Shown: piece by piece, positions 1 through 64,000 of the stretch | Numbering within the stretch: the first letter of the stretch is position 1 | How the letters are laid out: each line of letters opens with the position of its first letter | Source of the DNA: a virus | Taxonomy: Duplodnaviria; Caudoviricetes | Reading direction: 5' to 3' (one strand) | Virus record (IMG/VR): IMGVR_UViG_2892966740_000006 | Span: 22,938 to 86,937 of that record | Length of the DNA: 64,000 nucleotides | Position numbers and translations under genes: made by a program | Notes under the pieces: model-generated | The model's database searches: none | Told to the model about the DNA's origin: nothing | Seen by the model: only the letters and a program-made list of their open reading frames with translations

Positions 1-1148
1 TTATCCACCACGCCAGCCAATGCGGTCAGGTCTTCCGGTTTGTTAATCCGTAGGCGGATGGCCGGGTACTTTTGCTGCGGCCCCAGATTGAGGTCCACCA
101 CCGGCTTGACGTAGTCGCGGGCCAGCGTGGCTACCAGCTGTTTGACGTCGGCGTCCAGAATATCTTCGCGTACCTCGTTATGGACCTTGCCCAAGGCGTA
201 GGCGCCACCGCCACTGCTCCCGCCGGTGTTGGTGGCAAGCGTCTGGCCAAGGACGATCTTGCTGGTCTGCTTGTCGAAATATTCCGTCAGGCGGGCATAG
301 ATATCGACCGAGGCGGTTTTATTGCTAAGCGTCGACAAAGTCGATTTCCATGTTCTTCGGGATGGCGGCGGCCGCATCCGTGCCGAGGCTACGCAGGGCC
401 GTCAGCAGAGTTTCAATGTCCTGCGGCGTGGCTGAGACATCGTACTTACCGACACGCAGCGGCTGGCCATACGCCTCGGCAAACGTGACCCAATCCTTGA
501 TCGCGTAGTTGCTGAACAGAAAAGCCCAGCACGCCATGCGGGCCAGACCGCCGCGGATCAGCACGCCCGACTTGGCCTTGACCTTGTGGGTGATGAATTT
601 ATAGGGTGCCAGCGGATCGCCGTAGATATTGGTATCCGAGCGCAGATATAAGGTTTCAGGGTCTTCGCGGCGGGTTTGCAGCCAGTACGGTTGCAGATAG
701 GACAAGCCACGCGGCATCCACTGCCGCGCACTGGTTTCCCAGTCGATCTCATGCACGCTGAAGCCCTTGCCGATGGCGTCCAGAATATCGAACAGGTTTT
801 CACTGATCGGGGCCAGCGCTTCTTCCACCAGTGCGGCGGCCTGCTGACTGGCGGCATCATCGCCAGCTTACCAACGTACAGCTCCAAACCGACTAGGGCA
901 CGCTTGCGGGTCGACAGCTCGGAGCCGTAGTGCAGGTACTTCTCTTCCATGTCCTCGGCCAGCCGCAAGTAGGCGCTGGCATCACCGTTCACCGCCTGAC
1001 GCAGCATGTGCCCCAGCAATTCCGGGTCAAGGCCATGGCTGGCAGAGGCAATGATCTGCCGTACCCCGGTGGTGGTCGGGGTGGCGATGGAGGTTTTTAA
1101 CAGGCCCATGTTAATCGGCTGGCCATTATGGTCAACGAGTTGCGCCAT
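1..1148 (-). CDS. Mu gp29-like portal protein (DUF935), frameshifted, runs off window
   Basis: ORFs 558-1148 and 325-828 join: MAQLVDHNGQPI...YLRLAEDMEEK...DILDAIGKGFSVHEI...FAEAYGQPLRVGKY. Confidence 0.9.
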
Positions 1149-1216
1149 GATTTACATCCTTTTTTGCATTGGCACGTCACTGCTAAACTTCAATGTCATT
1201 ACTTGGAGACGGAACC

Positions 1217-1717
1217 ATGATTGATATGATTACGGGCGCATTCGGCGGCCTGAAGTCTGCGGCGGAGCTGGCTCAGAGTTTGCTCACGCTCAAAACGGAT
1301 TCGGCTGTATCGACCAAGGCCGTTGAGCTGAACAGAATCATTTTTGATATCCAGCAGAAAATGTTTGCCATTCAGGCGGACTATGCGGCGCTGCTGAGCC
1401 GCACTGGCGACCTTGAAGCCGAAATTCGAGATCTCAAAAGCTGGGAAGAAGAAAAGCAGCGCTATCAATTGCACGAACTGGCTCCGGGAACGTTCACTCA
1501 CCGCCTGAAGCCAGATTGCCAAGGCTCCGAACCGCTTCATGACCTGTGCGAAAACTGCTATCAGAATGGCGTCAAATCGATCTTGCAGGCGGCTGGACAT
1601 AAAGGCTCCTATCCATGTTTTGTCTGTCCAAAATGCAAAAGTGAGTATTTGGCTGAACGACAATCCATGCCGTCCTATGTCGTCTCGCTGCCATCCAATC
1701 CCCGTACTCGTTTCTGA
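1217..1717 (+). CDS. Hypothetical coiled-coil protein with C-terminal Zn ribbon, antisense between terminase and portal
   Basis: RBS GGAG; CENC...CPKC motifs. Confidence 0.75.
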   Translation: MIDMITGAFGGLKSAAELAQSLLTLKTDSAVSTKAVELNRIIFDIQQKMFAIQADYAALLSRTGDLEAEIRDLKSWEEEKQRYQLHELAPGTFTHRLKPDCQGSEPLHDLCENCYQNGVKSILQAAGHKGSYPCFVCPKCKSEYLAERQSMPSYVVSLPSNPRTRF

Positions 1718-1721
1718 TGGG

Positions 1722-3356
1722 CTACCAGGTGCCGCGCCCGAATCGGGCTGATGCCGCAAACTGTCCTCGGCCGATGCCCTTGTAGCCTTTGGTCGCCAGC
1801 GGCGCGGCATCAATCACGCGGGCGGCATACCAGGCCAAGGCCACCGCAACGGCCACGTCACCGTGGCGCTTGCCCTTGTCTTCGCCGGTGGTCCGGGTGT
1901 CCGGTATGCGCGGTACGCCATTAATGATTTGCACTGCCCGCAGGTCGGCCAGCACGTCCTTGTCTTTCGGCAGGCCATCCAGATCGCCGTCTTCCAGCGC
2001 GGCTTTGACCGGCGGCATGTGTTCGCGGTACCAGCTCTCCGACAGCATCACCTGATGGATACGATCCGCCCCGTATTTCTGCATGGCTACCTCGGCCAGA
2101 AACTGGCCGTTGCCCCGCGCATCGAAGGCACCACCGGCAAAGCCCGGCAGGTTATCTAGCAGATGGAAGGTGACTTGCTCTTGCTGGCGGAAGGGGACGT
2201 TGCGCATTTCCAGAATGAACGGCACGCGCCGCACCAGGTTCTGCAGTTCGATCAGCGGCACATGGACCGACAAGTCACCGCTCCGGGCAAAATCCTCCCC
2301 GTCAAAGCTGCGGACATCCTTGGGGAGTTTGTCCAGCTCCGGCTGGAGCACTTCATCAATCCAGTCCTGGCAATGGCGCTCCCGCACATAGTCAGGCTCC
2401 AGCTCAAAGCCTTGGGGGCACTCGTAGCGCAGCACCGGCGTATCGGCCGACATGCGCTTTTCGATCAGCAGGCTGGATAGCCAGTTGCCGCCGCTGTTTT
2501 TGGGGATACAGCCGTACTCCTCGTCGGCCGACTCGGGGTTCGGGGCATTCTTGTAGAGGTCATCGCGCCATTTCTTCTCGGCTTCGACCGACCAGGTCTG
2601 ACCGGTGACATAACAGATGCGCTTATAGAGACCGTCGGCAATGGCGTCATCCAGCGTGATGCGATGCACGCTGTAATCCTTCTTGCTTAAGCACGCGCTT
2701 CCTGAATCAGCTCGTTGAAGATGTTTTCGGCCCCGTTATGGGTACTGATCAGCCTGACCTTGTTGCCCCACATGGTGAGGGCTAATGCCGCCTTGAGCAG
2801 TTCTGCGAGTGAATCGTGGAAAGCCGCTTCATCAATCACCACATCGCCCTGCAGACCGCGCAGGTTGGAGGGCCGACTGGATAACGCCTGAATCTTGAAG
2901 CCCGACTTGGGGAAGCGAATCATGTAGGCGAGGATTTCTTCCTGCTTACCTTCATCCCAGAATGTCTGTTCATACACATCGGCCCGCGCCAGCTCATTGA
3001 AGGCTTTGGCAAACAACGCAGCGGCGGCGATGTACTCCAGCGCCATTTCCTTTTTGCTGCCGACATAGAAGGTATTGCAACCGTGGCGCTTGCGCGGTTT
3101 TGCCGCTTTGACCACGTTGCGTGTAAGCTTCCGCCCACGTCAGACCGGTACGGCGTGACTTCTCCGCGATCATGATCTGGGACTCGTCCTCAAACCAACG
3201 CTGCTGATACGGCAGTAAAACCGGTTGATTCTCCGGGATGGCGTCAGCCACGTCCTGCGGCACCACCACCCCGGCCAGTTCCATCTCTTCGGCCAGGTTA
3301 ATCTTGCGCGGGCCACCAAGGGCTTTTAACGGGGGATGTTCCTGTTCGGCCATCAC
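1722..3356 (-). CDS. Mu gp28-like terminase large subunit (three fragments)
   Basis: Walker A EKSRRTGLTWAEA, Walker B VVIDEAAFH, ISTHNG, nuclease GEDFARSGD, HGDVAVA. Confidence 0.92.
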
Positions 3357-3922
3357 TCTTTACCCAACAGGATGCGGCGGATGCTGTTTTCCATCTGCTC
3401 GCTCATGCCATCCGAGCCACGCAGTTCTTCCAGCTTTTCTTCCTGCTCGGCCAGCAGTTTGGCACGGGCTTCGCGCTCGATGCGGGCCTGCTCATCCAGA
3501 CGGAATTTCTTCTGGTTGACCGAAGCCCGGCTCAACGTGGCAATGTTCTTGGCCACCTTGCTCAACAGCGCAATGCGGTCTTCATTAGAGACATTCTCGT
3601 CCCCGGCTTCCTGCAGATCTACGATGGATTCGAACAGCTGGGTCTGTACCGGGGCGAGCAGTGCTTCGGAACGGGTATCGGTATCGTCCGAGGCGCCTTG
3701 CGTCAGCAGCCGGGCGGCCTCGGTGCTGGCCTTGATGGCCGCGAAGCGCCGTTCAATCTTCTGACCGAAGCGATGGATGGCAGATTTGCTGATGACAAAG
3801 CCCTTTTCGCGCAGGGCTTCTTCCAGCGCCTGGTAGCCGCTGAAGTTACCCTCGACCAGCGCATTCTCCAGCCATTCACGCACCTCGGCCGGAAGCATGG
3901 AAACACTATTGCGAGCGGCCAT
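3353..3922 (-). CDS. Mu gp27-like protein (DUF3486, terminase small subunit)
   Basis: MAARNSVSMLPAEVREWL...ISKSAIHRFG; fusion to upstream ORF explained by a 1-nt deletion. Confidence 0.85.
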   Translation of the reverse strand: MAARNSVSMLPAEVREWLENALVEGNFSGYQALEEALREKGFVISKSAIHRFGQKIERRFAAIKASTEAARLLTQGASDDTDTRSEALLAPVQTQLFESIVDLQEAGDENVSNEDRIALLSKVAKNIATLSRASVNQKKFRLDEQARIEREARAKLLAEQEEKLEELRGSDGMSEQMENSIRRILLGKE

Positions 3923-3923
3923 G

Positions 3924-4234
3924 TCAGCTCCAGTATTTCTCAGGGCGGGCAATGCCGGCTGGCAGTCGATGGTGTACTCGGCCAGATCCACACCATAGCG
4001 GGTGATATCGGCCCACCAGCGGCCACCCGGCTCCTTGCGCAACTTCACCATGGCGCGATCTTCCAGATAATCCAGTTCTTTGCGCACCTCCAGTGGAGAC
4101 ACATCAGGATAGATCGCTCGCATGGTTTGCTGGATCACATCTTCGACGACCTCGGTAGGCCGGGCGTTGTACGCTGCCAGCACTAGATACCAGCGCAGGC
4201 TTTCGCGGCGGATTTTGGCGGCATCGATATTCAT
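3924..4234 (-). CDS. Mu gp26-like HTH protein
   Basis: RRESLRWYLV...ELDYLEDR...ITRYGVDLAEY; position before gp27. Confidence 0.8.
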
Positions 4235-4617
4235 TGCTGCAGTCCTTTCAGTTGGACGTTTTCAATTTTGAGAGCGACCGAGTCCAGCTTGGCTTCGATC
4301 ACGGTCTGGTTACGAACGTAGTCCTCACGGCGCACATAGTTGATGGGTAAATCCGCCTGAAATCGCAGGAAATCCCGTTCCAATGACTGCCAGCCATCTG
4401 TCTCGCGCTGGTTCTGATCCATTAGCTGATTAAACCGGGACTCCCAGTTTTTATTAGCGGTCTCCTGTGACTGCTCCATGGTTTTAAAGCGCTGGCTCAA
4501 CTGGTTATCGACCTGTGCCAGCAAAAGCCGGACAGCGACAAAACAGAAGGACATAAACGCCAGCAGCAGGCCAATCAGGAAAGTCAGCAATTGCCATAGA
4601 TCCAACTGGATACTCAT
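4231..4617 (-). CDS. Mu gp25-position membrane/coiled-coil protein
   Basis: N-terminal TM helix; LPINYVRREDY motif. Confidence 0.7.
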   Translation of the reverse strand: MSIQLDLWQLLTFLIGLLLAFMSFCFVAVRLLLAQVDNQLSQRFKTMEQSQETANKNWESRFNQLMDQNQRETDGWQSLERDFLRFQADLPINYVRREDYVRNQTVIEAKLDSVALKIENVQLKGLQQ

Positions 4618-4830
4618 CGATGTGATCTCCCGAATCGTTCCCACGATGATTGGCAATCCACGCAGCGCCGACAGCCCTGGGACGGCTTTCTGTCGCTGTT
4701 CGGAAATCGCCTCACCACAGTCCTCACAGTGGCTTAGGCCCATACCGTGGCAGGACTTGGCCAACTGATCCGCAATGGCCTGATCGCGCTCTTCCACTTC
4801 CAGTTCCTGTGCGCGATCAAATTGATCCAT
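4614..4830 (-). CDS. TraR/DksA C4 zinc-finger protein (frameshifted)
   Basis: MDQFDRAQELE...CEDCGEAISEQRQKAVPG. Confidence 0.85.
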
Positions 4831-5035
4831 CGAACGACTCCGTCGCCTTGTCGATCCACATTTTTGCTTCCTCAAACCGCTTGGTAGCTTCCATGGCCAG
4901 CACACGATTCCCTCCTAGCGGGGGAATCCGCTGGATCAGTTTTTCCAGGCGGTGGGTGGCTTCAGACAGGTCATCCAGCAGCTGGGCTTGTTCGTTCTGA
5001 CGGACGCCAAGGTCCGCCGGTGGGAGTTGAGTCAT
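4817..5035 (-). CDS. Small helical protein, possible Acb2/Tad1-like hairpin
   Basis: RBS GGAG; LEKLIQ...ATKRFEEAKMWIDKA. Confidence 0.5.
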   Translation of the reverse strand: MTQLPPADLGVRQNEQAQLLDDLSEATHRLEKLIQRIPPLGGNRVLAMEATKRFEEAKMWIDKATESFDGSI

Positions 5036-5066
5036 GGGGTCTCCGATGCTTGAGTGTGAAACGTGA

Positions 5067-5630
5067 TCAAGCTGTCAAACTTCGCTTCCAGCGCGCCGCA
5101 CCAGGCGCCGTAATCACTGGCGTGAGCCAGGATGTCTTCTGGTGATAACCCGGCACCGGGGCTGCTTGATCGGCTTTTGCAGCATCTCCGGGCTGGGTTT
5201 CGGGCAGACCCGGATCACCTGCGGTTCCGTAGCCGAGTTCGGCTTGGTAGAGGCGCAGGCTGACAGGGCCAAGGCCAGTCCAATGCTGACCATCCATGCG
5301 TATCGCATCGGGAATCCTTTGCTTGAGTTGTTGCTGTTTGGCTTTGAGCTGGCTTTCTGTGGCCAGCAAGGTGACGCCTAACTGGTGAGCCAGCTGGGCG
5401 TACTTCTGGGTATCGGAAGCCGCCTTGGCCAGTTCGCGGGATTTGGCCTCAGCCTTCTGGCGCAAGGTCGACTCGTAATCCGCCTTTTGCTTGTCCAGCT
5501 TGGCTTGCCAGTCATGTGCAGCCGCTTGATAACCGGTGTGGTAGATGCCATAGCCAACACCAGCGAGAACGGTGACGATGGCCAGCGGTTTGACCCACCA
5601 CGGCAGCAGGGAAACGGAAGGAATATTCAT
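5067..5630 (-). CDS. i-spanin (Rz-like)
   Basis: N-terminal TM plus coiled coil, after holin and endolysin. Confidence 0.7.
   Translation of the reverse strand: MNIPSVSLLPWWVKPLAIVTVLAGVGYGIYHTGYQAAAHDWQAKLDKQKADYESTLRQKAEAKSRELAKAASDTQKYAQLAHQLGVTLLATESQLKAKQQQLKQRIPDAIRMDGQHWTGLGPVSLRLYQAELGYGTAGDPGLPETQPGDAAKADQAAPVPGYHQKTSWLTPVITAPGAARWKRSLTA
5114..5308 (-). CDS. o-spanin (Rz1-like) lipoprotein, embedded
   Basis: Lipobox LSAC, Pro-rich, nested in Rz. Confidence 0.65.
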   Translation of the reverse strand: MRYAWMVSIGLALALSACASTKPNSATEPQVIRVCPKPSPEMLQKPIKQPRCRVITRRHPGSRQ

Positions 5631-5894
5631 GCTGTCTGGTCCTTGTCGGCTTGCAGGTCGGCAAGCAATTGCCGCGTCGCTCGACTGATGTACCACCCGG
5701 CTCACAGCAGACAGAAAGCCAAACACCGTCGACAGGATGGCAAACGGCATCGGAGAAAGCGCGGCCTGCCAAACCGGCAGCAGATCGGTGCCGGTTTGCA
5801 GTAGAACTGTGATCAACCCACACATCGCGGACAGCAGCGCAAAGCGGATGGACCACAGGCGGTGCCAGACTGGGGCGATTGGATCGAAGCGCAT
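5627..5894 (-). CDS. Putative holin
   Basis: WHRLWSIRFALL, two TM helices, ends SRVVHQ; next to amidase. Confidence 0.7.
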
Positions 5895-6420
5895 CACACG
5901 CCCCCCAAAATCTTGCCGGACAGTGGCTTCATGCCTCCCTTGATCCAGTCTGCGACGGTGAAGCCGGGGCAAGTCTTGAGCCATTCGTTGGGTTCGATGG
6001 TGCCGTCGTGGTTTTTGTCGGGCGACAGATCACGGTGGCCAACAATCCGCGCGGCCGGATACTTCGCCGCCAGCGCTTTGATCAGGCTGGCCAACGCCTG
6101 CCATTGCAGCAACGTGAATTGATCGGTCCCGACCATGCAGACGCCGATAGAGTTGGCGTTGAAACCGGACACATGAGCGCCGATTTCATCCAGGCCACGG
6201 CCGGTCGACTTGCTGCCATCGGTATCCAGTACAAAGTGGTAGCCAATGGCTTTTAACGTGGGGTTAAACGCGCCGACAGCGGCTTAAGCTGACGGTGAAA
6301 ACCTCGGGTACTGTGCCAAACGTCAATGGTGGTGGCGGCCGTCTGACCATTCTTGGCCAGCTGCTTGCCATTCGGGCTGGCCGAACAGTGGATGACGATC
6401 AAGTTGATAGCGCGGGGCAT
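5894..6420 (-). CDS. N-acetylmuramoyl-L-alanine amidase endolysin (T7-lysozyme-like), split at GCTTAAGC
   Basis: LIVIHCS, IGYHF, GAHV, SIGVC, GHRD, KTCPGF. Confidence 0.9.
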
Positions 6421-6503
6421 CATGCCTCCTCATGCTGAAAACATGAGGGCTATCGTAGGGATTCAGGCCGGGAGAGCGGATTGGGAAGGGGTTCGGTAAA
6501 AAC

Positions 6504-6528
6504 AAAACCCCGCTGGGTGGCGGGGTTG
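6504..6528 (-). terminator. Rho-independent terminator
   Basis: AACCCCGC/GCGGGGTT stem plus T-run on minus strand. Confidence 0.7.
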
Positions 6529-6536
6529 GATGGCGG

Positions 6537-6974
6537 TTACTTACAAAGGCTCTGTGCTAGATCGAACAATGGAGACAATGGCTTTTTGGGAGGTCCATAG
6601 TAATTGCCACTCGCGTCGTAAAATGATGGATCAGGCGGTTGTACGGCAACAATCGGATCAATGCTTCCATACTGCGAGATGCCAAATCCGTTGATGCCGT
6701 ATTTTTTACCAGAGTCATCCGTGAAGACCAGCGTGTCGCCGCCGCGTTCGCACGATACCCATCCATGGTCGACAGTTAGAGGCCATGCCTGTTTCATCTG
6801 TTCTGCAGATACTTCGATCCGATTGGATGGACCACTATTAGCGACTGTCTCTGATGCTTGAAAGCTGCCATTTCTTTGGTATTGCAGTATCGCGCCGATA
6901 ATAAAAATAGCGAAAAGGATGACCAACAGTACCTTGATCCTCCTTGTACTTGTGTCAACCTCAACCATTTTCAT
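6537..6974 (-). CDS. DUF2511 (YebY-like) membrane-anchored protein
   Basis: TM anchor; WPLTVDHGWVSC...GKKYGING. Confidence 0.7.
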   Translation of the reverse strand: MKMVEVDTSTRRIKVLLVILFAIFIIGAILQYQRNGSFQASETVANSGPSNRIEVSAEQMKQAWPLTVDHGWVSCERGGDTLVFTDDSGKKYGINGFGISQYGSIDPIVAVQPPDPSFYDASGNYYGPPKKPLSPLFDLAQSLCK

Positions 6975-6977
6975 CTC

Positions 6978-7433
6978 CTAAAAAAGCTGACCTTGGGGGA
7001 CGTTATCAGGCAGCAGCTCGTCGGCCTTGCTCAAAATCTCTTCGATCCGGCGGTCACACAGTTTGAACTTTGGCACCAGTATATTATTGACGGTGGCATT
7101 ATGTCCCAGCTCCCGGCAGTGTCTGTCATAGTCTGCCCGGATCTCTGCATCACGTAGCGCCCGCAACGCGGCGGCGCATTTCGGTACGTATAACCGCGTG
7201 TTCCCGTAGTGTTTGGTCAGTGTTCGGGCTGCATCCACTCCCACCACCTCAGCCAGCGCCGAAAAATACTGGCCTTCCTGCCGGGCGGTTTTAGGAATGG
7301 GGAAATGGGTGCCGCCCAACAGGTCGACCAGCTTCATGGTCATGGGCAGGCTGATCAGCCGCACCAGTTCACGGGCGTTTTCCGGCAGCAGGTGCTGGGC
7401 ACGCAGAATCGCGTCCTCTCTTACTTTTCCCAT
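6978..7433 (-). CDS. mor: Mor/C-family transcription activator
   Basis: LGGTHFPIPK...LYVPKC...RDAEI...LCDRRIEEIL. Confidence 0.85.
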   Translation of the reverse strand: MGKVREDAILRAQHLLPENARELVRLISLPMTMKLVDLLGGTHFPIPKTARQEGQYFSALAEVVGVDAARTLTKHYGNTRLYVPKCAAALRALRDAEIRADYDRHCRELGHNATVNNILVPKFKLCDRRIEEILSKADELLPDNVPQGQLF

Positions 7434-7852
7434 GCTTCAGTTCCTTTACCATGGCGGCGGGCATCGATTTCCAGCCCGATCATCAACCGGCGCAGCTGGT
7501 CATCATCCAGCCATGCCACCTTCTCAACCTTGAACATGCGGAGCGCCATTCCATCGGCGTAGTCCCATGGCCGTTTCTGGTCAGCCAGCAGAGCCTCAAC
7601 CTTGGCCATGTAGCGCTCGCGGTCATCTTGGGGCGTGGGACGTTTACCGATATTTCGCGCGGTCTTTTGCACAAATCCAAGGCGCTTCATTTCGGCCAGT
7701 ACGTCATCCAGTTGCTGCAGGGTCAGCTTGGTACTGCTGGTCTTGCCTTCGGCCAGACGGGCGAGCATGGCCCGATAGCTGTCATCCGCCATCTGCAGCT
7801 GCTGCTTGGCGATATGAATCTTGGAGATCATCGCCTTGCGTCTATCGGTCAT
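7421..7852 (-). CDS. gemA: Mu gp16/GemA family (DUF1018)
   Basis: ISKIHIAKQQLQMADDSYRAML...KTSSTKL. Confidence 0.85.
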   Translation of the reverse strand: MTDRRKAMISKIHIAKQQLQMADDSYRAMLARLAEGKTSSTKLTLQQLDDVLAEMKRLGFVQKTARNIGKRPTPQDDRERYMAKVEALLADQKRPWDYADGMALRMFKVEKVAWLDDDQLRRLMIGLEIDARRHGKGTEAWEK

Positions 7853-7871
7853 TGTTCTTCTCCTGGTCAAA

Positions 7872-7963
7872 CTCAATGCACGCGTGACCGGCCATGCCGA
7901 GCTTTATCAGAGGACGGCACCCCAGTAAGTGGATCGGGGCTGGCCGGTCACGGCTGCATTGAG
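7872..7963 (-). ncRNA. Conserved three-way-junction structured RNA, copy 1
   Basis: Long closing stem and two hairpins; 22-nt identity with 23581-23602. Confidence 0.7.
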
Positions 7964-8010
7964 GGTTAAAACACGTTGCGGAGCCTGTAACGCAGGCTCG
8001 ACACCGGGTT

Positions 8011-8421
8011 CTAAGTGGTACTACTTCGTCGCCAGATGAAATCCAATTCGCTAGGGAGTACCCATAAGTGCCGCATGTTTGCCACATTCACGACATCGCC
8101 GATTCGCGGGTATACCTCAATAGCATCGTTGCTGCCGTAGCCGACTCCATCCTTGATGTCCTGCAGCTCCTCCCAACTAATGCCATCGATCCAATGGCCA
8201 TCGTTTCCCAGACAAGTACGGCACACAGACAGGCGCACAATGTCGTTCGGCTCGGCATAAAGCTGCACCATGAAGTCCTTGCTCCAGTAGACCGCGAAGG
8301 GGAAATTCCTCCCCTTGATTTCAGGCCACCGATCACGCGGGGCGGGTGTCAGTACGGCCGGTAGCGTAGCTACTAGCTCACGGTTTGCTTTTTGCCGTGC
8401 TCGTCGTTGTTCTCGGTTCAT
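8011..8421 (-). CDS. Conserved phage hypothetical protein
   Basis: DGISWEELQDIK...AIEVYP...VVNVANMRHLW. Confidence 0.8.
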   Translation of the reverse strand: MNREQRRARQKANRELVATLPAVLTPAPRDRWPEIKGRNFPFAVYWSKDFMVQLYAEPNDIVRLSVCRTCLGNDGHWIDGISWEELQDIKDGVGYGSNDAIEVYPRIGDVVNVANMRHLWVLPSELDFIWRRSSTT

Positions 8422-8430
8422 GCGGCACCA

Positions 8431-9139
8431 TCAAGAAAGTTGCGGGGTATGACCCAAGGACAGGGGTGTGTCAGCCGCTCCGCCAACTCCATGGTTAAGC
8501 TGGGCATCCTTGCCAGACTGATAACCGGCGTAATGTGCATTGTCATCACCACTACGGAGGCTTTTCCCGGCCTGACGGTCACGGGTGGCCAGACTCTCCA
8601 GATCCGCGTACTCCTTGGCCATGTAGGCTTTCAGAGCATCGGTATTGCGTTGGCTTCCAGCAAATTTGGCGATCTTGCTGGCAACAGCATTCACCCAGCC
8701 TTCACAAAACAGATCAGCGCGACGGATACGGCTGGCGGGAATAAGTCGCTTGCATTCCCGTTTCTGATATTCAGCACGGGCTTTCTTGAGCTGACGCAGC
8801 AGCACTTTGTATGCGTAAGTGGCTATCTCTGGCGCAGGGCCATAGCCGATGAAGGTCCAATAGCCTGCAGACAGCGACCGGTTGAAGACAATTTCGCAAC
8901 CAAAGGACTCTCCCACGGTGACGGCCAGCCAGCTTTCCCACTACACAGGCTTGGACTTGGCGCTAAGCCTTTACATGGTCTTTGCACACTTCAGACATCA
9001 GGATGTCGTCGTCTTCGACGCCAAACTTTTCCATCAGGGCTTGAGCCTGGCGCAGGGCGGCAGCGGCTTCATGCTCGTTGGCGCTCTTGGCCAGTGCCGG
9101 GCATTTTTTGATCTTTTCGATTGCGGACTTACGGTCCAT
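8431..9139 (-). CDS. DUF2786-domain protein (frameshifted)
   Basis: EKIKKCL...NEHEAAAALRQAQALM; ADLFCEGWV. Confidence 0.8.
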
Positions 9140-9387
9140 CACTCGTCCTCCTCTTCATCCGTGCAGGGCGTAACGCTGAAGGGGAGTTCCCCTAGTTGGG
9201 ACAATGCGATTTGCAGGCCGACACGCATACCTTTGGCAATGTCGCTACCGGCTTTGATTTCAATGTCAGCCAGCTTGATGTCGGCTTCTGGGTGATCCAC
9301 GATGACTTGCAAGTTGGCAACACGGGATGCGTGCCAGCTTTGAAGCTGCTTGGTGAATTCAATTACTTCGGGGTCGAAAGTTTGCAT
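9139..9387 (-). CDS. Phage hypothetical protein
   Basis: RBS AAGGA; MQTFDPEV...GELPFSV. Confidence 0.7.
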   Translation of the reverse strand: MQTFDPEVIEFTKQLQSWHASRVANLQVIVDHPEADIKLADIEIKAGSDIAKGMRVGLQIALSQLGELPFSVTPCTDEEEDE

Positions 9388-9402
9388 TGCTGTCCTTTGG
9401 CT

Positions 9403-9457
9403 GCTCATCAGTACCGGACCACCACGCCCGGCAGACCACCCTTGCGGGCGGTTTCGC
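9403..9457 (-). ncRNA. Hammerhead ribozyme (type II topology)
   Basis: GC GAAA C-stemIII-GUC-stemI-CUGAUGA GC, with the full catalytic core. Confidence 0.88.
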
Positions 9458-9461
9458 TGGG

Positions 9462-9736
9462 TTAAGCGATGGCGTCTTTCAGTGCCTTGGATGGAGCAAA
9501 AACGACCTTGCGTTTGGCTTAAGCACTTGAATGGTTTCGCCGGTTTTCGGGTTGCGGCCGGATCGAGCCGGAACATCCTTGACCTTGAACTTTCCGGTGC
9601 TGGCCAGCACGATCTCGCCGCCCTTGGCCAGTTCTTGATGGATTTCTTTTTCCAGTGCATCGACAACGCGCAGAACGTCGGCTTTGGACAGGCCAGATTT
9701 TTCGGCCGTGGTGGTGATCAGTTCTTGTTTAGTCAT
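9462..9736 (-). CDS. HU-family DNA-binding protein (split at GCTTAAGC)
   Basis: MTKQELI...GKFKV...ARSGRNPKTGETI. Confidence 0.9.
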
Positions 9737-9825
9737 GTTGAAGTCCCTTATCAGGTGAAAAATTGAGTGTTTGGGAATGTTCCCGGTACGTAGGTTGCGA
9801 ATCAGTAGCTTGTAATTGGCGAGGC

Positions 9826-10437
9826 TCATACCCCGGCAATATCCAGCGGAATCGGCACATACTGGTCTGCCTCGCCAACCCGCTCGTAGACGCGGATGTA
9901 CGACTTGGAGCATTGCACCCGTACCGAGTCACTGAGGGCCGTCATGGCTCGTTGCCATTTCTCGTCCTGAATCTCCAGACGACGCAAACCGAGGATGCGG
10001 CCGGTTGAAATCTTTCCCTCCTTGTCGACGTTGAAGGCGTCATTGATCAAGGCACGGATCTCGCTACGTGCTCCCTCGGTCCACTCGTGCACGCACTCGT
10101 CGATTAGTGCTTTGGCCGCCTGCAGTCCCTCGTCAAACGTCAGCGTGTCGGATACGGCCCGCTTGATCTGGTAGCGACCATCAAAGGTGGTCAGGGTGGT
10201 ATTGCCCTTGGCCCCGCCGACCTTGGCGCCATAACGCTCTGCCGACAGTTCGATAAAGGCCTGGATATCGGCAAAGGCCGTGGCCTTGAACGTAGCCAAA
10301 TGTGCTTTGACCTCAACGGCTTTCTTGACGATTTCGCTCACCAGCTCATCACGGGCGATATCGATGGGCTTGATGGTCTCGACCGGAATCAAACGCCCCT
10401 TGGCGTCCTTTTTGTATCCCTGCGGGATGGCATCCAT
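9826..10437 (-). CDS. DUF3164 family Mu-like protein
   Basis: GYKKDAKGRLIP...GGAKGNTTLTTFDG...SKSYIRVYER. Confidence 0.85.
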   Translation of the reverse strand: MDAIPQGYKKDAKGRLIPVETIKPIDIARDELVSEIVKKAVEVKAHLATFKATAFADIQAFIELSAERYGAKVGGAKGNTTLTTFDGRYQIKRAVSDTLTFDEGLQAAKALIDECVHEWTEGARSEIRALINDAFNVDKEGKISTGRILGLRRLEIQDEKWQRAMTALSDSVRVQCSKSYIRVYERVGEADQYVPIPLDIAGV

Positions 10438-10439
10438 GG

Positions 10440-10799
10440 TTATTTCCTCAGTCCTACTAGTTGTTTCACTTTGGCCAGTTCGGCCCGGTTCTTTTGCAGC
10501 CACTCCGGCGTCATCGCCACTTCATCGGCTGCCCGCCAAAATCTTTTTCGTGACGGCGGCGATGGCGGTTTATCCGGTGGCGGCTCCGGTACCGGGGTGT
10601 CTGGTGGGCTAGGCTCGGGCTGTGGTGGCGCTGGGGCGGTGGCGACCACCGGTGTGGCAGAGGCCGCCAGCTCGTCCAGATAGTCATCCCACACAATGCG
10701 CCGGGCCTTCTTCCGGTCCATGCCCATGCCAACCAGACGCTCAACCTCTTCGGCCAACCTTGCCTTGGTCATGTCATCCAGCTCGCTGGCCTGCGTCAT
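10440..10799 (-). CDS. Hypothetical Pro-rich protein
   Basis: ORF tiled in operon. Confidence 0.6.
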   Translation of the reverse strand: MTQASELDDMTKARLAEEVERLVGMGMDRKKARRIVWDDYLDELAASATPVVATAPAPPQPEPSPPDTPVPEPPPDKPPSPPSRKRFWRAADEVAMTPEWLQKNRAELAKVKQLVGLRK

Positions 10800-11631
10800 G
10801 CCAGCAACTCCCGTTGCGGCATGACTGGCTGTAACCGGTGCAAAAACTGGTACAGCTGATCGGTTTCATCCGGGCTAAGTACCGTCGTGCTGCCGTTCGT
10901 CAGGTCCAGATAAAGCCACCCGGCTTGATCCAACAGGCAGTTAAACGGCACGTCTTCTTTGGGCTTGGATGGCGACGGTTCTACCGGTTTCTTGCCCGAC
11001 ACATGCGAGGGGAATAGCACCTTGAAGCGTTCAGGTGCGCTCTCAAACAGCTCTACAGTGCCGTCATCACCAATGGAGCCAATCAACGGAATCGGGCTGC
11101 AGTCTGGAGCGCTCATGTCATCGTTTACGTTCCCATTCCCGGCTACTTCGGTATCCGTGTTGGAGTCGGCATGACGGGCCTGCTTGCTTTCCTTGGCGAC
11201 GGACTGATCGGTATTGGAGACCCAATACCAGTGGCCATTGTCATGGCGTTTGACCTGATCCTTTTTGCGGTAGAACTGCAGGGCGGTGTTGACTGCTGCC
11301 GGTGAGCCGACCACTTGATCAACCAGTTGGGCCGATGTCATCCCGGTTTTGCCTACTCCCATCAATATCCGCTTAACCGGGCAGGAACGTTCTGCTTGTC
11401 ATTCGGCTTGGCCTCCGCGACCACGTGCTTTCCGGGTCCGAACTGCCAGATCAGTTCGTTACCGACATCACGGCGGTTGACCTTGTTTTGGCTCTCAAGC
11501 TGCAACAGTGCTGACGTCAGTTCCATCACGCTATGCCCCAGCTGTTGTGCGAGTTCTTTGGTCGAGCGGCCATGTTTGTGTTCGGACAAGGCAGCCAGCA
11601 CCTGCTGTTCAAGCACTTTTGCGTTCTCCAT
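10796..11631 (-). CDS. Hypothetical winged-HTH protein (frameshifted)
   Basis: Two ORFs abut; STKELAQQLG HTH-like segment. Confidence 0.55.
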
Positions 11632-11632
11632 G

Positions 11633-12025
11633 TCACTGCACCTCAACGCAGGCGGGTTTGCCGGTCAGCATCGTGTTGACTCCAACCGAGGTCTCGACCA
11701 GATCCGTCGCCACCTTCCCGACGTTGACCATCAACTCACGGCAACGGTTAGCCATATCCAGCAACTCCTTGGCATCCAGTTCCTTCAGCAGAATGGCGCG
11801 GATCACGTCGGCGTTTTCCGGGGTGATGAGGGTGATATCAATGCCCAGCTCGTGGCGAAGGCGTACCATCTCATCGACCTGTGCCGGGGCTTTGCGGCCG
11901 CTTTCATAGCGGGAGCCGCCGGACTGGGTGACTTTGACCGCACTCCAGAAATCTGATTGATTCAGGCCAAGGGCACGGCGCATGGCGCGGTAGTCACGTT
12001 TTACGGTTTGTTCTTGCATGGTCAT
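11633..12025 (-). CDS. XRE HTH protein
   Basis: MRRALGLNQSDFWSAVKVTQSGGSRYESGR. Confidence 0.85.
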   Translation of the reverse strand: MTMQEQTVKRDYRAMRRALGLNQSDFWSAVKVTQSGGSRYESGRKAPAQVDEMVRLRHELGIDITLITPENADVIRAILLKELDAKELLDMANRCRELMVNVGKVATDLVETSVGVNTMLTGKPACVEVQ

Positions 12026-12032
12026 CTCCTGA

Positions 12033-12347
12033 TTAATTTCCGATTTCTGTCCAAACGATGCGGCAACCGCCCAGCTGGAACTGTCCTTCGCGGTACTGGC
12101 CCACACGCTCACGCTTGCCAAAACTGAAGTACACCGCTTCGCCCTTGGCGATCAGGGTGTGGCACTGGCCACTGGTCTGAATGCGAATGGTCGGACGGGA
12201 TACGCTCTTCAACTCCACATCGGTGACCGTGAAGCCGTTCTCGCTCAACGCTTCAATGGCGCGGGCCGCTTTATGCGTGGCATCCAGCAACGCCGCATTA
12301 ACCTGCCGGGTTGAATGGGTACGTAAATGGGTCGTGCTCATTAACAT
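12033..12347 (-). CDS. Mu-like hypothetical protein
   Basis: ORF tiled in operon; ends GCRIVWTE. Confidence 0.65.
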   Translation of the reverse strand: MLMSTTHLRTHSTRQVNAALLDATHKAARAIEALSENGFTVTDVELKSVSRPTIRIQTSGQCHTLIAKGEAVYFSFGKRERVGQYREGQFQLGGCRIVWTEIGN

Positions 12348-12665
12348 GGTCAGTCTCCTTTGCAGCAGTTTTTGCACTGTCGGCAGGCTCGCCAGTGGCT
12401 GAGTTTTAACGGGTGGTGAGTGGGGGCGCGGCTACTGCTGAAAGCCCGGCAATCGGCCATCGTCATGTCAGCGCCATTGAATGGGCAGATCACACGGGCC
12501 AGTACCGCGAGCACTTTTTTCTCAACGGCGTCGGTTTTGCCAGCATATTTCCCGGCCAGTACCAGGGCTGACCGTAGAGCGCGAGTAGCCCAGCGCGTCG
12601 GCCACCGGTTTCTGCCCGCGTTCGGCCACCGCTTCCCGCAGGATTTCCAGCCAGTCAGCAGTCAT
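12344..12665 (-). CDS. Small HTH protein (frameshifted)
   Basis: WLEILREAV...VADALGYSRSTVS. Confidence 0.65.
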
Positions 12666-13283
12666 GATCAGGCTCCTCTTGCCAGACCACTTTCCCCAGA
12701 TTCGGGTCATAGACCGTCTTGGTGCGCTGGATCATCGGTGGGCGCGGGCCGGAGTTGCGGGCCGGGTTGAAGCGATAGCGGGTGGGGATGCCACCGGCGC
12801 CCTTGCCATGGCCCTTGGTCACGGTAATCAGATAACCCGCTGCTGACAGGTGCTTGACGTATGCCTTGGCGGTTTCGGTCGCGACGGTGACTTCGGAAGA
12901 ACTGGATAGCGCGGCCAGCTCATGAAACGTGAAGTCACGGATCATCCGCATGGTTCGCCACATCGATTCATTCGCCAGCCCTTGGGTGACCGGCTTGCCA
13001 TCACGGGTCAGGCGAGGCGCTTCGATTCCCTTATCCACAGCCAGCTTCCAGCGCTTCTCGGTATGACCAGATGCCTCCTGAATGACCTCAATGATTCCGG
13101 CCTTGGTCAGCGACCGCAGATAGGTCTTCGCCGTATCGATATCGGTATCGGCTTTGGCGGCCACGTCGATGACCGTGAAGTCGTCACGTTTTTTACGGAT
13201 AGCCTCCCAAAGTCTCTGACGCCCCCCTTACCCCCCACCAGTTCAAGGTGAGCCGCGCGACGCGGATTTAGTGGTGCCCCCAT
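12655..13283 (-). CDS. Mu-like double-HTH protein (frameshifted)
   Basis: EAPRLTRDG...MWRTMR...SGPRPPMIQR...VYDPN. Confidence 0.75.
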
Positions 13284-13284
13284 C

Positions 13285-13998
13285 TCAGTTCCTCTTCGGT
13301 GCGTCGCCGGTATACAGCGGGTTAGTGCCCCATGTAGCCCGGTCAATCGCATCCAGCCCGTGCAGCATCGCGTATTCATGGAGGTTGACCAGGTTGACGC
13401 ACACCCGGCGGACCGAGCCGTGAGCCAGATCTACCACGTAGGCCAGCAAGTCCTCAGCGATGGCGACCTGTGGGCTGTAAATCGGAACCAGTTTCGCCGC
13501 GTCAGCCATCGTCACCGGCTGGGCCGGTACCCATGCCAGCACCCGGCCGTGAAAGCGTTCAAACTTCTTCAGCTTGGTCGGCAGCATTTCTTCACCGACC
13601 AGCATCAGCGGCGCCTGGCTGCCTTCGTAAATGTCGCGCAACAGTTCCACCATGCCCGGTCGGCTGGCAGCGTGGTCAGCTTCGTCCAGGATCAGCGGCC
13701 GCTGGCTGGTGCTCATCTGCTCGCAGATCAGATCAAGGTTGGCCGATACCGTGGAGGCCGGACGCATGCCCATTTCAAAGGCGATTTTTTCCAGCAGCGC
13801 TTTTTTTCCCAGTGCACTACGCATCTGGACGTAATAAGCGCGGGTTTCATTGGACACCGCCACGATGGTGGTGGTCTTGCCGTAACCACTGGGGCCGTAG
13901 TACACGCCGAGGCCCGGCAGGCCATCTTGGCGATTGATCAGCTTGCTCATCGCAATGCTGACCAAATCGAGGTTGGCAATCGGTGCAATCTTGTTCAC
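13285..13998 (-). CDS. MuB-like AAA ATPase
   Basis: Walker A GPSGYGKT, Walker B LILDEAD; follows transposase. Confidence 0.92.
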   Translation of the reverse strand: MNKIAPIANLDLVSIAMSKLINRQDGLPGLGVYYGPSGYGKTTTIVAVSNETRAYYVQMRSALGKKALLEKIAFEMGMRPASTVSANLDLICEQMSTSQRPLILDEADHAASRPGMVELLRDIYEGSQAPLMLVGEEMLPTKLKKFERFHGRVLAWVPAQPVTMADAAKLVPIYSPQVAIAEDLLAYVVDLAHGSVRRVCVNLVNLHEYAMLHGLDAIDRATWGTNPLYTGDAPKRN

Positions 13999-14009
13999 GG
14001 TTCAAACTC

Positions 14010-16136
14010 CTATCGACGACTCAAGGTCTTGTATTCGTTGGTGTGGGTGTATTTGTTCAGTACCCAATCCAGTTCACGCTCGCTGAGGCATTCGCCCCGT
14101 CCATGGCGATCACGTAGCGTGCAGAAATAGCGGTAACGGGCCTCCGGGCTGTCCGGGATGGACAGCACATTGCTCGGCAAGACGGTTTCAACGGGTACGG
14201 TCGGCGGTACCACCTGCAAGGTGGGTTTGTCGGTCAGAGGCTCGACCGGTTTTTCCGCGTGTTCGGCCCGAACCTTGGCAGCGGCTTCGGCCAACTGCTC
14301 ACGGGTACCAAACACCACGCCGGGGATAACGATTTCCTTTTGGGCCTCAATGGTAAACTGGCCACGGCGTTCGGCTTCCACTTCTTCCAGATGCGCTTGC
14401 AGGCGGTCAGCGCGGGCATCGGCGCGTTTCTCTCGGGCACGCTCAATGACAGAAACCGGGAAGTAACTGCGGACATTCGCATTCCATTCGGCCGTGCAAA
14501 TTAGCCTGCCATCGTCGGCATAAACCCATACCGGCTGGCGTCATTCACGTCATAGCCAATGCGCAGCTGTTCACCGTGAAATTCCTCCAGCTCACGGCTG
14601 AAATAGCGGTTGCCATACAGTTGTATTTCGCCCCGGCGAATAACCCGTTCGACTTGCGGCCGAAACAGATAGGCGTCTTCACCCGGCTTCAACGTATGAG
14701 GTTCCCAGCCAAGAGCAATAAACTCGGCCAGTTTCATATCCGGGCTAATGCCATTCAGGCTGGAATGAGGACGGGCGTTGTAATCCGCGATGCGCTGATT
14801 AATGAATTCGATAAATTGCGGCCAACTGATCAAATTAACGGTGCCACCGGTTTTGACGGCTTTACGGGTAATCTTGAATTGAGCCAGTTTGGCTTCACGG
14901 TCCATATCAACGCCGATATAGCTTTGCAACTCGCGGGCGGCACGAACAAATACCGACTGGTGCAAACGTTCCACGGCGCCTTTGGCCTGCGAGTTATACG
15001 GTTTGGCAAAGTGCATTTCCGCACCTAGCCGTCCCATAATCCCGGTCGATTCATTTCGCAGCAGGTCGTTTTTGTAACCAGAGCCGTTATCGACATAAAA
15101 GATCGCCATAACGCCTTCACGCGTTACCGCATGGGTAATGGCATCCAGTACGGCTAGTGATGATTCCGCCAGCCCGACACTCCATCCCACGATACGGCGG
15201 GTGGCCACATCGATAATGGCGGTGATTTCCGGGCGAAAAGGCTTACCATGGAACGGATGTTGAACCTCGGCATCAAAGGTGTGCCCATCAGCGGTCCAGA
15301 CGTCGTTCGGCAGCAGATCAGAGATATCGCGGCGGACGAACGGCTTGATATTCTTCATCTCACGCGGGCCGATCCGACCGGTTTGGCGGCTGACGTTCCC
15401 CAGCTTGCCAATGAAGCGGCGCACCTGATGGATCGAGGGTAGATCCTCCGGGCTTCCGGCCCACTCTCGTCTGAACTGCTCATAGGAATGCGTCACGTTC
15501 GGTTTGCTGGGCAACTGCCAGAGTCGCAGGAAGGCGGCGGCCCATTCCGGCACATCCAGTAACGCCGTCATGGCGGTTTTAGGCGCCAGATGGCCTTCTT
15601 TTTCCAAGGCACGCCAGCCTTTGATGGTACGAATGGAGGGATAGGGACCATTCAAGCCCTTGCGGCCACGTCCGTCATGGGCAGCGCGGAGCATCATGTC
15701 CAGATGCGGGTCCAGCATCCCGGCCTTGGCCTGCGTTAAAAGCGTGTGAATCGCCGCCTCACGGCTCACGCCACACCCCGCCATCAAACGCTCAATGGCC
15801 ACCAAGACCCCCTTGCGGGCACCTTCTACCGTCTGCTGACGGCTGGTCAGCGCCAATTCCAGCTGCTGTTCCTTGGTTTTAACGGCGGGCAGTGCCACGA
15901 CCGGGGCAGAAACCAGCTTCGTAACCAAGCGATCCTTAATTGCCTTGATTGCTTCATCCGGCAGGCTGGTGAGGGCGTATTCGTACCCGCCACCGCGCCC
16001 TTGGCGTTTTTTTGATTCCCATAGTTCGGTTTTTGCCCGGATTCCAATTCCTTGGATGGTTCCGGTGCAGCCCCGGCAGCTTCAGGTCAGCCAACTCGGC
16101 GGCGCTGTAATGGGTTTTAAGTTCGGTCTGGCTCAT
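14010..16136 (-). CDS. MuA-like DDE transposase (frameshifted)
   Basis: WTADGHTFD, YVDNGSGY, PYNSQAKGAVER; N-terminal Mu HTH. Confidence 0.93.
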
Positions 16137-16234
16137 GCCCAAACCCCTTGTTGGGTGAGGACTCTGCCAATCTGGGTAGAATGGCGATGCAGGCCGCAAA
16201 CTTGCATGTCATCAACCTTCATTGGAGAGCCCCC

Positions 16235-16534
16235 ATGGAAGACAAAGAATTGATAGCTACACTTGAGAATCGGGATGAAAACTTTGTTGCGCTGCGGGAA
16301 GCGTTTGTGGCGCTTGCTCATTCGCTCGCTCATCAAGGGATTCTTGACCTGGATGTTTTTCGGAAAGAGATGAAAGCCGCTGCAAATCATCTTCAGACCA
16401 CTGCCGACGAACCAAAGGCGGCAGTTCTTTTGGAAAGCTTTTCAACAAACCTTCTCGCAGACCTTGAGAACAAAAGGGACATTGCTGCCGCTCGGCGTAA
16501 ACGGGATCTTTCTCGTTCTCAGCAGGAGGATTGA
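16235..16534 (+). CDS. Hypothetical helical protein, antisense in early operon
   Basis: RBS GGAG; 99 aa. Confidence 0.55.
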   Translation: MEDKELIATLENRDENFVALREAFVALAHSLAHQGILDLDVFRKEMKAAANHLQTTADEPKAAVLLESFSTNLLADLENKRDIAAARRKRDLSRSQQED

Positions 16535-16669
16535 TACGCGCTGACAAAATTTGTTGAGCATGTAGCTGTGCTCGACGATCTAAGAGAATCTGTTTCTTCT
16601 CTGCTTTCTCAGAAAGAAAATCCGCAGAGAAAATGACGACCCCATCAACAATCTTTGTTGGTTGGTTTT

Positions 16670-17152
16670 TCATGTCATATCTCCAAACAGTTCAAGCTCT
16701 GGTTTGCTGGCCTTCATCACGTTCTCGCGGTGATAGGCCACTTCAGACAAGGTGCGAGTAAGCGAAGAAACGGTTTCTTCCAGTCCTGACCCATCCTGAT
16801 AAAACCGTGCTAACAGCGAGATGGCTGCGGCGGCGTTGGCTTGCAGTTCGGCAACATCCGTCACGCTGGCTTTACGTCCTGCCGGGATAGCGATTACCAC
16901 CTTGTTGCCATGGGCCAGACAGAGGTGCTCGCTGACGAATGAAGCACCGGCGAAATACTCAAACTGACGAACGCGGTTAAGGGGAATGGAGCTGTCAGCT
17001 AACCAGCGGTAATAGGTCTTGAGTTCAACGCCCATCAGGTCAGCCATCACCTTGGCTGGGCGGCGTAAAACCTCGCTGGCGTGATCGGCACATAGCTCAA
17101 TCGCCTCATCCAGACTCGAAGGTCTTGCCGACTTCCAGTTGCGTTTTCTCAT
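16670..17152 (-). CDS. Phage regulatory (CII-like) HTH protein
   Basis: MRKRNWK...MADLMGV...YYRWL. Confidence 0.7.
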   Translation of the reverse strand: MRKRNWKSARPSSLDEAIELCADHASEVLRRPAKVMADLMGVELKTYYRWLADSSIPLNRVRQFEYFAGASFVSEHLCLAHGNKVVIAIPAGRKASVTDVAELQANAAAAISLLARFYQDGSGLEETVSSLTRTLSEVAYHRENVMKASKPELELFGDMT

Positions 17153-17212
17153 GATGGTTTTCCTTGCTTCGGGAAACGTAAGGCTGGTGCGCTGTCGCGC
17201 TTCCACCTACGC

Positions 17213-17509
17213 TTACTCCATGACAACAGGGCAATTTGCAGTGCCAGAAGGCACCGAAGGGAAAACCGGCTTAAAATGGCGATGCTCGTAACGGCTTGGC
17301 CAAATGGTTTCTGGCTTTACACCGATAGCAGCGGCGATAATTCGCTCGGCTTTCGGCCAAGGACGATCAAGCGCATTGTTCAGTGCAGAAGGACTCATTC
17401 CTGCCGCGATGGACAGCTTGCGGATCGACCAGCTCCTTACGAACTTCCGCCACGATGTCCGCCCTGTGCCAATCAACGGCGGCTTTTTTTCGGGTTGCAT
17501 TGTGCTCAT
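17213..17509 (-). CDS. ner: Ner-like regulator (frameshifted)
   Basis: DWHRADIVA in alternate frame; NALDRPWPKAERIIAAAIGVKPETIWPSRY. Confidence 0.9.
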   Translation of the reverse strand: MSTMQPEKKPPLIGTGRTSWRKFVRSWSIRKLSIAAGMSPSALNNALDRPWPKAERIIAAAIGVKPETIWPSRYEHRHFKPVFPSVPSGTANCPVVME

Positions 17510-17663
17510 TCCTTAATCTATTTCGGTGATTAGGTGAGCACATGGTATGACCAAATGGGTTCAAAGTAAACATGAAAGAGGTCATTTTCATGTTCAAAAC
17601 AAACTCAAGTGTTGCCATTTTGCAAACCTGTGAATTTGTTTGCTTAAAATTCAAAGGCTTAAC

Positions 17664-18466
17664 ATGAACTATAAAGCTGATAAAAATCCCATTGATCAAC
17701 TTTCAAGTTCGAGCCGTGAACCTGAAAGTTCAGACTTTCACCAGCGGCTAGCTTCGCTACTACCCTCATTTAAGAGTGTTCGTGCTTTTGCTATTGCATC
17801 TGGGGTATCGCAAACAGGTTTGCAGAGATTGATTAATGGTGGTGAGCCGACTCTGTCCACCTTGGTTTCATTGGCTAAAGCAGGTGGCGTGTCTGTTGAG
17901 TGGCTTGCGACAGGCGAAGGTACAAGGATGCTAGACAGCGATGCGTCTACGACTGGATCGTTCGCAACTAATGAGCCAATCGCCCACTATGCCGTCGGCC
18001 CATCGACCTCACAGGTAATGGATACGCAGGGGAACCCGGTATGCTTGGAGGAGTTCGCCTTCATTCCGCGCTACAACCTGAAGGCATCGGCAGGCTACGG
18101 AGCAAGCACAGACGGCGAGAAACCGCTGTTTACCATGGCTTTCCGCAAGTATTGGATAGACAACTATCTGCGGTGCCAGCCTAGTGACCTGTCGGTTATC
18201 TCGGTGAAGGGTGACTCAATGGAGGGTGTGCTGAACGACCGCGACGTCATCCTCATTAACCATACCGACAATGATCCTGGTACGGGTCTGTACGTCCTGC
18301 GTATGGATGGCGATCTGATCGTGAAGCGCGTGCAGCGCATTCCGGTGGCAAGATCAAGGTAACCAGTGCGAATACGGCCTACGAGCCTTTTGAAGTCGAT
18401 CTGGCCAACTTGCCTAACGACTTCTCCATCATCGGCCGTGTCGTGTGGTTTGGGCGCCAAATTTAA
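17664..18466 (+). CDS. Mu-like prophage repressor, HTH plus S24 peptidase (frameshift near 18345)
   Basis: VSVEWLATG, VKGDSM, VKR, IIGRVVW; divergent from ner. Confidence 0.9.
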
Positions 18467-18589
18467 CGGCTAGGTGTATTGGTACGTGTGAAGTATCGAT
18501 CTGATGCCAATGCAAAAAAACCGCGAAACGCGCTACTTTAGGCGTTAATCGCGGTTTTCTTTTGCAGGTTTTAAAATTTGCATGTCGCC

Positions 18590-18693
18590 CGGCCTGAATC
18601 GGCCTGAAATCCAAGCCTGGCGCGGATTATCCCGCATCATCCCGGCTCATCCCACAGACTATCCCCCTGTGCAATTCACCTCACCACACCACA
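18590..18693. repeat. Mu-like left end with phased ATCCC repeats
   Basis: ATCCC at 18629, 18639, 18649, 18661; GGCCTGAA twice; terminal CA. Confidence 0.7.
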
Positions 18694-19681
18694 CTTGCTC
18701 AAGAAGGTCTGTCGCGCCTTTCGCTCGCAAGTCATGAAAGTGAAATCGGCGATTTCCCGCCGCCTCCCGTGCTCGCATTATTTTCTGCACCAGAGCATTG
18801 AATCCGCTGTCGGTGTATGGTTTGCCAGTCCTGCTTGAAACGAATAAATACCTAGATCCGGATGGTCTAGGGAGCTTTTTCGCTTCAGCTACAGCTGCCA
18901 TTAACTTTGGCGCCCACCCTATCAGTACGGTAACGGGTCGGCTGTTCCTGGTTTTTAGCTGACGAACTAAAAGCCCGTCGTCGCTTATTGCATCAAGCGA
19001 CAGGCGCAATACGTCTTGCCTACGCTGTGCCGCAAGATAGGCGATTTCGAGGGCTGATGCGACGACCTTCCCTGTGCGCAATGTATTGCCATAGTCCTTG
19101 TTTGTCGCCTTTCTGACACCATCCTCACGTTCAGTAAGCATTCCGTGCCTTAGCTCACGAGCAAAGCTGATGAATCTATCGAGTTCATCATCATCGACGT
19201 ATCTGTCGCGGGGCAACTCTTTGTTGCGCGTTACCCCTCGGCATGGGTTGCTTTCCACGATCCCCCAGCGCATTGCCATTGTAAAAACATGGGAGAGAAG
19301 CGCTTTCTCTCGATTTCCGGCCACTGCGGCGCCCTTTCCTGCCCTATAGTCGAGATATTGGGCAACGTGAACTGGCTTTATTTCATCAGGCCTAAAATCA
19401 CCAAATGCTGCTTCAAGCAGCTTCATCTGCCGCTCTTGGTCCATTCGCGTCTTTGCCGCCTTGGTTGGTAACACCTCGACTGCATAACGGTTGAAAACAG
19501 CAGCCATCCCCTGTGAAGGCATCCGGCATGGTGCTTCCAGTTCTACCCACCGTCTTTTTGCCTCCCCCAGATCAGCAGATAGTCGAATCCATTTGTTTGC
19601 TTTGGTGACGTAGTAGTACGCGCCATTTTTTCGGTACATACGCGGAGGAAGGTCGCGATTTTTTAGACGGGGTCTTGCCAT
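18694..19681 (-). pseudogene. int: Tyrosine integrase truncated by the Mu insertion
   Basis: R and HxxR (FHDLRAK) present; LGH...Y catalytic end missing, replaced by Mu-end sequence. Confidence 0.88.
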
Positions 19682-19683
19682 GT

Positions 19684-19926
19684 TTATCTCGTCGTGGCCA
19701 TATCTAATGCATCAATGTTTATTGATCGCGTGCTCAGTTGCTGCTTTGGGTTTTCAAAAGATTCTCCAAGTGCTTGGCGGAACACTACCGAAGATACGAT
19801 AGGGCGACCACTTGCGCTCTTTAAGTGCGGGATATTATTGGCCTCCAACCACTCGCACACGCGTCTTGCCAGCTTATATCCAGACAGCTGCTTTAGCTCA
19901 TCGAATGAGACGATGGTGTCTTCCAT
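19684..19926 (-). CDS. Excisionase-like protein (DUF4224)
   Basis: ELKQLSGYK...WLEANNIP...GRPIV; adjacent to int. Confidence 0.8.
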   Translation of the reverse strand: MEDTIVSFDELKQLSGYKLARRVCEWLEANNIPHLKSASGRPIVSSVVFRQALGESFENPKQQLSTRSINIDALDMATTR

Positions 19927-19952
19927 CTTCACCCCCCAACAAAAAAGCCGCA

Positions 19953-20389
19953 CTATGCGGCTGTGTTTACCTTCTTCATGTGGGCGAAGCCCATTCCCTT
20001 CTGCCAGACAGTGACACCATCGATTACGATACGCGTCGCCCCTTTCTTTCTTGCTTCCGTTACTCGATTGAAAAGCTTCCTGCCGATACGATCCTTATAG
20101 CGGCGGCGGCACTCTTCATTTCCAAGGGCAGCCGGTTGAGGTGCATCCTTACCAGGTCCATACACAAAAATGCGGCAGGCTGGGCACCGACTACCGGATG
20201 ACTCGTACCGCCAGGGCGGCAATGTGAATCAGCTGGCGCAAGCGTAGCGCCTTGAGCATGGTCTGCATGGTGCGAAGATCAGGTATGGCCAGCTTGGTTT
20301 GGAGTTCCGTACGAGTCAGGCTTAGCCGGAGACTGCTGTAGCAACTGCAGCGCACGGCGCTGGTTAGGGCCAAGTCGTGAGGTGTCCAT
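19953..20389 (-). CDS. Hypothetical HTH protein (two frameshifts)
   Basis: Three frames join at GCTAAGC and CCCTGG. Confidence 0.55.
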
Positions 20390-20491
20390 TATTTATTCAC
20401 CTCCATTAGCACTTTTCTGTCAGTTCTCATGTGATTTACCCATGAAAAAAGCCGCTCAGTGGCGGCTTGGTAAATAGTTGACGGTAGCGTG

Positions 20492-20983
20492 TTAGTCCAC
20501 GCGACCTTTGATCTTGTAGCGGCCCCCAACAACGTATCGCTTGTAGGCTGCGATCCAGTCGGTTGCCATGGCCTTTTGTGCCTCGGCCAGAGAGACATTT
20601 CCGTCGCAGACTGACCGGTACAGCACGAACTCCAATTGGTCTTTCTTGGCGGCGCTCCATTCGCTATTGCGGGGCTGCGGCCACAGGTTGCGTTCATCAC
20701 GCGGATCACCACCGATCGACAGGGCAATCAGGTGGTCTTCCTCGTAATGTTTTGGGTCCGTGTCGGCATATCCGTATTCGACGATCTGCGCCTTCTTCAG
20801 CTTGTTGGTGTAGTACGCCGGTGGCCGGATAGTCTTGGTGAAGCCTTTGACGCACACGGTTTGCTGGATGTTGGACTGAGTAATGTCCGGGTTGATGGCG
20901 CCCGGAGTAAGTTTAGGATTTGGCAGGTCACCGGCCGCGGCGAATCCCGCAGCCAGTAGTAGAGCAAGTGCAATCTGTTTCAT
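20492..20983 (-). CDS. Secreted HNH-like protein (moron)
   Basis: Signal peptide; YEEDHLIALSIGG...NLWPQ...KKD; own terminator near 20445-20468. Confidence 0.75.
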   Translation of the reverse strand: MKQIALALLLAAGFAAAGDLPNPKLTPGAINPDITQSNIQQTVCVKGFTKTIRPPAYYTNKLKKAQIVEYGYADTDPKHYEEDHLIALSIGGDPRDERNLWPQPRNSEWSAAKKDQLEFVLYRSVCDGNVSLAEAQKAMATDWIAAYKRYVVGGRYKIKGRVD

Positions 20984-21018
20984 GTTTTCTCGGTGCGATG
21001 TTACTGAGCGACAGTATT

Positions 21019-21486
21019 TTACTGCGAGGCGGAGGAATCGGCGCCCGACTGGCTGTGTTTGTTGCCACGGGCGCGGATGGCGGTGGCGCAGTCGTTGGCA
21101 CTTTGCCAGCCATCACGGCTAATGTCCCATTGCACACGCTCCATTTCACACACCCCCGCACACGCCTCGCGCTCGGCTTCTACTGCCAGACGCACTTCGT
21201 CCGGCGCGGCCACCGGCTGGGTGCTGGCGGGCTGCTGCGACTCGCCGTGATCTGCTGCACTGAACAGCGCGCCGCAGTCCATACACAGATAGCCGCTTTG
21301 CACCACTTGGTTGCGCGCGTCGGCAATGCGGTGCTGGCACACCGGCTGTGCTGCCTCGGCAGCGGCGATGGCTTCAACAGCCAAGTCATAAGCCGCACCT
21401 TGTAAGTGGAAATCGGTAGAGTTACCAAATCCGGCACGATAATAAGCTTTCAGCGCGAGGTAAAGCTTCGTTTCCAGTTCAGTCAT
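21019..21486 (-). CDS. Phage hypothetical protein
   Basis: ORF tiled in operon; AEREACA motif. Confidence 0.65.
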   Translation of the reverse strand: MTELETKLYLALKAYYRAGFGNSTDFHLQGAAYDLAVEAIAAAEAAQPVCQHRIADARNQVVQSGYLCMDCGALFSAADHGESQQPASTQPVAAPDEVRLAVEAEREACAGVCEMERVQWDISRDGWQSANDCATAIRARGNKHSQSGADSSASQ

Positions 21487-21694
21487 GGCTGGTTCCTTTG
21501 CATTCGCACGGCTTTATTGCAACCTCCCAAGTCCCTGCAAACTGCGGATAGATAGTGCATCCATCAAAAAGCCATTTCCCTAATATCTTCCCTATGTCCT
21601 TGTTATTTGTTCGACGTACATCCAATGCACCGATGATTCTGCCGCACTGGCATATTGCAATAAACCCTGTTGGCTTTCGCTTAGTCATGCTCAC
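21479..21694 (-). CDS. Small Cys-rich hypothetical protein
   Basis: CQC...CEC; overlapping start/stop. Confidence 0.6.
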   Translation of the reverse strand: MSMTKRKPTGFIAICQCGRIIGALDVRRTNNKDIGKILGKWLFDGCTIYPQFAGTWEVAIKPCECKGTSHD

Positions 21695-22190
21695 CCCCTT
21701 TCGGCTTCATAAAGACGTACCAATGCGTAAGGCCCTTGCGCCCAGTCGGATGTCCAAACAGTGGCTGAACAGGGGTAAGAGTCAACAGTTCGCTAATCTT
21801 TACCTGTGTTTCATTCCACTTAAAAACAAGTACGCCATCATCGTCCAGAACACGGAAGCACTCCTCAAAACCTCGGCGGATATCCTCGCGCCAGTCTTTC
21901 CCTAGCTTCCCATACTTCGCAGCAAGCCAGCTTTTTGGCCCGGCGCGTACAAGATGCGGTGGGTCAAATGAAACAAGCTTGAATGACTTGTCTGGGTAAG
22001 GCATATCACGGAAGTCCATCATCACATCAGGCTCAATGTGGAGTGTGCGCTGTCCAGTAGGATTTCCATGTGAATGATCGGTAACGGTAATGGATTCACT
22101 ACGGCGGTCACCAAAAACAACATCAGGATTCTTTCGATCAAACCAGAACATTCGACTGCCGCAGCATGGGTCAAGGACACGCTTATTCAC
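21681..22190 (-). CDS. Phage SAM-dependent DNA methyltransferase-like protein
   Basis: LDPCCGSRMFW, FDPPH, VFKWNE. Confidence 0.85.
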   Translation of the reverse strand: MNKRVLDPCCGSRMFWFDRKNPDVVFGDRRSESITVTDHSHGNPTGQRTLHIEPDVMMDFRDMPYPDKSFKLVSFDPPHLVRAGPKSWLAAKYGKLGKDWREDIRRGFEECFRVLDDDGVLVFKWNETQVKISELLTLTPVQPLFGHPTGRKGLTHWYVFMKPKGGEHD

Positions 22191-22795
22191 ATCTCACCCC
22201 CTTTCGGCTGAGGGGCGGCGGGTAGCGGCATCCAGTATGTCGGCTTAGTCAGCCAACATTGATTAGATTCGACAGATGTTTCATACCACCAAGCTGCGAA
22301 CAGATCGCCATCTTCCCAGTTGTCGTCGATGTATTCCTTTGTGAACCACTGGCCGCGCATAGGGCGCCAGTTCCCGTGACTGTTGAAGTAGCCAAGAAGA
22401 ACGGTTCGTCCATCTTTCGGCGCAGTGCTGATATCGCGCCACCCATCCGGAACCTGCGCGGTCGGGGCGTCGAAATCGCCATTCAGCACGGACAGGCCGA
22501 AATTCGTGTGCTCGTAGATATTGGCGGTGACGCGCCGCACCAGACCGATTTCAGCCGGGCGCTTCATCATGTCCTTCGGCACGTCGTAGCCTTCACCATC
22601 CGTTACGCATTCGTGGAAGCGGCGAAGAGCCTTCATTTCATCGGGAATGATTGCGAACGGCAGCGCCACCGCCTCACCGGCAGGCTTGGCGCGGGATGAT
22701 TGCCATGCAATTAAGGCATCTCCCTTGGTGCCAGTGGTAATTTTCTGGCCTTCGCTATTCCACCACTCCTCAAACTCCTCGCGCATCTTGTCCAT
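22187..22795 (-). CDS. DUF551-domain protein
   Basis: WRDISTAPKDG...PTYWMPLPAAP. Confidence 0.8.
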   Translation of the reverse strand: MDKMREEFEEWWNSEGQKITTGTKGDALIAWQSSRAKPAGEAVALPFAIIPDEMKALRRFHECVTDGEGYDVPKDMMKRPAEIGLVRRVTANIYEHTNFGLSVLNGDFDAPTAQVPDGWRDISTAPKDGRTVLLGYFNSHGNWRPMRGQWFTKEYIDDNWEDGDLFAAWWYETSVESNQCWLTKPTYWMPLPAAPQPKGGEM

Positions 22796-22999
22796 ATCGA
22801 ACTCCAAAAAAAATGAGGCCGCTCGGGCCTCGTTATTCCTTATCCTGGTATCGCTGACCGCACTGGTCTGAGCAGAACTCGTCAAAGTGATGCCGCACCC
22901 TATGACGCCCGGTGATCGGGTCACGGTCCTGCTGTACGACTTCGTGGATGACGCGATCCTCTATCGGCTTTCCGCAGTGCGGGCAGCGTGGGAGTGTGT

Positions 23000-23266
23000 T
23001 CACGCCACCTCCCGTACCATCTGGATGACGTTTTCGCGGCTCTCAGCAGGCAAGCGGCTTGCAGCCAGCGCAACTTCCAGTTCGCGGATGCGTGCGTCTG
23101 CCGCAGCAAGCTGGCGCTCTGCGATTTCGGTACGCTCGGCCTCGGCGGCCAGTGCGATGTTCTGGCGGCCAAGGTCCATGATGTTTTCGTTGAGCTGTTT
23201 GATCTGCGATTGTTGCCTGAGGATGATCTCAGCAGCTTGCAGTCTGATAATGGTTATTTGGTCCAT
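23000..23266 (-). CDS. Coiled-coil hypothetical protein
   Basis: RBS GAGG; heptad pattern. Confidence 0.6.
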   Translation of the reverse strand: MDQITIIRLQAAEIILRQQSQIKQLNENIMDLGRQNIALAAEAERTEIAERQLAAADARIRELEVALAASRLPAESRENVIQMVREVA

Positions 23267-23402
23267 GGCGTTTCCTCAAATAAGGCTGGGCTGCTCCAGC
23301 ACGCCCAGCGGCGCGAGGTCTGATGCCTCGGCCACGATTGTTGTGTGTATGACGGCATCGACCAGAACCATCGAGACACCATCCCGCTCGTGATAGCCAC
23401 CA

Positions 23403-23540
23403 TTACGGCCGGCGGACTACGGTTTGCCCGGCATATAACTTCCAGTCGCCCTCCCCGTTCACGGTGAAAGCGGTGTCCATCGGAATGCGCCGGGCATCAC
23501 GCTTGGCAGCGGCCAAATGCTCTATGGTTCCGTGTTCCAT
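23403..23540 (-). CDS. Small hypothetical protein directly downstream of structured RNA copy 2
   Basis: RBS AAGGAG; MEHGTIEHL... Confidence 0.55.
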   Translation of the reverse strand: MEHGTIEHLAAAKRDARRIPMDTAFTVNGEGDWKLYAGQTVVRRP

Positions 23541-23551
23541 GCCCTCTCCTT

Positions 23552-23644
23552 CCGCCGCCAGTGTTGAGCGCCCTCTACCGGCTTTATCAGAGGACGGCAC
23601 CCAAGCGAGTTGATCGGGGTGAAGGCGCTCAGGACTGGCGGCGG
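23552..23644 (-). ncRNA. Conserved three-way-junction structured RNA, copy 2
   Basis: CCGCCGCCAGT..TGAGCGCC closing stem; same core as 7872-7963. Confidence 0.7.
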
Positions 23645-23697
23645 GGCAAAGAAAAAGCCCGCGGGTGGCGGGCTTGTCATACTTCAATAACGGGTGA

Positions 23698-24178
23698 TCA
23701 CATCACCAGCACGCTGAAGCGCGATTGCAGGCCGATTGGGGAGAACGGGATGTCGTCATCAAGATCGTCCATCTTCTTCGGCGCTGGATCTGGCTGACGT
23801 CGAGGCGGCGCAGCCGGGGCGCTGTGCTGCTCACCTGCCCCATCACGCCCACCCAACATTTGCATACGGTCGCCGCGAATCTCCGTGCTGTAACGGTCCT
23901 GGCCGGTTTCTTTGTCCTGCCATTTGCGCGTACGGATCGAACCTTCCACGTACACTTGCGAGCCTTTTTTCAGGTATTGGGCTGCAACTTCGGCTGTTTT
24001 GCCAAAGAACACGACACGGTGCCATTCGGTCAGCTCTTCACGCTGGCCGGTTTGCTTGTTGTTGTACGTGTCGGTGGTGGCCACGGACAGTGTGGCAATG
24101 GCGTCGCCTAAGCATGTAACGCGTTTCAGGATCGCGGCCAAGGTTGCCGACGAGGATCACTTTGTTGACTGATGCCAT
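23698..24178 (-). CDS. ssb: Single-stranded DNA-binding protein (frameshifted)
   Basis: [39 protein letters not shown]. Confidence 0.92.
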
Positions 24179-24827
24179 CAGGCTGCTTCCTTTTCGTCAT
24201 CCGGTATTGCCTGCAAAAAACAGGCTTTTAAGTTTTCGTAAGCCGTTTGTAATCGTTGCTTTTCGCTTTCCCCACAACGCTTCCAAGCTCCGCCAAAAAT
24301 CCCTTGCAGGCTTGCAAGGTCAGCACATCCTTGCATTGCCTCGATCGCCATATCGACTTCTTCGGCCTGCATGGCCGCGTTATCTTTTTCCTCTTTTTCA
24401 GCAAACTCTTTCTTCAAAGAGGTTACGTACTTGTTGTCATCGAATAGCCCCATGAACACATCAGCACTAAACCCAATGTGAGAAAGCCCCTTTGTCAGCG
24501 CGTCAGTTGTCGCCTTCTTAGCCGCATCGTCATCAAGCTTTCCTTTGGCGTTAAGAATTTCGGCAAGGCCGCGCCGGGACCAAAACAGTTACTGCGATCG
24601 CCATGCCATACAATCACATCAGCAGCAGCAAGAACGATGCTTCCTGCTGTGACAGTTGAATGCTCTACTGTGTATCCCCATCCCTGCCCCACAGGCCCGA
24701 ATGTTTCCGTTGCCCGCATCACTTGGTAGTGCGCATCGATGGCGGTGAATTTACGGCCAAGACTTACATCTTTTGTGTGTCTTGGGTCTGTCTTGCTTAC
24801 TTTGTTCCAAAGGTCCATGTTTGACAT
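24178..24827 (-). CDS. Rad52/Sak-like annealing protein (frameshifted)
   Basis: TAIDAHYQVMRATETFGPVGQGWG...ADVFMGLFDD. Confidence 0.7.
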
Positions 24828-25011
24828 GTTGATCCCCTAAAACGGCAACACCTGCACGCGGGCAGGTGTTGGTTGATCTCTTCGGCACAGCATATTGCTG
24901 GCGAGTAGCTGTGACATTGTCTCGCATGGCCTAAGCGGGTCTTTCCTTGACCGCGCCCAGCGCCATGCATCGGCCCATTGTTTACGGTTCATGGCAATTA
25001 TCATGGTCATC

Positions 25012-25527
25012 TCAGCGCCAAGTTATGGCGCACCTCGATGTGCGCACCGGTATTTGCTGGCCGTCTTTCAGCAGCTTCTTGACGTCAGCTTTGCGCACGG
25101 CCCAGCTGGCTGGGACGTACTCTTTTGCCGTGTTCGGGATAAGGCTTTCGTCGTCGATGATGACGGCCTCGCTCTTGCGTAGCCCCATGGCGATTTCGCT
25201 ATCCTTTGGCGTGATGGCGCGCTCCAGCATCACCTTGACGGCCAGTGACGCCAGATTGTCTTTGCCTCCTTCTAGCGCCTTCTTGCGGGCTTGCAGTGAC
25301 TTGATGCGCTCGTCCAAAGCTGCCGCCTCGGCCTCTTTGTTCTTGATCACCTTGGCGTAGTTGAGCAGCTTGGTTTCAATGTCCCCAGACTCGCCTTCCA
25401 GTGTGTCCAGATAGATTTGCTTTGCTTGCTCCTCTGTCAGCTTCCCTTCTGCTACATCAGCAGCAAGACTGGCCGACAGGCTGGCTTCCATCTCAGCAAA
25501 GGCTCTGTTCAGTTCAAAAAGGTTCAT
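25012..25527 (-). CDS. Siphovirus Gp157 family protein
   Basis: MNLFEL...IKNKEAE...KADVKKLLKDG. Confidence 0.8.
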   Translation of the reverse strand: MNLFELNRAFAEMEASLSASLAADVAEGKLTEEQAKQIYLDTLEGESGDIETKLLNYAKVIKNKEAEAAALDERIKSLQARKKALEGGKDNLASLAVKVMLERAITPKDSEIAMGLRKSEAVIIDDESLIPNTAKEYVPASWAVRKADVKKLLKDGQQIPVRTSRCAITWR

Positions 25528-25754
25528 GATTCACTCCATGAAAAAGGCCGCACTAGGCGGCCAGTCTTGGTTTCTGTTTCAGACACTCGAACAGGATGTC
25601 TTCGATGGTTGATCTTTCGCGCTCGCGCTCGACGGCGTCTTTCCGTCGTCCGGGCGCTTTCGGCAGCCCGGAAAACAAGCATCCGGTGGTGCTTATCACG
25701 CGTCTGCGCCACGGCATTGCTGAGGGTCATTTCGGCAGGAATCATTTGCGGGCC

Positions 25755-26066
25755 TCAATCAATGGTTTCTGTCTTTGTCTCGCAAGTTCGTGTCTTTCCA
25801 GCCTGTCGGCATTCTTCCCAGCTACTCTCAGTGCTTGTCTTGCTGTTATTGCAGCGAGTGAAATAGTGGTAACGATCTCCAGATTTGAAGGTATAAACCT
25901 TGCACCCATCAGCCTCGCGGATTACGTGAGGCGTTTTCTCTCGGCGCTCACTTTCTGCCTGTTCTCTCTGATCGCGCTTGTACCACTCTGAGTTTTGGCA
26001 GGACGAAACCCCAAACAAAATCCCGGCAAAAACAGCAATTAATACAACTAAGTCTTTCCAGCTCAT
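25755..26066 (-). CDS. Membrane/lipoprotein (DUF4884-like)
   Basis: Hydrophobic N-terminus, SSC; DGCKVYTF...YFTRC. Confidence 0.6.
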   Translation of the reverse strand: MSWKDLVVLIAVFAGILFGVSSCQNSEWYKRDQREQAESERREKTPHVIREADGCKVYTFKSGDRYHYFTRCNNSKTSTESSWEECRQAGKTRTCETKTETID

Positions 26067-26353
26067 GCCGCCTTCCTTTGCATCATGCACTTCGCGTAGT
26101 CTTCTGCCGCCACTTCAACAATCGCGTCCAATGCCTTCTTGGCTAGGCAATCAGGTCCAGCGCTGACAAGTGCGAGAAAGTCTTCGAGCATGGGGCCGAT
26201 TTCCTGTGTCCTACCAATCACATCCCCATAGTCGATTCCATCGCTCATGTATGAGCGTTTCAGCCTCTCGAATTCGGCCTTCTTGTCGGCGTCACGATCC
26301 AGCTCCTGCAGGTGCCTAAAAAGGTCATTCATCACTGCGCACGGGGCGTTCAC
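26063..26353 (-). CDS. Phage hypothetical protein
   Basis: ORF tiled in operon. Confidence 0.6.
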   Translation of the reverse strand: MNAPCAVMNDLFRHLQELDRDADKKAEFERLKRSYMSDGIDYGDVIGRTQEIGPMLEDFLALVSAGPDCLAKKALDAIVEVAAEDYAKCMMQRKAA

Positions 26354-26840
26354 CGCCGCACCTCATGCACAGGAAGGCCGTTGCGGCCGAAGTAGCGAAA
26401 GCGCAAGCGCAGCCCTTGCTCGCGGAGTTGGCTGGCCATTTCATCCGTCACCCAGCCGATGATTTCGGTAAGAGTCATGGTGTATTCCCCAAAAAAGAAC
26501 CCCGCACATGGCGGGGCTAGGTTCAATCACAAGGGAAAGCCGGTGAGGCTTCTGGCCGTCCGGGTTTACGTAGACCGAGGAGATGGATAGTGACCAGTCG
26601 CCTCAACGGTTTCCCCTCAAAAAGATGGGCGACCCGAAAGCCGCCCCAAGTCAACGCTCGTTACAAAGGAGAGTCGATGGTTACCCATCATCAAGCGCAC
26701 TCCGGCTACTGGACTGTGGCGTCCCACTGGTCGCTTGCTCACGAAATGTGCTTGAGGATGGGGGCTGGCCTTTAACCTCGCCAGCGCGGAGGCCGTGGTA
26801 AACTCAATTTCCACATGTCATCAACCACGGAGATGCCTTT

Positions 26841-26975
26841 ATGCAAAAATTTTCCGATAACACACGCGGGCACGTTCCGCGTACCCCTCCTCCGCCCCCT
26901 CCTAACTCTTCGGGATTTGCGAAGGATCATGCGCCGAGAATGCCGCCACCACCGCCGCCACCGGCAAAAAAGTGA
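26841..26975 (+). CDS. 44-aa polyproline microprotein (not in ORF track)
   Basis: RBS GGAG; MQKFSDNTRGHVPRTPPPPPPNSSGFAKDHAPRMPPPPPPPAKK. Confidence 0.65.
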   Translation: MQKFSDNTRGHVPRTPPPPPPNSSGFAKDHAPRMPPPPPPPAKK

Positions 26976-26983
26976 GGTAGTAA

Positions 26984-27461
26984 ATGGATCGTCACGAAGT
27001 TGAATTCCAGCTTGATTACTCAATCATCATTGAGGAAATGCAGCTAATCCTTATGGGAAGAGCTGATCGATTCCTGACGTTTTTCCAGTTTTTACTGGGG
27101 AGTGCGGCAGCTGGTGATATTTTTTCAATCAAGTTTATTGGTTTTGTTGTGGCGATCTGTGCTGCATTGCAGTTTGTTTACCAACCAGCTTCAAAAGCGA
27201 TGGAGGCCAAAATCCAGCGCGATCGATATTTGTTACTGAAAAAACAATCGGTAGAGATGAGCACTGAGCAATTGGATTTAGCATTAAAGGATGTCTTGCC
27301 TATTGATTCAATTATCCCTAATGCGCTCTGCCATCCTGCTTGGCTGGCTACCTGCTTACAACAGGGAAGGCCAATTGAAGATCATGTAAAAAAGATGACA
27401 TGGATGGAGTCTTTCCTTTCCGGCTTGCAAGCAGGAGACCCGTTCTGGATAGAACCTCATA
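26984..27461 (+). CDS. Two-TM membrane protein (SLATT-like architecture); 3' end approximate
   Basis: RBS GAGG; two TM helices then helical tail; lower GC. Confidence 0.7.
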
Positions 27462-27805
27462 ACTCTATTGCGTTAATCAGTGGTGGAGCTCCCGGAAGGG
27501 CTTCCGGTACTGTTTTCTCTCCTCCGCACATGACGACCGAGAGCGGGTCGTTGAAGTCTATCCGCCTGATGGCGGCCAGCGGTGCGGTACGCTGGTCATC
27601 GCAAACCAACACAGCTGCACGCTCCCACACTGAAATACAGACAAATACAAGGAAGAAAAACGGAGCGTGCATGTGTGTTGGTGCTGCATCCCGCCATTCC
27701 GTGCAGCGGCTGTCACTATTTCCCGGCCCTTACAGGTCGGTGCCGTGGCGAGTCGGCGTTGGGTTATGCTGGTCTTTAAAGACGCCAGCGCGGTCTCATC
27801 GGCAG

Positions 27806-28111
27806 TTAAGTCCGCCGCTCGCCTTGGTGCTCAGTTGGCGCATCCAGCTTCGCGGCTTTTTCGTAGAGCCGCATCATTCTGCGCATCAGTTTTTTGTAGT
27901 AATCGTCTTGGTGGTACTTGCAGACGTCACCCGGATAAATCATGAAACCGTTTTCGTACTCAGGGTGGCTGCACTCGCACTTCCCGCGAAGCTTCGATTT
28001 GATCTCTGCTTTGCACGCAGACTCAAAGCTAAACCATCGTCGCCCACCGCCGCGCCAAACAACGGCTACTTCTTTTCTTGGCAGCATGTTGGCCTCCTCG
28101 TTAAACATCAA
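27806..28111 (-). CDS. Hypothetical protein, first gene of pL operon
   Basis: RBS GAGGAGG; Cys/His motif. Confidence 0.6.
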   Translation of the reverse strand: MMFNEEANMLPRKEVAVVWRGGGRRWFSFESACKAEIKSKLRGKCECSHPEYENGFMIYPGDVCKYHQDDYYKKLMRRMMRLYEKAAKLDAPTEHQGERRT

Positions 28112-28361
28112 AACCCCCTGTCACGAAGCTTTGATGCTGGCCCTGTTGCCAAGGCCTCCCAGCCCCTCCGCTCGTCATCTGGAGTTAAGGGCCTTCCCAT
28201 CGGTGCGCTTACGTTCCACGCGCATTGACCACCGCTCATGGGGCTTCTGGGGCTGGGTGTGCAGTCTTGCGCCCGTCTGCCTGACGGTACGCCCCGGACT
28301 GGGCGGGTGCTTCTACTGGGTTGTTTGAGATCGGTGCCCGGTGTGCTGGGCTGATGGAGTG

Positions 28362-28402
28362 AATATACACAAACGTGTTTCTTGGTGTCAACACATTTGT
28401 GT
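28362..28402 (-). promoter_or_regulatory. pL/oL
   Basis: TTGACA-N18-TATATT; operators ACACAAACGTGT and ACACATTTGTGT match oR sites. Confidence 0.75.
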
Positions 28403-28600
28403 TATCAGGATGTGTTTTTTGTGTCATGGAGATACAGCTACGTGTAGGTTGGTGTTGTATGGACGCAAAAAAGCCCGCGAACGCGGGCTGGATGGTGCGA
28501 GCCTGCCGCACCGGTTTTTACCCGAATGGTTAGATCCCGTCCGGAGTGTAGTTGGTGTGCAGCCTAGCTGCTGTCGGAGCAAGCCTATCTATGGATAGTC

Positions 28601-29161
28601 TCAATCTTGCAGTTTAACTAACTTGCCGTTTCGGTATCGGTATAAGACCCCGTAGCCTTGCGTTCCAATGGGAATAAAAACTTCACCGGACCGGAAAAAG
28701 ACCTTGTCTTGCCCGGTATCTGACATTAGACGAACCCATTTACCATTACGAAGGGAAAATACTTCAACTACCGATTTAAAGTGCTCGGTATCGCAATGCA
28801 CAACAGCTACTTGTTTTTTTCCGTCCGTTCCAAGTGAAATCTGGGCCACTTCAATTTGAGAACCATGAATGCTCTCTAAGTTATCCAAGCTTACCGGAAG
28901 TGCTTTTATTGGCAATTGGTAAGCAACGTTTGCGCCATCTCTTGCTGTGAAATAACCGATTTCACCACGGGCGCGCGGAATTATATCGACGTCATACAAA
29001 TCGCCATCTTGCTTGAATTTTATCTTCAGTTCTTTAAATGTTCCATCACGGTCAAGTTTAGTAATCTTGGTGGGGACACTGGGATCAATGCAGCGAGGAG
29101 CAGCAGCGGCTATCGTAGAGGCCACGGAAAGAGTGATAGCTGCGATATGAAGTAATTTCAT
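28601..29161 (-). CDS. Secreted hypothetical protein (moron)
   Basis: Signal peptide; low GC. Confidence 0.7.
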   Translation of the reverse strand: MKLLHIAAITLSVASTIAAAAPRCIDPSVPTKITKLDRDGTFKELKIKFKQDGDLYDVDIIPRARGEIGYFTARDGANVAYQLPIKALPVSLDNLESIHGSQIEVAQISLGTDGKKQVAVVHCDTEHFKSVVEVFSLRNGKWVRLMSDTGQDKVFFRSGEVFIPIGTQGYGVLYRYRNGKLVKLQD

Positions 29162-29352
29162 GAGATGTCCAGTTGGCAGTTAGCTTATCAGGGCAATTCA
29201 TTCGCTACCATCCATGGAACCCATGATTGGTAATTGGATGGGCAGCGGAAATGATGGATGACTACGAGCCATTCTATCAGTCATTTTCATGCATTTGCCA
29301 TAGGTCATGATGGTCATAATGCAAAAAAACCCGCCGAGGCGGGTTAGTGCAA

Positions 29353-29445
29353 TCAACGCAGCATGTGCGCAATCAATAAAACAATTTGTGTTTCGTACAT
29401 CAGGCCAAAGAAAAATCCAGACAGCAACGTTAGTATATCGTTCAT
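29353..29445 (-). CDS. 30-aa hydrophobic peptide (not in ORF track)
   Basis: RBS GAGGT; MNDILTLLSGFFFGLMYETQIVLLIAHMLR; terminator 29323-29345. Confidence 0.55.
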   Translation of the reverse strand: MNDILTLLSGFFFGLMYETQIVLLIAHMLR

Positions 29446-29653
29446 GCTCTTACCTCTTAAATTAGCGCGCCACTAGGATTGGGCGCGTACCCCCAATTTT
29501 CAGGCCATAACATGAGGAGCATGCAGCTAACAAAGTGGGGTAACTCTGCCTATTTCCAACTTTTTTCAATTTTTTTGCTAGTTAACGACTAGACTTGCTT
29601 GCTTAGACCAAGAAAAAACCCGCTGAAGCGGGTTCATCAGCCATAGGGATGAA

Positions 29654-29842
29654 TCAGGCAGTGGTGTTGATGCGGTTACCGACTGTAGCCGAAATCGGGC
29701 GCGATTGACGCTCAACTTCGCCTCGTTTGCTGTTGTCGTTGTCCCCATCGCTATCAGTGGCTACTCGATTCGCCTGACCTGCCGTTCTGCTGACAGCCTG
29801 CTGGCTTTGATAAGACATACTGCTGCTTACGCTTGAAATCAT
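29654..29842 (-). CDS. 62-aa Ser-rich protein with DxDGDND motif
   Basis: RBS GAGG; terminator 29613-29634. Confidence 0.7.
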   Translation of the reverse strand: MISSVSSSMSYQSQQAVSRTAGQANRVATDSDGDNDNSKRGEVERQSRPISATVGNRINTTA

Positions 29843-30002
29843 GGTTTTATCCTCTTAGGGGGTAGAGTCCCCATTTGTCACTATATCTACGCCAGATTAA
29901 AGGCACCTTAAGCCTCAGTCGGGGTTGGCAATGATGCAGGAGATCAGGATATGGTGGGGCAGGCATGAAGTGCAGACAATAAAAAACCCGCCTCGGCGGG
30001 TC

Positions 30003-30854
30003 TTACTTCATATACTTAGCAATAACATCATGTTTTACTTTAAAATAAGAAAACCCAGACTTTAGCGTGATGCAACATTCATCACCACCCACATGTAAAT
30101 CTGCAATTTTGTATCTACCCTCCGGAATATATCCATGATCCGCGCCATTATAAAATGGTTCATGCATCACCATATCTTTAGGTATCTCAACAAACCCTTT
30201 ATCGATCCATCTATCGTACAGCCATGTAAAGTCTGCAAAAATCCTATTATTTGGTGGATTTGTTATATTTCTTCGCTGGATTATGAACGGTTCAGAAATA
30301 TCATAAACGCCAATTAGTATGCTTCTCAAGCTGCTCTTCATTAGCATCTCATCCAAGTCACCGTTTTTAATTCCGATAGCAATAAATTCCAAATAATTAA
30401 GTATATAGCGTACGGCTGCGACTTTCTCTTTATCATTAGTGTCTTCGCTAGCAATTAGCTCCAGTGACATCTTTCTTGTTTTACCGGATGCAGTCATGAA
30501 GCATTTATTAAGCATTTCAACATTTTCCATATACTTTGCTGACAATCTAGTCTGTAGCAATGTATTTATAGTATGTTGCTTAATTGAATTTCTAATAGTA
30601 ACCATGGAGCTTGTAATCCAACCTGCGACCGCCGCATATGCCGCAGTTAGAGTTACCCATGACTGTGCATTAAACTCTGATGAAGTAAGTGGAAATGTCT
30701 TTGGAAGTAAAAAGTGCCAAGCAGCAAAAATAAAATACGCACATGAGACAAAAATAAGCAAAAGACCCAGCGCTCGGCTGGGTCTTGTGAAAGTCTTTAC
30801 AGTATTGAAGTTAATCAATTTATACAGCCTTTGCTCCGAGGCCTTCACCTTCAT
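30003..30854 (-). CDS. DUF4760-like membrane protein
   Basis: Two TM helices; KQHTINTLL; ILNYLEFIAIGIKNGDLDE; low GC. Confidence 0.8.
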   Translation of the reverse strand: MKVKASEQRLYKLINFNTVKTFTRPSRALGLLLIFVSCAYFIFAAWHFLLPKTFPLTSSEFNAQSWVTLTAAYAAVAGWITSSMVTIRNSIKQHTINTLLQTRLSAKYMENVEMLNKCFMTASGKTRKMSLELIASEDTNDKEKVAAVRYILNYLEFIAIGIKNGDLDEMLMKSSLRSILIGVYDISEPFIIQRRNITNPPNNRIFADFTWLYDRWIDKGFVEIPKDMVMHEPFYNGADHGYIPEGRYKIADLHVGGDECCITLKSGFSYFKVKHDVIAKYMK

Positions 30855-30895
30855 TATATTTTTTCATATTGACATCTCCTGTCTGCGGGTAAAAA

Positions 30896-30971
30896 TTTAA
30901 ATAAAACGACCATGACAAAAATAGCCCTTGCGTCGCAAAGGCTTCTCATGTTCATGGTCGTTTTATTTAAA
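30896..30971. repeat. Perfect 20-bp inverted repeat with inner hairpin
   Basis: TTTAAATAAAACGACCATGA ... TCATGGTCGTTTTATTTAAA. Confidence 0.9.
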
Positions 30972-31025
30972 GATCTTCCTGCTATTTAGGCAGGTTAAAG
31001 TACTTGATTTGTACTTTGTAAGGTA

Positions 31026-31068
31026 ATTCTAGACAGTTCCGCGAGCGCTCACAACCGAGTTATCCACA
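31026..31068 (-). promoter_or_regulatory. Sigma70 promoter with adjacent DnaA box
   Basis: TTGTGA-N17-TAGAAT; TTATCCACA at 31060-31068. Confidence 0.55.
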
Positions 31069-31363
31069 GATTTCATGTTTTTTTCGCACAGTCAAGTGTC
31101 CCACTGAGAGTAAGTAACCTATTTGCGCAATGACCAGCACATGCTGTGCTTGGGGAGCGATGTTCTCATTGAAGGTGCTGAGAAATCAACACCTTCTTCT
31201 AGATGTTGCGGCCACTTCATGCCTTTGTGACAGAGTGGCAACAGGTTGGCGATGCTACTAGGGTTGCCATTCCATCTTCGGGAACTCTCTGCTCGTAACC
31301 ATTCCTGCATAGCCTGACATCACGCACTAGTGCTTGCAACCCAAGAAAACATGAATCTATACC

Positions 31364-31652
31364 TCAATACCACACCGCCACACCACCATGGTGCGAGCAA
31401 GTCCCCCGCCGATGGGCGCTGAACGAATACGACCCATCACCACACTTGGCCGACGCGCTTACCGGTTTGGAGGCCAAGTGCACCGGGCGATGAATCTGCC
31501 GACCATCGACGTTGGTGTAGGTATCGCCATCCGTGACAATGTTCGTTGTACCGGTGACGTGGTGCTTGTGGTGATGCGGCACCCTCGCCTTGGGCTGGTG
31601 CGGCGACAAGCGCCAGTGCAGCAATGGCGGAAATCAGTAGTTTCTTAAACAT
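31364..31652 (-). CDS. DUF3761-like secreted protein (frameshifted)
   Basis: Signal peptide; CGDGSYSFSAHRRGTCSHHGGV. Confidence 0.8.
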
Positions 31653-31758
31653 TTCGTTCCCTTTGCATGTTCAGCGTTTTGACATGTGACATTGGCATGT
31701 CCTCATGCGGTTGCAAAGAATCCCGCTTGCGCGGGACTCTGGTGTGGCGGCTATCGTC

Positions 31759-32461
31759 CTAGATATTGAAGCTAACGGATACCACCAACCCAACGACATG
31801 CAGCGTATCCGGATCATCTGGCTTAGCGTTGATTTCCCGGTAGAGCTTTTCATTGTCCGAGTGAATTGTCACCGAACCATCCATCTGCTTATAAAGCCGT
31901 TTCACGTAGCATTCGTTGCCCCGGCAGATAACGTGGACCTTCCCATTCGCTATCTCCTGTTGCCGGTGAACAATCAGGCTTGCCCCGTTCGGTATGGTCG
32001 GCTCCATAGAATCGCCCGACGCAACAATACTGAACAGGCTTTCTTTCTTGTAGCCGTGACGCTTCGCCCAGAGCCGTTCGGCAATAGTTAGGGTCGCCCT
32101 TGGTATCAACCTCAAGGATGGGCGTTCCATGGCCAGCTGACGCCTTGAGCGTGTAGCGAGGAACGGAAATTACGGCATCGCCAGCTTCATCTTCCGCGTC
32201 CAGCAACACAACAGGCCGCATTGGCGTGTTGACTGGCAAGCCGAGGTCAATGACCTCCTTCTGGCCTTCTCCAGTTTTCAGCCACTCAGGATTTACCCCA
32301 AGCACCTTAGATAGCTCCAAGGTGAAACGCGACTCGCCGGATCTGTTCTCGATGTTACCGATCGTGGAGGCATGTTTCGCCCCGATTGCCTTGGCAAGCC
32401 CAGCTTGAGTAAGCCCTAGCTCCTCGCGCCGCTCCCTAACTCTATCGCCGTATGTCTTCAT
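31759..32461 (-). CDS. cI: CI repressor, HTH plus S24 (frameshifted)
   Basis: RREELGLTQAGLA, VNPEWL, ASGDSMEPTI, VKRL. Confidence 0.9.
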
Positions 32462-32463
32462 GA

Positions 32464-32536
32464 ACACAATCGTATCTGCAAGTTCTATCACATGCGTGTC
32501 AATATCCTTGCCTTCAAATACACAATCGTGTTTAAT
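32464..32536. promoter_or_regulatory. oR with three operators and pR
   Basis: ACACAATCGTAT, TCACATGCGTGT, ACACAATCGTGT; TTGCCT-N17-TTTAAT. Confidence 0.75.
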
Positions 32537-32543
32537 CTGTGTC

Positions 32544-32738
32544 ATGGACTGGATCAACGTTATCTCCTCTCTCAAGGCAGCAGGACTCTCGCTTGAAGAA
32601 ATAGCTAAAGAGGTCGACTGCTCTGTTTCTCTACTTCGGGCGCTATCTCGTAAAGCGCGAGGAAAGCGGCTCTCTTACGACGTCGGTCGGAAGCTTGAGT
32701 ATCTGTATGAGAAATACCGACAGCCTGACGCTGCCTAA
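32544..32738 (+). CDS. cro: Cro-like HTH protein
   Basis: GLSLEEIAKEVDCS; divergent from cI. Confidence 0.8.
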   Translation: MDWINVISSLKAAGLSLEEIAKEVDCSVSLLRALSRKARGKRLSYDVGRKLEYLYEKYRQPDAA

Positions 32739-32769
32739 TCCAACCAACCAACTGATAAGGAGGCTCCCC

Positions 32770-32973
32770 ATGCGCAAGCGTGACCCTCTGGTGATGGAAG
32801 CAAAAAGCCGCTTAACGGAGGCGGAGTACGAAGACCTTCAGGTTGCTGCCGACATGGAAACCGGCGGGAACATTGCGGCATATCTTCGTAAAACCATCCG
32901 CGAAAAGCTGTACGGCCAACTGGGTTCAAGCGTACGCGATACCCCGAAGGCAGGCAGTCCCGTAGCGGCCTGA
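32770..32973 (+). CDS. CII-position small regulator
   Basis: RBS GGAGG; RHH-like pattern. Confidence 0.55.
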   Translation: MRKRDPLVMEAKSRLTEAEYEDLQVAADMETGGNIAAYLRKTIREKLYGQLGSSVRDTPKAGSPVAA

Positions 32974-33266
32974 AACGTCCCTACTTCTGGCAGAAAAATG
33001 AGTGATGACCATGTTGAAACACGACTGCTTGTTCCGGCTGATATAGCCGCACAAGTGGAAATCGCCCGGTCAAGGGATGGGAAACCATTGAATGACTACT
33101 GGGTTGAGACGATGGACCGCCGACTCAATGGAGTTCTCGCGGCTTATCGGAAAGAAAAGCGGGATGAGCAGGGCTGAAAAGGCCCTAGTTCTGTTTTTGC
33201 AAAAGAAAACCCCACCGTCAACGGCCGGCCGGGCCTCGGGTGGGGTTCTCAGATACAGAGGTAAGT

Positions 33267-33458
33267 ATGGCCGAATCATTCAACATAGACAAGCACAGCC
33301 GCCGTGTTTATTGGCTATGCAAGCGCATGGAGTCAGCCCGGAACCGTGGGCGTATTACTCGTGCCCGTGCGTGCTGCCTAGCCTTGCAGCGCGAGATTGA
33401 CCGCCGCCCAGCGTGGTTTATCGCGCAGCTTGAGCAAGACAGGGGGCTGGCATCATGA
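33267..33458 (+). CDS. Hypothetical protein
   Basis: RBS GAGG; overlaps O start. Confidence 0.55.
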   Translation: MAESFNIDKHSRRVYWLCKRMESARNRGRITRARACCLALQREIDRRPAWFIAQLEQDRGLAS

Positions 33459-34303
33459 GCGCCGCAGAGAAGATCATCAGCCTGGCAGAGCGCCGTGCAG
33501 CCATTGCCCCGGTCGAAGGGAAGAAGCGCATGCAGGACGGTTTCACCGCTATTCCGAATGACGTGGAGGACGCACTGCTTCGCTCCCCGCTGACGCATCG
33601 CCAAGAGCGTGTATTCCGCGCCATCCTGCGCAAGACGCTTGGCTTCAACAAGACCGAAGATTGCATTGCCACCACACAGATTTCAGAGCTAACTGGAATT
33701 GATGAATCCCCGGTTCGCAAGTGCGTCAATGATCTGGTTGACATGGGATTGGTTGCACGGGGTCGACGCACAAAATTTGGGACGTTCATCACCCCAAATC
33801 TTGATGTTTCATCATGGAATTTCAAACAGGACGAATCGTCCCGTTTACCGTCCCAAACAGGACAAATCGTCCCGAATAAACAGTACGATTTAGCCCCCCA
33901 CAAAAGACAATTACAAAAGACAGTTAAAGAACCTAACGGTTCTTCGTCCTCGGCCAAGCCGAAGACCGACAAAATCGCCTGCCCACATGCACAGCTGATC
34001 GACCTGTATCACGAAGAGCTTCCTACCTGCCGACAAGTCCGTGAGTGGAACGATGCTCGCAAGAGCCTCATGCGTGCCCGCTGGAACGAGAAGCTGGCAG
34101 CTGGCAAGTATCACGACTTGCAGACTGGACTTGCCTACTGGCGCCGGTTCTTTGCCTACGTCAACCAATCCGACTTCCTGACCGGCCGCTCAGAACCGGG
34201 CAATGGCCGCAAGGTGTTTGTTGCTGACCTTGAGTGGATCATCCGTCCGACCAACTTCGCCAAGATCGTTGAGGGCAAGTATCACGAGGAGGCTGGCGAA
34301 TGA
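33455..34303 (+). CDS. Replication initiator (lambda O-like)
   Basis: DGFTAIPND...ILRKTLGFNK...ADLEWII..NFAKIVEGKY. Confidence 0.9.
   Translation: MSAAEKIISLAERRAAIAPVEGKKRMQDGFTAIPNDVEDALLRSPLTHRQERVFRAILRKTLGFNKTEDCIATTQISELTGIDESPVRKCVNDLVDMGLVARGRRTKFGTFITPNLDVSSWNFKQDESSRLPSQTGQIVPNKQYDLAPHKRQLQKTVKEPNGSSSSAKPKTDKIACPHAQLIDLYHEELPTCRQVREWNDARKSLMRARWNEKLAAGKYHDLQTGLAYWRRFFAYVNQSDFLTGRSEPGNGRKVFVADLEWIIRPTNFAKIVEGKYHEEAGE
33823..33897 (+). repeat. Replication origin iterons inside O
   Basis: CAAACAGGACRAATCGTCCCG twice plus a degenerate third copy, then A-rich tract. Confidence 0.75.
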
Positions 34304-35676
34304 TCCCCCTGCACAGCCATGAATCTGAGCAGTCCGTCATCGGCGCGATGCTGATCGACCCTCGCCGCTTGGATGACGTACTGGACGTGATCTCCTCTTC
34401 CGACTTCTACGACCCGAGCCACCGAACGATTTTCGGCGCCATTGAGGCCGTCCACCTGAACAAAATGCCGGTGGATGTGGTGACGGTTGGCGAGCAGCTG
34501 GAAACGCGCGGCGAGCTGGAGGCGGCTGGCGGATATGGCTACATGGCCGATCTGGCAAAAAACATCCCGTCGGCAGCCAACGTCATGCGCTACGTGAAGA
34601 TCGTCAACGAGCGCTCCCTGCGCCGCCGCCCTGGTGAACCTTGGCGAGCAGCTGACGGTTTCCGCGACCGAAGTCGAGGACGTCGAGGAGCTGATCGAAT
34701 CCAGCATCAAGGCGATTGAGCAGGCCCAACCGGAGTGTAGCGAGGACGATCTGGCCACCGGCTCCGACCTGTGTGCAGAGGCCCTGCAATTTGTCACGGA
34801 ACGCTTCGAGAACAAGGGTTCGATTGGCGGCGTGCCAACTGGATTCATCGACGTGGACAAGCGCCTGCTTGGCATGAAGCCGGGTGACCTGATCATCGTT
34901 GCTTAAGCCGCCCCGGCATGGGTAAGACCGTGTACGGCCTGAACATCGCCAACCACGTTGCCGACCACTCCGGCCCGGTGCTGTTCGTTTCGCTGGAGAT
35001 GTCCAAGCTGCAACTTGGCCTTCGCCAGCAGGCCAACTTCGGCGGCATCAGCATGACGGCCTTGCAAGAAGGCAATCTTGACGCGGAGGACTTTAACTTC
35101 CGCCTGCCAAATGCCGTTCGCCGGGCCACGGAATCCCGCCTGTATTGCGACTTCCGCTCTGGCCAGACCGCCGCGCAAATCCGTGCCAAAGCCAAGGCCG
35201 TGAAGCGCAAACACGGTCTGTCCATGATCGTGATCGACTACCTCGGCAAGATGACCGCGCCCCGGGCAGAAAACCGCACGAACGAGGTACGGATGATGGT
35301 TTCCGCACTCAAAGACATGGCGAAAGACCTGCAAGTGCCCGTCATGGCGCTGGCCCAACTATCCCGCAAGGTTGAGGACCGACCCAACAAGCGCCCGATG
35401 ATGTCCGACCTGCGCGACTCCGGCGACATCGAGCAAGAGGCCGACGTCATCCAGTTCCTATACCGGGACGAGTATTACGACCACGACAGCCCACACCGCG
35501 GATACGTGGAGGTCATTACGGCAAAGCAGCGCATGGGTGAGCCAGGCACCGATTTTCTGGTGTTCCAAGGACAGTACAGCCGCATGAGCAACGCCGACAT
35601 GCGGGAGGTTCACCGAATGGATGCTGTCGCCTCGGCCAAGCCATACAGCAAGAAAACACGGGGGTTTGACGCATGA
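34300..35676 (+). CDS. DnaB-like helicase (three fragments)
   Basis: EQSVIGA, Walker A (AG)RPGMGKT broken by GCTTAAGC, VIDYL, SDLRDSGDIEQEAD. Confidence 0.92.
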
Positions 35677-36119
35677 CCGACACATTCGCTATCCCGAATC
35701 CCAACAGCCTGCGCCCCGTCATGCTCCGCGTATGGGAGGCCGTCAATGCCGAGGTCAAAGGCGAGCAAGAAGCCGTGCAGGTGGTCATCAAAAAGATGAG
35801 CAAGCGCAGTGCCGAGGCAAACGCCCTGATGTGGGTACGCCTGCATGAGCTGGCCGCACAGACCGACTGGCACGGCATCAAGCTGTCCCCGGATGAGTTC
35901 AAAGACCTGCTATCGGCCGGACTGGTGAAATCCAAGGTGGTGCCGAACATCGACGGCACCGGTTTCGTGATCGTCGGCCAGCGCACCAGCAAATTCACCG
36001 TTGCTCAGATGAACGACATGATTACGCTGATCGAGGCATTCGGCAGCGAGCGCGGGGTTCGGTTCAGTGCTGATCCGCGCATTGTTCCGAAAGCCAAGAA
36101 GCAACAGACCATCCGGTAA
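35673..36119 (+). CDS. ninB: NinB/Orf recombination protein
   Basis: KRSAEANALMW...GQRTSKF...IEAFG. Confidence 0.85.
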   Translation: MTDTFAIPNPNSLRPVMLRVWEAVNAEVKGEQEAVQVVIKKMSKRSAEANALMWVRLHELAAQTDWHGIKLSPDEFKDLLSAGLVKSKVVPNIDGTGFVIVGQRTSKFTVAQMNDMITLIEAFGSERGVRFSADPRIVPKAKKQQTIR

Positions 36120-36153
36120 GCGTAACCGTGGAAGGCGAATATGAGGTGGCAGC

Positions 36154-36841
36154 ATGAACGGCGTTGCTATCTTCCTCTGCGACATCACTGGGATTGCCGG
36201 TGAGCCGTGGCTCGCTGCTGGGTACGACATTGTGCTGGTTGACCCACAGCACACCCGATACATGGTGGAACGTACCACATCCGGCGCAACCGTCGAGCGT
36301 ATCCCGCTGACGATCCTGCAAGCAGCGCAGCGCCTGGGTGAGATCGTACGCGGTCGGCATGTCGTTTTTGTCGCAGGTTTCCCTCCATGCACTGACGTAG
36401 CGGTATCTGGTGCCCGCTGGTTCGAGGACAAGCGAAAGGCTGATCCACATTTCCAGGCCAAGGCAGCACTGGTGGCCGAGCAGTGCCGCATGGTTGGCGA
36501 GCTTTCCGGAGCGCCTTGGTTATTCGAGAACCCAGTTTCTGTGCTCTCCAGCATCTTCGGAAAGCCGGATCACACCTTCCACCCATGGCACTTCACCTCG
36601 CTGGAGCCTGACGACAACTACACCAAGCAGACGTGCCTATGGGTCGGTGGCGGGTTCGTTATGCCTGACGCCTGCCCTGATGCCTCGCTGGGCGAACCGG
36701 ATAACCGGATCCACGCCTGCCCTCCCTGGTGATGACCGGGCGAACATCCGCAGCGCTACGCCTCGTGGATTCTCGATAGCCGTCTTCATGGCTAACGCTC
36801 CGCACCTGAAACGCCAGCCGAATCTGTGGGAGGCGGCATGA
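36154..36841 (+). CDS. C5-cytosine methyltransferase-like protein (frameshift at CCCTGG)
   Basis: FPPCTDVAVSGARWF, ENPV, RSATPRGF. Confidence 0.8.
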
Positions 36842-37248
36842 GCAGCAAAACCACCCGCAGCGCCAAGACCGTGCCACGCCCCTACTCCGGCCCGTCTTTT
36901 CAAGATGTGGCGACAGCTGATTTCAAGAAGCCAGATCGCATCGAATCAGCTGCAATCCGCGCCAGTGCTAGAGGTGAGGACTGCACTTTCCAGATCGTTG
37001 GCGTCTGCAATCAACAAACAGACACGACCGTGCTCTGTCATCTACCTGACGAAAGCCATGGCATGAGCCGCAAGGCTGACGACCTCAGCAGCGCCTACGG
37101 CTGCTCTGCCTGCCATGACGTGATCGATGGCCGTGTGAAGCATGACTGGCAGCCTGGCGAAAAGGACTTCTACATGCGGCGTGCGCAGAACAGGACGTGG
37201 CGACGGCTGCGCGAAAAGGGACTGCTGATCATAAAGGGTGCCGCATGA
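36838..37248 (+). CDS. DUF1364 (YbcO-like) nuclease
   Basis: SARGEDC...TVLCHL...GCSACHDVIDGR. Confidence 0.85.
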   Translation: MSSKTTRSAKTVPRPYSGPSFQDVATADFKKPDRIESAAIRASARGEDCTFQIVGVCNQQTDTTVLCHLPDESHGMSRKADDLSSAYGCSACHDVIDGRVKHDWQPGEKDFYMRRAQNRTWRRLREKGLLIIKGAA

Positions 37249-37424
37249 CATGGACAAAGGTTAGCGCCCTCTGCATCGCATCCGGCCCGTGGCGCATCTT
37301 CCGGTACAACCGCGCCGATCCCGAGTATTTCGAACTGTGGCGTGGCGATGAATTCACTGGGCGATACGAGACAAGCGCCAAGGCAAAAGAAGCGGCGGAA
37401 ATGTTATGGGACGAAGCGGCGTGA
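37245..37424 (+). CDS. Hypothetical protein
   Basis: ORF tiled in operon. Confidence 0.55.
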   Translation: MTWTKVSALCIASGPWRIFRYNRADPEYFELWRGDEFTGRYETSAKAKEAAEMLWDEAA

Positions 37425-37768
37425 TGCAGAAAAATTTACTGGCCTTGGGCCGACTCAAAACTGGCGTCATGAACAAAACCGAGGCCGCCTACGCCGCGCA
37501 CCTTGAACAACGCCAGCACGCTGGCGAGGTAGCCTGGTTCAAGTTCGAGGGCCTGAAGTTCCGGTTGGCCGACAACACGTTCTACATGCCCGACTTCGCC
37601 GTAATGCTTGCCACCGGTGAGATGGAGGCCCACGAGGTAAAAGGCCACTGGATGGATGACGCACGGGCAAAGATCAAGATCGCCGCCGACATGTACCCGT
37701 TCCGCTTCATCGCCGTGAAGGTACAGCCAAAGAAGGCTGGCGGCGGCTGGGCAATCGAAGAGTTTTGA
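37424..37768 (+). CDS. DUF1064-like PD-(D/E)xK nuclease
   Basis: MNKTEAAY...FYMPDF...HEVKG. Confidence 0.8.
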   Translation: MQKNLLALGRLKTGVMNKTEAAYAAHLEQRQHAGEVAWFKFEGLKFRLADNTFYMPDFAVMLATGEMEAHEVKGHWMDDARAKIKIAADMYPFRFIAVKVQPKKAGGGWAIEEF

Positions 37769-37801
37769 AATCTGGCAGGTAGAAGCAACAAGGGGAATTG
37801 A

Positions 37802-38317
37802 ATGACGGATTTGGGTTTGGTGAGATACATGCGACTGATGGACATTCCTCTGGAAGCACTGGAAGCACTGGAAAACTGGGGGCGCTGGCAGCGTCAGCGT
37901 GAGGGCCGCAATCGCTCACCCGGGCTTGAGGGGAAATTCCGCTCCAATCGCTGCCCTGCCTGCTACGAGCATGACGACCCATGCGAGGACTGCCAGCGTA
38001 ATGCTCCGCACGGCCAGCAGATCGACATGGCGCTGGCGCTTGCTGTGGAGCGAGCTATCACGCGCGGCGCGTTCACACTGGCCAAGGTGTTTCTGTATAG
38101 CGGTACCGGGAAAGGCCGAATCGCCGAGCAGTGCTATTGCAAAGAGCAGGCCATCTTGCTGGCGCACTTCCGTGGCATCCGGGTATCACAGCACGGATAC
38201 GCGAGCAGTAACCCAAAGGCCACCTGCCGGGCATTCGGCATTCAGATTGACGAGTACGACCGGCACGTGGCTAATCTCGTGCGCATGGTCTGGAACAGAA
38301 TGAAAGCAACCCGTTGA
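37802..38317 (+). CDS. Q-like antiterminator
   Basis: LENWGRW; last gene before late region; TTGACA and terminator follow. Confidence 0.65.
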   Translation: MTDLGLVRYMRLMDIPLEALEALENWGRWQRQREGRNRSPGLEGKFRSNRCPACYEHDDPCEDCQRNAPHGQQIDMALALAVERAITRGAFTLAKVFLYSGTGKGRIAEQCYCKEQAILLAHFRGIRVSQHGYASSNPKATCRAFGIQIDEYDRHVANLVRMVWNRMKATR

Positions 38318-38481
38318 CATTGACAAGATCATGCTTCAAACTGTCTTTGACAGTTTGCCTACCTCAGAGCATCGAGTGATCTTCCAGCCGAATGGCTGGA
38401 TTGTCATGCCTGAAAGAATCAGACATAAGCCCCACGTTTCGACGCGGGGCTTTGTCGTTTATGACAGCAATACCAACTTGG

Positions 38482-38762
38482 TCACCCCACTCTGGCAATC
38501 TTGCTTGTGATCAAAAATTCAGATACATCCTGATTATTGGTGGCCCTGATCAGCTTTTCGGCTACTTGTTGAATCTGATGGGAATTGTTTTCGTAACAAT
38601 CTACCGCTGCCGCTTCGCCTCCGGGCTAAGCTTATAAACATCCTGAAGAGCTTCAGTTGAGATAAACACCAACTTCGTGGATCCATCCACAATGGCCTGA
38701 AAGCTGACACACATTCTTGTTCCGTTGAAACCATGCTTTCCAGCTGGGAAAGTAATATTCAT
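38482..38762 (-). CDS. DUF1488-like protein (frameshifted; not in ORF track)
   Basis: RBS GAGGT; MNITFP...VSFQAIVDG...ISTEALQD...IQQVAEKLI. Confidence 0.65.
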
Positions 38763-39163
38763 AAAACTTACCTCTTTTCAGTTGTAAATGTATTAGATGT
38801 CGTGGCTTTTTCGATAAATACAAGCCAATTAATGCTATAGGGGTAATCCATGCACATGGAACACGCCAAGCCGGTACTCGACGCCTGCCACCTGCACGAA
38901 GGCCAGCATGTACTGATGGCATCAGGCCGAGCCGCACGTGTGGCTGACGTAGGCCAGCACGCCATACGCTTCGAGTACCGGAACAGCGCGGGCCGGATGA
39001 CTACATCGTGCTGCCACGTCACCGGGTGCCTGAGATGGTGCGGGTTTAGGCTATTCCGAAGGTACAACACTGCATCTAATCGCCTCGCTTATGCGGGGCG
39101 TTTCTGTTTTTGGCCTCGCTATTTTCTGCGGGGCTTTTTTACGTCCATCCCATTGGAGAAACT

Positions 39164-39682
39164 ATGGACAATTTGATGGAGCTTTCATTCGAGAATCAAC
39201 CGCTGCAACTGATTGAGCACGACGGACGGCTGTGGCTGAAGTCTGCTGATATTGCTCGCGCGCTGGGTTATGCGCGATCCGATCGAATGGGGCGTGTTTA
39301 CGATCGACACCAGGCGGAATTCTCCGCGTCGATGACCACGATTTTACGGACCCCCAGTTTGGGACGTGGATCGCCGCCTTTGGAAGAGCGCCTGTTCAGC
39401 CTGCGCGGCGCCCACCTGCTCGGCATGTTCGCCCGTACTGCAAAGGGTGTGGCTTTCCGCCGCTGGGTACTCGACCAGCTTGAAAGCATCGAGGCACAGA
39501 ACAAGGCCAACCGATCGCTGATGGCAGAATGGTATGAAGCCAAAGCAGAACTCGATAACCAGCAGCGATTCGCCAGCCTATGCGGAAAAGGATTGAATGA
39601 CCACAGGCGGCGAAAGCCAACACTAACTCAGCGTGTGATGCAGATTGCTGACCGCATACAGCCTTCACTGCTACTCACCTAA
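39164..39682 (+). CDS. BRO-N antirepressor-like protein
   Basis: WLKSADIARALGY...RLFSLRGAHLLGMFART...FRRWV. Confidence 0.85.
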   Translation: MDNLMELSFENQPLQLIEHDGRLWLKSADIARALGYARSDRMGRVYDRHQAEFSASMTTILRTPSLGRGSPPLEERLFSLRGAHLLGMFARTAKGVAFRRWVLDQLESIEAQNKANRSLMAEWYEAKAELDNQQRFASLCGKGLNDHRRRKPTLTQRVMQIADRIQPSLLLT

Positions 39683-39804
39683 CCCGGCCAAGCGCCGGGT
39701 TTTTTGTTTCGCACGGTTGCTGGCCACGGCCAAGCGTAGAACCACACGGTAAGCCGTGCACCCCTATCATTTTTGCGAAATTAACCCCATGAAGAGGTGC
39801 ATCC

Positions 39805-40365
39805 ATGCCGAAATGCGGGGCATCAACCCGCAAAGGCGGGAAGTGCCAACGCGAGGCGCTGCACGGCAAGCGCCGATGCGCCTTGCATGGCGGTAAAAGC
39901 ACTGGACCTGTAGGACATAAGAACGCCGCCAAGCCGGGCAGCCTCTACAGCACCTACATGACGCCAGAAGAGCAAGAGATAGCCAGCCAGCTGGAGCTTG
40001 GCCGCGTCGATGAAGAGCTACGGCTCACCCGGATACGGCTGATGCGTGCACTGAAGCTGGAGCAAGAGCGCGGCGGCACGGCGGAACTGGACGAGCGCAT
40101 CGAGCGCGATGGTGCTGAAAACGTCTCGGCGCGAATGGAAGAGAAGTACAAGGTCCGCGACTACGCCGGGATGATCGACAGACTGACGGCGCGGATTGAG
40201 TCGCTGGAGGCACGTCGGGCATATCTGATGGGGCAGGAGCAAGAACGCCGAATGCGCGAGCTTGATCTTGCCGAGAAGGAGCGAGCTGCGTCCGGGTTGA
40301 TGGGTGGCGTGGACTTTACGGTACGCCGAGCTGGCGAGGAGTTGGGCGATGCGCCGTCAAATTGA
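39805..40365 (+). CDS. Terminase small subunit (HGGxSTG)
   Basis: CGASTRKG...RCALHGGKSTGP. Confidence 0.85.
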   Translation: MPKCGASTRKGGKCQREALHGKRRCALHGGKSTGPVGHKNAAKPGSLYSTYMTPEEQEIASQLELGRVDEELRLTRIRLMRALKLEQERGGTAELDERIERDGAENVSARMEEKYKVRDYAGMIDRLTARIESLEARRAYLMGQEQERRMRELDLAEKERAASGLMGGVDFTVRRAGEELGDAPSN

Positions 40366-41592
40366 CATCCGCCTGACCGTTCCGCAAGAGGACTTCGTGT
40401 TCTCGCCTGCCAAGTTTCCAGCCTTCGTCGGCGGGTTTGGAGCCGGAAAGTCAGAGGCGCTGGTCACACGCCTGCTGTTGCTAAAGCTGCGCTACCCCGG
40501 AAACGATGTTGGCTACTTCGCCCCGACCTATGACCTGATCCGCCTGATTGCCTGGCATCGCTTTGCCGAGAAGCTGGAGCAGTGGGGTATCCCGCACAAG
40601 CTCAACAAGTCGGAAAACACTCTGGCTGTTCATGGTGCGGGCCGAGTGATCTTCCGCACGCTCGATAACCCCGACCGCATCGTCGGCTTCGAGATCGGCG
40701 ATGCCGGAATCGATGAATTCGACACACTGGCCGAGAAGCAGGCCGACAACGCCCGGAACAAGGTTTTGGCGCGCTGCGCAAGAAGCCTGACGGACTGCCC
40801 AATACCTGCTGCGTGGCGACCACGCCGGAAGGCTTCCGTGCGACGTACCGCAAGTGGGTGAGGGACGCCAAGGCCGAATATGCACTGTACCGCGCGCCCA
40901 CGCTGTCGAATCCGTACCTGCCAGCCGATTACGTCGATGGGCTGCGCCAGACCTACCCGCCTAACCTGCTGTCGGCCTACATCGAAGGCCAGTTCGTCAA
41001 CCTGAACTCCGGCGCGGTCTACCCAGACTTCGACCGCCAACTTAATGGCTGTGACACGCTGATACAGCCGTTCGAACCCATCGACGCGGGGGTGGACTTC
41101 AACGTCTACAACTGCACGGCCATCCTCTACGTCCAGCGTGGCGACGAGTACCACGCTGTCGGCGAGCTGACCGGCGTCAGGGATACACCGACACTGGCGC
41201 GGATGCTGGTCGAGCGCTTCCCGGATAACCCGGTGACGGTCTACCCCGACGCCTCTGGGCAGGGGCACAAGTCGGTCAATGCGGCGCTGTCCGACCTCGC
41301 CATCCTGAAGGCCGTGAGCCTTACGGTGCGGGCGAACGGCACTAATCCCGCCGTGCGCGACCGCCGGCCGCGATGAACGCGCTGATTCAGGACGGCGCCG
41401 GGCGGCGACGGCTAAAGGTCAACACGATGGCCTGCCCGAAATACACCGAGACACTGGAGCAGCAGGCATACGGTCCGAACGGCGAGCCGGACAAGACATC
41501 CGGGCTTGACCACGCGGGCGATGCCATTAAGCGGCTATCCGGTGGCCTTCAAATTCCCTGTGCTACGTCGCGCAGGCTTTACCGTGGCGTAA
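40349..41592 (+). CDS. Terminase large subunit (frameshifted)
   Basis: GGFGAGKS, IDE, TTPEGF, GVDFN, YPDASG, DHAGDA. Confidence 0.9.
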
Positions 41593-41594
41593 AC

Positions 41595-42875
41595 ATGGCA
41601 AAACTATTCGACAACCTCAAGCGTATGGCTGGACGATTGCGCAAACAGCCGATGCGCGATACCACCAGCTACGCGATGCTGCGGCGCATCGGCCTCAGCC
41701 AAGTCAGCAAGGCCCGTCCGCTGCCAAAGCCGACGCTAACCAATCTGCGCGCGCTCAGTCACACCCCGTACTGCCGCCGCGCCATCAACGCGGTCAAGGG
41801 ACGGCTGGTGCATCTGCAGTGGGAAGTAAGGCCGGTCAAGGGCGTGAAGCTTAACGCCGAGCTACAGCGACAGATCGACATCGCTACCGCCTGCCTGATG
41901 CAGCCGAACGGCGACGACTCGCTGCGCACGCTACTGGAGCAGGTTGCCGAGGACTGGATGATCTTCGGTGCTGGTTGCTACGAGCAGCAGGCGGCGAGCG
42001 ACCCGAACCGGCCAGTATGGCTGTGGCCGGTAGATGCACAGTCCATCCAGATTTTCCCGCTGTGGTCTGGTGGCCCGAACGAGGCCCGCTACGCGCAGGA
42101 AATCGGCTATGGCCAACTGAATCTGCTGCGCAATGACGAGCTGGTCTATCTGCGCGCCAATCCATCGACGGCAACGCCATATGGCTACGGCCCGGTCGAG
42201 ATCGCTTTCCGCGATATCTCGCGCCTACTGGGCGCGCAGGAGTACGCCGGACAGGTGGCCAGCAATGCCGCGCCATCGCAGATCATCGCACTGCTTGGTG
42301 CCGATCAGACTGCCGTCGATACGTTCCGTGGTTACTGGACCAACGAGATCGAGGGAAAGGGCATGACGCCAATTGCTGGCGCAGAGTCCGTTGGTGGTCA
42401 AGCTGACATCAAGGTACTACCGCTACACCCGAACAACGACAGCGCCCTATTCCTGCAATGGCAGAACCTGCTTATTCGCAGTATCGCCGCCGCGTTCGAC
42501 CTGTCACCGGCAAACCTTGGCGCCGAGGACCACCAGAACCGAGCCACCGCCGAAGTGGCGGAAGAGCGCGATATGGACAGCGCCGTCCGCCCGTTGGCGT
42601 CTCTGCTGGCGTCGCACCTGACCCGCGAAACGATTCAGGGCCTGATGGGATTCAGTCAACTGGAGATCGTGCCGCTTGGGCTGGATCGTGATGATGAGAA
42701 GGCTGGAGCTGAGGTGTTCAAAATCGAATACACCGGAAACGCCATCACTCCTAACGAATACCGCGAGCGACGCGGCATGCCACCGCACAAGAGTGACGTG
42801 GCGAACATGCTATTCACCGATGCCAGGCCAAGTATGGCTTGCTTAGCCATCGATAAAACCACACCGCAAGGATGA
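41595..42875 (+). CDS. Portal protein
   Basis: LWPVD, YGYGPVE, ITPNEYR; follows terminase. Confidence 0.88.
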   Translation: MAKLFDNLKRMAGRLRKQPMRDTTSYAMLRRIGLSQVSKARPLPKPTLTNLRALSHTPYCRRAINAVKGRLVHLQWEVRPVKGVKLNAELQRQIDIATACLMQPNGDDSLRTLLEQVAEDWMIFGAGCYEQQAASDPNRPVWLWPVDAQSIQIFPLWSGGPNEARYAQEIGYGQLNLLRNDELVYLRANPSTATPYGYGPVEIAFRDISRLLGAQEYAGQVASNAAPSQIIALLGADQTAVDTFRGYWTNEIEGKGMTPIAGAESVGGQADIKVLPLHPNNDSALFLQWQNLLIRSIAAAFDLSPANLGAEDHQNRATAEVAEERDMDSAVRPLASLLASHLTRETIQGLMGFSQLEIVPLGLDRDDEKAGAEVFKIEYTGNAITPNEYRERRGMPPHKSDVANMLFTDARPSMACLAIDKTTPQG

Positions 42876-43091
42876 CCAATATGGCCGCAGCCAAAAAGAC
42901 GATTCGCAGGAAGCGAAGACCGGACTGATCGAGCAAATTACCGCTGATGTACGTGAGCTGGCCGTCGCTGGAAAGCACACCGAGGAAGCGGCGCTGTCTA
43001 CCGTACTCGCTCGCCTGCATAGCCTGAAAACCGCCATGGTTGGCGTCGAGCATGAGGCGCTTGGCGAGATTAAGTCGCTGCTGGGCTGACC

Positions 43092-43915
43092 ATGGACCCG
43101 ATCGAACAAAACGATCTACCGCCAGACGGCGAGCAGGATAAACCGGATGAGTCAGACAGCCACAAGGCGCTGATCGCGGCCATCCTGCTTGCCCTGCTTG
43201 GCTTCCAGCGCGATTACTTGCTGCTGTATTTCCCTCCTGAAGGGAATGAGCGGCCAGACCTGTCGCCGTATGCGCCGTCAGGACCAAATGGCTCTCCATC
43301 TCGAGGCCCCTCGTCACCCAATCCGCACCGACCGCCATCCGGACAGCCATCGCCGCACGCGCCAACCCTGAGCACTGACAGTCTGAAAAGCGACTCGCAG
43401 CGCATCGCCGACTGGATGGCTCGTGAGATCAGCGACACGCTACAGAAGCGTGCCGCCGCGGCTGCTGCCAAAGCTAGGCTCGATGGGCTGGACGAAGAAG
43501 GAATAAAGGACGCTATCAAGAAGGTGGTCGAGTCCGATGCGCTGGCCGATGTATGGGCCAATGCGCTGGCGACCACGCTACTCGGCGCCGCTTCGCTGGA
43601 TACCGCCGAACAGATCGGCGTTGGCACGATGACCGGACAACGCAGCGAGATAACCGCGTGCGTGACACACACCGGGAAATGGATGGCCAGCAGCGTGCGC
43701 CGGGCGAGGAATTCGAATCACCCAGCGGCGCTACGGCACTGCACCCGGGCGGATTCGGTGACTGGAGCGAGGATGCGAACTGCCGATGCCAGCTCATTCC
43801 GTCAGACGGACAGCACGATGCTACATGGCACCGTTTCGAGCAAATCCGCGCTGATGCAGTGCCAGGACTGAAAGATGCCGTGCGCGAACTGATGAATTCT
43901 CACTTGGACGACTTG
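43092..43915 (+). CDS. Head morphogenesis protein (Mu F/SPP1 gp7-like), frameshifted
   Basis: DNRVRDTH...DGQ...HPG...ANCRC. Confidence 0.75.
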
Positions 43916-45067
43916 ATGAACATGACCAACATACAGGCCATGCGGTTTGACCTGTCCGCCATGGCCATCGCACTACCCGACGAGTCTCACCCGAACCGGC
44001 TGCCGTTCTCCGGTGTGCTGACCAAGGTAGGCGAACCGAGCGACAACCCGCCGGACGGAGCAAATGGCAGGCGTGTGCTGATCCCGACCGATGTAGCGGA
44101 GAAGGCGCTCGACAGCCTTGCCGCCATGGGGGTGGACTTCACTGCCGATTATTCCGGCCACGACCCGACCAAGAAGATCGGGGTCATCACCGCCGCTGAG
44201 ATTGAGGGAAACGACCTCACCATCAGCGGCTTTTTTTATGCGCAGGACTTCCCCGATGAAGTGGCGTTCATCCAGGCCAACAAGGACCGGCTCGGCTTCT
44301 CCTACGAGGCGCAAGTCATGGTCGAGGACCAAAACGCTAATCCTTTGACGGTTAGTCACTGTGTGTTCACTGGTGCAGCGGTGTTGTTCAAGGACAAGGC
44401 CGCCTACACAACCACCTCTCTTCAAGCATCAAAGGACTCCACCCAAATGGACGAACAACTGAAAGCGGCCCTTGAGGCCATCACCCAATCGGTGGCCGGA
44501 CTGGCTGCCGAAGTTGCAACCATCAAGGCCAGCGCCACCGTACAAGCCGGTTCCGTGCTGCATAAGGTCAAACCGCACAGCGACGCACTGCGCGCCTGCG
44601 CTGACAAGCTCGAAGCCGATGGCATCGGCGCTGACCCGAAGCGTGGCCATGTTGCCGTGCTCCGCCATATGGCCGACAGCATGGAGGCCTCCGCCTGCAC
44701 TGGCAACCTGCCGAACATCTATACCGGTGGCGATTTCTACTACGCCAGCGCCGAGCAGAAGGCCTACAAGAAGGTAGCCGAGCTGGAAAAGACCGTCGAT
44801 GACCTGTCGGCCAAGCTGGAAGCTGCCGCCACCGTCGCCGCTGACGCCAAGAAGGCTGCATTCAACGCTGCATCCGCTCCCGATCGCAAGACCGTGTCCC
44901 CGGTCATCGCTGCGCTGCTGAAGAAGGGCGGCATTACGCTGGAAGCTTCCGGTGACAACAAACTCAACGACACGCAACTGGATGCCGTGATGAAGGCCTC
45001 CGGCGCGAATACTCCGGCCCAGCGCATGGCCAAGAAACTCGAACTGCAAGCCGCCTACCTGCTGTAA
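43916..45067 (+). CDS. Prohead protease/scaffold
   Basis: H..KIGVI, LGFSYE, FTGAAVL, coiled-coil tail. Confidence 0.75.
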   Translation: MNMTNIQAMRFDLSAMAIALPDESHPNRLPFSGVLTKVGEPSDNPPDGANGRRVLIPTDVAEKALDSLAAMGVDFTADYSGHDPTKKIGVITAAEIEGNDLTISGFFYAQDFPDEVAFIQANKDRLGFSYEAQVMVEDQNANPLTVSHCVFTGAAVLFKDKAAYTTTSLQASKDSTQMDEQLKAALEAITQSVAGLAAEVATIKASATVQAGSVLHKVKPHSDALRACADKLEADGIGADPKRGHVAVLRHMADSMEASACTGNLPNIYTGGDFYYASAEQKAYKKVAELEKTVDDLSAKLEAAATVAADAKKAAFNAASAPDRKTVSPVIAALLKKGGITLEASGDNKLNDTQLDAVMKASGANTPAQRMAKKLELQAAYLL

Positions 45068-45079
45068 AGGAAACACGCA

Positions 45080-46055
45080 ATGACTGCACAATTCCAAAGC
45101 CTGAAGGCAGCCGCTGACCAGCTCGGTAACGGCGCCATCGAAGTACCGATGTTCCGGACGAGATCGTTGATCTGGTACGCCGCGAGTCGGTAGCCCTGCA
45201 GCGCATCCCGGCTGTGCTTACCACCGGTCACCCGCACCGCTACTTCGAGCAATCCGCTGTTGCGGCTGGCTCGTTTACCGACCCGCGCAGCATCACGCCG
45301 ACTCCGAGCGGCCCGACCCGCGTAGAACGCGCCCTGTTCATCAAGGCCATCGTCGCACAGACAAACATCGGCCTGTTCGACAAGGAAGTGACCCAACAGC
45401 AGGGCCAGTTCGCCAGCGTTGTCGCCAAGGACATCGAAGACGTGGCAAGCGGCATCATTCGCACCTCTGCCGCCGCGCTGTGGAACGGTAACGACACTTC
45501 GCTGACTGCCCCGACCACGACCCAATACATGGGCCTTCTGGCGCAGATCACGCAGCAATTTTCCGTTGCGTCTGGCGCATCCATCGTGGATGGCATCAAG
45601 ACTGCCGTGGCAACCATGCTGGCAGACACCACCCACAACGTCCGACCGAGCGCGATTTACCTGAATCCGCTGCTGATCGACCTGATCGAAAAAGAAGCCA
45701 AGTCGGTCAAGCTGGAATTCAACACCATCGAAGTGACGCCGGGCGTTACCGTCAAGGCCATCGCCACGCAGGCGCCCTGCCGCTCATTCCGGACCCGTTC
45801 ATCCCGACTGACAGCTCCGCCGCCTATGGCTTCACTGCGCCGACCGGTGGCACCAAGAACTACTACGCTGTGATCGTGACCGAGGACATGCTGGAGCGTG
45901 CCTATATTTCTGGTGAAACGCAGAACCCGAACCCGCGCGTGTTCCAGCTCGGTCTGCAATCGGCGCTGTCCGGCCAGTACGTCGGCGTGCTGTTCGATAA
46001 CATCGTCGCCAAGGCTGCCGCCTACGCTCACGCCGTGGTATGCGTGAACAAGTAA
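45080..46055 (+). CDS. Major capsid protein (frameshifted)
   Basis: Strong RBS, biased codons, position after scaffold. Confidence 0.75.
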
Positions 46056-46154
46056 TACCCAGCAGTAACCGCGAAAACTGATCCGGCCACGAGCCGGTAT
46101 TTTTTCGCCCACACCCCGGCCATGCGCCGGGGTTTCCCGTTTATGAGGCGACCA

Positions 46155-46373
46155 TGATTGTCTATCACCCTGTCACCCGCGACCGCACGACGCGCACCAT
46201 TTGCCAGCCCTGGAACCCTGTACCCGAACAGCGATTTTCTGGAGCCTGACGGCACGCCCAAAACGTTCGTCGTGGAGTTTCGCTACGGCAAGGCCGAGGT
46301 GGCTGACAATCTTGGGCGCTACCTAATTGACCAAGGGCTTGCACAAGAGTCCGTGATACTGATGGCGGCCTGA
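46155..46373 (+). CDS. Virion hypothetical protein
   Basis: RBS GAGG; position. Confidence 0.6.
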
Positions 46374-46374
46374 C

Positions 46375-47274
46375 ATGAGCTATGTGACCACAACCGAGGC
46401 GCAGGACTTCGGCGCCGAGCCCGATGTGACGCAGTCTCAACTTGATCAGGCTGGCCGGATGGTAGATGCCTACCTGAAGCGACCGGAAGGGCTGATCTAC
46501 GAGGTGGATGGAACCGGCAACCCTGTCTGCATGGCCGGGCTGTCACCGTCAGGATCGTTCACGGTGGGCGCGCTGTCTCCGGGTCTGAACGTTGCCGCCA
46601 CGCTGGCCGGGCCGGTGCAACTGCTGCAGGTGGGCGATGTGCTGATCGCAGATCGCGGTACGACTACTGCCGAGGCGCTGGTGATCGTCAGCCTGTCCGG
46701 AGCGAATGTGACATTCCGACGCGTGCGTTATGCCCACGACGGTACTCAGCCGCTGCTGTCCGGGCTGGCGCTGTCAGAGCAAAAGACCACGCCAAACGAC
46801 CGAGCCATCATTAGGCTGTCGCGCATTCCTGTGGCCGTTCCGCTATCCGGTGTTGGGCGCTACGGATACCGACACCGTGGGGATATCCCGCAGACAGACC
46901 CGAACACGCTGTTCGCGCTGTCGGTGACGTTCGGCGGCCCGCCGCGCTGGGAGGTGTTCGACCCAATCAATGCCGCAATTGACCCGCGCACCGGTCAGGT
47001 ATGGGTGCCAGCTGGTCTGCTGATGGCCTATTACGCCGAAGTGCGCCTGCACTATCTGGCCGGATGGTCTACCGCGCCAGACGCGATCAAGAGCGCCGTG
47101 TGCCGCATCGCCAACAACATCAGCCAGTACGGCTATGGCGTTCCGATGCAGGCCGAGCGCGTGGACGGAATCAGCTATACCCGCGCCAATGGAGGCAAGC
47201 TGGCCAACGGCGGAATGATCGACGCGGCAACCGAAGAGCTACTGCAGCCCTACCGCGTGAGGCCGCTGGCATGA
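46375..47274 (+). CDS. Head-tail connector protein
   Basis: VDAYL...YLAGW..PDAIKSAV...LLQPYR. Confidence 0.7.
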   Translation: MSYVTTTEAQDFGAEPDVTQSQLDQAGRMVDAYLKRPEGLIYEVDGTGNPVCMAGLSPSGSFTVGALSPGLNVAATLAGPVQLLQVGDVLIADRGTTTAEALVIVSLSGANVTFRRVRYAHDGTQPLLSGLALSEQKTTPNDRAIIRLSRIPVAVPLSGVGRYGYRHRGDIPQTDPNTLFALSVTFGGPPRWEVFDPINAAIDPRTGQVWVPAGLLMAYYAEVRLHYLAGWSTAPDAIKSAVCRIANNISQYGYGVPMQAERVDGISYTRANGGKLANGGMIDAATEELLQPYRVRPLA

Positions 47275-47618
47275 GCATCGCAAAGACCCTGCAAAACATG
47301 GTGCGGAAGCGCGGAACCAAGCTAACCGTCACCCACACGACCGCCAGCGCGTTCGACCCGGCTACCGGTGGTGTGACGCAGACAACGCAGTCCTCCACCG
47401 CCAAGGGCATCGTGTCCGCCGTCAACACGCGCGAGGTAAACGGCACGACGATCCAGCTCGGGGATAAGAAGGTACGTTTCTACGCACCAGATCTGAGCTT
47501 CGAGCCGGTCCCGAACGACAGCGTGACAATCGGCGGCCAGCCGTGGAACGTGTCTGATGTGCTGCCGACGTGGGAAGGTGATTCCGCTGTTTCGTATCTG
47601 CTGATTGTGAGGCGCTAA
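47271..47618 (+). CDS. Head closure/adaptor protein
   Basis: FDPATG...NGTTIQLGD. Confidence 0.7.
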   Translation: MSIAKTLQNMVRKRGTKLTVTHTTASAFDPATGGVTQTTQSSTAKGIVSAVNTREVNGTTIQLGDKKVRFYAPDLSFEPVPNDSVTIGGQPWNVSDVLPTWEGDSAVSYLLIVRR

Positions 47619-48112
47619 TGGGAGACTTCGGGCAGCAGGTCAAAGATGTGATGGATGCGTACAAAGCTCGGCTGCTTGCCGTTGCGCAGTCCAGCATCTC
47701 AGACCTGACAGACGAAGTACTGTTCATGGCGCGAACGCCTGTCGATACCGGTGCGTTTCTAGGGAACATGAACGCGAGTATAGGCAGCCCTGATTCATCA
47801 TTCAGCCAAGGGAAAACCGATCCTGACGGCGATAGAACCCGCTCTGCCATACAGCAGACCATCATGGCTGTTGCGCTGGGTGATGTGTTCTACCTGACTA
47901 ATGGGGCGCCCTATGGGCCAGTCTTGGAATATGGCCTCTACCCTAACCCGCCGAAAGGCGGAACCGGAAAGACCACCGGCGGATTCTCGACGCAGGCCCC
48001 GGCTAACGTGTTCCGAGTATCGGTTGCCAAGTGGGATGAGATCGTGAAGAAGAACGCACAAGGGCTTAATGCCTCCGGCCTAACCGCTACGTTTACTGGT
48101 GGTAAGAAATGA
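47618..48112 (+). CDS. HK97 gp10-like neck protein
   Basis: TPVDTG...NGAPY..LEYG...STQAP. Confidence 0.8.
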   Translation: MGDFGQQVKDVMDAYKARLLAVAQSSISDLTDEVLFMARTPVDTGAFLGNMNASIGSPDSSFSQGKTDPDGDRTRSAIQQTIMAVALGDVFYLTNGAPYGPVLEYGLYPNPPKGGTGKTTGGFSTQAPANVFRVSVAKWDEIVKKNAQGLNASGLTATFTGGKK

Positions 48113-48506
48113 CCGAAAACGACGTCCTTTCCGCGCTGCGCACCCGACTGGCCGCGCTTAAGGCCCCACCGATCGCATGGCCTGGTGTGCCGTTCACGCA
48201 TGCCAGCTCTATCTGGCCTTCGCTGATCTTCCGGTGAGCGAGTCAGCCGCAGGCATTGGTGAAAACGCGCCTAACCTGCTGCGCGGAATCCTACAGGTGA
48301 CGGTCGCCGGGCCGTCAGGTGTCGGTACGCAAGCGACCGATGCAGTATCGCAAGCCGTAATGCAGCACTTCAAACGCGGAACGGTGATTCCGGCTGGAGA
48401 CGGTTATGTGCGCGTTGAGTCGGTGAAGCGCGCGCCGATCATCATGGGTGACGCATGGGTAAACCGCCCCGTCAGCATCACCTACTACGCCTACACGACA
48501 AACTAG
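48109..48506 (+). CDS. Tail terminator-like protein (frameshifted)
   Basis: IAWP...GILQV...HFKRG...PVSI. Confidence 0.7.
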
Positions 48507-48578
48507 CCCGCGCGAGCGGGATGTAACGATCACTGCCCGCCATTTGGTGGGCTTTTTCATTTGTTTGAAGGATGAGAC

Positions 48579-49774
48579 ATGCCCGCCATTGTCATTCCCG
48601 CTTACAGTAAAACCCGGCTGGCCATCTGCGCCGAAACCACGCCCGGAACGCTGCTTAAGCTAACCCGGTTTTCATGACCCGACGCATCGAGTCGCTGAAA
48701 CCGAACTTTGCCCGATCGAACATGAAATCGAGCGAAATTACTCAGACGCGCCAGATCCTGTCGATGCGTCTCGGAACGCATTCCGCCAGCTACCAGTACG
48801 CCGCGCCGCTGATCTTGGGCAACCTTGATGCCGAGATTCAGGCAGCGTTCTCCAGCGCCCGGCAGTCCCCGACTTCCACCGGCTCGTTCGCGGCCGTCGC
48901 TGCCTCGCAGACCATCACCCGCTCGACGGGGTCATGGCTGACCGATGGCTTCCTTGTCGGCGACATGGTCAAGCTTTCAGGCTTCACCGTGACGGATAAC
49001 AACAGCATGGTGGCGATGGTCACTGCACTGACGGCCACCACCATGACGGTGGACGTGCTCAAGCCGACCGATGCCACCACGCTGCTGGATGATGCGGCGG
49101 CAGCTTACCGCACCGTGGCACTGGCTGGCAAGCGCGTCTCAGTTGGCAATGCCGCGCTGACCACCTTCGGCATTGAGCACTACCTGCCGGATAACAGCGT
49201 CTATGAGCTGTTCAGCGGCATGGCCGTGAACAAGCTGCAGATCGATGCCAAGCCGGGCGACATGGTCAAGGCGACGATTGATTTCGTTGGCCTTACCTCG
49301 ACGATTGGCAGCGCTCCTCAGGCTGGTGCCACCTACACATCCGCACCGACGAACGACCCGATGGATGCGTTCAGCGGCAAGCTGTACGTCGGCGGCGTGG
49401 CGTCTGGCAACATCACCACGCTGCAAGTCTCGCTCGACAACGGCCGCAAAACTGCTGACGGCGTAGTCGGGTCACCCGTCGCCCCGGGGCTGATCGAAGG
49501 CACCAACGACACGCAGGTTTCGTTGACCGCCTACTTCAGTGACAACTCGCTGGCCAACGCCTTCCGCAACGAGCAGTCAATTGCCATCGATGTTCCGTTC
49601 TTCGACCCGAACGGCACCGACTTCATCAAGCTGCGCATGGGTAACGTGAAGATCACCAGCGTTGACGAAGGCATCCAGATGAACGGCTACGTGCTGCTGA
49701 CCATCAAGGGACAGGCGCTGCTGGATTCGGCATCAGGAACCAACTGCATCCTGCAGCGCAGCAATACGCCGTAA
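48579..49774 (+). CDS. Major tail tube protein (split at GCTTAAGC 48653)
   Basis: ETTPGT, SSEI, FSGMAVN; precedes chaperones. Confidence 0.85.
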
Positions 49775-49840
49775 CCGTCAACGACTTGCGCCCGCGCCTC
49801 TCTCCAAGGGGCCGGGCTTTTTCTTTGCCTTGGAGGCTAC

Positions 49841-50598
49841 ATGGACATTTCCGCACTCAATCTGACCGACAAAGCCGATCAGCCGAAGCCGGTAGAAATT
49901 TACCACCCTATCACCGGTGAAAAGACTGACATCGTGATCAACATTGTTGGCCGCGAGTCGACACAAGCACGCCGATTTGGACGCAAGGTACGGCAGGACA
50001 TGTTCCAGCGTGCGCAGGAGCACTGGAAACAGGGAAAGGAAGTTCCAGCGCTGTCCGATGATGAGGAGGACGAGCTGGATGCCAGTCAGCTGGCCGCCAT
50101 CATTACCGGATGGGATGGCATCGAGAAAGATGGCCAGCCGTACCCGTACAGCCAGGACAACGCGCTGGAACTGATGCGCACCTATCCGTGGATGGCGCGC
50201 CAGATCGACAAGGCACACAAGGATGACGAGCTTTTTTTCGGGAGCAAGCCGGACGCCTGATTGAGTGGGCACGGCACTACTTCGAGCTGAATCTGCCCGG
50301 TAAGGACGGAATTGCCCTCAAGTCGCATCTGGAAAGCGTGGAGAAGGCTACCGGTATCCGCCCGCCTGATCTTGATCCACCGTGTTCATTCCCTGCCCTG
50401 CTTGAGCCGGTGTGGCGATGGTTTGGTGAGCTGTCACAGTGCCGAGGCAACAACGGCTATGGGCCATTGCCGATCACCTATCAGGACATGGCAGCGTGGC
50501 AGGCATTGACCGGTGAAACGCCGACGTCGGAAGAAGTCAGGCTGATCATGGCGCTGGACGGGGAGTTCTTCTCTGTTCGAGCTGAGCGTGAAAAATAG
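49841..50598 (+). CDS. Tail assembly chaperones G/GT via -1 frameshift
   Basis: Slippery T TTT TTC at 50233-50239; -1 frame open to 50598. Confidence 0.8.
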
Positions 50599-50623
50599 GA
50601 CGGTTGTACGCTATGCTGTTGTG

Positions 50624-51007
50624 ATGGAAGTCGCCCTCATCATCCTGCTTGTTGTTATCGTCATCGCCAAACTGGCGCAGCCATCCGTGCGCGTCATGAT
50701 CGTGATGACAGGGCAGCCGGAGGAAGATTACCAACCGCCTGAGCCTACTCCACCTGATGACCCGTACAAGCCAATATCGGTTGACCTTGAGTATCTATCC
50801 ACGCTCAAGGGGGAAACGCAGGTTCAGCTAATGAGGATTGCTGCAGAAGATCACCTGCGCTGCATTCGGCTGGCTATCAAGGACAGAAAGCCTGATGTGG
50901 CCCGCCGTATTCTGCGATCGCTGATCGAGCAGTTCCCTGACGCCAAGATAAACGGAGTGGAACGAATGGAGCAGATCATCGCTGAGATGGAGCGGAATAA
51001 ATCTTAA
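50624..51007 (+). CDS. Membrane-anchored hypothetical protein (moron)
   Basis: N-terminal TM helix. Confidence 0.55.
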   Translation: MEVALIILLVVIVIAKLAQPSVRVMIVMTGQPEEDYQPPEPTPPDDPYKPISVDLEYLSTLKGETQVQLMRIAAEDHLRCIRLAIKDRKPDVARRILRSLIEQFPDAKINGVERMEQIIAEMERNKS

Positions 51008-51065
51008 AATTTCGCTCGTTGATGGCATGGTGATAGGATGATGGCATCTAATGTTTGGTGTAGCC

Positions 51066-51407
51066 ATGGACACATTTATTGATATTTGCGTTGCCATCGC
51101 TTTTTTCGGCGTGGCTATTTATCTTTATTTCCTGCCATCAACTATCGCAAGAAAGAACTTTCATCCAGACGCTGGCGCTATTTTCCTTGTGAACTTTTTA
51201 CTAGGATGGATGCTTATACCTTGGGTTATCTGCCTTGCTTGGGCAAACAAAGAAAAAGAGCCGATAGACCTGAAAAACGGAGACGTGGTATTCGGCAAGA
51301 AGTACAAGTCATGCCCATATTGCGGTGAGACAGTGCTGTCCGTCGCCATAAAGTGCAAGCACTGCGGAAGCGACATCAGCAGTAAACCGGAAGTTTCTGA
51401 CGCATAG
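51066..51407 (+). CDS. Superinfection immunity (T4 Imm-like) protein with Zn ribbon
   Basis: LYFLPSTIA...IFLVNFLLGW..PWVICLAWA; CPYC..CKHC. Confidence 0.8.
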   Translation: MDTFIDICVAIAFFGVAIYLYFLPSTIARKNFHPDAGAIFLVNFLLGWMLIPWVICLAWANKEKEPIDLKNGDVVFGKKYKSCPYCGETVLSVAIKCKHCGSDISSKPEVSDA

Positions 51408-51487
51408 ACACCATAACCCGTTCCGGCGGGTTTTCATTTTCAAGCCTCGCAACTAATGCGGGGCTTTTTTATTGCCCTGGAGCAAAC

Positions 51488-54338
51488 ATGGCGATTGACC
51501 TTGCAACCCTAGGATTTGGCGTCGAAACGGCAGACTTGGAGCGTGCAGCCAAGATTCTTGATTCGGTGACTGAATCTGCCGGGCGTGCCGGTAAAGCCGC
51601 CAAGGGAATGGCGTCAGATGCCACCAGCGGCATGGATGGATTCACCTCCAGCTCACAGAAAGCCAGTCATGCCGCCCAGCAATACCTGCAAAGCCTGCAA
51701 AAGCAGTACGACATGCTGGGCAAGAACAGGATGGAAACGGCAGCATTGCAAGCTGCTTACATGGGATTCAATTCTGAAGTGCAGAAGCAGGCCGCCGCTA
51801 TCGGCGCTCAGATCGACGCTTGGCACCGAAATGAGGAAGCGGCAAAGGCAGCAGCTAAGGCACAGGATGCAGCATTCCGTGGATCCAAACCGGGCGCTGA
51901 TGAGGCCGCTGGCTTCATGGCAAAGCTTGGGTTAAATACCGCTTAGGCGCAAGCCGGGAAATGATCGTTCTCGCGCATGAGGCTCTGACCGGTAACTTCT
52001 CACGGATTCCGTGGTCATTAATGGTTCTGACAGAGCGCATGGGAAGTCTGCACTCCATCATTGGCGCCCTGCTATCTCCCATTGGATTGGTTTCTGCGGC
52101 TGGCGTTGCTGCCTTTGCCGGGATCACTTACGAGATTATTAAGACCGAAGAGGAGATCAAGAAGCTAAATATCGCCATGTCAGCCACGGGCAACTTTGCA
52201 GGCATGAGCGAAAAGCAGTTTACCGCCGTGTCAGAGTCGATTTCTGGGATGGGCCTTGCATCGACATCAGCTGCCAAGGAAATCGAAACCGGGCTGGTGA
52301 TGTCTGGCAAGTACAGCGCCGACATCATCGGAAAGATGACGCTGGCCATTTCGCAGTACGCGTCCGTAACCGGCGAGGAAACGGACAAAGCATCCAGTCA
52401 GCTGACCCGGATGTTTGAAGACCCGGTGAAGGCCGCTAATGTTCTGGACGATCAGTTCCATATCATGACCTACACCGACAGGCTGTACGTCGAGCAACTG
52501 GTCAAAGTCGGCGATCAGCAGGATGCCGTCCGGTTCACGTTGGATAAGCTGTCCGCGCAATTGCAGGGGCCTGCATCAGAGGCCGTTTCGCACATAACAC
52601 AACTGTGGCGCGAGTTTGGTTCTGCAATTGACGCCGTAGAGAACAAGCGCTTACGTGATGCTGCCATCGATAAGATTCAGGAATCGATGGGACCATCCTC
52701 AACCTTGACGTACAGCGATGCGCGCGCGCGTGCAGAGGCAATCTACGAAGCAGATCAACGTCAATCCGCTTCAGCTGCGCAGCGGGAAGGCGAGCGGCAA
52801 CAGGCCGAACAACAAGCAAAGAACAACGCGCTATTCCTTCACGGCGAGTCTGAGAAGTACAGAACTGCCGAAAAACTGCGCGATGACTACGCCAAGAACA
52901 TCAGGGCGCGTGAAACGGCAGATACTGCCGCTGTCATGAACATGACACTGGCCCAGCTTAAGGCGTATGACGACAAGCTGATTGCCAACTATGACGCAAA
53001 GCACAAGGACAAAAAGGGTCCGAGACAAAAGGTTGACATCGGGCAACGTACTGCCGACAACTACATGGCCGGACTGGTTTCAGAGGCGGCCAGCGCCCAG
53101 CAGGAAATCAACAACATCATCGCCGGGATTGATTTCACCAAGCTGACAAAGGGCGAGAAGCAGATCAATGATCTGCGAGCACAACTTGCCATTAGTGATC
53201 CAAAGATGCGCAACGGACAGCGCAGCAATTCCTCCATTCAGGAGGAAATCGCCTACCGGAAAAAGAGGTCGTCCCGCTACAGAAAAAACTGATGCTGTTG
53301 ACGCAGCAGAAGGAAGTGAACGCCGTTCTTACCTCCGGCTACAACAAACTCAACGCCGAGACGGTAAAGTACATCGACGGCCTGCAGAGCGAAGTAGACC
53401 TGATTGGCGCCACATCCCTACAGCGCAAGGAAGCCGCTGTCATGCTGGATATGGAGGCGAAAGAACGCCAACTGCTGAATGAGGCGGCAAAAAAATCTGG
53501 CCTTTCCGACGAGCAATTTATCGCACGAAACCCCAAAACCGTAGCGGAAATCAGAGCTGTTACCGTTGCCCTGCAAGAGCAGCGTCTGAAAGCCCTTGCC
53601 TCGCATGAAGCAACCATGAATGAGTTTTCCACGGGTTGGGACAATGCGATGGCAGCGTATAAGGACAAGGCTTCCAACAATGCCACGGCGGCCGCAAACA
53701 TCTTCAACGCGATGACAACCAGCATGGAATCGACCCTACTCAACTTCTTCAATACCGGGAAGATGGGTTGGCAGGATTTTGCCAAGGCAGTACTGGTCGA
53801 GATCGAGAAGATACTGATTGCCAAGCAGGCGGCTGGCCTGGTTGGAAGCATCAGCCTTGGCTGGGTTATGCAGTGGGCGTCCAATCTGATCGGCGGCCAG
53901 ACGCAAACGGCGGCACCCATCGAATCTGGCGTTGCCAGCTGGACGGCAACGCAGGCCAATGGCGGCGCGTGGTCACATGGCGTGCAGCTTTACGCAAACG
54001 GCGGGGTATTTGACCGCCCTACCGCCTTTGCTCACGCCGTTAACGGCCTTGGCGTGCTTGGCGAGGCCGGTCCCGAGGCCGTTATGCCGCTGACTCGTGG
54101 AGCCGATGGGAAGTTGGGTGTGAAGGCCAGCGGGCAAGGAGGTGGTGGCGATGTCGTGATCCAGCAGACCTTCTATATCCAGCAGGACGGCACGGTGAAA
54201 CAGACGGGCGATGCCGGGCAGTATCAGCAGGTTACCCAGCAAATGGCCGATGCAATGACCGGTATTGCTAGGCAGTCCATCGTCAAGGCCATGCTGCCTG
54301 GTGGTGAAATTGCCACCGTTTACGGGAATAAACTCTGA
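51488..54338 (+). CDS. Tape measure protein (three fragments)
   Basis: Ala-rich helices; ANGG, GEAGPEAVMPL. Confidence 0.9.
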
Positions 54339-54682
54339 TGGCTTCGACATTCACTTGGACGCCTGACTACAGCGCAAAACTGAGTCGAGCGCCGCGGGTA
54401 CTCAAAGCACAGTTTGGCGATGGGTACGATCAGCGGGTTCCAGATGGCATCAACAATAATCCGCAATCGTGGGCGCTGACATTCAATAACCGCACCAACG
54501 CTGACGCCGACGCCATCGACGCCTTTCTGTCCGCACAGAACGGCGTGACATGGTTCTGGTGGACGCCACCTCGCGTAAACGCCGCCATCAAGGTCGTATG
54601 CGAAAAGTGGGATAAGTCTGAGGCGACGTTCAACGGCACCACCGTCACGGCCACCTTCGACCAAAAATTTGACCCAGGCTAA
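54338..54682 (+). CDS. Minor tail protein M
   Basis: FGDGYDQR..DGINN...FWWTPP. Confidence 0.9.
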   Translation: MASTFTWTPDYSAKLSRAPRVLKAQFGDGYDQRVPDGINNNPQSWALTFNNRTNADADAIDAFLSAQNGVTWFWWTPPRVNAAIKVVCEKWDKSEATFNGTTVTATFDQKFDPG

Positions 54683-54684
54683 TC

Positions 54685-55392
54685 ATGGCAAATCCAATCC
54701 AATCCGATCTGCAATCGCTGCAACCGTCGGCGCTGGTCGAGCTGTTCGTGCTGGACGCGACGATGCTGGGCGGTTCGCTGACCTACTTCCACGCCGGTAC
54801 CAACGGGCTGACCCAACCTGTCGTGTGGCAGGGAAACACCTACCAGCCGTTCCCGATTCAGGCCGAAGGCTTCGAGTTGAACGGCAAGGGGGCGCTGCCA
54901 CAGCCGACGCTGACCGTTTCCAACGTCGGCGGCCTGATCTCGGCGCTGGTGATGCAATACGACGATCTGGTCGGGGCGAAGCTGACGCGCAAGCGCACGT
55001 TTGCCCGGTATCTGGATGGCGCGACCGATGCTAACCCTTCGGCTGGTTTCGATGACGACGTGTGGTGGGTACATCAGAAGGTATCCGAAACCAAACAGGC
55101 AGTGCAATTCAAGCTCGCCAGCGTGTTGGACGTGGCCGGGGTAAATCTGCCCGGACGGCAGGTCATCGCCAACAACTGCCAGTGGCAATACCGCAGCTGG
55201 AACGGTACGGCGTTCGACTACACCAACGCCACCTGCCCTTACACCGGCGGTGCGATGTTCGACACCAACGACGCATCGGTAGGCAACGGCTCACAGGACC
55301 GGTGCAGCAAGCGACTATCCGGCTGCGCAGCAAGGTTTGGTACGGCGGCGGTGCTGCCGTTCGGCGGATTCCCGGCTGCACAACGGTTCTGA
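54685..55392 (+). CDS. Minor tail protein L
   Basis: WQGNTY, CQWQYR, DRCSKRLSGC, FGGFP. Confidence 0.92.
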   Translation: MANPIQSDLQSLQPSALVELFVLDATMLGGSLTYFHAGTNGLTQPVVWQGNTYQPFPIQAEGFELNGKGALPQPTLTVSNVGGLISALVMQYDDLVGAKLTRKRTFARYLDGATDANPSAGFDDDVWWVHQKVSETKQAVQFKLASVLDVAGVNLPGRQVIANNCQWQYRSWNGTAFDYTNATCPYTGGAMFDTNDASVGNGSQDRCSKRLSGCAARFGTAAVLPFGGFPAAQRF

Positions 55393-55448
55393 TTATTCAT
55401 CGAGACAACAAGGCTCGCTTCGGCGGGCCTTTTTTATGGACGCTCGCC

Positions 55449-56165
55449 ATGCTTGATCCCTATTTGATTGCCGAAATGCTGAAACACGCTGAGGCAGCCT
55501 ATCCGAACGAGGCGTGCGGGCTGATCGTGGCGGCTGGCAAGAAACCGCTTCTTGTCGTCTGCCAGAATGTGGACGAGCAGCCGGGCCAGCAGTTCACCAT
55601 CTCGGCTGACGATTACGAGGCCGCCGAGGAGTGCGGCCCGGTGATCGCCGTCTGGCATAGCCACGTCAACGAATCGCCCGAGCCGAGTATGGCCGACCGC
55701 CAACTGATCGAGGCCACTGGCCTGCCGTGGCACATCGTCTCGTGGCCGGGAAAGGGCTATGCCTATGCCGAGCCGTGCGGATTCGTAGCGCCATACGAGG
55801 GCCGACCGTTCGTGCACGGCATCCACGACTGCTATTCGCTGATCCGCGATTACTACCAGCGCGAGTACGGCCTGTACCTGAACGACTATCCCCGCGCGGT
55901 CGAGTGGTGGAACAAGGGCGACGACCTGTACCTGCAAAACTTCGAGCGAGAAGGCTTCAAGCGCCTGATCGACGCGGAGTTCCAGCCGGGTGATGTGCTG
56001 CTGATGCGTATCGGTGACACACAGACCACCAACCACGGCGCGATCTACCTCGGGAATGGCGAGATGCTGCACCACGTCACGAACCGGCTGTCCTGCCGCG
56101 ACGTGCTGAACGGCTACTACCAGCGCGGCATCACCCACCACTTACGGCACGAGACGAAGCTATGA
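55449..56165 (+). CDS. Tail assembly protein K (MPN plus NlpC/P60)
   Basis: EACG, HSH, DCYSL, NHGAIY. Confidence 0.92.
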   Translation: MLDPYLIAEMLKHAEAAYPNEACGLIVAAGKKPLLVVCQNVDEQPGQQFTISADDYEAAEECGPVIAVWHSHVNESPEPSMADRQLIEATGLPWHIVSWPGKGYAYAEPCGFVAPYEGRPFVHGIHDCYSLIRDYYQREYGLYLNDYPRAVEWWNKGDDLYLQNFEREGFKRLIDAEFQPGDVLLMRIGDTQTTNHGAIYLGNGEMLHHVTNRLSCRDVLNGYYQRGITHHLRHETKL

Positions 56166-56796
56166 CGATGACCACCGTGAAACTCGGCGGACGTCTCGGG
56201 CAGGAGTTCGGGCATGTTTGGCATTTGGACATTGACCGCCCATCCGAAGCCGTCCGCGCCATCGAGGCTAATCGACCCGGATTTGCCAAACGCATCGCCG
56301 ATCTGGCCGACATGGGGCTGGTTTTCCGGGTTCGGCTGAACAAACGGCCGGTGGATGAAGAAGAGATAGAGGTGCGGCATGGCGGCCAGACGCTGACCAT
56401 CATGCCGATCGTGCGCGGAGCCTGCGCTGTTGGGCGGATTGTGATCGGTGCGGCGCTTATTGCGGCATCGTTTATTCCGGCGTTGTTGGCACGCCATGGG
56501 GAACGGCGATGATGAATGTCGGTGCATCGCTTGTCATCGGCGGCGTCGTGCAGCTGCTGTCCCCACAGCCAAAGGTTGCTTCATCAAGCAATTCTAGCGG
56601 AACAAGCTCCTACGCCTTCGGAAATACCGAGAACGTTGCCGGGCAAGGCTACGCCATCCCTGTTGGCTATGGCCGGATGCTGGTCGGTTCCATTGCGGTA
56701 GCCGCTGGCATGTATGCGGAAAACATGGGCGCTTATGCTGACTCGAACCCGAGCATCAGCGTGAATAGCAATATAAAGGGGTTGTTGCGTGGATAA
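56162..56796 (+). CDS. Tail assembly protein I (frameshifted)
   Basis: LGGRLG, SYAF, PVGYGRMLVGS. Confidence 0.88.
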
Positions 56797-59700
56797 CCTT
56801 ATCCGAGGGGCAAAGGGTGGTGGTGGCAAGGGTGGCGGTGGCAGTTCACACACCCACTACGAAGCGCCGGACAGCCTTCAGTCCATTGAATACGCCCGCG
56901 TGCTGGATGTTATTGGCGAGGGGCCGATCAAGGGTCTGGTCAATGGCCTGCAATCGGTCTATTTGAATGACACTCCGGTGCAGAATGCTGATGGGACGTT
57001 CAACTTCCAGAATTGCGCGTTCTCCATGCGTACCGGCTTGCCGTCGCAAGACCCGATACCAGGCTTCCCGGCCATTGAGTCGGAAACATCGGTCAGCACG
57101 CAGGTAAAACAAGCCACTCCCGTTGTGCGGCGCATTGCCGACCCGAACGTCAATGCCGCGCGCGTGACCATCGGCATCCCTTCTCTGCTGGTGCAAAACA
57201 CCAAAAATGGGGACGTTAATGGTACGTCTGTTGCCATCTCGATTGACGTCAACACCAATGGCGCTGGCTGGGTTCCGACTGTTATTGGAACGGAAACGAT
57301 AAACATCGGATCCGGAAAGCAGATAAGCTCAACGCGTCAGCTTTTATCCGCCAACCTGACGGCCAATTGGACGGCATACAATTACAACGATCAGGTCTTA
57401 AATACCGCCAGTTATGTCATCGAGTCTAGCGACGATGCTGGTTCTACATGGTCTACGGTAAAAACAGGAACATTTTCTGGTTATTCAGAAACAAATAGCT
57501 ATGGTAATTCCCCGGCGACTGATAGCACATCAGCCTCGATCACCCTTTCAGGCGGAAATAGCTACGCATTTAGGATTCGGCTAATATCCGGCGTTGGTTC
57601 TGCCATCCTATCCGGGTCGGCGGTGGCTAGGTCGGCCACCGACACGATCACCGGAAAAACCCGCAGCCGATACCAGCGCAGCTACCGAATCCCACTATCT
57701 GGCGCCGGTCCGTGGGATATTCGTGTCACCCGCATCACCGCCGATTCGACCGATTCGTCTGTCTCGAACGATACGTGGTGGGATAGCTTCACCGCTATTA
57801 CCGACTACCAGCTGTCCTACCCAAACACAGCCTATGTCGGTATCAACGTCGATGCCAAGCAGTTCTCCAGCATCCCGACGCGTAAGTATTTGGTCGATCT
57901 GATGGTGGTGCAGGTGCCGAGCAGCTACGACCCGGTGGCGCGGACCTATACCGGCACATGGGATGGCACATTCAAGACCGCGTGGACGGACAATCCGGCG
58001 TGGTGCTTTTATGACATGGTGACCAACAGCCGCTATGGCCTTGGCCGCTATATCCCGGCTTCGCTGACCGACAAGTGGGCGCTATATACCATTGGCCAGT
58101 ATTGCGATGAGCTGGTGCCAGACGGATTCGGCGGCATGGAGCCGCGCTTCCGTCTTAACGTCTGGATCAACTCGGCCTCGGCAGCCTATGACGTGCTGCA
58201 AAGCATGGTGTCAGCGTTCCGTGGCATGTTGTATGCCTCGGGTGGCTCGCTATCACCGGTGGCAGATATGCCAGCCACGCCAAAGATGCTGTATACGGCG
58301 GCCAACGTCATCGATGGTCTGTTCACCTATCAGGGCAGCCCGCGCAGCCAGCGCCACAGCATCGTCAACGTGACGTGGCAGAACCCGGATAACAGCTACA
58401 AGGACGAAATCGAATCGGTTGATGATGCCGAGGCTATCGCCCGCTATGGCGTTCGCAAGCTGGACATCAAGGCATTCGGATGCACCAGTCGCGGGCAGGC
58501 GCATCGCATGGGGCTGTGGGCGCTGTACTCGGAAAAGTACGACAACCTGATCACCTTCAAGACTGGCCTCGACAAGACCGCTACCTTGAAGCCGGGCGAC
58601 ATCATCGAGATTGCCGACCCGAACCGGGCTGGCGCTCGCATGGGCGGCCGGGTAGCAGCCGCGACGACCACGCATGTTGATCTGGATGCGCCGGTCACGC
58701 TGACGGCTGGCGTGAGCTACACGCTCAAGGTGCTGACATCGGATGGCAGCTGGAACGAAGTCGGAATCCTGCCAGCATCGGGTAGTGTGACCGGTGTTGA
58801 TCTGGTGGCGCCGCTTCCCTCTGCGCCACTGGTCGGAACAATCTGGCTGATCTCCAGCAATGCGCTGGCGGTACAGCAGGCCCGCATCATCTCGATCAAG
58901 GAGGCCAGCAAAAACACCTTCGAGCTGACGGCCATCGAGTACAACGCCGCGAAGTATGCCGCTATCGAGCAAGGACTGACGCTGGCCACGCCAGTCACCA
59001 GCAACCTTGACGCCTCGCCGCCAGCTGCGCCCGGTGGAGTAACGGCAGTTGAGTCGCTGTACGAGGCGCTTTCCACGGTAAAAAGCCGGGTGTCTCTTTC
59101 GTGGAACGCCACGCCTCGCGCCAGCCAGTATTACGTCGAGTACCGGCGTGACAGCAACAACTGGTCAGGGCAATGGACGAACACCACGCTTCTTGATGTG
59201 GATGACACACAGCCTGGCATCTATCAGTTCCGCGTCTATGCCGCCAACACGCTTGGCAACAAGGGTCCGTACACGCTGCTGACGATGGAGGTGTTCGGTC
59301 TGGCGGCTGCGCCGTCTGATATCGCCGGTCTGGATATTTCCGCGCTAAATGGATTTGCCTTGCTCTCATGGCCACAGTCGCCTGATCTGGATGTGCGCGT
59401 CGGCGGGTCGATCCGCGTCAAGCACAGCCCACTGACGACCGGTGCGACGTGGCCGAACTCGACTGACATCGGACCGGCCATTCCGGGTAGCGCGACACAG
59501 GTACAGCTGCCACTGCTGCAAGGAACATATCTGCTCAAGGCTGTCGATAGCTCCGGTGTCGAGTCGATCAATGCCGTGATGGTGACCACTACGGCCCCAG
59601 CTGTGATGGCGATGAACATAGTGCAAACGCTGGACCAGTCGCAGTGGCTGGGCGCCATGTCGTATGTCGCCACTGTCGATGGGGCGATCAAGCTGGACTC

Positions 59701-60361
59701 GGCAGATGCCATCGACGTGTGGCCGGATGTTGATTCTGTTCCTGATTGGGACAGCGGACTTGGCGTTGCACCATCGGGAATCTACTCATTCGACCAGATC
59801 GTTGACGTGGGGGCAGTGCAAACCTGCCGGATTTCCAGCCTGTTACACACGATGTCCTATGCGACCAACGACCTGATGGACGCATGGACGGATGTTGACT
59901 CACGTAACAGTTGGGACGGCCTTGATGCTGGTAGTACAGCAGCAGAAATACAGATCAGCACAACGAATGTCGATCCGGCTATGAATAAGTGGTCTGGCTG
60001 GTCTCCGTTGCGCATCGCTGATTATTCGGGCCGTGCGTTCCGCTTCCAGCTTGTCATGCAGTCATTCGATCCGGGGCACGCCATTGTGACGGATCAGCTG
60101 TCCGTGACGGTGGATATGCCTGACCGAATCGTCAACCTCAATGATGTGGCCATTCCATCGGGCGGCCTTCAAATCAACTTCTCTCCGCCATTCATGGCTC
60201 CGCCAACGCTCGGCATTTCCGGGCAGGGCTTACAGCCCGGCGAAAACATCAAAATCACCGCCCGCACCAATGCGGGCTTTTTTGTGACCGTACAAAACGC
60301 CAGTGGAGTTGGTGTAGCCCGCTCCATTGACGTTATTGCGAAGGGTTACGGGGGATACTAA
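56789..60361 (+). CDS. Host specificity protein J
   Basis: GEGPIKG, YPNTA, WTDNPAW, GCTSRGQAHR, FN3 repeats. Confidence 0.93.
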   Translation: MDNLIRGAKGGGGKGGGGSSHTHYEAPDSLQSIEYARVLDVIGEGPIKGLVNGLQSVYLNDTPVQNADGTFNFQNCAFSMRTGLPSQDPIPGFPAIESETSVSTQVKQATPVVRRIADPNVNAARVTIGIPSLLVQNTKNGDVNGTSVAISIDVNTNGAGWVPTVIGTETINIGSGKQISSTRQLLSANLTANWTAYNYNDQVLNTASYVIESSDDAGSTWSTVKTGTFSGYSETNSYGNSPATDSTSASITLSGGNSYAFRIRLISGVGSAILSGSAVARSATDTITGKTRSRYQRSYRIPLSGAGPWDIRVTRITADSTDSSVSNDTWWDSFTAITDYQLSYPNTAYVGINVDAKQFSSIPTRKYLVDLMVVQVPSSYDPVARTYTGTWDGTFKTAWTDNPAWCFYDMVTNSRYGLGRYIPASLTDKWALYTIGQYCDELVPDGFGGMEPRFRLNVWINSASAAYDVLQSMVSAFRGMLYASGGSLSPVADMPATPKMLYTAANVIDGLFTYQGSPRSQRHSIVNVTWQNPDNSYKDEIESVDDAEAIARYGVRKLDIKAFGCTSRGQAHRMGLWALYSEKYDNLITFKTGLDKTATLKPGDIIEIADPNRAGARMGGRVAAATTTHVDLDAPVTLTAGVSYTLKVLTSDGSWNEVGILPASGSVTGVDLVAPLPSAPLVGTIWLISSNALAVQQARIISIKEASKNTFELTAIEYNAAKYAAIEQGLTLATPVTSNLDASPPAAPGGVTAVESLYEALSTVKSRVSLSWNATPRASQYYVEYRRDSNNWSGQWTNTTLLDVDDTQPGIYQFRVYAANTLGNKGPYTLLTMEVFGLAAAPSDIAGLDISALNGFALLSWPQSPDLDVRVGGSIRVKHSPLTTGATWPNSTDIGPAIPGSATQVQLPLLQGTYLLKAVDSSGVESINAVMVTTTAPAVMAMNIVQTLDQSQWLGAMSYVATVDGAIKLDSADAIDVWPDVDSVPDWDSGLGVAPSGIYSFDQIVDVGAVQTCRISSLLHTMSYATNDLMDAWTDVDSRNSWDGLDAGSTAAEIQISTTNVDPAMNKWSGWSPLRIADYSGRAFRFQLVMQSFDPGHAIVTDQLSVTVDMPDRIVNLNDVAIPSGGLQINFSPPFMAPPTLGISGQGLQPGENIKITARTNAGFFVTVQNASGVGVARSIDVIAKGYGGY

Positions 60362-61650
60362 ATGTCTCAAAGTAGCATGAACATTGCCGCTGGCAGCGGA
60401 GCAGCTGTCCGATCTGCCATCAACGCCGCGATTCAGGCGCTGGCTTCCAACAATGCTGGCACATCTGCGCCAAATCCGACGTACCCAAATATGTGGTGGC
60501 CAGATCAAACAGCAGGACGGTTGCGCCGCCGTAGCTCTGACAACCTATCGTGGATCGACTTCGGGGCACTGGACATTAGCCTTGGGAATCAACTGCAATC
60601 GCAGTCCGGCACGGCCTTCACCGCTGGAGGCACTGCCCCGTCCTACACGCTGACGCCATCACCAGCCATTACCTCCTATGCGGCCAACCAGCGTTTCAAC
60701 GTCACGTTCCCCTCGGCTGGAACTACGGGAAGCAACACTATCAACATCAATGGATTGGGAAACGTATCGCTGAAGCAGTACGCCTCGGACGGCACGCTAA
60801 TTCCGGTGTCGTAGCGGCTGGAATGAACTCTGATGTGCAGATCGTTGGCGCTGGCAGTTATGCTTTATTGCTGGACCCTTTGCCAAGTGCTGCCATCGGC
60901 GTGCGCGGCGTTCGTAGCAACCTGGTTGTTGGCTATACCGGAACATCTGGCGTTGTAAGCGTCACCGCCACTGAGCTTTCGCTTGAATCTGCGTTCGGCT
61001 CCTACATCACGCTAAAGAACCTGAATCTATCGGCAACTTCTGGCAATGCCTCCGGCGCAGCCAACAGCCTCGACACTGGCAGCTGGGCATACTCGACCTG
61101 GTACTACCTTTTTGTCATCTACAATCCGACAACCAGTACCAGTGCGCTACTGTGGTCACTGTCCGCAACTTCTCCGACACTGCCTAGCGGCTATACCTAT
61201 TTTTCCATGGTTAGCGTAAACAAGACGCAGAGTGCAACGAACTACTGGTTCTTGGGCGGGACGCAGACTGATCGAGTTTTCCAGCCAAAGGTTAACGGTT
61301 CAAGCAACGTACTGGGGTTACCCCTCATCGCAAGCGGGGCCGCAGGCAGCATAAGTACACCGACATGGGTTGCGATTGGACTTGGCAGCGCTGTTCCGCC
61401 GAATACGTGTAGGGTTGCTCTTCTTCCGCTAGTATCAACTTCACCAGCTACGATAATTGCTGCGCCTAATAACAGCTACGGCGTGGCCAATTCAACATCC
61501 AATCCGCCGCCACTGTTCTTCCAAAATGTCACATCGGGTGGTGTGTCATCATACCCGGTATGGATGACACTAGAGTCCACTTCTGTCTATTGGGCTTCGT
61601 CGGCAGCTGGTTGCTATCTTTTTCTTTCTGCATGGGAGTTGAATCTGTAA
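60362..61650 (+). CDS. Tail fibre (frameshift near 60805)
   Basis: AVRSAINAAIQALASNN; Ser/Thr-rich. Confidence 0.75.
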
Positions 61651-61975
61651 TGGGATACGCAATCAATGGAATCAGCATGCGTGCGGTTGATATCACGGAC
61701 GAGCTTCTTCCGGGGAAACCTACGTCGAAGATCTGCCGACTCCGTGGCCGACTGCTGAGGCATCTGAAGCTGAAGCATGGTCGTCTCACCAATCTTCTTC
61801 CCGTTCAGCCCTTGCAGCCAGCGATACCACGCTGATGCGCTGCTATGAGTCAGGTATTGCGTTGCCAGCCGAGTGGGTGGAATACCGCAAAGCTCTTCGC
61901 GCCATCATCTCCGCGCCATCTGGCGACCCATCGCAGCCGTTGCCGACACGTCCAGCCTATCCGGAGGGCACATGA
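61650..61975 (+). CDS. Tail fibre assembly protein (frameshifted)
   Basis: Fragments ...RCYE..W.EYRKALRAI...P..PAYP. Confidence 0.6.
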
Positions 61976-62487
61976 TGATCTGGCCCTTGCTCGCCCCGCT
62001 TGATCTGCTGGTCAACCTTCTGGCGTTCCCGCTGGCTCCGCTGGTAGCCCTGCTCACCTCAGCATCAGGCGTGTCACCCTGCTGGGCATGGCCATGGCTG
62101 ACGCCGGACAACCCCATCGACGGCGACGCAGGCCATATCAGCCGGTGGGCGTCGCTCGTCGGGAAGTGGCCGGAAGTCGGCATTTACTGCCGCCGGGTGG
62201 CGTGGCTCTGGCGTAACCGGGGCTACGGTTTCAGCGTGAGAGTGACGGGTCGGACATGTTCCGGCCCTTCTTCTTTTGTGGGTGACCGCGCCGTATCGGA
62301 CAACCCGTTCCACGCTGGAGCCTGTCGGGTGCGGAATGGTGGCTTGTGGGAGCTGTACGTGGTGCGGCCTATCTTCGGGCGCTTCTACATCCGCCTGCGC
62401 CTCGGCTGGAAAATCCCGCTGACTCGTGACGCCTGCACCGATACCGTCGCACTTTGCACGCACATCTCCATCCAATACAAACAGTGA
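61972..62487 (+). CDS. Conserved phage membrane protein
   Basis: TPDNPIDGD, WLWRN, RLGWK. Confidence 0.7.
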   Translation: MMIWPLLAPLDLLVNLLAFPLAPLVALLTSASGVSPCWAWPWLTPDNPIDGDAGHISRWASLVGKWPEVGIYCRRVAWLWRNRGYGFSVRVTGRTCSGPSSFVGDRAVSDNPFHAGACRVRNGGLWELYVVRPIFGRFYIRLRLGWKIPLTRDACTDTVALCTHISIQYKQ

Positions 62488-62560
62488 CACCGGCCCGGCC
62501 GGTTTTTTTTTACGCCTCACGTTTTTACGTGGGGCTTTTTTACGTCCAAAGGGGGGCGAT

Positions 62561-62836
62561 ATGAACTGGGAGGCTTTGTCGGCGCTGTCGGCAATCTTTG
62601 TTCCGATCGGTGGCGCGATGTGCGTCGTGCTGTGGTGGATCATGCAAAAGATTCGGTCAGACGTTGACATGCTGGAGCAGGCATTGGCGGCCCACCGGCT
62701 GCATGTGGCTGAAAACTACGTGACCAATGGCGCGCTGGCTAAGGCGATTGACGGGGTGAATGACTCGCTCAAGGAGATCTTCCTAAAGCTGGACAAGATC
62801 ATGGACAGCAAGGCCGATAAGGAGTGCAGACGATGA
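62561..62836 (+). CDS. Holin-like TM plus coiled-coil protein
   Basis: TM helix, HVAENYV; precedes endolysin. Confidence 0.6.
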   Translation: MNWEALSALSAIFVPIGGAMCVVLWWIMQKIRSDVDMLEQALAAHRLHVAENYVTNGALAKAIDGVNDSLKEIFLKLDKIMDSKADKECRR

Positions 62837-63285
62837 ATCAAGCCCTACTCATTGCAGAACTTCGCCGTGACGAGGGCGTGCGCTACCGGCCCTATCTCGA
62901 CACGGCTACGCCTCCGCGCCGGACTGTTGGCGTTGGCCACAACATGGACGCCAAGCCGCTGCCATCCGGCTGGGTATTCCCGCTGTCGGACGCTCAGGTC
63001 AACCAGCTGTTGGCCAGCGACCTGCAAGCAGTCTATTCCGGCCTCGATGCCAAGTTGCCATGGTGGCGAACGCTGGATGAGGTGCGCCAGCGCGTCGTGG
63101 CAAATATGGCCTTCAACCTTGGCGTTGGCGGCCTGCTCGGCTTTCCCAACACACTGGCGGTTATGCGTTTAAGCAACTATGCCTCTGCCGCGGCGCACAT
63201 GAAGGCGAGCGCCTGGTACAAGCAGGTCGGACAGCGCGCGGTACGACTGTGTCAGGCCATGGAAACAGGCGTAATGCCGTCTTGA
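62833..63285 (+). CDS. Endolysin (GH24 lysozyme-like)
   Basis: DEG..PYLD..TVGVGH, NMAFNLG, WYKQVGQRA. Confidence 0.9.
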   Translation: MNQALLIAELRRDEGVRYRPYLDTATPPRRTVGVGHNMDAKPLPSGWVFPLSDAQVNQLLASDLQAVYSGLDAKLPWWRTLDEVRQRVVANMAFNLGVGGLLGFPNTLAVMRLSNYASAAAHMKASAWYKQVGQRAVRLCQAMETGVMPS

Positions 63286-63296
63286 TGGGAGTGAAT

Positions 63297-63503
63297 ATGA
63301 AAAAGCTGCTTGAGGCAATCACCGGTGACGACAACGTCACCATTGAACCCGCCTACCTGTGGTGGGCACTGGCTATCTTGGTCGGCATCGGCCTTGAGAT
63401 TTACTCGGTAGTCACCGGCAAGCCATTTGACCTGCAATCGTATGGGGTCGGTGTTGGCGCCCTGCTGGTGGGCGGCGGGTTCGGCAAGAAAGTAGGTGGG
63501 TGA
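63297..63503 (+). CDS. Two-TM holin-like protein
   Basis: Two hydrophobic helices within lysis cassette. Confidence 0.6.
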   Translation: MKKLLEAITGDDNVTIEPAYLWWALAILVGIGLEIYSVVTGKPFDLQSYGVGVGALLVGGGFGKKVGG

Positions 63504-64000
63504 TGATCTGGATTGCGAAAAACTGGAAGTGGCTGGCGGCACTGGTGGCCGTGGCCGGATTGATCGCGCTGGGCGTGGAGATGCGAGGCATTGCTGACCG
63601 CCCTGCTCTGGCGTCTGCCAAGGCGGATGCGTCAGCGGCACGTGGCGTGACCGAGGCGGTACAGGCTGCGCGTGTGATCGAGCACAAGGTGGCTGCAAGC
63701 GATGCGGAGGCATCCGCTCAATATCAGAAAGGACTGGAAGATGGGAAAACTGAACTGCAAGGTGCTGTTGATCGGCTTAATGCTGCTCTCCGGCTGCGTG
63801 ACGCCAAGCTCACTGCAGCCCGCGCCGGGAATCTGTCCGCAGCTGCCACCGGCTCCAGCAGACGTGATGCGTCCGCGCCAACCGACTTTCTTGCAGCGCA
63901 TGGAAGCGATGCTCTCCGGCTCGCTGCCGAAGCCGACGACGTCACCAAGCAACTGACGGCGTGTCAGGCGATTGTGGCGAGTGATCGGGCTGTTCCGTAA
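63500..64000 (+). CDS. i-spanin Rz
   Basis: TM helix, coiled coil, QLTACQA. Confidence 0.85.
   Translation: MMIWIAKNWKWLAALVAVAGLIALGVEMRGIADRPALASAKADASAARGVTEAVQAARVIEHKVAASDAEASAQYQKGLEDGKTELQGAVDRLNAALRLRDAKLTAARAGNLSAAATGSSRRDASAPTDFLAAHGSDALRLAAEADDVTKQLTACQAIVASDRAVP
63741..63956 (+). CDS. o-spanin Rz1
   Basis: Lipobox LSGC, CPQLPPAP, nested in Rz. Confidence 0.8.
   Translation: MGKLNCKVLLIGLMLLSGCVTPSSLQPAPGICPQLPPAPADVMRPRQPTFLQRMEAMLSGSLPKPTTSPSN

Follow-up and report, generated by a model that had tools for sequence, protein, structure and literature searches.

In rolling-circle plasmids, the single-strand origins (sso) are folded, non-coding and orientation-specific cassettes that lie near the rolling-circle initiator, vary in their stems and keep a few unpaired letters fixed. 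These cassettes are exchanged among unrelated replicons. The general concept of the sso is set out in PMC5714925. The G4-type origin is acted on by host proteins alone: as described for this origin in PMC6783573, primase and single-strand binding protein (SSB) suffice to start at the T of a 5'-CTG-3' beside three stem-loops, and the stem-loops of G4oric create SSB-free stretches of ~30 nt (PMC6783573). In the record of phage G4, the primer template is annotated at 3970-3997 and the start at 3998. The template ends ...GCCGCCGTCC / ...GGACGGCGAAAGCCGCCGTCC-CTA-CTG-CAAAGCC, and synthesis begins at the T of this CTG.

Folded modules with a comparable outline are also found in transcripts. The RNase III hairpins of T7 and lambda early transcripts are intergenic, span about two helical turns, contain an internal loop and are followed closely by a ribosome-binding site. 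In the C4 / CI antisense RNAs of P1, P7 and P4, a closing stem presents conserved loops, and the RNA is cut from its own operon transcript.

The element described here occurs twice in the window, by which we mean the whole 64,000-nt stretch of DNA that was analysed. It is a strand-specific folded module composed of a clamp of 18-23 bp, one small hairpin (P2) and a bubble of 22-26 nt bearing the 12-mer GCCGTCCTCTGA. Among described systems, its mode of action would be closest to that of G4oric and of the single-strand origins in rolling-circle replicons; we do not claim membership, as the architecture differs. In G4oric and the G4-type single-strand initiation (ssi) signals of plasmids, as in the element, strand-specific hairpins flank a short open stretch with 5'-CTG-3', and the letters around the start read GCCGTCC-CTA-CTG-C-AAAGCC in G4 and GCCGTCC-T-CTG-AT-AAAGCC in the window. 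However, G4 displays three separate hairpins with CTG outside them, whereas the element has one hairpin and carries CTG in a bubble inside a 20-bp clamp. Moreover, G4 is a single-stranded DNA phage, while the element resides in double-stranded temperate elements. With the sso it shares the orientation-specific folded cassette near a rolling-circle initiator, its non-coding nature, the varying stems, the fixed unpaired letters and the occurrence among unrelated elements. In contrast, the sso are primed by RNA polymerase, belong to Gram-positive plasmids and bear no sequence likeness to the element.

The element resembles the T7 and lambda RNase III hairpins in position and stem size (duplex 18-23 bp), but those hairpins lack the branched top with 12 fixed letters that the element has. 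The closing stem is like that of C4, whereas the element gives no match to C4 in Rfam and has no complementary target sites in cis. DUF3800-IV RNA (RF02963), the only Rfam model touching the Mu copy, likewise places a long clamp around two small hairpins. Membership in this family was rejected at 17.1 bits against a gathering threshold of 60.7, with E = 3.4 and on the opposite strand. Also set aside were nut/boxB, boxA, put RNA, the sarcin-ricin loop and DNA uptake sequences, as well as integron attC, DnaA boxes, CRISPR-repeat mimics, Y RNA and HDV-like folds; each gave a match of at most 7 letters or a misfit in architecture.

Two copies in the window and the fold they share

One copy lies in a Mu-like prophage and the other in a siphovirus-like prophage. 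Both were scored with two covariance models, R1 (8 sequences, structure typed from the fold) and R2 (structure-guided alignment of 5 diverse copies). The features of the two loci, all on the minus strand, are as follows.

7869..7963, minus strand: element, Mu-like prophage copy (113.9 bits with R1, 107.3 bits with R2; folds)
7955-7963 with 7872-7880, minus strand: outer clamp stem of the Mu copy (fold)
7953-7954 with 7881-7882, minus strand: 2x2 internal loop of the Mu copy (fold)
7941-7952 with 7883-7894, minus strand: inner clamp stem of the Mu copy (fold)
7936-7939 with 7920-7923, minus strand: hairpin P2 of the Mu copy, loop 7924-7935 (fold)
7895-7919, minus strand: bubble of the Mu copy (fold and covariation pattern)
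7907..7918, minus strand: near-invariant 12-mer GCCGTCCTCTGA inside the bubble of the Mu copy (alignment A8)
7908-7910, minus strand: CTG of the Mu copy, with T at 7909 as the proposed primer start
7967..8013, minus strand: motif X, a second conserved hairpin between the upstream gene and the Mu copy (12-sequence comparison)
8011..8421, minus strand: DUF7694 gene upstream of the Mu copy (Pfam DUF7694, 2.1e-15)
9395..9459, minus strand: type II hammerhead ribozyme of the operon that holds the Mu copy, immediately 5' of a start codon (Rfam RF02276, 72.3 bits)
7421..7852, minus strand: gemA, start codon 16 nt after the Mu copy (Pfam GemA, 7.9e-25)
6978..7433, minus strand: mor (middle-operon activator), next after gemA (Pfam Mor, 1.8e-10)
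23550..23643, minus strand: element, siphovirus-like prophage copy (84 bits with R1, 96.2 bits with R2; folds)
23587-23598, minus strand: 12-mer of the siphovirus-like copy, CTG at 23588-23590, with T at 23589 as the proposed primer start
23655..23675, minus strand: intrinsic terminator ~10 nt upstream of the second copy (8-bp stem with 6 G-C pairs, then a T-run)
23698..24178, minus strand: ssb, 5' of the second copy, in two reading frames, 24038-24178 and 23698-24141

The ssb assignment is based on Pfam SSB matches at 2e-28 (profile positions 17-104) and 5.4e-5 (positions 1-27). A reading made from the sequence only had described the element as a structured RNA common to two unrelated phages, and much of its description holds. 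The window contains exactly two occurrences of the 22-mer GCTTTATCAGAGGACGGCACCC, at 7901-7922 and 23581-23602 (given on the plus strand), and no chance match to it appeared in 100 dinucleotide-preserving shuffles, even with 2 mismatches allowed; GATCGGGG is likewise present in both copies. All genes flanking the window copies have the minus strand as their sense strand, and on this strand both copies fold alike, with a long closing stem with a 2x2 internal loop that encloses two small hairpins, and the closing-stem sequences of the two copies are unrelated. Each copy ends 9-16 nt 5' of a start codon with a GGAG-type ribosome-binding site in front of it. The RNA folding energies are -54.4 kcal/mol for the Mu copy and -44 kcal/mol for the second copy (z of -7.2 and -3.9, respectively), with none of 200 shuffles as good. 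With DNA parameters, the z values for the same copies are -7.8 and -5.2.

To describe the anatomy of the element we used alignment A8, which holds 28 distinct sense-strand copies. In this alignment, 93.7% of the paired cells can pair, compared with 72.3% in shuffles, and sliding the pairing partners by 1-3 columns leaves only 26-37% paired. Compensatory changes, with both sides changed, are present at 24 of 29 pairs. Covariation extends to all 21 pairs of the clamp, which is 18-23 bp long, and to 3 of the 4 pairs of hairpin P2. The structure is thus selected and the sequence of the stems is not. Conservation does not extend to the internal loop of the clamp; many copies have an uninterrupted clamp of ~18 bp. 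The P2 loop varies from 6 to 17 nt and usually contains an AYCAAC-like word.

The second small hairpin of the sequence-only reading (GCCG/CGGC) survives only in part: it does form in both predicted folds, but it shows zero covariation, and its 5 departures among the 28 copies are all uncompensated. Hence, the stretch that separates P2 from the clamp behaves as an unpaired, conserved sequence, and it is better read as a bubble of 22-26 nt than as a proven hairpin. Within it, the 12-mer is identical in 25 of the 28 distinct copies, the exceptions to the identity of the first 12 letters of the bubble, GCCGUCCUCUGA, being L081, L090 and L094. CTG stands at the same position of the bubble in 27 of 28, with CAG in L094. 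The tail that follows CUGA is variable, reading UAAAGC, UAAGC, UACAA, UACAGC, UACCGC, AAAC, AAC, ACC, C or AAAAAC.

Over 26 inner pairs, G-U and A-C combinations occur 12 and 10 times, respectively, which is no excess of G-U. Folding with DNA parameters gave z values from -5.2 to -8.3 in four of four copies, and the fold and covariation tests fit DNA and RNA alike. The element represents a clean case for testing whether comparative data can tell RNA structures from those of single-strand DNA.

Distribution and genomic settings

The sequence-only reading had suggested a covariance-model search of further genomes. This search yielded more homologues, bringing the family to at least 28 distinct copies with compensatory changes; the element is a real, conserved and selected feature that exceeds chance. 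Its description as a portable, structured, strand-specific module common to unrelated mobile elements is borne out by these homologues and their covarying stems. The genome of the window (3.35 Mb, 3 contigs) contains five copies, all on one strand of contig 3, three of them in Mu-like prophages and two elsewhere. Within the same bacterial family, R2 matched 28 places in 18 of 68 genomes and 6 of 10 genera. In an even sample of the order, 2 of 151 genomes matched, both from the bacterial family of the element, and under stricter filters R2 matched none of 147 others from the order. Among named records, true copies occur in Aquitalea aquatica, A. palustris, an Aquitalea MAG and Chromobacterium sphagni.

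Pattern scans extended the set of loci. Exact 17-mer scans returned 33 IMG/VR stretches and 38 genome stretches, of which 7 and 2, respectively, were real homologues by inspection, and the remainder looks like chance. A gapped-pattern scan of IMG/VR gave 107 stretches, 80 of which were fetched (79 new), and R2 confirmed 12 matches in those 79 loci. The corresponding scan of genome contigs gave at least 119 stretches, with 2 confirmed by the model among 78 new loci; the IMG/VR and genome-contig counts thus refer to loci pre-selected by pattern. In INPHARED phages, blastn found no match to the 221 nt around the Mu copy. The sequence-only reading did not recognise the family, and neither does Rfam, at the gathering threshold (window) or at E up to 10 (both copies): the best Rfam 15 scores at the two copies, E = 3.4 and E = 0.038, belong to unrelated or miRNA models, none at threshold. 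On six homologous loci Rfam returned hammerheads only and nothing at the element. We found no paper describing the element in the literature on hammerheads and Mu-like prophages; an earlier entry in supplementary lists of candidate RNA motifs is possible.

The element is carried by several unrelated prophages of one bacterial family, comprising Mu-like prophages, a siphovirus-like prophage and small integrative elements that encode a rolling-circle initiator of the P2 type. Each of the 28 listed copies is intergenic, in sense orientation and between co-directional genes, with 9-21 nt to the following start codon in nearly all of them. Fifteen of the 28 precede a GemA-like gene, which is followed by mor, while the genes upstream of the element differ among these loci; the GemA-like call is Pfam-verified for the window copy and judged by N-terminal sequence at the other loci. 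Twelve copies follow one family of ~120-aa proteins, whose homology was BLAST-tested for 5 members (E from 1e-4 to 1e-15) and judged by C-terminal likeness for the rest. This ~120-aa protein matched no Pfam or PHROG family, gave only unnamed clusters below 0.9 in the protein atlas, and its AlphaFold model (pLDDT 69) retrieved nothing at E <= 0.001 with Foldseek against the PDB. The remaining copy, which is the second copy of the window, follows ssb and an intrinsic terminator.

The only extended locus of the ~120-aa group, L330, carries in order CII(CP76), Ogr/Delta, a Phage_GPA rolling-circle initiator of 751 aa (7e-76), an 82-aa gene, a 126-aa gene and the element. Here, the gene of the ~120-aa family begins 17 nt downstream of the 82-aa gene that follows Phage_GPA. 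On the 3' side of the element lie an HTH_17 excisionase-type gene, a 213-aa gene and an integrase. Judged by these predicted genes, L330 is a small P2/P4-like integrative replicon. In the genome of the window, the sole GPA gene is near none of the five copies.

Both copies of this genome that lie outside Mu-like prophages are directly behind an intrinsic terminator. One of them, L073, is placed between the terminator and a sigma-70-like promoter (TTGACT, 17 nt, ATAAAT, by eye), with an A+T-rich cargo gene behind it. Elsewhere in the genome, the gene upstream of L073 has a paralogue that is 96.5% identical. The paralogue locus is the same up to the terminator plus 8 letters, diverges exactly at the 5' edge of the element and does not contain it, indicating that the element is optional cargo at a module junction. 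Under either main reading discussed below, the element marks module junctions in these phages. A further copy from IMG/VR, L153, lies ~30 nt before a terminator, like a 3' untranslated region. The element itself does not behave as an intrinsic terminator, with no T-run after the clamp in any displayed copy and an empty terminator scan at the element.

A possible G4-type priming signal or structured RNA

We tentatively place first the possibility that the element serves as a single-strand initiation signal of the G4 type, dependent on primase, at which the lagging or complementary strand would be primed. Replication would expose or displace the gene-sense strand, either by rolling circle from the nick of a P2-type A-protein or as the lagging template of a fork co-moving with transcription. 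The clamp and P2 would then fold, and host SSB would be kept off the short bubble. Host DnaG primase might bind the bubble and begin RNA primer synthesis across from the T (7909 and 23589) of the invariant CTG, copying leftwards through GCCGTCC and P2, after which DNA polymerase III would extend the primer. The clamp and hairpin around the 22-26 nt bubble would thereby do the same job as the stem-loops of G4. We infer the placement of the element on the displaced or lagging-template strand from its co-orientation with the GPA gene and the flanking genes only.

Such a signal would account for many features of the family. The partners would be host proteins, so unrelated phages of one host family could share the core while the stems drift by compensatory change. 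In addition to the fixed CTG with its flanks and the drifting stems, priming would explain the restriction to one host family and the sharing among unrelated elements. The positions behind the rolling-circle initiator cluster, ssb and terminators, and the lack of a G-U excess, would be explained as well.

Direct comparison with G4 gives mixed results. The 8 letters of the element 5' of CTG fit the G4 start site at 8 of 8 positions with two skipped letters. A fit as good is reached by 0.11% of random 8-mers of like composition and by 2 of 420 permutations (p ~0.001), a value that counts only since the site was named beforehand. The G4 comparison came after about a dozen informal comparisons with other resemblances. 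An unbiased local alignment of the core against the whole G4 genome did not pick the origin and stayed at chance level, with 31 of 100 shuffles as good. On the 3' side of CTG, AAAGCC is common to the window copies and G4. Phages alpha3 and phiK keep TCC-CTC-CTG-CTAAGCC in the homologous spacer and show no fit in the 8-mer test, and a candidate primase site of plasmid R100 (by eye, unannotated, on the strand and at the distance expected from the literature) is without GTCC. Together these indicate that GCCGTCC is not a general requirement of such sites. Plasmid look-alikes of G4oric gave weak matches only, those of E. coli lying between structural genes of a phage-plasmid.

Several observations speak against priming. 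Mu-like phages have no known requirement for such a signal, and the sense orientation and the position before start codons would be equally natural for an RNA. The adjoining hammerheads (2 loci), the RNA-like motif X (12 Mu-type sequences), the location of L153 before a terminator and the distance of the sole GPA gene in the genome of the window point in the same direction. In the second reading, the element is a structured RNA in early polycistronic transcripts. The clamp would act as an RNase III-type processing or stability hairpin that parts the upstream message from downstream regulators (gemA-mor, excisionase/AlpA-type), and the bubble would bind a host protein or RNA, possibly as a released small RNA. 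We regard this reading as possible and rank it close behind priming.

The consistent sense, intergenic placement of the 28 listed copies, nearly all 9-21 nt before a start codon, agrees with such an RNA, as do a clamp of two helical turns, the size of RNase III substrates, which call for ~20 bp or more of near-perfect duplex, and the RNA-fold z values. The Mu-type operons are moreover rich in RNA devices, namely the hammerheads and motif X with its fixed G-U pairs, and L153 precedes a terminator. However, neither a promoter nor a terminator belongs to the element itself, terminators immediately precede two of the copies, and L073 is followed by a promoter. There is no surplus of G-U over A-C, and the ribosome-binding site is not sequestered. 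A complementary target is also missing, both nearby and as an enriched site in the host genome: we found no antisense target in cis in the window and none conserved within 1.5 kb in the 28 listed loci, GGACGG sites being scattered, and non-self sites of TCAGAGGAC number only 3 in 3.35 Mb, which is no enrichment. An antisense match inside mor was seen in one lineage only. This reading also leaves the fixation of these particular 12 letters unexplained.

Taking these observations together, we consider DNA-level priming at least as likely as an RNA function. If priming is correct, an exchangeable G4-type primase landing pad, a kind of signal so far linked to plasmids and single-stranded phages, is present in double-stranded temperate phages and in a small rolling-circle integrative element. 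Such a pad would reveal which template a betaproteobacterial primase prefers and offer a compact part for priming single-stranded DNA. If instead the element acts as RNA, it represents a new and well-supported family of structured RNAs that covaries strongly, keeps 12 letters nearly fixed and lies beside hammerheads in phage early operons, a setting that has yielded new ribozyme classes before. We rate the element as new under either main reading, as a new architecture and host range for a primase signal or as a new structured RNA family.

Neighbouring ribozymes and the tRNA-Ile likeness

The hammerhead that had been placed 1.5 kb upstream of the Mu copy is real, with 72.3 bits to Rfam Hammerhead_II at 9395-9459 on the minus strand. 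Beyond the window, Rfam detects hammerheads in 3 of the 6 homologous loci scanned, and in 2 Mu-type loci the hammerhead ends 10-13 nt before the element. In other Mu-type loci, the motif X hairpin takes the place of the hammerhead. Motif X was compared over 12 sequences and has 18 predicted pairs, with compensatory changes at 3 pairs and two G-U pairs kept in 12 of 12 sequences. In the window, the foot of its stem coincides with the stop codon TAG (8011-8013) of the upstream gene.

This arrangement brings up the idea that the element is an RNA working with the upstream ribozyme position, whether occupied by a hammerhead or by motif X. It would be a new ribozyme or cofactor, or else an anticodon-arm-like, host-specific decoy that disarms a tRNA-targeting defence, its bubble imitating CCGUC..UGAUAA of the host tRNA-Ile, and it would have spread as a cassette between unrelated phages within one host family. 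We consider such a partnership unlikely.

Still less probable is a decoy of the tRNA anticodon arm, in which the bubble, by imitating tRNA-Ile, would titrate an anticodon nuclease or modification enzyme. The sequence-only reading had taken the loop CUGAUAA for the anticodon loop of tRNA-Ile(GAU) and had named a variable loop as the outcome that refutes mimicry. CUGAUAA is exact in only 10 of the 28 distinct copies, and the triplet after CU is GAU in 13, GAA in 13 and GAC in 1, with CUCAGA in the one copy that lacks CUGA; by that criterion, this variability refutes tRNA-Ile mimicry, and a looser decoy of an anticodon arm stays as a minor rival. The likeness to the host tRNA is partial: the host loop reads UUGAUAA and not CUGAUAA, while the 5' stem strand CCGUC does recur in the element. 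The host tRNA-Ile(GAU) arm, CCGUC UUGAUAA GGCGG, is the only one with CCGUC among 41 distinct arms, and the window (Aquitalea) copies read CCGUC-CUC-UGAUAA. This shared CCGUC and the U-turn-like CUGA, kept in all copies but one, are in line with a decoy; on the other hand, most copies have no stem closing a 7-nt loop, and the tRNA arm matches only 8 of the 12 invariant letters, and with an indel. ARAGORN found no tRNA in the window, and the tRNA model (RF00005) gave 85 matches in the genome, none at an element copy.

A new self-cleaving ribozyme, alone or with motif X, is equally hard to sustain. Small ribozymes have a similar number of fixed letters. The hammerheads in the same operons, those 10-13 nt upstream in 2 loci and motif X in the hammerhead's place elsewhere would fit a ribozyme. 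Nevertheless, no Rfam ribozyme family matches at E up to 10, the fixed letters are confined to one strand of the bubble, with 1 nt on the opposite strand, no pseudoknot partner was found, and the copies outside Mu-like prophages have no ribozyme neighbours. Closeness to hammerheads is what speaks for self-cleavage, and nothing beyond it. We also observed matches to the region in 4 runs labelled 'RNA?', which are probably DNA contigs; they fall mostly at the hammerhead core, and one contig touches 7938-8014.

The protein family next to the element and the junction behind its gene

Of the 28 listed copies of the element, the ~90-base folded module, 12 have immediately 5' of them a gene from one family of ~115-135 aa proteins.

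Genes for the ~115-135 aa protein family
L082 1107-1487
L073 1694-2041
L088, L092, L093 and L085

The predicted structure (pLDDT 69) has a long N-terminal helix followed by a small alpha/beta domain, and the family returned no match in Pfam or PHROG, nor a PDB fold match in a search started from that model.

The genome from which the window derives (G000) allows for a direct comparison of two copies of this gene. All five element copies of G000 lie on one strand of its contig C3, at 374022, 468095, 2535647, 2976488 and 2992168, and its three Mu-like prophages are closely related to one another. The ~115-aa gene is duplicated with 96.5% identity, at C3:3066366-3066710 and at C3:468291-468635, the latter belonging to L073, an element copy outside the Mu-like prophages. 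Both gene copies are followed by an identical terminator, and divergence begins precisely at the 5' edge of the element: past this point, L073 continues with the element and then a promoter that precedes a cargo gene (phrog_4245, weak Lcl_C match), whereas the other copy continues with an AlpA-like gene. The boundary between terminator and element is a clean module junction.

Motif X and hammerhead ribozymes in Mu-like early operons

Positions of motif X and of the hammerheads
Window 7967-8013, minus strand: motif X, a second conserved hairpin, which in Mu-type loci separates the element from the gene upstream of it
Window 9395-9459, minus strand: type II hammerhead
L102 1603-1665 and 2055-2117: two type II hammerheads
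L083 1425-1487: type II hammerhead
L077 2634-2698: type II hammerhead

Motif X recurs at the equivalent position in L077, L079, L080, L081, L087, L094, L096, L100, L108, L141 and L155, with the consensus UAGAACC.G..GUCGAGCC-[variable stem-loop]-GGCUCCGCA.....UUUUA. The foot of its stem is the stop codon of the upstream gene; two G-U pairs are invariant in all 12 sequences, and three pairs display covariation. Rfam holds no match to motif X, which could be a terminator-like signal or else an additional RNA device.

Type II hammerheads (68-74 bits over all those noted) are scattered through intergenic spacers of Mu-like early operons, usually with a start codon directly 3'. L102 carries its pair inside 500 nt, and in L102 and L083 a hammerhead occupies the site taken by motif X in other Mu-type loci. 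The hammerhead core at window 9393-9440 is the sole region matched by many metagenome contigs.

Neighboring genes and a plasmid look-alike

Genes near other element copies
Window 23698-24178, minus strand: prophage ssb (Pfam SSB), split over two frames
L330 497-1084 and 1492-1950, minus strand: AbiGi-like gene and tRNA_anti-like OB-fold gene

The ORF 24038-24178 matches positions 1-27 of the Pfam SSB profile and the ORF 23698-24141 matches positions 17-104; either the gene carries a frameshift or the assembly is wrong here. The AbiGi-like (6.4e-5) and tRNA_anti-like (8.5e-19) genes flank the GPA-type integrative element of G013 (extended locus L330) and may be defence cargo.

Plasmid R100 (L212 ~10420-10450, minus strand) harbors an unannotated candidate site, in which TA-CTG-ATTGAT comes directly after a short hairpin rich in G+C, resembling the start region at the complementary-strand origin of phage G4. 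It lies ~760-800 bp downstream of repA, on the strand and at the distance expected of the IncFII plasmid primase site.

Follow-up and report, generated by a model that had tools for sequence, protein, structure and literature searches.

Results

The stretch of DNA analysed here, called the window in the following, comprises 64,000 nucleotides of the IMG/VR record IMGVR_UViG_2892966740_000006 (positions 22,938 to 86,937). A siphovirus-type prophage operon on its minus strand shows the order Gp157, ssb, terminator, a 93 nt intergenic motif (23552..23644), a 45-aa ORF, and DUF551 and methyltransferase genes. The ssb gene (24178..23698, minus) is broken into two overlapping frames, a probable assembly indel error. 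Directly 5' of the motif, after ssb, lies an intrinsic-terminator-like hairpin with U tail (hairpin 23675-23655, whole element 23645..23675, minus), which has an 8-bp stem with 6 G-C pairs and the tail TTTCTTTGCC. On the other side, an 11 nt spacer carrying an SD (AAGGAGAGGGC, within 23403..23551, minus) leads to the 45-aa ORF (ATG at 23540, end at 23403, minus), for which no Pfam family was found. This agrees with the preliminary description, which had placed the element after the post-ssb terminator and ahead of the RBS of this ORF.

The minus strand of the motif folds with an MFE of -52.9 kcal/mol (z = -6.9), and none of 200 shuffles was as stable. The fold exhibits a long closing helix and a three-way junction bearing the hairpins A and B. 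At the foot of the closing helix, the 11 bp of P1 are formed by the 5' strand CCGCCGCCAGU (23634..23644, minus) and its partner ACUGGCGGCGG (23552..23562, minus), with pairs that covary across the family. A 2x2 internal loop (CC/AC) connects P1 to P2, whose 5' strand UGAGCGCCUUC (23621..23631, minus) includes the family-conserved GAGCG and whose 3' strand GAGGGCGCUCA (23565..23575, minus) is likewise placed by fold and covariation. P2 comprises 8 bp, or 11 bp with UUC/GAG, and closes the three-way junction. The stems proposed beforehand, CCGCCGCCAGU-CC-UGAGCGCC paired with GGCGCUCA-AC-ACUGGCGGCGG, were reproduced exactly in the minus-strand MFE. Hairpin A (23600..23618, minus) possesses a variable, covarying stem, which in the MFE of this copy reads CCCGA/UUGGG including a G.U and an A-U pair; its loop GAUCAAC (family consensus YYAAC) contains the conserved UCAAC. 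Hairpin B (UGCCG-UCCUCUGAUAAAGC-CGGUA, 23576..23599, minus) carries on its 5' side and loop the near-invariant 12-mer GCCGUCCUCUGA (23587..23598, minus). According to the MFE, the terminator U tail (UCUUU, 23645-23652) can additionally pair with the SD (AAGGA, 23541-23551) and lengthen the closing helix; in read-through transcripts the RBS of the 45-aa ORF would be partly hidden by this pairing, which is absent in other members.

BLAST of the motif against the window revealed one related place, 7885-7956, with a 39 nt core of 90% identity (E = 1.4e-7). It belongs to copy 1 of the motif (7872..7963, minus; 107.9 bits), located 19 nt before the start of gemA in the adjacent Mu-like prophage (GemA, PF06252, E = 7.9e-25). 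The architecture is the same as in the copy at 23552..23644, hereafter copy 2, at -53.7 kcal/mol (z = -7.8); the sequences of P1 and P2 differ between both copies and the pairing is preserved. Copy 2 obtained 86.4 bits with the covariance model R1, built from 9 distinct sequences (alignment A2), and 78.5 bits with the second model R2, but is itself contained in the training alignments; the BLAST similarity to copy 1 is evidence independent of these models. The claim that copy 2 repeats a structured RNA shared with copy 1 is upheld. At 7895-7900, copy 1 shows an extra T (AAAGCTCGGCA) in comparison to AAAGCCGGCA in L001, L006, L007 and L010, another probable indel error of the assembly.

In the host genome (80.6% complete, 6.7% contamination), a 21-mer common to both copies occurs five times with at most 3 mismatches, always on one strand of contig C3, and the reversed 21-mer as a control occurs nowhere in the whole genome. 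Model R1 recovers all five copies at 61–113 bits. Each is prophage-borne: three Mu-like copies at 373993, 2535618 and 2976458, a P2-like copy at 468065, and copy 2 in the siphovirus-type prophage at 2992138 (all contig C3). The three Mu-like prophages exhibit near-identical junctions of motif, gemA and an upstream element described below. A whole-genome scan for a target of the hairpin-B loop found none elsewhere, the plus-strand 11-mer TCAGAGGACGG (first 11 bases of the 12-mer) being confined to the five motif copies. In the window's Mu-like prophage, an HU-like gene has its C-terminus (~9480-9560, minus) out of frame compared to its relatives, which is again a probable assembly indel error.

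Including all members collected, the covariance-model alignment A6 holds 42 sense matches with 32 distinct sequences. With R1, the motif was found in 18 of the 68 genomes of the host's GTDB family (host genome included) and in 6 of its 10 genera. We take this family to be Chromobacteriaceae by way of Aquitalea, which NCBI places in Neisseriales, Chromobacteriaceae. Exact 17-mer scans matched 38 stretches in genome_contigs and 33 in viral_contigs; judged by the fold, true members were those in two genome records (Aquitalea aquatica and A. palustris) and seven viral contigs, and the remaining matches were dismissed as chance occurrences in coding sequence. A gapped-pattern scan of IMG/VR yielded 75 new loci, 14 of them true members according to R2.

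Outside the family, no true member was found in the collections searched. No covariance-model match was obtained under strict filters in a sample of 147 genomes from other families of the order; pattern and model applied to 391 genomes of other families gave three pattern matches, none recognised by the model. A metagenome scan with a 23-base gapped pattern, covering exact pattern occurrences, returned a single match that the model did not recognise as a member, and neither copy had a blastn match (distant mode) among 50,697 GenBank phage records. At the gathering threshold, Rfam reported for the window only Hammerhead_II at 9395-9459. Relaxing to E<=10 between 23450 and 23750, the motif itself was matched by long-hairpin miRNA models only (21.5 bits, threshold 74), other weak matches (best E = 0.052) falling on the terminator or RBS flanks; between 7820 and 8080 a single 17-bit match on the plus strand appeared. 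For nine diverse members scanned at E<=0.5, hammerheads alone were listed. The motif family is thus without any Rfam 15 match and is a previously uncatalogued, real folded RNA. Full-text searches of the literature gave no description of the motif; supplementary lists of candidate motifs may contain something similar.

Covariation places the structure of copy 2 beyond chance. Across the 32 distinct members, 91.4% of the cells form standard pairs and 21 of 30 pairs are changed on both sides (137 cells), in an alignment that was fitted to the model's own structure and favours that structure. None of 500 column shuffles reached any of the five measures, and sliding the 3' partners by 1–3 columns lowered pairing to 30–37% with 2–7 covarying pairs. 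In an unfitted MAFFT alignment of 24 members, double changes were observed in 16 of 21 predicted closing-helix pairs, and in a MAFFT alignment of nine sequences they affect 11 of 30 pairs. The closing helix measures 18–23 bp, about two turns, in 32 of 34 contexts and is extended into the flanks by MFE in the other two; its sequence is wholly different between lineages and its energy ranges from -41 to -62 kcal/mol across members. The 2x2 internal loop, present in copy 2 and in the gemA copies of Aquitalea, is not conserved in the family, the P2-like members forming an uninterrupted 20-bp helix. The stem of hairpin A is found as CCCC/GGGG, CUCC/GGAG, GCCCA/UGGGC, CGCUCA/UGAGCG, CUCCA/UGGAG and AUCUGA/UCAGAU.

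Four sequence features are conserved. The 12-mer GCCGUCCUCUGA of hairpin B is identical in 29 of the 32 distinct members, each of the other three differing by one base; also constant are YYAAC in the hairpin-A loop, the C-A/U-G pairs topping P1 and, within P2, pairs resembling GAGCGGCC/GGCCGCUC. The junction strands are short (0–2 nt) and unconserved, with hairpins A and B 0–1 nt apart. A coding origin of the 12-mer was rejected due to loop indels of 1–2 nt and stem covariation, both incompatible with a reading frame. The hairpin B pair UGCCG/CGGUA (minus), that is TACCGGC on the plus strand, contains a G-C pair in 29 of the 32 distinct members and a G.U in copy 2 as the sole member. This lone G.U fits a true wobble as well as a base-call error.

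Folding energy alone cannot assign the strand since the plus strand of copy 2 is about as stable as the minus strand (-57.2, z = -6.3). The preliminary description had argued for the minus strand from a C.A mismatch on the plus strand that becomes G.U on the minus strand. This exchange is real in copy 2, but family-wide the wobbles do not decide the strand, with 13 G.U cells versus 9 A.C cells among the well-supported pairs. The minus strand, that is the gene strand, nevertheless holds on other grounds: all 42 matches are oriented like their flanking genes, and 12 GemA-type loci, as well as the window, carry type II hammerheads upstream of the motif on its own strand. In most contexts, an upstream sense ORF ends 13–75 nt before the motif, the nearest upstream frame picked by the script being doubtful or more distant in a few, and a start codon follows 11–23 nt downstream. 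By script, 27 of 32 distinct contexts yielded a sense ORF that is preceded by an SD and spans 40 aa or more, starting within ~25 nt in 26 cases and at 109 nt in L087, where by eye an AUG with weak SD lies 23 nt downstream. Three of the five contexts without such an ORF have, by eye, an AUG 12–23 nt downstream with SD weak or absent.

Three backbones, unrelated to each other, harbour the motif in an intercistronic position. In the Mu-like backbone the order is a DUF7694, zinc-finger ORF or HU-like gene, a U element (see below) or hammerhead, the motif, gemA, and a 151-aa ORF (6978-7433 in the window), which we take to be Mor. P2-like backbones show a replicase, presumably of the gpA type as judged by eye, followed by small ORFs and an ORF of 115–144 aa, after which come the motif, an HTH gene (108 aa) and, further on, integrase; the ORF immediately upstream of the motif is homologous in L081, L105, L155 and L168. 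For the siphovirus-type backbone, copy 2 is the only member found. Its helix is closest to that of L081, the P2-like copy of the same genome, which is likewise located after a terminator; this likeness and the shared position suggest that copy 2 was acquired by recombination. Within 8 kb, no sense-strand ORF family is common to all three backbones, the only shared neighbour being the ORF just upstream in P2-like contexts. The absence of a common phage ORF points towards a host factor or an RNA working alone. Two contexts have no adjacent RBS: in L142 a terminator follows the motif, and in L081 the terminator and motif are followed by a ~75 nt A+T-rich, promoter-like spacer. This spacer (L081 1430-1500, minus) contains a TTGACT...AATAAAT promoter-like stretch and precedes a low-G+C 186-aa ORF, which looks like a moron with its own promoter.

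Type II hammerheads are frequent neighbours in the Mu-like backbone. The one in the window (9395-9459, minus; 72.3 bits, threshold 37) lies just downstream of the HU-like gene, 1.4 kb upstream of copy 1. Of 13 GemA-type loci scanned, 10 carry one or sometimes two hammerheads in their early operons, 0.5–1.2 kb upstream of the motif and on its strand. The distance shrinks to 10 nt in L103 and 13 nt in L091, again with hammerhead and motif on one strand, and additional hammerheads occur ~0.5 kb upstream in L097 and L103. The Rfam scan found none in six P2-like loci and L142, so that the link belongs to the Mu-like backbone and not to the motif. Perreault 2011 (PMC3088659) proposes that such hammerheads divide the polycistronic RNA of phages into segments of gene length.

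A second conserved intergenic element, termed the U element, abuts the motif at 7964-8012 (minus) in the window and is also found upstream of it in L077, L079, L083, L092, L097–L099, L102, L106, L135, L144, L162 and L173. Starting from the stop codon of the preceding gene, which varies, it follows the consensus UAGAACCYGNYGUCGAGCC-[covarying hairpin]-GGCUCCGCAACGUGUUUUAACC, without a match in Rfam. Its tail UGUUUUAAC resembles, to our eye, boxA. In L103 and L091 the type II hammerhead fills exactly the slot of the U element.

Discussion

By class, we assign the motif to putative phage intercistronic RNA processing or regulatory structures, with an unusual conserved head. Several established classes were rejected. 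The argument against a gene-specific riboswitch, raised beforehand from the differing downstream gene, is strengthened by the family: the downstream genes are unrelated (GemA, a 108-aa HTH protein, a 66-aa excisionase-like protein, the 45-aa ORF), the junction is nearly empty, and the very long closing helix is rigid over 18–23 bp, whereas riboswitches are marked by a single associated gene function, a ligand pocket conserved within a junction and a short P1 that can switch. An intrinsic terminator was discarded due to the lack of a U tract on the 3' flanks on either strand, the scan finding only the separate post-ssb terminator. Hammerhead ribozymes are defined by a three-stem junction with an NUH cleavage site and a CUGANGA...GAAA core; the motif does not possess this core, its junction strands are limited to 0–2 nt, and RF02276 matches 9395-9459 and not the motif; scans of both copies at E<=10 gave no hammerhead match on it. 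Twister-sister, hatchet and pistol were rejected without an Rfam match at E<=10, for want of their cores, and with an internal loop that is unconserved and absent in P2-like members. The hatchet architecture outlined in PMC6561176 (P1 hairpin, 3-nt link, P2–P4, conserved L2) does not fit the motif. A MITE or Correia-type repeat was excluded by the five copies, all in prophages, and by arms that vary between lineages around a conserved centre.

Several known systems bear comparison with the motif. Phage RNase III hairpins such as the R sites of T7 early mRNA and lambda sib are intercistronic or post-terminator elements with an irregular ~20-bp helix and sometimes a small internal loop. The motif is similar in its intercistronic or post-terminator position in phage early operons and in its ~20-bp helix, and the location of copy 2 after a terminator may be compared with sib, which overlaps tI. 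In contrast to these simple hairpins, it exhibits a three-way junction and an invariant 12-mer, and its cleavage is putative. RNase III substrates are double-stranded over about two turns (~20 bp or more); with 18–23 bp of covarying pairs in 32 of 34 contexts, the closing helix is of this size. The Correia/NEMIS and REP/BIME/ERIC elements are transcribed intergenic palindromes that form long mRNA hairpins acting as RNase III substrates or mRNA stabilisers. Similar to these elements of Neisseria, a related group, and of enterobacteria, the motif is intergenic and palindromic; unlike them, it is not a high-copy chromosomal repeat with conserved terminal inverted repeats but occurs in five prophage copies with covarying arms and a conserved centre. 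With the type II hammerheads (RF02276; PMC3088659) it shares operons, strand, intercistronic slot and a three-stem junction, but differs in the missing CUGAUGA/GAAA core, the near-empty junction and the conservation in loops.

Overall, the motif looks like a signal for processing or controlling phage mRNA. An intercistronic signal for mRNA processing or stability is our preferred, though tentative, reading, to which we would grant somewhat less than an even chance. The analysis establishes structure, family, conservation, position and orientation of the motif; we infer its transcription, a processing step by RNase III or otherwise, and that there is a binding partner, whoever this may be. The motif would be co-transcribed in the sense strand with the polycistronic early operon mRNA of Chromobacteriaceae prophages and act in cis. 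It is predicted to fold by itself into a rigid, G+C-rich helix of about two turns (18–23 bp), topped by a tight three-way junction that would present two short hairpins, A with the conserved loop YYAAC and B with the conserved loop GCCGUCCUCUGA. The closing helix would offer double-stranded RNA of RNase III size and probably a strong block to 3' exonucleases. Through cleavage or protection at this helix, the cistrons on either side could become independent of each other in stability and translation, a role that would be paralleled by phage RNase III sites and the neighbouring hammerheads. RNase III (PF14622, 97.5 bits) is encoded in the host genome. Located just past a terminator, copy 2 and L081 would be present in read-through transcripts only, a position reminiscent of retroregulation by lambda sib.

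The RNase III idea leaves the invariant 12-mer unexplained, as this enzyme requires no conserved loops. Moreover, the 2x2 loop, absent from the P2-like copies with their perfect 20-bp helix, is no conserved cleavage-site feature. The conserved two-hairpin head may rather serve as a specific recognition determinant for a factor from the host and not from the phage; the restriction to one host family and the absence of a co-occurring phage protein make a host-encoded partner our leading guess. Alternatively, the head might fold back onto the conserved P2 segment in a tertiary interaction, which would be compatible with a catalytic role.

Other explanations were weighed against the processing or stability signal. 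An operator, whose conserved loops would bind a specific host or phage RNA-binding protein setting the expression of the downstream gene while the long helix only presents the site, would agree with a 12-mer that is invariant while the stems covary, with start codons 11–23 nt downstream in most contexts, and with several downstream genes being regulatory or DNA-binding (GemA, then presumed Mor; HTH or excisionase-like). However, no candidate protein co-occurring across the three backbones was found, and the L081 and L142 contexts without adjacent RBS count against any role tied to a downstream RBS; we regard an operator as rather unlikely. That the motif represents a new class of self-cleaving ribozyme, cutting phage polycistronic mRNA like the adjacent hammerheads, appears improbable to us. 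It would explain the intercistronic slots in hammerhead-rich Mu-like operons, the spacing of 10–13 nt from a hammerhead in two loci, the lack of an Rfam family match and the make-up of the motif, which at ~90 nt combines a multi-stem junction with over 12 invariant nucleotides. Yet the junction strands (0–2 nt) are unconserved, the sole internal loop is variable or absent, no covariation-supported pseudoknot was found, the conserved bases are located in hairpin loops, remote from any unpaired, conserved position at which cleavage could occur, and the P2-like and ssb contexts are without hammerheads. A similarly low weight is given to the broader proposal of a new small catalytic or factor-recruiting RNA class that cuts Chromobacteriaceae phage operon transcripts and is interchangeable with hammerheads, in which GCCGUCCUCUGA and the YYAAC loops docked on GAGCGGCC of the helix would form the active or recognition core.

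A cis-acting RNA that binds the elongating RNA polymerase or termination factors and in this way modifies downstream termination is still more doubtful. HK022 put and the lambdoid nut sites, which are cis-acting and host-dependent, share with the motif two adjacent small hairpins (here 0–1 nt apart) inside early phage transcripts. Copy 2 and L081 directly after terminators, and thus in read-through transcripts only, would suit such a role, as would contact to the host RNA polymerase as a cause of the host-family restriction. The tip of hairpin B in Aquitalea can form CU-GAUAA-AG, which in our estimation resembles boxB pentaloops, but this tip is unconserved (GAAAAC, GAAAC or GACC in other members); in contrast to put and nut, the hairpins are enclosed by a long helix, and the motif lies mid- or late operon, away from promoters. 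At the level of DNA, a folded single strand could serve phage replication as a signal for priming or single-strand initiation; host-restricted, orientation-dependent structured signals of this type exist on plasmids. Both strands fold equally well, wobble counts are neutral, and the P2-like motif is located ~0.7 kb downstream of the gene for the gpA-type rolling-circle replicase. But most copies reside in Mu-like prophages, which replicate by transposition, and the fixed orientation, the short distance to flanking stop and start codons and the hammerheads on the same strand speak against a DNA element, which we consider very improbable. Least credible is a co-transcribed antisense or anti-SD RNA in the manner of P1 C4, its loops pairing with the downstream RBS. 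P1/P7 C4 and P4 CI are likewise prophage RNAs with a closing stem and two loops just upstream of putative target genes; the motif lies just upstream of the RBS, and the pyrimidine-rich hairpin-B loop UCCUCU can pair with AGGA or GAGG. Measured against shuffled targets, however, duplexes of the loops with the 120 nt downstream show no gain in energy (n=34; loop A, mean z +0.2; loop B, mean z +1.0) and no excess complementarity; the SD is found at the foot of a 20-bp helix, remote from the loops, and the motif is matched by neither C4 nor isrK of Rfam. This class was rejected on these grounds.

Conclusion

With the motif, a well-supported structured RNA family joins the small set of elements for which a punctuating role in polycistronic phage mRNAs is known. 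The same head is carried on helices of differing sequence in three unrelated backbones within one host family, which suggests a portable RNA module tuned to a host factor. The structure is strongly supported, its distribution is narrow, and its closeness to hammerheads is intriguing. Should the head be catalytic itself, or attract a nuclease or some other factor, it would reveal how temperate phages adjust the relative expression of their early genes without extra promoters.

Follow-up and report, generated by a model that had tools for sequence, protein, structure and literature searches.

A conserved pairing of a proline-rich micro-ORF with a gene for a SLATT-like membrane protein in a lambdoid prophage

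Prophage exclusion genes such as lambda rexAB, P22/lambda sieB and P2 old/tin map within or next to the early or immunity region, carry their own expression signals and include a membrane component. A group of membrane effectors, the SLATT proteins, was reportedly defined by Burroughs et al. in 2015. According to a preprint (10.64898/2026.04.29.721553), SLATT proteins act as effectors of the tested defence system DRT10, and Rousset et al. 2022 (PMC9122126) report an RT-SLATT pair together with transmembrane effectors on P2/P4 elements. Our literature search, which covered main texts, returned no description of STM2734, of the gene pair reported here or of any SLATT-like protein with a proline-rich peptide next to it, and no experiments on any member of the family were found in the literature.

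We analyzed a stretch of 64,000 nucleotides from a tailed phage (positions 22,938 to 86,937 of IMG/VR record IMGVR_UViG_2892966740_000006), referred to below as the window, and focused on a cassette that a first-pass annotation, made from the letters alone, had read as a polyproline micropeptide coupled to a two-transmembrane (2-TM) protein. The source genome comprises 3.35 Mb in 3 contigs, with a completeness of 80.6%. The element that hosts the cassette is a lambdoid prophage; in the annotation of the window the flanking phage genes on both sides all lie on the minus strand, and replication and head genes occupy the plus strand further to the right (Table 1). With all neighboring phage genes on the minus strand and the cassette on the plus strand, the pair is antisense to the early operon, as had been proposed. 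The best reading of the locus is a self-contained accessory unit, or moron, of the prophage, made up of a promoter region, two coupled genes and a terminator. The cassette thus resembles rexAB, sieB and old/tin in its position, its own signals and its membrane component, but no sequence relation to these genes was detected and they have no proline-rich peptide partner. Like the type II toxin-antitoxin operons used in abortive infection, it sits on a mobile element and couples the translation of a small first gene to that of a larger second one, but the upstream peptides of the cassette family, at 25 to 64 residues, have no recognizable DNA-binding fold.

Table 1. Features of the cassette and its surroundings (positions count from the first letter of the window)
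Feature	Position	Strand	Remarks
Integrase gene	18659-19681	minus	lambdoid prophage gene left of the cassette
SSB gene		minus	lambdoid prophage neighbor of the cassette
Gam-like gene	25012-25527	minus	neighbor of the cassette
26-nt direct repeat D1, copy 1	26764-26789	.	just upstream of the cassette; 85% identical to 27768-27793
Putative extended -10 promoter element	26796-26804	plus	TGn + hexamer; within the conserved 80-nt block
Shine-Dalgarno sequence GGAG of the micro-ORF	26830-26833	plus	8 nt before ATG 26841; also kept in L002
Proline-rich micro-ORF	26841-26975	plus	44 aa + TGA; from the ORF call, the repeats and the genome-wide count of Pro runs
Repeat 1, H-x-P-R-x-P6	26871-26903	plus	codons 11-21
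Repeat 2, H-x-P-R-x-P7	26928-26963	plus	codons 30-41
GAGG ribosome-binding site of the membrane gene	26974-26977	plus	overlaps the micro-ORF stop; junction also in L002
SLATT-like two-helix membrane protein gene, phrog_6315	26984-27462	plus	end holds only with one base added near 27421
Hydrophobic helical hairpin, residues ~27-66	27062-27181	plus	AF2 helices 3-43 and 49-66, 5-residue turn
Frame break	27420-27423	plus	CCGG where the X1/X2 contigs have CCTGG, with one base more behind 27421
Terminator-like hairpin and T-rich tail	27492-27515	plus	ends the cassette
26-nt direct repeat, copy 2	27768-27793	.	downstream of the cassette; L002 is without a downstream copy
phrog_21496 gene	27806-28111	minus	neighbor of the cassette
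cI-like repressor gene	31889-32575	minus	neighbor of the cassette

Upstream of the cassette, a block of 80 nt (26755-26834) was 84% identical to the DNA upstream of the pair in its closest relative, the locus L002, although the coding DNA of the two no longer aligned. The consensus promoter scan made no call at 26796-26804, within this block. Two matches to the 26-nt repeat were found in 0 of 100 shuffles. We rejected it as a part of the cassette, as its motif occurred in 12 viral contigs, none of which carried the family within -300 to +1300 nt. No Rfam family scored above chance between 26300 and 28600.

The product of the downstream gene matches phrog_6315, a family of phage proteins without an assigned function, at E 7.9e-20, with its residues 2-137 aligned to positions 3-138 of the 152-position profile. 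The 107 representative relatives found in a full HMMER scan have a median length of 157 aa, and the family members share a conserved motif that lies a few residues from the C terminus. As assembled, however, the frame from 26984 has no stop at 27461 and reaches 28228, which gives a protein of 414 aa; the TAA at 27460-27462 lies in a different frame. The 414-aa frame crosses the terminator-like hairpin (27492-27507) and is antisense to the phrog_21496 gene. Contigs from two metagenome runs of one study, X1 and X2 (95-99% alike), have one extra base behind 27421; they also lack 8 bases at 27459. With the extra base, the frame of the window ends at TAA 27460-27462, and by our own reading of the sequence the C terminus of the repaired protein of ~159 aa would align without gaps to the conserved C-terminal motif of the family. 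The 2-TM protein of the first-pass annotation is retained as a hydrophobic helical hairpin, but its end near 27461 does not exist in the assembled frame. The coordinate 27461 given there agrees with the repaired frame. The sequencing runs that hold a large share of the stretch all belong to one study and may include the sample from which the genome itself was assembled; the runs X3 and X11 leave some parts of the stretch without cover, and no RNA runs are among the listed runs that carry it.

The missing base could be a true mutation, in which case the cassette would be a decaying pseudogene in this genome and would yield no functional membrane protein. Such decay would be in keeping with an assembled frame that runs through the terminator to 28228, with the 80.6% completeness of the genome and with the further split phage genes of the window, namely those for the terminase large subunit, a DnaB-like helicase and an exonuclease, the pieces of which match successive parts of one profile. 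Long-read base callers, however, are known to lose a base at methylated motifs, and the break is exactly a change from CCTGG in the X1 and X2 contigs to CCGG. Across the genome, the observed/expected ratios were 0.21 for CCAGG and 0.25 for CCTGG, compared with 1.23 for CCCGG and 1.27 for CCGGG; this four- to fivefold depletion of CCAGG and CCTGG, which CCCGG and CCGGG do not share, fits a systematic loss of a base at a methylated motif during base calling. The terminase large subunit gene is split into 40304-40861 and 40813-41376, and the junction also holds a CCGG, at 40825. In addition, the micro-ORF and the first 146 codons of the membrane gene are intact. These data suggest that decay of the cassette is rather unlikely and that the 414-aa frame is probably an artefact of a likely one-base loss at a methylated motif, with odds of about 3:1 against a true mutation. 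We likewise rejected the 414-aa ORF as a real fusion protein, given the family median of 157 aa and an added segment that passes the terminator-like site and is antisense to the phrog_21496 gene. More generally, the assembly seems to drop one base at CCWGG sites, which leads to false frameshifts and to long false ORFs such as this one.

The AF2 model of the membrane protein (pLDDT 93.9) comprised helices at residues 3-43, 49-66, 68-91, 94-107, 113-126 and 140-150. In this model, the long N-terminal helix continues into the first hydrophobic helix, and four more helices follow the second. A two-helix hairpin with flanking helices, as in SLATT proteins, is therefore present in the model, and the topology was read from the charge distribution: because basic residues follow helix 2, the two ends of the protein are predicted to lie in the cytoplasm. 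When 61 aligned family members were compared with NCBIfam, 21 matched SLATT_4 (best E 3.6e-5) and 7 matched SLATT_1. Eight relatives scored singly reached at best 26.1 bits against a cut-off of 55 for SLATT_4 and 17.7 against 41 for SLATT_1, and the Pfam matches, one member each to SLATT_4 (E 0.11) and DUF4231 (E 0.097), were below threshold. Hence, none of the scores tested reached a curated SLATT cut-off (SLATT_4 and SLATT_1; Pfam SLATT_1-6 and DUF4231). The PADLOC model PDLC00712 ("Effector", 2TM) was matched by 8 of the 61 members, with a best E of 2.8e-8. The window protein itself matched no Pfam, NCBIfam or PADLOC model. Among the nearest clusters in a protein atlas, that at rank 20 had SLATT_4 on 12% of its members. 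Foldseek gave 0 matches at E <= 0.001 in the PDB, which may or may not include SLATT structures, and the best hits of a wide VIA-align search (Z up to 7.4) were generic helical hairpins, none of them specific. A megablast search of 26700-27600 against phages and E. coli genomes found no close relative, and none of the 13 candidates from a word-based search with the membrane protein scored.

Compared with the SLATT 2TM effectors (NCBIfam SLATT_4 and SLATT_1; SLATT-5 of DRT10/UG17), the membrane protein is similar in size (~150-180 aa), in its home on mobile elements and in the order of its parts, with a helix at the N terminus, then a membrane hairpin of two helices and a helical tail in the cytoplasm; the weak matches of the 21 members in the hairpin region can be added to these. 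The cassette differs from them in its partner: the flanking ORFs include no gene for a reverse transcriptase, cyclase, TIR or SLOG protein, and the proline-rich micropeptide is the sole partner. The match of 8 members to PDLC00712 likewise recalls the CBASS-type 2TM effectors, but the window protein shows no such match and no cyclase or other CBASS gene was present among 55 flanking ORFs. The earlier label "SLATT-type" is thus justified as a remote likeness of the family and fails at the curated cut-off. The protein may work like SLATT-type effectors and may descend from them, although score and gene neighborhood keep it outside the class.

We then considered the upstream gene. The ORF of 44 aa with two H-x-P-R-x-P6/P7 repeats that had been described from the letters alone was found in full at 26841-26975, with ATG 26841 as its only in-frame start. 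The two repeats agree in 9 of 11 residues but in just 20 of 33 bases (the Arg codons, for example, are CGT and AGA), and the 15 proline codons are mixed, as had been noted (CCG, 7; CCT, 4; CCA, 3; CCC, 1). Six-frame translation of the 3.35-Mb genome contained a total of three runs of at least 6 Pro, two of them in the micro-ORF; runs of this kind are so rare genome-wide that the repeats are far from what chance would give. The micro-ORF was free of gaps in the X1, X2 and X3 contigs and differed by a single synonymous change, at 26912. Its TGA (26973-26975) overlaps the GAGG at 26974-26977, as the first-pass annotation had seen, and the ATG of the membrane gene follows at 26984. In the peptide, a polar head precedes an aromatic or His residue, followed by an alternating PxPxP stretch that in the window copy is duplicated and extended to P6 and P7. 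In its short length and its hydrophobic/aromatic-Pro-Arg-Pro core followed by a Pro-rich stretch, it presumably resembles the proline-rich antimicrobial peptides of animals (oncocin, pyrrhocoricin, Bac7). It differs from these in being encoded by a phage and made inside the bacterium, and the Fels-2-type peptides are acidic. A word-based protein search found no homologue of the peptide. An ORF on the minus strand (26772-27023) was rejected as a real gene, since it mirrors the Pro codons and has a different length in L002.

Homologues of the membrane gene were examined for upstream micro-ORFs. Six-frame searches of genomes for the membrane protein found it in 1 of 60 relatives, in 9 of 400 genomes from the order next to that of the window and in 3 of 399 genomes of the class; tblastn against 50,697 phage records found it in two, Fels-2 and the Elizabethkingia phage EKP1. 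We scored a micro-ORF when it lay on the same strand, had at least 6 Pro in its last 25 residues and ended beside the start of the homologue. This rule was passed by 11 of 14 family loci, compared with 6 of 170 control ORF starts from the same DNA. A wider table of 19 loci included one unpublished genome (L017), on which nothing rests. At least 6 Pro in the last 25 residues were present in 13 of these loci, PxPxP in 17, Pro-Pro in 14 and PPP or longer in 11; L015 had no separate micro-ORF and L014 was weak. In 16 of the 19, the stop of the micro-ORF lay 4-19 nt before the main start or overlapped it. The upstream micro-ORFs have their own Shine-Dalgarno sequence and a proline-rich C-terminal half. 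Loci with the pair include Fels-2, the Elizabethkingia phage, in which an ORF of 48 aa is annotated, and three class-level relatives. The closest relative, L002 (45% identity), has the same two-repeat peptide and the same junction of stop and ribosome-binding site. Searches for related loci with P0001, P0003 and P0004 in genome, viral and metagenome collections found no relative, which limits the closer relatives of the two-repeat peptide type to L002 and the X1-X3 contigs.

The Fels-2-like copies gave a denser sample. Among 61 viral contigs with main proteins 99-70% identical, 60 had a micro-ORF of 26 codons, and the gap between micro-ORF and main ATG was 9 nt in 59; nine distinct peptides were represented. 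A proline-rich micro-ORF thus precedes the homologues in 13-17 of 19 diverse loci and in 60 of 61 Fels-2-like contigs, which supports the two-part reading in the first-pass annotation. A Fels-2-type copy is carried by 40 of 5426 complete E. coli genomes, always on the chromosome, and distant copies were found on five plasmid or phage-plasmid records. Annotation has passed over the small gene: RefSeq lists the 152-aa protein of E. coli NC101 and not the micro-ORF, and the Fels-2 phage record has a wrong-strand ORF in its place. Fusions of peptide and membrane protein were rare, with an N-terminal extension of at least 8 residues in 4 of 108 proteins, one of which was Pro-rich.

In eight pairwise comparisons of the Fels-2-like contigs, pN/pS was 0.10-0.31 in the micro-ORF and 0.07-0.26 in the main gene, and in the distant pairs synonymous change was near saturation. 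In divergent Fels-2-type loci, in-frame stops further upstream leave the conserved ATG as the start. Between the window and L002, 23 of 41 aligned residues of the micro-ORF were identical, 16 of them by different codons, and pS was 0.82 against a pN of 0.33. These values uphold the selection at the protein level that had been proposed from the mixed codons. Both genes are real, conserved as a pair and under purifying selection. Purifying selection on the peptide would, however, also be expected of a nascent peptide that acts in cis.

Translation of polyproline runs of the P6 and P7 type needs EF-P. The micro-ORF could therefore be a leader and nothing else: translation, slow at the Pro-rich codons and dependent on EF-P in the window, would act in cis to set the supply of ribosomes or re-initiation at the membrane gene, and the released peptide would have no function. 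The tight dosing that a membrane toxin needs would give such a leader a purpose, and the close spacing of stop and main start at 16 of the 19 loci, with the overlap of TGA and GAGG in the window, speaks for it, as do the Pro-Pro at 14 loci and the PPP or longer at 11. Leaders of the SecM/TnaC type similarly abut the gene that they regulate, and P6 and P7 in the window copy strengthen the likeness. In the cassette family, however, PxPxP is the conserved part, rather than a stall motif set at a constant spacing from the stop, and the loci differ in how far the Pro stretch lies from the stop. A conserved Pro-Pro-X stall motif does not run through the family, as Pro-Pro is absent from 5 of 19 loci, including the whole Fels-2 clade; this clade nonetheless keeps the length of 26 codons at the low pN/pS given above. 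The main gene has its own ribosome-binding site. RNA folds around the junction at three loci were no better than shuffles (z -0.53, -1.09 and -0.63) and had no common structure, so that no RNA switch and no structure tying the micro-ORF to the downstream ribosome-binding site was seen in them. We consider a purely cis-acting leader unlikely. The same absence of Pro-Pro bears on the translation-stress sensor that the first-pass annotation had proposed: a polyproline/EF-P mechanism does not hold as a general rule of the family and fits the window subfamily only.

We examined the genes within ~1.5 kb on each side of the pair at 13 loci (the 55 ORFs mentioned above). They encoded P2-type replication protein A (GPA) at two loci, a repressor of the phrog_4 family at two and a CI-like family at one, as well as a tail chaperone, HicB-like, GmrSD_C, DNA methylase and UmuC-like proteins and IS1595. 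Flanking genes of this kind indicate that the pair sits in prophages and mobile islands. In the window, Fels-2, E. coli NC101, EKP1 and several genome loci, the pair runs opposite to both of its neighbors, which are two genes of the Fil family in Fels-2 and E. coli NC101 and the holin and an antitermination gene in EKP1. At L007 and L008, it is co-directional with its neighbors. No SMODS, SLOG, TIR, reverse transcriptase or other partner for nucleotide signaling or sensing was found among the 55 ORFs or the neighbors in the window.

A setting of this kind could also suit lysogenic conversion without suicide, in which a small inner-membrane complex blocks superinfection or alters the host in the manner of Sie proteins and kills no cell. 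The location in prophages, the reversed orientation and the separate terminator would all be expected of such a function, as would the lack of a sensor enzyme among the flanking ORFs and the stable carriage in 40 of 5426 E. coli genomes. Two observations weigh against it. The loop of ~5 residues in the AF2 model leaves almost nothing in the periplasm, the usual site of a block to DNA entry, and the sole family likeness is to 2TM effectors of the suicide type. We regard this form of conversion, too, as improbable. Finally, it is very unlikely that the micro-ORF arose by chance as an open frame in GC-rich DNA, with the membrane gene alone being real: the frame is short, unannotated in RefSeq E. 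coli NC101 and without a word-sharing homologue, but its length, frame, spacing and residues are conserved under saturated synonymous change, and it is strongly enriched over controls.

These observations lead us to favor a reading in which the pair is a real conserved module, the membrane protein has the peptide as its trans-acting partner and the two have a role in prophage conflict; taken together, we give these three statements a probability of roughly 0.45. The first of them, that the pair is a real conserved two-gene module, is by itself very probably correct. The two-part system of the first-pass annotation gains from the joint travel of the genes across distant phages and from purifying selection, and loses its polyproline/EF-P sensor as a rule for the family.

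We propose that the cassette, which opposes the early-left operon, would be expressible in the lysogen while that operon is repressed, and that after the lytic switch opposing transcription would run over it. The peptide has no signal sequence or hydrophobic segment and so should stay in the cytoplasm, where it could meet a membrane protein both ends of which are predicted to face the same compartment. It would act in trans as the sole partner of this protein, either as a labile antitoxin that keeps the effector closed and is lost on translation shut-off, which frees the effector, or as the bait or trigger of a membrane effector. In both cases, the pair would serve the prophage against other phages, by abortive infection or exclusion. 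The peptides vary by clade in charge and Pro-Pro content, those of the Fels-2 type being acidic overall and several copies, including that of the window, cationic; a single binding mode is therefore not obvious.

A more specific version of our favored reading is speculative, and we hold it to be unlikely in its full form. It would make the pair a minimal two-gene immune switch, widespread among temperate phages of Pseudomonadota and Bacteroidota, with a short polyproline-II peptide as the sole sensor: a continued supply of peptide would keep a SLATT-like pore shut, and translation shut-off by an invading phage would open it. The supply would need ongoing translation and, for the P6/P7 variant, EF-P as well. 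By analogy with the proline-rich antimicrobial peptides of animals, the peptide may, in a bolder form of this idea, also act on the ribosome.

The window adds to the family a subfamily in which the motif is duplicated and the polyproline runs are genuine, and its analysis extends the pairing to class-level relatives and a Bacteroidota phage, with a composition-matched control, and accounts for the probably false frame of 414 aa. A module of ~700 bp that is present in E. coli prophages is easy to test, and the P6/P7 copy of the window and the Pro-Pro-free copies of the Fels-2 type offer a natural comparison between the peptide as a partner and polyproline as a sensor of translation. If the proposal is true, the pair would be among the smallest known sensor-effector modules in the conflict between phages and bacteria, in which a SLATT-like effector would be controlled without a nucleotide signal, by an unannotated micropeptide that annotation has missed.

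The micro-ORF and the gene for the SLATT-like two-helix membrane protein, which together form the cassette, are flanked on both sides by a 26-nt direct repeat (window positions 26764 to 26789 and 27768 to 27793). The motif of this repeat was also present in 12 viral contigs, among which its flanking sequences differed, and the membrane-protein family was found near it in none of the 12. In addition, positions 26764 to 26792 of the window were matched by a 32-letter contig, at a depth of 57.5, from the wastewater run X11, which is RNA-Seq according to its library record but was flagged as "probably DNA." The 26-nt repeat may mark a module boundary or have a regulatory role within a group of phages.

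Downstream of the cassette lies a 21-nt inverted repeat with 90% complementarity between its arms (27605 to 27625 and 27662 to 27682). Contigs from the sequencing runs X1 to X3 ceased to match the window exactly at this inverted repeat and then diverged, leaving loose ends at 27605, 27614, and 27662. The site has the appearance of a mosaic joint in the prophage. On the minus strand, the early-left transcript meets terminator-like hairpins just past the cassette (see the table).

Features of the window surrounding the cassette and at a distance from it
Feature	Window position	Strand	Details
Hammerhead_II ribozyme match (Rfam)	9395-9459	-	72.3 bits, E 4e-13
Split exonuclease gene	24178-24827		profile matches
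Strong terminator-like hairpin	26518-26498	-
Strong terminator-like hairpin	26646-26627	-
ORF, 186 aa	28601-29161	-	N-terminal segment hydrophobic
DUF4760 protein, 283 aa	30003-30854	-	E 3e-33
Split DnaB-like helicase gene	34300-35676		profile matches
Anti-repressor (Ant-like) gene	39110-39682	+	upstream of terminase genes
Split terminase large subunit gene	40304-41376		profile matches

The Hammerhead_II match spans the full length of the model, for which the gathering score is 37. Each of the three split genes is in pieces that correspond to successive parts of one profile. Across the whole 3.35-Mb genome holding the window, CCAGG and CCTGG occurred at 0.21 and 0.25 of expectation, respectively, and CCCGG and CCGGG at 1.23 and 1.27. 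Together, the motif depletion and the split genes suggest either a systematic loss of one base in assembly or else decay of the prophage.

The 186-aa ORF, for which no family match was found, has a GC content of 0.43 to 0.45, below that of its surroundings. The DUF4760 gene lies within a markedly AT-rich stretch (GC, 0.35 to 0.38) that is located between the gene for the cI-like repressor and the region of the cassette, and it is probably a further accessory gene of the immunity region.
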